IMG/VR virus record: IMGVR_UViG_2529293223_000008 | Direction: 5' to 3' (one strand) | Source: a virus | Lineage: Duplodnaviria; Heunggongvirae; Uroviricota; Caudoviricetes | Length of the DNA: 6,515 bases | In this document: piece by piece, positions 1 to 6,515 of the stretch | Numbering within the stretch: the first letter of the stretch is position 1 | Layout: every line of letters begins with the position of its first letter | Made by a program: the position numbers and the translations under genes | The notes under the pieces: model-generated | Database searches by the model: none | Told to the model about the DNA's origin: nothing | The model's input: only the letters and a program-made list of their open reading frames with translations

Positions 1-375
1 GGTAATCCATCCAGGCCTGTTGTTGCAGAGCTTGGCGATGATTCAGGCTGGCATTTTTTCAGCCAGAGGAATACAGATAACAGCATCACGTTCGCCGTAA
101 ACGGACAGGTAATTCCGTTAAATTACGGAAACTTTGATGCCCGCTATAAACATCGAACTGAGGGGGTACAGGATGTGCGATATGGCCATGAAATGTATTA
201 CAACCCTGGCAGCAACACCGTTTCATGGACGTTTCGCTCACCTTCGGGACACGGGCTGTCAGGGATATCGATATCGGATACCGGCCGTAACTCAGCGGAT
301 AACGTCAACGGTGTGTATTACCGACCGCTGCAAAAACTGATTAATGGCACCTGGTATAACGTAGCGAGTATTTAA
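1..375 (+). CDS. phage tail fibre protein, C-terminal fragment (5' end lies outside the window)
   Basis: Frame 1 is open from base 1 to the TAA at 373-375 (124 codons, no in-frame stop). The listed ORF 175..375 is only the internal-Met tail of this frame. The stop is 1 nt before the start of a tail-fibre-assembly gene, the usual stf-tfa arrangement. The C-terminus is rich in Gly/Ser/Asn/Tyr/Trp. Product call rests on context and composition, not on a motif I can name. Confidence 0.6.
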
Positions 376-376
376 T

Positions 377-904
377 ATGATGCACTTAAAGAACATAAAA
401 GCGGGTAACGCTAAAACGCCGGAACAGTATGAGTTAACAAAGAAGCACAGAGTCATCTGGCTTTACGCTGAAGACGGGAAAAACTGGTATGAGGAAGTGA
501 AGAACTTTCAGCCAGATACAATAAAGATTGTTTACGACGAAAATAATATTATTGTTGCCATTACCAAAGATACCTCAACGCTTAATCCTGAAGGTTTCAG
601 CGTTGTCGAAGTTCCTGATATTACCGCCAACCGACGTGCTGATGACTCCGGGAAGTGGATGTTTAAGGACGGAGCTGTGGTTAAGCGGATTTATACGGCA
701 GGCGAGCAGCAACAACAGGCCGAATCACAAAAGGCCGCGTTACTTTCCGAAGCTGAATCAGTCATCCAGCCGCTGGAACGCGCTGTCAGGCTGAATATGG
801 CAACAGACGAGGAACGCACACGACTGGAAGCATGGGAACGCTACAGTGTTCTGGTCAGCCGTGTGGACACTGCAAAACCTGAATGGCCACAAAAGCCCGG
901 GTGA
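377..904 (+). CDS. tfa: phage tail fibre assembly protein (Tfa family chaperone)
   Basis: 175 aa ORF. N-terminus [21 protein letters not shown]...[13 protein letters not shown]...FQPDT and C-terminus ...[30 protein letters not shown] follow the conserved pattern of enterobacterial Tfa proteins as I recall them (TfaE/TfaQ/TfaR, Mu U-like). Start is 1 nt after the upstream fibre gene stop. Length is typical for Tfa. Confidence 0.85.
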
Positions 905-909
905 AAACC

Positions 910-932
910 AAGGCCCGAACGCCAGGCCTTTT
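910..932 (+). terminator. weak candidate intrinsic terminator just after the tfa stop
   Basis: Seen in sequence: AAGGCC (910-915), a 9 nt loop, GGCCTT (925-930), running into TTTT (929-932). The stem is only 6 bp, so this is a weak call. Confidence 0.25.
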
Positions 933-1040
933 GCGAATACACCGGCATGCCAGAGTGGAAACAAATTGCGACGCACCAGTCCGTGCACATTTCTGACCGG
1001 GCAGCTATTCCAGAAAACAGCAGACAAGAGAGGTACAGAT

Positions 1041-1784
1041 ATGTGGTTTCCGGCAAAACTGATGCTTCCGACAGGTAATATCACCCCCATAACATGTTCA
1101 GCTATGGCCGTACATCCGTGGGATGTTGAAGCGGGGCACATTACGCCAGACGGTGCGTATTTAAGCCCCGTCAACGCAATAAACCACCTTAACAACAAAC
1201 TCCCGGGCCTGACCGAAAACAGCGATATCGCCATCATAATGGTAACAGGCAGCAATAATAACGATTTTATTCGTCAACTGTCAGCACTGGCAGACACACT
1301 CCCTTTACCCACTCTGACGCAGACGCTAAGACGCGCAAGAACACAGCTCACCCAGGCAATCACCAGAATGCAAATCCCGGCGACACCACAGAACGGACTG
1401 CCCGCTCCACAACCACTTATTGCCAGCACACTACAGAACAGCATCAGTAACCACACCGCGCTTAACGCTATGAAGGCCGAAGGGCTGAACTCTGTCGACT
1501 CACTGAAAAACGCGTTATCCGGTTTTCAGGCACAACGTCAACGGTTGCAGCAACAGATAATCGCTGAACTGGCAGGAGCAGGCGATAAAGTGGCAAAAGC
1601 ATTTGCGTTCGTGCACACCGGCGACGCCGTTTTAGCCCGCCGGGAAATGATGAAAAATATTCCGCACCCCACAGCTTCACTGACGTATGCACACCTGTTC
1701 GCAGGCGATCTTTCCGGGATGCTGAACTGGATAACGAAGGCAGAAAATGAGCCAGAACACGACAACGCCACTGCTGGCCCTTAA
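1041..1784 (+). CDS. hypothetical protein, 247 aa, first gene of a three-gene operon; function unknown
   Basis: Long ORF (track lists 846..1784). I place the start at ATG 1041 because AAGAGAGG (1026-1033) lies 7 nt upstream as a Shine-Dalgarno, and the 846 start would overlap tfa with no ribosome-binding site. ATG 1062 is a possible alternative. No catalytic or nucleotide-binding motif recognised. Ala/Leu/Gln-rich, probably helical C-terminal half. Confidence 0.6.
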   Translation: MWFPAKLMLPTGNITPITCSAMAVHPWDVEAGHITPDGAYLSPVNAINHLNNKLPGLTENSDIAIIMVTGSNNNDFIRQLSALADTLPLPTLTQTLRRARTQLTQAITRMQIPATPQNGLPAPQPLIASTLQNSISNHTALNAMKAEGLNSVDSLKNALSGFQAQRQRLQQQIIAELAGAGDKVAKAFAFVHTGDAVLARREMMKNIPHPTASLTYAHLFAGDLSGMLNWITKAENEPEHDNATAGP

Positions 1785-2313
1785 TGGTCAGATAATCCCG
1801 CTAAAACGCTTAAGTGTCAGCGTGAAGCTGACCATCAAAGACAAAGACGCTTCCGGAAAATCCTCATCAACAGCGACTTCAGAACAGGGTGTAAAAGCCA
1901 AGGAGCTGCAGATTTCCGGACTGATTCCGTTCACCCAGCCGGAAGCACTCACACGCTTATTTCGTCTGGCTGAAGCCAGAGCCGCTAACGGTGCACAACA
2001 GGTTTACCGCATCGCCAACATGGATGCTAAAGCGGTCAATATGAAGCAAGGGATTTTTTCCGGTGCCGTGGGCGCAACTCCTGAAACAGGCCTGATGGCA
2101 TGGAAAGTTGACTTCACTCTGAAAGAAAAACTCAGCAGTGCCGAAAAGGCGACAGGACGCGGCCCGGCTGGCAATCAGAGTGCTGAACAGCACGCACAGG
2201 CCGTCAAATCAGGTGGCAAAGGCGAAAAAAACGAAGAGCATGGCTGGTTCTGGAAAATGTCAGACAAACTCAATAACTGGATAGGCCCGGCAGGCAATGA
2301 AACCAATTCGTGA
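1747..2313 (+). CDS. hypothetical protein, 188 aa, Lys-rich and hydrophilic; function unknown
   Basis: ORF with GAAGG (1736-1740) 6 nt before ATG 1747. Overlaps the upstream gene by 38 nt and the downstream gene by 17 nt, consistent with translational coupling. Ser/Thr-rich N-terminus, Lys/Gly-rich middle, Trp-containing C-terminal tail (HGWFWKMSDKLNNWIGP). No recognisable motif; DKDASGKSS is not a valid Walker A. Confidence 0.6.
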   Translation: MSQNTTTPLLALNGQIIPLKRLSVSVKLTIKDKDASGKSSSTATSEQGVKAKELQISGLIPFTQPEALTRLFRLAEARAANGAQQVYRIANMDAKAVNMKQGIFSGAVGATPETGLMAWKVDFTLKEKLSSAEKATGRGPAGNQSAEQHAQAVKSGGKGEKNEEHGWFWKMSDKLNNWIGPAGNETNS

Positions 2314-3985
2314 TCTCTGCATTAACGGCAGGCGTTATCCTGTCGTGGAAGAAAACATCATGTTGCGTCTCAACGGCGCGGGAACCGGCTTTATCACCAT
2401 TAACGCCGCCGACAATACTCCCCCGCTACGCGGCAAACCCGTAGAGCTGTCCATCGGTTACAACGATCAGCCTGTAAAGTGGTTTTCGGGATATGTGGAA
2501 AGTGACAGTTGTACAGGCAGAGGGCTGCACAAGCTGATGGTGCGCGAAGCTGCTGCTATTCTGCAATACCCGCTCAACATCTCCATGCAGCATCCGACGC
2601 TGAAACAGGTCGCAGGACACATTGAAGGCAATACAGGTTTACGCATACAACTCCCGAAGGCAGGCTACACCACCACTCCGGTCCCTCATCTGACCCACAA
2701 TGGCAACGGTTATCAGCTGATGGCCATGCTTGGCCGCATATTCAGTATCCCGGATTACGTCTGGTATCCGTCGGTTGACGGCATCATCTACGCCGGAAGC
2801 TTTGCTGACTGCCGTTTTACAAAACGCCCTGCCAGATTGCCGGTCGATATCACCAGAGGTGATCACGGAGCAAATGGCTGGACAATACAGACGATTCCCA
2901 TGATGCGCCCCGGCGTGGTCATGAACGATCACCGTATAAATCAGGTACAGCTACAGGGCGACAGCATGATCATTAGCTGGAGTGATGGCCGTCAGTCGCC
3001 AGTACAACGCCAGATCGAAACCCTTTACCCCGAGATAGGCAACAAAACCCACCTTCCACGCATGGGACGCGTGATCTCACCAACTGAAAACACAACCCAG
3101 GGGGATTTGCATGATGAATTTCGCCCACGCTACGCCGTCAATGTGCAGTTGCTCGACGAGAACGGCACCCCCGATAAGAACACACCGGTATATAACGCCG
3201 TCCCCGTTCCTGTGCCAATGGCCGGCAATGAATCCGGGATATTCCAGTACCCGCCCCCAGGAACCATAGTTACACTGGCCCACGTTGACGGCAGGCCGGA
3301 TAAACCCATCATCACCGGCACTCACGCCAGCGGCCAGAGTCTGCCGGGAATAAAGCCCGGCGAACAACTACAACAGCAACGCGCAGAGGTATTCCAGCGT
3401 GTGCATACAGATGGCACATGGCAGCGTGAAACCGATCAGGTTATTCGTGAGAAATCCACCGACCGCATCATCCAGAACACAACGGAAACGCGCACCAGTA
3501 CCACTCGTAATATTACCGTAAAGGCCAACAACACCATAACGGTGCTCGGCACTCATAAGCTGATGAGCGGCCACATACAGCACATCGCAGACGGTGACTA
3601 TGCCGTAGCCGCCACGAAGAAACTGATACAGCACGCCGACAGCGCTGAACTCGACGTTACTCACCAGTGGCAAACCAGCACAGAAAGCACCACCCACAAT
3701 GTGGCGAAAACGCTGGAAGAAAAGATTGGCCGGATTAAAAAATCCGTCGCTGGCCAGATGCAACAGATCATCGCCCCGCAGGTCTGGTTTGGCAGCAATA
3801 CCATCAACACACTTAACCTCATGCTGGATCTTTGCGACACCGTTCAGCAACTGGCGCAGCTCACCGCACAACACACTCATACCAACAACGGGTCGTCACA
3901 GCCCACCAACAGCGGCAGCATAGACACGGTGGCATCAATGGCAGGCAACCTGAAAGCGAAGTACAGTACCGTGATTAAGCAGTAA
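2297..3985 (+). CDS. baseplate hub-spike-like protein (gp27/gp5- or VgrG-like architecture, inferred), 562 aa
   Basis: Long ORF. Residues about 255-345 (nt about 3059-3331) carry an OB-fold signature: RYAVNVQLLDENG...PMAGNESGIFQYPPPGTIVTLAHVDGRPDKPIITG, which parallels the conserved VgrG/gp5 block (RVKVxFxWD...WAG...PRIGxEVxVxFxxGDPDRPIITG) as I recall it. DGRPDKPIITG is at nt 3287-3319. Residues about 385-470 show Thr/Val-rich short beta-repeats (NITVKANNTITVLGTH...) like a spike beta-helix. The N-terminal 250 aa loosely fit a hub (gpD/gp27-like) pattern. Start could instead be ATG 2360 (Met22), which has GGAAG upstream. The ORF call is firm; the family call is from memory. Confidence 0.7.
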   Translation: MKPIRDLCINGRRYPVVEENIMLRLNGAGTGFITINAADNTPPLRGKPVELSIGYNDQPVKWFSGYVESDSCTGRGLHKLMVREAAAILQYPLNISMQHPTLKQVAGHIEGNTGLRIQLPKAGYTTTPVPHLTHNGNGYQLMAMLGRIFSIPDYVWYPSVDGIIYAGSFADCRFTKRPARLPVDITRGDHGANGWTIQTIPMMRPGVVMNDHRINQVQLQGDSMIISWSDGRQSPVQRQIETLYPEIGNKTHLPRMGRVISPTENTTQGDLHDEFRPRYAVNVQLLDENGTPDKNTPVYNAVPVPVPMAGNESGIFQYPPPGTIVTLAHVDGRPDKPIITGTHASGQSLPGIKPGEQLQQQRAEVFQRVHTDGTWQRETDQVIREKSTDRIIQNTTETRTSTTRNITVKANNTITVLGTHKLMSGHIQHIADGDYAVAATKKLIQHADSAELDVTHQWQTSTESTTHNVAKTLEEKIGRIKKSVAGQMQQIIAPQVWFGSNTINTLNLMLDLCDTVQQLAQLTAQHTHTNNGSSQPTNSGSIDTVASMAGNLKAKYSTVIKQ

Positions 3986-4117
3986 GTTTACAGATGAGAA
4001 GAGGTGCACAGGCAGCCCGGTTTACCACTCAAGAATCATGCCACAAAATACAGACAAATAAGCCTTTCGTGAAATTATTCATATATCAATAAATTTCATT
4101 CATCGAACCAGACGAAA

Positions 4118-4133
4118 GCCCGTCGCGACGGGC
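4118..4133. other. perfect 16-nt GC-rich palindrome GCCCGTCGCGACGGGC (hairpin; possible minus-strand terminator or protein-binding site)
   Basis: Seen in sequence: fully self-complementary. On the minus strand it is followed by a moderately U-rich tract (TTTCGTCTGGTT); on the plus strand by ATTCCCCC. Sits in the gap between the operon and IS150. Confidence 0.35.
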
Positions 4134-4172
4134 ATTCCCCCAGAAAAACACCCCCCACCAGACGCGCTGTAT

Positions 4173-4175
4173 CGC
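4173..4175. repeat. target-site duplication, left copy (CGC)
   Basis: CGC immediately outside the left IS150 end, identical to 5619-5621 outside the right end. A 3 bp duplication is expected for IS3-family elements. Confidence 0.8.
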
Positions 4176-4199
4176 TGTACTGCACCCATTTTGTTGGAC
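4176..4199 (+). repeat. IS150 left terminal inverted repeat
   Basis: TGTACTGCACCCATTTTGTTGGAC matches the reverse complement of the right end (TGTACTGACCCCAAAAAGTTGGAC) at about 18 of 24 positions. Confidence 0.85.
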
Positions 4200-4222
4200 G
4201 ATGAAATGGAATAGCCCCTGAT

Positions 4223-4744
4223 ATGTCAAAGCCAAAATACCCTTTTGAAAAGCGCCTTGAAGTAGTGAATCACTACTTCACTACTGATGATGGTTACAGG
4301 ATCATCTCGGCACGTTTTGGTGTCCCCCGAACCCAGGTCAGGACATGGGTTGCCCTCTATGAAAAACATAGAGAAAAAGGCTTAATTCCCAAACCTAAAG
4401 GTGTTAGTGCTGATCCAGAGTTGCGTATTAAGGTCGTGAAAGCTGTGATCGAGCAGCACATGTCCCTTAATCAGGCTGCTGCTCACTTTATGCTTGCTGG
4501 TAGTGGTTCTGTAGCCAGGTGGCTGAAGGTTTATGAAGAGCGCGGAGAAGCTGGTTTACGCGCGCTCAAGATTGGCACCAAAAGAAACATTGCAATATCA
4601 GTTGATCCAGAAAAAGCGGCATCAGCATTGGAGCTGTCAAAAGACCGACGCATTGAGGATCTTGAAAGGCAAGTTCGATTTCTTGAAACGCGGCTTGTGT
4701 ATCTAAAAAAGCTGAAAGCCTTAGCTCATCCCACGAAAAAGTGA
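4223..4744 (+). CDS. insJ: IS150 OrfA (InsJ), helix-turn-helix DNA-binding transposase component
   Basis: 173 aa ORF, MSKPKYPFEKRLEVVNHYFTTDDGYRIISARFGVPRTQVRTWVALYEK..., recognised as IS150 InsJ. Contains the frameshift window near its 3' end. Confidence 0.95.
   Translation: MSKPKYPFEKRLEVVNHYFTTDDGYRIISARFGVPRTQVRTWVALYEKHREKGLIPKPKGVSADPELRIKVVKAVIEQHMSLNQAAAHFMLAGSGSVARWLKVYEERGEAGLRALKIGTKRNIAISVDPEKAASALELSKDRRIEDLERQVRFLETRLVYLKKLKALAHPTKK
4705..4711 (+). other. programmed -1 ribosomal frameshift heptamer A-AAA-AAG (gives the InsJK fusion transposase)
   Basis: In the insJ frame the codons are CTA-AAA-AAG. A -1 slip enters the insK frame, which is open through the GTG at 4741 to the stop at 5592. 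The IS3-family frameshift mechanism is established knowledge. Confidence 0.85.
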
Positions 4745-5592
4745 AAGTACTCAACGAGCTAAGGCAGTTTTATCCTCTTGATGAGCTTCTCAGGGCTGCG
4801 GAGATACCGCGCAGTACGTTTTATTACCATCTAAAGGCTCTCAGCAAGCCTGACAAGTATGCGGACGTTAAAAAGCGTATTGGTGAGATTTATCATGAGA
4901 ATAGAGGCCGATACGGATACCGTAGGGTAACGCTGTCTCTTCATCGAGAAGGGAAACAGATTAACCATAAAGCTGTTCAGCGCCTGATGGGAATCCTCTC
5001 ACTTAAGGCAGCGATTAAGGTCAAGCGATACCGCTCTTACAGAGGAGAGGTAGGGCAAACCGCCCCCAATGTTCTCCAAAGAGATTTCAAGGCTACGCGG
5101 CCAAACGAGAAGTGGGTTACCGATGTTACTGAATTTGCAGTCAATGGGCGCAAGCTGTATTTGTCTCCAGTAATAGATCTCTTCAACAACGAAGTTATTT
5201 CTTACAGCCTTTCGGAAAGACCAGTGATGAACATGGTCGAGAATATGCTCGATCAGGCATTCAAAAAGCTTAATCCTCACGAGCATCCTGTTCTGCACTC
5301 TGACCAGGGATGGCAGTATCGTATGAGAAGATATCAAAATATCCTTAAAGAACATGGTATTAAACAAAGCATGTCCAGAAAAGGCAATTGTCTGGATAAT
5401 GCTGTGGTGGAGTGTTTCTTTGGAACCTTAAAATCGGAGTGTTTTTATCTTGATGAGTTCAGTAATATAAGCGAACTGAAGGATGCTGTTACGGAATATA
5501 TTGAATACTACAACAGCAGAAGAATTAGCCTGAAATTAAAAGGTCTGACTCCAATTGAATATCGGAATCAGACCTATATGCCTCGTGTTTAA
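4741..5592 (+). CDS. insK: IS150 OrfB (InsK), DDE transposase catalytic domain; made mainly as an OrfAB fusion by -1 frameshifting
   Basis: 283 aa [34 protein letters not shown]...[18 protein letters not shown], recognised as IS150 InsK. The track's initiating Met is a GTG overlapping the insJ stop, so the true N-terminus is supplied by the fusion. Confidence 0.95.
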
Positions 5593-5594
5593 CT

Positions 5595-5618
5595 GTCCAA
5601 CTTTTTGGGGTCAGTACA
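5595..5618 (-). repeat. IS150 right terminal inverted repeat
   Basis: Reverse complement reads TGTACTGACCCCAAAAAGTTGGAC, pairing with the left repeat. The element ends in CA. Confidence 0.85.
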
Positions 5619-5621
5619 CGC
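5619..5621. repeat. target-site duplication, right copy (CGC)
   Basis: CGC immediately outside the right IS150 end, matching 4173-4175. Confidence 0.8.
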
Positions 5622-5906
5622 ATTCTGCGACATGCTTTAAGCAAATAAACGCGCGAGTCCCCCTGAATTCAGCTCGTAACGCCTGAAAGCGTACACGCAC
5701 GCTACGTGGATATTTCACGGCATGATGAGCCCAACACACGGCACGGGCGCAAGCCCCCCGCGCTTGCACTCTTTACGATAAAAATTTTTTGCCAAATAAA
5801 TTTGTGCAAAACGACACTCCAGACCGCGCCAGCACTGGCGCTTTACAAAAAAGCCATCTGGCACAAAGTGTCAAAGATTGCCAGGCTTTGCCAGATTAAC
5901 GTTAAA

Positions 5907-5979
5907 AAAGGATCTGACAGGAAAATTAACCATATGAAAAACAAAACCATTTTTTGTTTCGTCATTTTAAAGGATCTGA
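5907..5979. repeat. two 11-bp direct repeats (AAAGGATCTGA at 5907-5917 and 5969-5979) flanking an AT-rich hairpin (AAACAAAA 5939-5946 / TTTTGTTT 5952-5959)
   Basis: Seen in sequence: exact 11-mer repeated 62 bp apart, each preceded by TTAAA. Between them is an 8-bp stem with a 5-nt loop. Function unknown. Confidence 0.4.
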
Positions 5980-6357
5980 ATGCCGCCAAAGTGCCACGCA
6001 CAGGAACCACATAACACAATGAAATAAAAGGTAAAAACAAAACATTGGACAAGGATCGTTTTGGCGCAGCGTTACACAGTTTCGCTGTAAAACTATTTTC
6101 AGGCGCAAGCAAAAACCGCTCACGAAAGCAGCGACAAAAGCGGCAAAATTTTAACTTTCGCGGAGAACCGAACGGGTGACGTGAAACTTTACGTAGCAGA
6201 GAAGCGGGAAATCAGTAGAATAATCGCGGGTGCCTTTCGGCTGACGGCTGGAAGGTTAACCTGAAGGCCGGATGTGGAAAGGCCCCGGAAAACATTTTTG
6301 TTTAACCGAGGCCCTAACCGTCTAACCAGCAATTGATAGGTTAGCGCCTCTCCACTC

Positions 6358-6363
6358 AGGAGG
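6358..6363 (+). promoter_or_regulatory. Shine-Dalgarno sequence (AGGAGG) for the hok-like ORF
   Basis: Perfect AGGAGG 8 nt upstream of ATG 6372. Confidence 0.6.
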
Positions 6364-6371
6364 CAAGCGCC

Positions 6372-6515: not shown

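Follow-up and report, generated by a model that had tools for sequence, protein, structure and literature searches.

Three genes downstream of a P2-type tfa gene very probably form the distal end of the tail operon of an HP1-subgroup prophage

The stretch of DNA analysed here (6,515 nucleotides, hereafter the window) contains three overlapping genes on one strand, downstream of a tail fibre assembly gene (tfa), and the question was whether these genes are accessory cargo or belong to the tail itself. A preliminary description had placed them in a cargo position and offered an accessory module as one reading, with an atypically ordered structural block as the fallback. It was the fallback that the analysis bore out. 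The block is very probably the distal end of the late tail operon of a prophage in the HP1 subgroup of the P2 family (Peduoviridae), and the counterpart of HP1 orf33-orf34-orf35; its order is atypical only by comparison with P2, T4 and Mu, and is standard in the HP1 subgroup. Coordinates are collected in Table 1.

Table 1. Features of the window, with the evidence for each.
Feature	Position	Strand	Evidence or remark
tfa, P2 gpG type	377..904	+	Pfam Caudo_TAP, 7e-37; 88% identical to P2 gpG over 174 aa
tfa-ORF1 spacer, 136 nt	905..1040	+	Candidate recombination joint
ORF1, 247 aa, HP1 orf33 family	1041..1784	+	phrog_1677, 1e-41
ORF2, 188 aa, HP1 orf34 family	1747..2313	+	PF25759, 6.7e-49; phrog_1398
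ORF3, 562 aa, HP1 orf35 family	2297..3985	+	phrog_2258 'baseplate protein', 1e-195, full length
ORF3 residues 1-234, predicted hub ('spike-mounting') domain, P2 gpD-like	2297..2998	+	hhalign; literature HHpred
ORF3 residues 235-562, predicted central spike	2999..3985	+	Pfam, TIGR01646, PDB profile matches, invariant tip residues
GC-rich palindromic hairpin GCCCGTCGCGACGGGC	4118..4133		133 nt past ORF3 stop; terminator scan, - strand only

The three ORFs, their sizes, their common strand and their overlaps of 38 nt (ORF1/ORF2, 1747–1784) and 17 nt (ORF2/ORF3, 2297–2313) were found in the ORF listing as previously described. Each had also been credited with its own ribosome-binding site; this held for ORF1, which has a good one (GAGAGG, 7 nt 5' of the ATG), while only weak sites were seen before ORF2 (AAGG) and ORF3 (AGG). 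Weak ribosome-binding sites are usual in overlapping genes with translational coupling. The position of ORF1 behind tfa was likewise as stated, the distance being 136 nt by count and not 137 bp. The reading frame of ORF1 is open from 846, and its ATG at 1041 is, judging from the sequences, a better start than that assigned by PGAP in E. coli relatives (corresponding to 1104 in the window), because M1, W2 and an invariant C19 are shared by homologues as distant as 46% identity. All three ORFs are genuine genes and did not arise by chance; their families were matched with E-values of 1e-41, 7e-49 and 1e-195 respectively, and full-length homologues of 247, 188 and 562 aa occur in Salmonella, Klebsiella and Edwardsiella. 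The GC content of the block (0.50–0.58) is continuous with that of the flanking tail genes.

The family of ORF1 also takes in HP1 orf33, K139 orf37 and phiO18P gp44, and ORF1 is classed as a tail- or baseplate-associated protein. The earlier statement that neither of the first two products has a nameable domain stands for ORF1, for which Pfam has no family, and not for ORF2; the Pfam family of the latter is named 'HP1_ORF34 baseplate complex protein'. ORF2 consists of a conserved core (residues 10–135) followed by a low-complexity tail, and its family has 318 representatives among 1.84 billion protein clusters. The three HP1 proteins (P51737, P51738 and P51739) measure 258, 187 and 533 aa, as against 247, 188 and 562 aa in the window, and belong to the same families. 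Further counterparts of the trio are K139 orf37-39, phiO18P gp44-46, ESSI-2 gp05/03/01 and vB_YenM_324 gp33-35. Order, strand, a location immediately behind tfa in the last part of the late region, and the overlapping or abutting of genes are common to the HP1-type phages and the window; identity, however, is only 33–48% for orf34 and orf35. ORF1 is approximately 35% identical to its homologues in enteric phages, and was connected to non-enteric orf33 homologues by profile only; the enteric orf33 proteins are shorter at the N-terminus than the Vibrio/Haemophilus type by approximately 55 residues.

The arrangement of these genes was found to be constant. HP1, ESSI-2, K139, phiO18P and vB_YenM_324, which represent five genera, all have the order fibre-tfa-orf33-orf34-orf35 with cos or a terminator next, and the window fits this order, with the three homologues last in the late region on one strand. 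Searches by tblastn returned 75 phage records each for ORF2 and ORF3, with equal counts per host genus, and wherever both searches listed a record, its ORF2 homologue lay directly upstream of the orf35 homologue. Both the content and the position of the block were invariant across HP1-subgroup phages of Haemophilus, Vibrio, Aeromonas, Pasteurella, Pseudomonas, Pseudoalteromonas and enteric bacteria. A synteny comparison had been proposed as a check for variable cargo; in the five reference phages, the region downstream of tfa was conserved core instead. In the literature on HP1 orf34/orf35, vB_YenM_324 and K139 orf39 proteomics, virion mass spectrometry was found for the HP1-like phage ACA1 only. 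Homologues of orf33 (by 2 spectra only), a gpD-like and a gpV-like protein were detected in ACA1 virions, while the orf34 homologue was not (PMC10612066 Table S2); the ACA1 proteins are distant from those of the window, and have 16–31% identity to HP1 by HHpred. The preliminary description had named conservation, synteny and detection in virions as the marks of an ordinary structural module, and this is essentially what was observed, save for the orf34 homologue in that sole proteome.

ORF3 is, on profile comparisons, a putative gpD-like hub domain fused to a gpV/VgrG-like spike, and the earlier description of it as a hub-spike protein was upheld. When the N-terminus of the ORF3 family was compared with the P2 gpD family by hhalign, 141 collinear columns were aligned from both N-termini with an E-value of 0.005, while reversed and mismatched controls gave 0.27–0.54. 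The Pfam model Phage_GPD matched neither ORF3 nor its family members. A family comprising the spike only (phrog_4011) begins at ORF3 residue 235, and beyond this point there is an OB fold (approximately residues 254–355, nt 3056–3361), with which the VgrG model TIGR01646 was aligned, and then a beta-helix or helical shaft. Pfam Phage_base_V (PF04717) was identified in 12 of 15 members of the family (best E = 7.6e-5), and Gp5_C and GpV Apex in some; ORF3 itself scored 20.8 bits against PF04717, under the Pfam gathering score of 23.8. Against the PDB, the ORF3 profile matched VgrG spikes at residues 288–458 (E = 4.6e-4 to 4e-3), and ORF3 as a single protein reached an E-value of only approximately 0.1, for its spike. 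The tip carries the motif H526-T-H528 (nt 3872–3880), which was present in all 15 sequences (H526, H528 and P536 being invariant) and is predicted to form a metal-binding apex; the tip of P2 gpV reads LHTHKHPG, and an H-T-H iron motif has been noted for a K139-like spike (PMC8537503).

ORF3 resembles P2 gpD and gpV in its putatively gpD-like N-terminus, its gpV-like OB fold and its H-x-H tip, despite a sequence identity of approximately 10% and the lack of any significant BLASTP alignment with either protein. HP1 orf35 has also been described as a fusion of gpD and gpV, by HHpred at 10% identity (PMC10612066 Table S1). The role assigned to ORF3 would be the same, namely the sole hub and spike of a contractile tail of the P2 family. 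The layout differs, since the V-W-J-I-H-G operon of P2 starts with V, and U and D are the last genes of its F operon, whereas in the window hub and spike are one polypeptide encoded after tfa. A fused hub, OB fold and beta-helix are also the architecture of T6SS VgrG, T4 gp27-gp5 and Afp8/Pvc8, and the profile matches of ORF3 to VgrG, Pvc8 and Afp8 over residues 288–458 were weak and consistent.

The remaining tail and head genes lie outside the window and were read from two relatives, the E. coli copy L001 (99.7% identical) and L016. Both combine an HP1-type upstream module (Orf24-type tube, DUF2590, J and I) with P2-family head genes. The 99.7%-identical prophage encodes a sheath, tube, chaperone, tape measure, DUF2590 (gpW-like) protein, J, I, fibre and tfa, with no second hub, spike or OB-fold gene, and ORF3 was the sole candidate for hub and spike in this copy and in L016. 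As the equivalent of both gpD and gpV, ORF3 would provide the central baseplate hub and the membrane-piercing spike in one polypeptide. By analogy with P2 gpV, T4 gp27-gp5 and VgrG, three copies would lie on the tail axis and plug the tube, and the trimer would nucleate the wedges of gpW/J/I type encoded upstream; sheath contraction would then force ORF3 through the outer membrane, its putative metal-binding H-x-H tip leading.

ORF1 and ORF2 would be hub-associated tail proteins and the constant companions of ORF3. The predicted structure of ORF1, of moderate confidence (pLDDT 65), matched none of the known folds, and that of ORF2 had a pLDDT of 42. Searches of the PDB returned nothing for ORF1 as a single sequence and no significant match for its profile; similarly, there was no match for ORF2 as a single protein, nor for a profile of 127 orf34 sequences. 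When orf33 and orf34 were compared with the HP1-type tube, P2 FII, gpX and gpW by hhalign, nothing emerged beyond one weak signal between the orf34 N-terminus and the HP1 tube (E = 0.03), which was lost with a deep profile. BLASTP gave no significant alignment between ORF2 and P2 gpU, and neither shallow nor deep profiles of ORF2 matched gpU (PF06995) better than reversed controls; this negative result is weak, because the hhalign set-up used also misses accepted homologue pairs, the positive controls among them. P2 gpU and gpX have no demonstrable homologue in the window, where orf33 and orf34 are found instead. Most likely, ORF1 and ORF2 would fill, in one allocation or the other, the roles of the tube initiator gpU and the hub-wedge glue gpX, and both may stay in the virion. 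One metagenomic protein in which an orf33-family sequence is fused to an orf34-family sequence hints that the two act together. To our knowledge, no HP1-type baseplate structure has been solved. It is conceivable, if rather unlikely, that orf33 and orf34 act in the baseplate or in hub assembly through folds that are absent from P2, Mu, T4 and T6SS, and so represent another solution to tube initiation and the hub-wedge connection.

The window departs from the reference phages in the 136-nt spacer before ORF1 and in the P2-type fibre and tfa genes upstream; in HP1, K139, phiO18P, ESSI-2 and vB_YenM_324 there is no such gap, tfa and the orf33 homologue being adjoining or overlapping genes. DNA similarity to P2 ends at the tfa stop codon, and the spacer is probably the joint at which recombination brought together a P2-type fibre/tfa cassette and an HP1-type tail module. 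A promoter and terminator scan of the spacer identified neither a sigma-70-like promoter nor a terminator on the + strand, and there was no Ogr-type TGT-N12-ACA site within it; the single match to this motif in the whole window was inside ORF1, in line with chance expectation. A search of the whole window against Rfam gave no match. tfa and the three genes are probably contained in one late transcript, with transcription reading through from the J-I-fibre-tfa genes, and translation is probably coupled across the two overlaps.

Downstream of the block, IS150 (4176–5618) was confirmed, beginning 190 nt past the ORF3 stop and bounded by a 3-bp target duplication (CGC); it has left the block untouched. 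The terminator scan scored the hairpin between the two for the - strand alone, where its T-run lies. An annotated terminator of K139 (T39) occupies the equivalent place, after orf39, and on the + strand the hairpin may mark where the late transcript ends. The region after orf35 varies among HP1-type phages, being occupied by HicAB in phi3, by four small genes in vB_YenM_324, and by hok and IS150 in the window.

An accessory (moron) module that is built around a spike-like protein, occupies a cargo slot behind tfa and serves for superinfection exclusion, decoy or delivery is very unlikely. That impression arose because the prophage carries a P2-type tfa and P2 has cargo at this point, where fun(Z), a gene for lysogenic conversion, follows G directly. 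The separation of ORF1 from tfa by a spacer, the absence of an assigned fold for ORF1 and ORF2, and the survival of three intact ORFs in a defective prophage could all be cited in its favour. The likeness to the P2 slot, however, extends to a P2-type tfa with DNA beyond it that lacks homology to P2; the slot in P2 contains one non-essential gene on the opposite strand behind a terminator, while in the window there are three tail genes on the same strand with no terminator between (by the scan). The invariance of the block in HP1-subgroup genomes is the opposite of what variable cargo would display, and the block provides the only hub and spike that the tail has. It also lacks its own promoter and a distinct GC content, homologues of two to three of its products are found in virions, and a search of all three proteins against PADLOC-DB 2.0, one of the checks previously proposed, gave zero matches at E-values up to 1. 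Still less credible is the reading of ORF3 as an orphan type VI secretion VgrG preceded by two adaptor or effector genes. It draws on four E. coli records in which PGAP names the product 'type VI secretion system Vgr family protein', and on weak matches to TIGR01646, TIGR03361 and VgrG crystal structures. These matches were far below the NCBIfam cut-offs (29.8 bits against 121.8 for TIGR01646, and 23.3 against 186 for TIGR03361), and the likeness is limited to the OB/beta-helix region that is common to phage spikes and VgrG. The N-terminal 250 residues of ORF3 are shorter than the gp27-like part of VgrG and have no detectable similarity to it, and ORF3 ends in an H-T-H tip rather than a PAAR-capped blunt end; moreover, its neighbours are all phage tail genes, with no T6SS genes, and full-length homologues occur in isolated phages.

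Whether these tail genes are now functionless relics of a decaying prophage, or are kept by the host for particles such as tailocins, is a reading for and against which the balance is about even. The E. coli relatives are without integrase (int), repressor (cI) and replication (rep) genes, and their left border is occupied by IS600, HTH and PIN genes; L016 has a split baseplate J gene and a split fibre gene, IS150 lies close behind the block in the window, and the block was present in just 6 of 5426 complete E. coli genomes. Against decay, all three ORFs are full length; the block differs from its E. coli copy by 10 nucleotides and 3 amino-acid changes, too few to measure selection, and the window covers only 6.5 kb of the prophage, its remnant state being read from relatives. 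The retention of head genes in the E. coli relative is a poor fit to tailocins. The prophage appears defective in this lineage and the three genes may be out of use; their present-day function is doubtful because only a remnant of the prophage is left in those relatives that were examined.

Several database names attached to these protein families are misleading ('Vgr family', 'DNA-binding protein', 'adenine glycosylase' and 'head completion protein'). The three genes that follow tfa in HP1-subgroup, P2-like prophages are core tail genes, and scans of such prophages for cargo or defence islands would be better aimed at the region after the orf35-type spike gene.

The three genes behind tfa, counterparts of HP1 orf33, orf34 and orf35 (here ORF1, ORF2 and ORF3; together, the block), had been read in the preliminary description mainly as an accessory module in a cargo slot. 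This reading was rejected. Fibre gene, tfa and orf33-, orf34- and orf35-like genes, then cos/terminator, followed one another in identical order in all five complete genomes compared (Haemophilus phage HP1, Cronobacter phage ESSI-2, Vibrio phage K139, Aeromonas phage phiO18P and Yersinia phage vB_YenM_324), and PADLOC defence models matched none of the three proteins. In tblastn searches ORF2 and ORF3 were each found in 75 phage records, with identical per-genus counts, and their matches adjoined in every record present in both tables. ORF1 was more divergent, matching 18 records, all enteric; the remaining homologues were reached only through a PHROG profile. Given the constant order and co-occurrence, the block was interpreted as a core module rather than variable cargo. 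The variable part among HP1-type phages lay 3' of orf35, where HicAB was found in Pseudomonas phage phi3, four small genes in vB_YenM_324, and hok and IS150 in the window. The fallback reading, an oddly ordered structural block, was correct; within the HP1 subgroup this order is the norm, and databases and literature already describe it.

The block looked like cargo because the tfa here is of the P2 G type (88% identical to gpG, the P2 tfa product), and in P2 the gene that directly follows G is fun(Z), which acts in lysogenic conversion. DNA similarity to P2 stopped at the tfa stop codon, which, with a P2-like tfa amid an HP1-type tail module, indicates a mosaic joint. The prophage combines an HP1-type tail module with an acquired P2-type fibre/tfa cassette, and the spacer between tfa and ORF1 is probably the joint of that swap. 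GC content was continuous across the spacer; no promoter-like, terminator-like or Ogr-type sites were found on its + strand.

Features of the window, with positions and strand
Feature	Position	Strand	Details
Tail fibre gene, 3' end	to 375	+	from ORF listing
tfa	377-904	+	
tfa-ORF1 spacer	905-1040		136 nt
ORF1	1041-1784	+	247 aa
ORF2	1747-2313	+	188 aa
ORF3	2297-3985	+	562 aa
IS150	4176-5618		ends TGTACTGCAC...GTCAGTACA exact; 3-bp target duplication CGC (4173-4175, 5619-5621)
Hok/Gef-family toxin ORF	6372-6515	+	47 aa, MSQKSLIAITTLCVTAILIIWMLQGSLCEIRMSFWGAEFAAFLQCRQ; ends exactly at window end

The earlier account of three overlapping, same-strand ORFs after tfa, with IS150 downstream, was accurate in its coordinates and overlaps (38 nt for ORF1/ORF2, 17 nt for ORF2/ORF3). 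Of the ribosome-binding sites it assigned to each gene, that of ORF1 was strong (GAGAGG), but those of ORF2 and ORF3 were weak, as translational coupling predicts. For the E. coli orthologue of ORF1, PGAP places the start at an internal ATG (window 1104; 226 aa), which drops 21 conserved residues (window 1041-1103), including the invariant C19. M1, W2 and C19 were kept in homologues down to 46% identity, and the ATG at 1041 follows the strong Shine-Dalgarno sequence; the longer reading is therefore probably correct.

The suggestion that the third product resembles a hub-spike protein was borne out. The OB domain of VgrG/gpV aligned with ORF3 residues 254-355 (TIGR01646), solved VgrG spikes were matched by the ORF3 family profile (residues 288-458, E = 4.6e-4 to 4e-3), and, among 15 family members, 12 contained Pfam Phage_base_V and a few had Gp5_C repeats and a GpV Apex motif. 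At the tip, H526-T-H528 and P536 were invariant, resembling the HTHKH tip of the P2 spike, gpV; the same H-T-H iron motif has been noted in a K139-like spike (PMC8537503). The N-terminal 250 residues were collinear with the first 180 of the family of gpD, the P2 baseplate hub (hhalign E = 0.005, 141 columns; reversed or mismatched controls, E = 0.27-0.54). PHROG 2258 'baseplate protein' matched ORF3 end to end (1e-195), while the spike-only PHROG 4011 matched from residue 235. This anatomy agrees with the published assignment of HP1 orf35 as a gpD+gpV fusion (PMC10612066, Table S1), whereas in the HP1-like phage ACA1 the gpD-like and gpV-like parts are separate proteins, gp48 and gp49 (PMC10612066).

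The E. coli prophage with a near-identical block encoded portal, terminase, capsid, sheath, an HP1 Orf24-type tube, a lysis cassette, chaperone, tape measure, DUF2590 (a gpW-like sheath initiator), J, I, fibre and tfa; besides ORF3, no hub, OB-fold or spike signature was found in it. To our knowledge, every contractile tail needs a hub and a spike to assemble, and with no other candidate gene ORF3 must therefore supply both.

ORF2 was a clear member of PF25759, 'Bacteriophage HP1 ORF34 baseplate complex protein' (6.7e-49). An exhaustive search for orf34 returned only 318 representatives among 1.84 billion clusters, and a 127-sequence profile made from it matched no solved structure. Against the P2 tube initiator, gpU, this profile scored no better than controls, in a procedure that also misses the accepted HP1 tube/P2 FII and DUF2590/gpW pairs, so that this negative carries no information. 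ORF1 belonged to PHROG 1677 (1e-41), a family without assigned function that includes HP1 orf33, K139 orf37, phiO18P gp44, vB_YenM_324 gp33 and ESSI-2 gp05. One metagenomic protein (P0231, 397 aa) joined an orf33-like region (phrog_1677, residues 49-207) to an orf34-like region (phrog_1398, residues 211-384) in a single chain; such a chain may reflect natural fusion or the merging of gene calls, and hints weakly that the two proteins act together.

Names across database records were inconsistent for the orf34 family ('DNA-binding protein', 'adenine glycosylase', 'nucleoid DNA-binding protein'), and orf35 relatives went by 'Vgr family protein' or 'head completion protein'. The tests in this analysis supported no such name. 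In the RefSeq record of phi3, annotation covers just the C-terminal 323 aa of the 557-aa orf35-type ORF (8891-10564 of locus L006) and omits the orf33-like gene.

Virion evidence for the block comes from the literature, on the distant relative ACA1 only. Mass spectrometry of its virions detected the orf33 homologue gp46 (2 spectra), gp48 (5 spectra) and gp49 (2 spectra); the orf34 homologue gp47, labelled 'gpU?' by the authors, was not detected (PMC10612066).

IS150 lay 190 nt downstream of the stop codon of ORF3. Compared with the E. coli RMDEC332 locus, the window was 99.7% identical to the left of the element and 95.0%, with 7 gaps, to its right, so that the element stands at a change in divergence. 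Several short-read contigs (L019, L022 and L023; samples GCA_042971835.1, DRR015989 and SRR10997230) encoded the exact ORF3 protein and ended 148-190 nt past its stop, at or near the window insertion point, which suggests the same insertion in those samples. The hok gene stayed beside ORF3 in two assemblies whose downstream chromosomal neighbours differed (tRNA-Leu/Cys/Gly-pgsA versus ihfA-pheT). It thus appears to move together with the prophage end, and it is a better cargo candidate than the block. Sok RNA was not found by Rfam at the gathering threshold.

Six E. coli genomes carried the block, 99.7% identical and without IS150, as the right-hand end of a P2-family prophage; these copies lacked integrase, repressor and replication genes. 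At the RMDEC332 locus (1-3100, left of an Ogr-like gene), PIN and HTH genes, a partial plasmid-partition gene and IS600 replaced rep, cI and int. In another assembly (L016, 4363-8079), both J, a baseplate gene, and the tail fibre gene were split into two ORFs each. In the relatives examined, the prophage is a remnant. ORF1-ORF3 were intact; 10 nucleotide and 3 amino-acid differences separated them from the E. coli copy, too few for judging selection. The genes of the block are structurally tail genes, yet they may no longer be in use in this lineage.

Follow-up and report, generated by a model that had tools for sequence, protein, structure and literature searches.

Genes at the prophage end

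The stretch of DNA analysed here (the window) comprises 6,515 nucleotides and shares 98.5-98.9% identity with six complete E. coli genomes, save for a 1.4-kb insertion. It is the right end of an HP1-type prophage in E. coli or Shigella. Its counterpart in E. coli RMDEC332 is the right end of a prophage located beside the tRNA Leu-Cys-Gly / pgsA locus. The RMDEC332 prophage carries genes for Ogr, portal, terminase, scaffold, a P2-family capsid protein and a gpR-like protein, followed by a DUF2586 sheath, the tube, holin, lysozyme, chaperone and tape measure. The DUF2590, baseplate J, gpI-like, fibre and Tfa genes come next, and the module closes with three genes named here after their HP1 counterparts, orf33-orf34-orf35. 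The genes of the tail end are arranged in the window as follows:

1..375, plus strand: 3' end of a tail-fibre gene (HP1 orf31 / P2 gpH type), colinear with a coding sequence of E. coli RMDEC332
377..904, plus strand: tail-fibre assembly protein, 175 aa (Pfam Caudo_TAP, E=7e-37; PHROG 136, E=1e-79)
1041..1784, plus strand: homologue of HP1 orf33, 247 aa, probably part of the virion (PHROG 1677, E=2e-41)
1747..2313, plus strand: baseplate protein of the HP1 orf34 family, 188 aa (PF25759, PHROG 1398, synteny, fold)
2297..3985, plus strand: HP1 orf35 homologue, 562 aa, a predicted fused hub and central spike with VgrG-like architecture

The RMDEC332 coding sequence colinear with the fibre gene is annotated as 'phage tail-collar fiber domain-containing protein' and ends at the matching position. 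An IS150 element is inserted at 4176-5618, downstream of orf35, with a 3-bp CGC target duplication. No Rfam families were found in the window, and a promoter and terminator scan of it gave no signals above those of shuffled controls.

The start of the orf33 homologue is most likely the ATG at 1041, giving a product of 247 aa. The BLASTP alignment to HP2 orf33 starts at this codon (26% identity, E=6e-17), and the 247-aa form is called in many genomes. The AlphaFold2 model of this protein was mediocre, and a fold search with it yielded no match to any solved structure.

The 562-aa protein matches PHROG 2258 'baseplate protein' (E=1e-195) and is 34% identical to HP2 orf35 from end to end. A partial Phage_base_V OB domain was located at residues 302-342 and was seen in three of five orthologues, one orf35 orthologue matched the gpV Apex motif, and the residues H526-T527-H528 are invariant. 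Matches to VgrG, Pvc8 and Afp8, weak yet consistent, cover the region from the OB domain to the beta-helix; hhalign comparisons of orf35 with P2 gpD and gpV, both used as single-sequence templates, were not significant. HP1 orf35 has been described as a fusion of homologues of P2 gpD (hub) and gpV (spike) (PMC10612066 Table S1). Taken with the partial Pfam, TIGR and PDB matches, this description identifies the 562-aa neighbour as a predicted hub-plus-spike fusion, in agreement with the initial annotation of the downstream gene as spike-like.

The ORF at 1747-2313 on the plus strand begins with ATG, encodes 188 aa and is preceded by a Shine-Dalgarno-like GAAGG motif at a distance of 9-13 nt. 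With the stop codon of the upstream ORF at 1782-1784 and the ATG of the 562-aa ORF at 2297, the gene shares 38 nt with the former and 17 nt with the latter; the overlaps on both sides proposed from the initial reading were recovered. For the 188-aa as well as the 562-aa ORF, residue 1 of the HP2 orthologues coincides with the start codon. A full HMMER scan of a library of 1.84 billion proteins returned 270 cluster representatives at E<=1e-3, almost all of them 150-200 aa long, and the ORF is therefore real rather than a chance frame. The overlaps suggest translational coupling of the gene with both neighbours. Similarly tight packing is kept in HP2, K139, phiO18P and Yersinia phage 324, in which orf33 and orf34 overlap by 4-35 nt and orf34 and orf35 by 0-4 nt, and the junctions of the three genes overlap or abut throughout the compared phages.

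The protein contains 12.2% Ala, 9.6% Gly and 9.6% Lys and has a pI of 9.7. Ser and Thr account for 14 of the 50 N-terminal residues, and three of the four Trp residues lie within WFWKMSDKLNNWIGP (residues 167-181). These counts confirm the composition originally described, with a Ser/Thr-rich N-terminus, a richness in Lys, Gly and Ala and a Trp-containing tail.

Family membership and gene order

The 188-aa protein matches the Pfam family PF25759, 'Bacteriophage HP1 ORF34 baseplate complex protein', with 166.4 bits (E=6.7e-49) against a gathering cut-off of 27 bits; residues 10-173 align to positions 3-169 of the 180-position model. The same family is matched by every one of the 57 aligned relatives. 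A second match was obtained to PHROG 1398 (E=3.5e-55), a group to which no function is assigned. PF25759 was the sole Pfam match, and none was obtained in NCBIfam or PADLOC, consistent with the lack of an enzymatic motif remarked on in the initial annotation. Sequence searches of the PDB with the single sequence or with a 57-sequence profile gave no meaningful match, and fold comparison was the only route that led to PDB entries.

The direct orthologue in HP1 and HP2 is orf34 (UniProt P51738), which is equal in size and likewise lies between orf33 and orf35. The HP2 protein is 38% identical over the full length, starting from residue 1, and shares the linker and a C-terminal ending of the form '...L(N/D)xWIG'. 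In contrast to HP1 and HP2 orf34, the 188-aa protein belongs to an enterobacterial lineage, and its closest copies in isolated phages are less than 50% identical. The copy in E. coli RMDEC332 differs by one residue and carries the RefSeq name 'baseplate complex protein'. Older GenBank entries name members of the family 'DNA-binding protein' or 'nucleoid DNA-binding protein' (many cluster members and gp33 of phage phi3), and one orf34 homologue is annotated as 'adenine glycosylase'.

By tblastn, relatives of the protein are encoded in 75 phage records, all of them HP1-type Peduoviridae and relatives; they include HP1, HP2, K139, Kappa, phiO18P, F108, ESSI-2, phi3 and the Pseudoalteromonas phages C5a and ACA1. 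The E. coli prophage, HP2, K139, phiO18P and Yersinia phage 324 all arrange these genes as DUF2590, baseplate J, gpI-like, fibre, Tfa, orf33, orf34 and orf35. An identical arrangement is found in phage phi3, where orf33 is not annotated. The synteny of orf34 is kept across at least five phage genera, and the orf33-orf34-orf35 block is present in isolated, plaque-forming phages. Judged from sequence and synteny, the gene is assigned to a minor tail protein of the HP1 orf34 type in an HP1-like (Peduoviridae) prophage; rather than an orphan, it is a member of a catalogued family. The initial annotation had considered that clear homology to a tail structural family with conserved synteny would speak against its own proposals. 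PF25759, the tail-tube fold described below and the conserved gene order are evidence of this kind.

The remaining tail functions of the E. coli prophage are accounted for by Pfam matches, which comprise gpR, weakly gpS, the DUF2586 sheath, the HP1_Orf24 major tube protein, the chaperone Phage_TAC_10, the tape measure, DUF2590 (in the gpW / gp25 position), gpJ and gpI. Pfam-detectable counterparts of gpU, gpD, gpV and gpX were lacking among these tail genes, and the scanned proteins of the tail module yielded no LysM domain. Because the other tail roles are filled and gpU, gpD, gpV and gpX were not detected, the hub complex is left to orf33-35. Within this block the predicted hub and spike are provided by orf35, and orf34 is the sole remaining protein with a tube fold, which makes it the candidate for the ring that links tube and hub.

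Predicted structure and conservation

The monomer of the 188-aa protein was modelled with AlphaFold2 on a 57-sequence alignment. The following features were delimited:

1774..2136, plus strand: tube-fold domain, residues 10-130 (pLDDT 92-98 outside the hairpin tip)
1837..1890, plus strand: tip of a long beta-hairpin, residues 31-48 (low pLDDT in the monomer; most conserved motif of the family)
2152..2241, plus strand: linker of residues 136-165, low in complexity and rich in Gly, Ala, Lys and Glu (predicted disorder, pLDDT 35-59)
2245..2283, plus strand: short C-terminal helix WFWKMSDKLNNWI, residues 167-179, proposed as a docking helix (DSSP helix 167-178, pLDDT about 50-58)

The core of the model has the topology of a tail tube protein, with pLDDT values above 90 at residues 10-30 and 49-130. 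Its long strands at 20-30 and 49-61 pair with each other, a helix at 65-76 flanks them, and three more strands complete the core. The hairpin carries the motif D34-x-S-G-x-x-S-x-T ... G48-x-K50-x-K52, in which D34, S36, G37, S40, T42, G48, K50 and K52 reach conservation values of 0.80-1.00 among 133 representatives, one per cluster at 50% identity. The core residues F104, W119, F123, L125, E127, S130 and E133 are also among the most conserved. The corresponding hairpin of tube proteins forms the inner barrel and the contacts from ring to ring. Given the predicted fold, we infer that the hairpin tip of the 188-aa protein may act in the same way.

Beyond residue 135 the model shows nothing but the disordered linker and, at low confidence, a single helix some 12 residues long. 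The sequence and length of the linker vary in the family, with gap fractions of up to 0.88. In the helix, the family keeps hydrophobic residues at positions 168, 171/172, 175 and 179. The Trp residues at 167, 169 and 178 distinguish the protein from most members of PF25759; the commonest residues at these positions are G, E and A, and Trp is specific to the lineage. The tail that the initial annotation had considered unusual indeed contains these Trp residues, but it represents the form that a moderately conserved C-terminal helix takes in this lineage.

A first fold search with the model matched monocin FtbK, a PVC tube-domain protein, XM1 gp11, Mu N and the tube initiators of Pam3, A-1(L) and Bas63. 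In an independent Foldseek search, baseplate chains of E217 and Pa193, Pam3 gp17, Bas63 and Milano gp25 ranked at the top. Both searches agree on the class of protein, with tube-like rings of the hub first and tail proteins as the only matches. The N-terminal tail-tube fold that typifies the tube-initiator or centrepiece class is thus predicted in the 188-aa protein; a helical bundle or LysM domain of the centrepiece type was found neither in the AlphaFold2 model nor in the Pfam scan.

Comparison with gpU, centrepieces and tube proteins

The orf34 family was compared with a set of centrepiece, 'ripcord' and tube-initiator proteins comprising pyocin R2 PA0626, P2 gpU (PF06995), Milano gp25, Pa193 gp38/gp39, E217 homologues, Pam3 gp17, Pvc7/Afp7, XM1 gp11 and Mu N. 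The layout of the genes links it to P2, in which gpU stands immediately before the hub gene gpD; orf34 likewise lies directly upstream of the hub gene and overlaps it, an arrangement shared by P2 gpU-gpD and their relatives. An HHpred-based table labels an HP1 orf34 homologue 'gpU?' and flags the label as uncertain (PMC10612066). None of the 57 orf34 relatives matched PF06995 (Phage P2 GpU) even at E<=10, whereas P2 gpU itself, used as a control, matched at E=3.7e-44. The hhalign probability was 0.2% for the orf34 family against P2 gpU and again 0.2% against an 11-sequence gpU alignment assembled from phage records. One low-scoring alignment of orf34 with gpU had a topologically sensible register and was not significant. 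A scan of viral contigs for gpU relatives gave only copies at least 98% identical, which were unusable for a profile. With the PF06995 scan and both hhalign runs null, no sequence homology between orf34 and gpU could be detected.

Typical centrepieces contain helical-bundle 'glue' and LysM domains, whereas the C-terminal part of orf34 is modelled as a disordered tether with a single helix. Some members of the class, such as the Pa193 proteins gp38/39 (170-188 aa), likewise lack a helical bundle and LysM domains. The modelled C-terminal extension, proposed to reach outward, also resembles those of Pa193 gp37/gp38. XM1 has a gene layout different from that of the HP1 type, and its gp11 was compared by fold only.

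Unlike the major tube and Hcp proteins (HP1 Orf24 PF10772, P2 gpFII, T4 gp19 and T6SS Hcp), orf34 adds a C-terminal extension of 55 residues. The PF10772 domain is carried by a separate gene of the prophage (E=2e-54) that adjoins the DUF2586 sheath gene, and hhalign gave a probability of 0.1% for the orf34 family against this HP1_Orf24 tube protein. On both grounds orf34 was ruled out as the major tube protein.

A proposed ring between tube and hub-spike

Fold, family, synteny and the elimination of other tail roles together make it probable that the 188-aa protein is a tube-initiator or baseplate-centrepiece ring between the tail tube and the hub-spike. We infer how many copies form this ring, where exactly it lies in the baseplate, and what its C-terminal helix does and binds. 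Six copies would assemble through the N-terminal tail-tube-fold domain (residues 10-130) into a ring seated on the pseudo-hexameric top of the trimeric 562-aa hub-spike. Such a ring would adapt the three-fold hub to the six-fold tube. It would also serve as a template for polymerisation of the major tube protein around the tape measure, and thereby for that of the sheath. The overlaps of the orf34 gene with orf33 and orf35 would fit a coupled synthesis of co-assembling parts, with about six copies of orf34 to three of the hub-spike.

The flexible linker of 30 residues and the short C-terminal helix probably extend outward from the ring. The helix may dock on the DUF2590 sheath initiator, on a wedge protein of the gpJ/gpI type or on the orf33 protein, and would in this way keep the wedges attached to the central hub until the assembly of tube, hub and spike is pulled out by contraction. 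Precedents for both properties have been described in other systems. A centrepiece combines a tube domain with a wedge-binding C-terminal region and leaves with the tube upon contraction (PMC10811340), and in Pa193 the tube-like proteins gp37 and gp38 bind the sheath initiator through C-termini that point outward (PMC11456595).

The initial annotation had suggested an adaptor, chaperone or cap for the downstream protein, or an effector or immunity-type partner. The notion of an adaptor comes close to the favoured reading, in view of the tube-fold ring on the hub-spike to which the AlphaFold2 model and the fold searches point, but the protein belongs to a tail family that was already known (PF25759). 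The other proposed roles found no support, with no PADLOC matches and no T6SS or toxin context.

A different division of labour at the baseplate centre is a more tentative matter. The 'glue' that joins the wedges normally comes from the helical bundle of the centrepiece together with a LysM protein. It is possible, if doubtful, that the centrepiece of HP1-type tails has been reduced to a bare tube ring with a tether and a docking helix, and that orf33 has taken over the 'glue' role. To our knowledge, such an architecture of the baseplate centre has not yet been seen in any solved contractile tail.

Alternative explanations

A protein with a tube fold might be placed elsewhere in the tail, as an additional distal ring of the tube (baseplate tube or tube-B), a tail terminator or a neck ring. 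We consider such a placement unlikely. The terminator and completion roles are held by gpR-like and gpS-like genes near the head genes, the orf34 gene is joined to the hub-spike gene and not to those of the sheath, tube or neck, and the best fold matches are rings that contact the hub. Moreover, some ring must bridge tube and hub, and orf34 is the sole extra tube-fold candidate that was found. It is about equally improbable that orf34 is an assembly factor absent from the mature virion, a chaperone or scaffold acting in the trimerisation of orf35 or the recruitment of the tape measure. The overlap with the spike gene would suit a factor of this kind, and so would the published virion mass spectrometry of phage ACA1, in which the orf33 homologue gp46 and the gpD and gpV homologues were detected and the orf34 homologue gp47 was not. 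That data set is of low depth, however, with only two spectra for gpJ, and six copies of a Lys-rich protein of about 20 kDa are easily missed in a low-depth tryptic run. The confidently predicted tail-tube fold is a building-block fold rather than a known chaperone fold, and the tail module already has a chaperone in Phage_TAC_10.

Two further readings are far less probable still. The legacy names on many cluster members and on phi3 gp33, and the basic character of the protein (pI 9.7, 9.6% Lys), could be taken to indicate a DNA-binding or nucleoid-associated protein. Yet no DNA-binding Pfam or NCBIfam model matched even at E<=10, the predicted fold is that of a tail tube and not HU or H-NS-like, the gene lies within the late tail operon, and inconsistent names such as 'adenine glycosylase' point to annotation drift in the family. 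A T6SS-style accessory of VgrG (adaptor, effector or immunity protein) is scarcely credible either. RefSeq names the 562-aa neighbour 'type VI secretion system Vgr family protein', and this protein has weak, sub-threshold matches to TIGR01646 and TIGR03361, but the VgrG models score only 23-30 bits against cut-offs of 122-186. The surrounding 24 kb hold a complete HP1-type module for head, tail and lysis with no T6SS core genes, PADLOC gave no matches for orf33, orf34 or orf35, and plaque-forming isolates carry the same three-gene block. The DNA-binding, T6SS, effector and immunity readings are essentially excluded.

Implications for HP1-type tails

The 188-aa gene is an ordinary, already catalogued component of a phage baseplate and leaves the current understanding of contractile injection systems unchallenged. 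No mention of PF25759, P51738 or PHROG 1398 was found in the literature searched, which shows no experimental study of any member of the HP1 orf34 family. A solved structure of an HP1-type baseplate was likewise found neither in the PDB nor in this literature. The hub complex of HP1-type tails seems to be unusually minimal and LysM-less, a mildly novel angle. Of the components of this hub module, only orf33 obtained neither a fold match nor a role from the analysis.

For the orf34 family, a structurally grounded role as the ring between tube and hub-spike would replace misleading legacy names such as 'DNA-binding protein', 'adenine glycosylase' and 'nucleoid DNA-binding protein'. It would also complete the component inventory for contractile tails of the HP1 type and reveal a very small hub complex, which would consist of one tube-like ring and one fused hub-spike, plus orf33.

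Tail genes

The 188-aa protein, a homologue of HP1 orf34, is encoded between the genes for the orf33 homologue and the hub-spike protein. Its own homologues carry the conflicting legacy names 'DNA-binding protein', 'nucleoid DNA-binding protein' and 'adenine glycosylase', which occur at the two loci listed here as well as among the names of the cluster members. None of the three names was supported by any family or fold search.

L005, 5995-6534: homologue of the 188-aa protein with a legacy name
L007, 5986-6531: homologue of the 188-aa protein with a legacy name

The 562-aa hub-spike protein (2297-3985, plus strand) is labelled 'type VI secretion system Vgr family protein' in RefSeq. Yet the gene is situated within a phage tail operon, and the score of the protein fell far under the cut-offs of the VgrG models. 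Close to its C-terminus the protein contains an invariant H526-T-H528, similar to the apex motif that binds metal in spikes of the P2 gpV type.

The annotated start of the orf33 homologue (1041-1784, plus strand) differs between sources. In RefSeq, the gene of the matching E. coli strain begins at the equivalent of position 1104 and encodes 226 aa, while the mechanical ORF start is located at position 846. The alignment with orf33 of phage HP2 starts at ATG 1041, which yields a protein of 247 aa and is preceded by a Shine-Dalgarno motif (GAGAGG/GAGGT); this 247-aa form is the version called in many genomes. The orf33 protein is kept across HP1-type phages and was detected in virions of the related phage ACA1. 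The protein belongs to no Pfam family, and the AlphaFold2 model, of moderate confidence, revealed no informative structural neighbour. The orf33 protein is the sole component of the tail module still without a role.

Region downstream of the hub-spike gene

A complete IS150, flanked by the target duplication CGC (4173-4175 and 5619-5621), has inserted into the intergenic DNA that separates the hub-spike gene from a hok/gef gene.

4176-5618: complete IS150, with ORFs at 4223-4744 and 4741-5592
6372-6515, plus strand: 47-codon ORF at the right edge; its counterpart in the matching E. coli strain is a CDS annotated as Hok/Gef family toxin

The empty site is present in six E. coli genomes, and the exact insertion was absent from every complete E. 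coli genome of the collection. Rfam searches of the entire window at gathering thresholds detected neither Sok nor any other RNA family. A GC-rich palindrome with the core GCCCGTCGCGACGGGC (4114-4137) is located about 130 nt 3' of the hub-spike stop codon and is terminator-like on the minus strand. In phage K139, a terminator is annotated at the equivalent place, after orf39.

State of the prophage

The closest complete genome is that of E. coli RMDEC332, in which positions 1-3100 of the matching prophage locus (L001) lie upstream of the late genes. To the left of ogr and the portal gene, this strain carries IS600, a plasmid-partition gene fragment and two genes, one for an HTH and one for a PIN-domain protein; integrase, repressor and replication genes were absent from the 20 kb examined. 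The tail genes are intact. The element as a whole appears to be a defective prophage which has retained its entire late region.

Follow-up and report, generated by a model that had tools for sequence, protein, structure and literature searches.

The window analyzed here, a 6,515-nt stretch of a caudoviral genome record (IMG/VR IMGVR_UViG_2529293223_000008), forms the right-hand end of an HP1-like prophage of the P2 family, and the 562-aa protein encoded after its tail fibre genes (Table 1) very probably forms, in a single polypeptide, the central hub-spike complex of that prophage's contractile tail (Peduoviridae, HP1 branch). This reading is based on orthology, synteny, the hub and OB folds of a predicted structure, and a profile match to the spike region of VgrG and gp5. 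The initial annotation had picked out the open reading frame by a VgrG/gp5-type signature, and both of its motifs are present as described, RYAVNVQLLDENG at aa 278-290 and GIFQYPPPGTIVTLAHVDGRPDKPIITG at aa 314-341; its interpretation as a whole is partly supported.

Table 1. Features of the window, with coordinates in nucleotides from its first letter
Feature	Position	Strand	Evidence or remark
Tail fibre gene, 3' end	1..375	+	reading frame continuous with the fibre CDS in NZ_CM177021
Tail fibre assembly protein (Tfa)	377..904	+	Caudo_TAP PF02413, E 7e-37; phrog_136, E 1e-79
HP1 orf33-type protein	1104..1784	+	phrog_1677, E 2e-41; start as PGAP's in the E. coli orthologue
HP1 orf34-type baseplate complex protein	1747..2313	+	PF25759 HP1_ORF34, E 7e-49; phrog_1398, E 3.5e-55
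Fused baseplate hub and central spike gene (probable)	2297..3985	+	ATG start, 562 aa; orthologue of HP1 orf35 and K139 orf39
Hub domain, aa 1-230, compact gp27/gp44/gpD fold (predicted)	2297..2986	+	predicted structure
Spike N-terminal helix and five-strand OB-fold, aa 233-345 (predicted)	2993..3331	+	includes GIFQYPPPGTIVTLAHVDGRPDKPIITG
Thr-rich region, aa 363-470, presumed intertwined trimeric beta-helix	3383..3706	+	profile match to VgrG/gp5
Amphipathic helical segment, aa 471-525, presumed trimeric coiled coil toward the tip	3707..3871	+	
HxH motif H526-T-H528, presumed metal-binding histidine cage at the spike apex	3872..3880	+	
C-terminal helix after the apex motif, aa 539-557 (predicted)	3911..3967	+	AF2 pLDDT 75-87; conserved in the family alignment
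IS150	4176-5618		190 nt downstream of the hub-spike stop codon; 3-bp CGC duplication
hok/gef-family ORF	6375-6515		

The protein and its family

Judged by profile scores, membership of the HP1 orf35 family lies far beyond chance: residues 1-561 align with positions 1-544 of the 544-position profile PHROG 2258 'baseplate protein' (E 1.3e-195), and a profile of 90 family members retrieved 923 cluster representatives at E<1e-3 among 1.84 billion proteins. In tblastn comparisons, identity of 33-45% extends across 100% of the length in HP1, HP2, K139, Kappa, phiO18P, ESSI-2, and others, the match being the terminal late gene in each. Among the matches listed, full-length representatives form a minority, and most are proteins equivalent to one half of the chain, either the N-half (profile positions 1-228; 223-245 aa) or the C-half (profile positions 235-538; about 295-390 aa). 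Two further homologue searches, one alignment-based and one using distant phage orthologues, widened the alignment only modestly, and the matches listed for this follow-up all fall within Enterobacterales, Vibrio, and Aeromonas.

Within the family the protein belongs to an E. coli/Shigella/Salmonella subclade, and an identical sequence is deposited as WP_000802706.1, 'hypothetical protein [Shigella boydii].' It does not differ substantially from the orthologues of HP1 orf35: domain order and HxH motif are the same in HP1 orf35 itself (P51739), K139 orf39, Kappa kp45, and ESSI-2 ADX32369, and its beta-helix region is slightly longer than that of HP1 or K139. The HP1-type hub-spike is an already known kind of protein, carrying the existing labels 'baseplate protein,' 'Vgr family protein,' and 'cell puncturing device.'

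Genomic setting: an ordinary HP1-type late operon

The end of the orf34-type gene overlaps the start of the hub-spike gene by 17 nt. Neither the orf33-type nor the orf34-type neighbor has a sequence relative in the PDB, and the orf33-type protein is also without a Pfam match. For the orf34 product, the authors of the study of Pseudoalteromonas phage ACA1 provide a comparison: they detected the P2 baseplate protein gpU in ACA1 by HHpred (PMC10612066), and the GenBank note on gp47, the ACA1 homologue of orf34, likens it to gpU in size and syntenic position before a qualifying 'but,' where the portion of the note considered here ends. To that extent, and following those authors, the orf34 product is gpU-like. 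An Rfam search of the whole window gave no match, and scans for promoters and terminators found nothing above chance.

The same locus is found in six complete E. coli genomes (identical at 98.5-98.9% across the window and at 99.8% across the gene), all of them without the IS150 copy; the gene is rare, being carried by these 6 of 5,426 complete E. coli genomes. The order of genes in the prophage of E. coli RMDEC332 can be followed throughout: ogr, portal, terminase, scaffold, capsid, small terminase, and head completion; gpR-like and gpS-like proteins, sheath (DUF2586), tube (HP1 Orf24), lysis genes, chaperone, and tape measure; and finally DUF2590, baseplate J, a gpI-like protein, fibre, Tfa, orf33, orf34, and the hub-spike gene. 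HP1 has the same gene order from orf19 to orf35, and the late operons of K139, phiO18P, and ESSI-2 likewise end with fibre, Tfa, orf33, orf34, and the hub-spike gene in last place. A location after the fibre genes, which the initial annotation had correctly noticed and had thought unusual, is therefore the normal HP1-type arrangement. A second hub and spike pair had been suggested as something to look for in the same prophage, and no further hub- or spike-family match was found in the RMDEC332 tail module. The 562-aa gene is the sole hub/spike gene of the prophage, and it is ordinary, since it occupies the position that the HP1-type group always uses; sole-spike status with ordinary synteny had been named beforehand as the result that would speak against an unusual gene, and the claim of unusualness falls with it.

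The hub: a compact domain in the predicted structure

An AlphaFold2 (AF2) monomer model was built from the 90-sequence alignment (mean pLDDT 76.9), and its residues 1-230, with pLDDT above 90, are predicted to be a compact baseplate hub with the fold of T4 gp27, Mu gp44, and P2 gpD. Structure comparison of this part scored highest with the gp44-like protein of MuSo2 (3cdd; 19.8, with 213 residues aligned at 2.4 A), followed by Mu gp44 (1wru; 18.7), E217 gp41 (17.6), T6SS c3393 (17.5), the pyocin R2 hub (15.9), and Afp8 (15.0). Only about two thirds of a hub of gp44 size could be aligned, so the hub of the 562-aa protein is compact, in keeping with the shortened N-terminal hub first proposed for it.

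Sequence comparison of the same region was negative. Phage_GPD (PF05954), the family named for checking by the initial annotation, did not match the protein's N-half or any of 37 N-half relatives, nor did any other Pfam family; a profile of N-half sequences had no significant sequence match in the PDB; and hhalign of the 90-sequence family profile against P2 gpD as a single sequence gave a plausible alignment that was not significant. The hub call is accordingly one of predicted structure, since the N-half profile lacks a significant PDB match and the relatives lack a Pfam match.

The spike: predicted OB-fold and presumed beta-helix

Five strands, the number expected of an OB-fold, are seen in the AF2 model, at residues 255-262, 280-286, 299-303, 324-329, and 337-342. 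Evidence from sequence comes chiefly from the family. Phage_base_V (PF04717) scores 20.8-22.1 bits against the protein itself (22.1 for its spike half), below the cut-off of 23.8, and reaches E<0.01 in 26 of 39 relatives, several of them above the cut-off at 25.7-28.0 bits. Single-sequence phmmer searches of the PDB gave marginal matches only (VgrG, PVC8, and Afp8, E 0.1-0.35), and for this reason a family profile was needed; with it, VgrG OB-folds in the PDB matched at E 4e-6 to 1.6e-10. The strongest match, from a profile of 39 diverse C-half proteins, was to VgrG 8gra_I (E 1.6e-10), covering its residues 414-607 from the OB-fold through the beta-helix; further VgrGs followed at E 1e-7 to 1e-4, and the beta-helix of T4 gp5 at about 0.01. 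No solved structure is closer by sequence than about E 1e-10, and hhalign of the 90-sequence profile against single-sequence P2 gpV was not significant.

Residues 363-470 are presumed from these matches to form a trimeric beta-helix. Gp5_trimer_C was detected in 4 of the 39 relatives and DUF2345 in 5. The AF2 monomer, which cannot form a trimeric helix, shows an extended chain here (pLDDT 73-85) and is poor at 345-362 and 459-497. Short repeats rich in Thr and Val had been described at residues 385-470; this stretch is indeed rich in Thr (20% against 10% overall), Val is not enriched, and neither a DNA tandem repeat nor a simple hydropathy period was found. With those tests negative, it is the profile match to the VgrG/gp5 beta-helix that carries the reading of repeats. 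The initial annotation thus anticipated the probable folds, an OB-fold by family profile and model and a presumed beta-helix by family profile, with the protein's own Phage_base_V score below threshold.

The tail: predicted helices on both sides of an HxH motif

The last 92 residues, which had been described as a helical tail rich in Gln and Leu, are moderately so (11% Q, 11% T, 9% L), and AF2 places helices at 474-483, 505-524, and 539-557; along 470-495 and 503-525, hydropathy varies with a strong period of 3.5 residues. Of 39 diverse relatives, stand-alone spikes among them, 37 keep the pattern VWxGS...N(helix)...HxH...P...(helix) in register. In the same set G499 never varies, and N504, H526, and H528 hardly do; both histidines are present in 94%, the two exceptions having hydrophobic residues instead. 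Three relatives match PF18946, 'GpV Apex motif,' at the aligned HxH stretch, with 32.3 (P0326), 22.9, and 17.5 bits against a cut-off of 20.8. The 562-aa protein's own tail has no match to PF18946 even at E<=10, because its loop after HxH is about 12 residues shorter. The tail, conserved in register, is not a lineage-specific appendage.

P2 gpV, phi92 gp138, and Mu gp45 have an all-beta apex. The apex sequence of P2 gpV is LHTHKHPGDSGGTTGSPL, with HTHKHPG at the same relative place. In the study of that apex, an Fe ion sits in a cage of three HxH copies, and an Apex domain is recognized by an HxH close to the C-terminus of a spike (bioRxiv 10.1101/2023.02.25.529910); the 562-aa protein has a conserved HxH in such a location. 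The gpV protein, all-beta with its Fe-loaded Apex, ends 12 residues after HxH, whereas here the motif stands 34 residues before the C-terminus and for that reason might be a cage inside the spike instead of its extreme tip. An amphipathic helix precedes HxH, and a conserved helix of about 20-25 residues, absent from gpV, follows it, leaving helices on both sides of the motif. Hydrophobic residues spaced by 3-4 in the preceding helix would put H526 at the next core position. From the conserved pattern, the Apex matches of relatives, and the helices, we read the tail as a presumed trimeric coiled coil, a histidine-cage tip that would hold a metal, and a helix that would fold back.

A further proposal, tentative and on balance rather unlikely, is that the HP1-type tip is an apex variant absent from solved structures, in which a coiled coil (about 471-525) leads to the HxH cage and helix 539-557 folds back to give a point resembling a six-helix bundle, and that the family is a natural series of fusions and fissions of hub, spike, and tip. 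What is mildly new is the helical context of the HxH tip, together with the occurrence of fused and split forms within one lineage.

Alternative readings

One alternative is that the gene encodes an orphan VgrG of a T6SS, or a spike from a contractile injection system outside phages, and lies next to phage tail genes by chance. In four E. coli assemblies its newer PGAP name is 'type VI secretion system Vgr family protein,' its domains run collinear with those of VgrG, Afp8, and PVC8, and the VgrG models of NCBIfam, TIGR01646 and TIGR03361, match weakly; these matches, however, reach only 29.8 bits against a cut-off of 121.8 and 23.3 against 186.35, and the gene sits in a late operon with portal, terminase, capsid, sheath, tube, and fibre genes. 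The far lower scores and the phage operon context lead us to reject an orphan VgrG as very improbable. The full-length orthologues that end the late genes of HP1, HP2, K139, Kappa, phiO18P, and ESSI-2 also argue against it, these being isolated phages, as does the absence of T6SS and eCIS genes nearby. That no T6SS core genes are visible, as first remarked, is true of the window and of 20 kb on each side of the orthologous locus in E. coli. A different possibility concerns the last 90 or so residues alone, which the initial annotation had suggested could be an appended adaptor or effector-like extension, as in evolved VgrGs. Such an origin would suit this tail, which is helical where the solved tips of gpV, gp5, and Mu gp45 are not, and which has as its only similarities in the PDB insignificant coiled-coil matches (SipD, E 0.18); it would also suit the variable C-termini of the wider family, where there are Cys-rich tails and one member of 875 aa. 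Yet a segment of this size has no enzyme signature and no Pfam match beyond a chance coiled coil, and an appended effector or adaptor is unlikely because the tail pattern and HxH are conserved, stand-alone spikes included, and relatives match the Apex profile above its cut-off. A conserved spike tip is the reading that we retain.

The prophage might also be defective and the gene a relic whose product is unused for virions in this genome, which we regard as quite possible without favoring it. In the closest complete E. coli genome, the prophage begins with ogr and portal and ends with the hub-spike gene; genes for an integrase, a repressor, and replication are missing, and the protein may for that reason have fallen out of use. 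IS600 lies at the left edge of that prophage, an IS150 copy follows the stop codon in the window, and the gene is rare among E. coli genomes. Against decay, the reading frame is intact and nearly invariant in the six genomes, and all late genes are annotated as intact. The question bears on present use of the protein and not on its identity as a hub-spike.

Relation to other contractile systems

Whole-chain Foldseek searches with the model rank fused hub-spikes first (Anabaena CIS, E 7e-18; AlgoCIS, 8e-18; VgrG, 2.5e-17; then PVC8; and Afp8, 6e-16), and also match the Mu gp45 spike (E 5e-4); among BFVD structures the matches were gpD, 43 kDa tail protein, and XkdQ proteins. T6SS VgrG, Afp8, PVC8, AlgoCIS Alg8, and Anabaena All3320 carry hub, OB-fold, and beta-helix in one chain and in the same order. 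These fused proteins belong to secretion or eCIS loci, whereas the 562-aa gene belongs to a phage with capsid genes; its hub is about 150 aa shorter than the VgrG type, with the OB-fold motif at about residue 310 instead of about 410, and it carries its own HxH tip where VgrG-type spikes have a PAAR cap.

In P2, by contrast, hub and spike are two proteins from two operons, gpD and gpV, with which the R2 pyocin hub and spike can be grouped for comparison. The similarity of gpD and gpV to the single HP1-type chain is undetectable when they are used as single sequences, and gpD has 387 aa where the hub here has 230. In Mu, gp44 (1wru, 3cdd) and the spike gp45 (9ki1_V) are again separate, and only about two thirds of gp44 has a counterpart. 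Split forms also occur inside the family, as the adjacent genes for gp40 and gp41 in Canoevirus and for gp48 and gp49 ('cell puncturing device') in ACA1, the split falling exactly at the hub/spike boundary (aa 230-235); Canoevirus gp41 has a Cys-rich tail in place of the helix-HxH module. In the ACA1 GenBank notes, gp48 is linked to the N-terminal domain of HP1 orf35, and gp49 to its C-terminal domain and to P2 gpV (3QR8); according to the ACA1 paper, it takes HHpred to relate the HP1-type tail proteins, the cell-puncturing device among them, to those of P2 (PMC10612066).

Proposed role

Hub and spike roles are established for gp27-gp5, gpD-gpV, gp44-gp45, and VgrG, and the HP1-type protein would work along the same lines; trimer assembly, metal binding, fold-back of the last helix, and the piercing role are our inference. 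Three copies would come together on the tail axis, and residues 1-230 of each would contribute to a hub ring that adapts the three-fold spike to the six-fold tube and the baseplate wedges and that would, along with the tape measure and the orf34 product, seed the assembly of the tube. Beneath this hub, residues 233-345 would form an OB-fold collar, and residues from about 363 to 470 would intertwine as a triple beta-helix needle. The last 90 or so residues would continue as a coiled coil ending in a histidine cage (three copies of H526/H528), which would bind a metal ion and seal the tip, the final helix being packed back on it. Contraction of the sheath would then drive the capped spike through the host outer membrane ahead of the tube.

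Significance

The result establishes what is done by a protein that is 'hypothetical' in most NCBI records, and has little import beyond annotation; the PGAP name has the architecture right and the system wrong. HP1-branch P2-like phages merge the roles of gpD and gpV in one chain, while close relatives keep two genes. If the series of fusions and fissions within one phage lineage is true, it would offer a model for the origin of VgrG-like fusions, and the helical HxH tip, if real, would be one more solution to the problem of how contractile tails sharpen their needle.

Edges of the prophage and the interior of its late operon

Just beyond the prophage end lies an ORF for a hok/gef-family toxin, which is also annotated in the orthologous E. 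coli locus; a search of the window against Rfam at gathering thresholds returned neither Sok nor any other RNA. At the opposite edge, the closest complete E. coli genome (NZ_CM177021) offers a view of what lies left of the late genes (L001, 1-3200 of that locus). Integrase, repressor, and replication genes are seemingly missing there, and the region left of ogr and the portal gene holds genes for a PIN-domain protein and an HTH protein, a fragment of a partition gene, and IS600. The prophage in this genome is probably defective.

Within the operon, 200 nt (905-1103) separate the Tfa stop from the start of the orf33-like gene; the remaining genes overlap. An alternative GTG-initiated ORF from 846 would span this gap, but initiation at 1104 is the one favored by homologues.

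Features downstream of the hub-spike gene
Feature	Window coordinates	Remarks
GC-rich hairpin GCCCGTCGCGACGGGC	4118-4133	3' of the hub-spike gene
Target duplication CGC, left copy	4173-4175	3 bp
IS150 (IS3 family)	4176-5618	190 nt past the hub-spike stop codon
IS150 orfA	4223-4744	
IS150 orfB	4741-5592	
Target duplication CGC, right copy	5619-5621	3 bp
hok/gef-family toxin ORF	6375-6515	beyond the prophage end

Downstream of the hub-spike gene, the hairpin has its T-run on the minus strand only, and for this reason resembles, as read from its sequence, a terminator for transcription entering from the right rather than one serving the late operon. In K139, a terminator is annotated immediately 3' of orf39, the orthologue of the hub-spike gene. 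The IS150 that follows is bordered by its target duplication; all six complete E. coli genomes sharing the locus are without it.

The hub-spike protein and its family

Public databases do not agree on a name for this protein. The entry with the exact sequence is labeled "hypothetical protein," as are most members of the cluster; "type VI secretion system Vgr family protein" appears in some newer PGAP records, and "baseplate protein" in the RefSeq records of phages. Many database records also place the start 16 codons downstream, yielding 546 aa.

Conservation across the 90-sequence family alignment peaks at PGEQLQQQR (aa 354-362, window 3356-3382), where almost all residues are invariant. This stretch falls inside a segment with AlphaFold pLDDT below 50, and it may form an inter-subunit or partner interface that is beyond the reach of a monomer model.

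The tip of the spike is modular across the family. Two members (P0392 and P0420) have LTV in place of the HxH motif, the presumed metal-binding histidine cage of the spike apex; one representative (P0352, 875 aa) carries a long extension; and in gp41 of the Canoevirus Vibrio phage 1.202.O (L003, 9609-10504) a Cys-rich tail, GVCTGASICPFMGKPH, replaces the helix-HxH module, with a 65-aa ORF coming after the gene.
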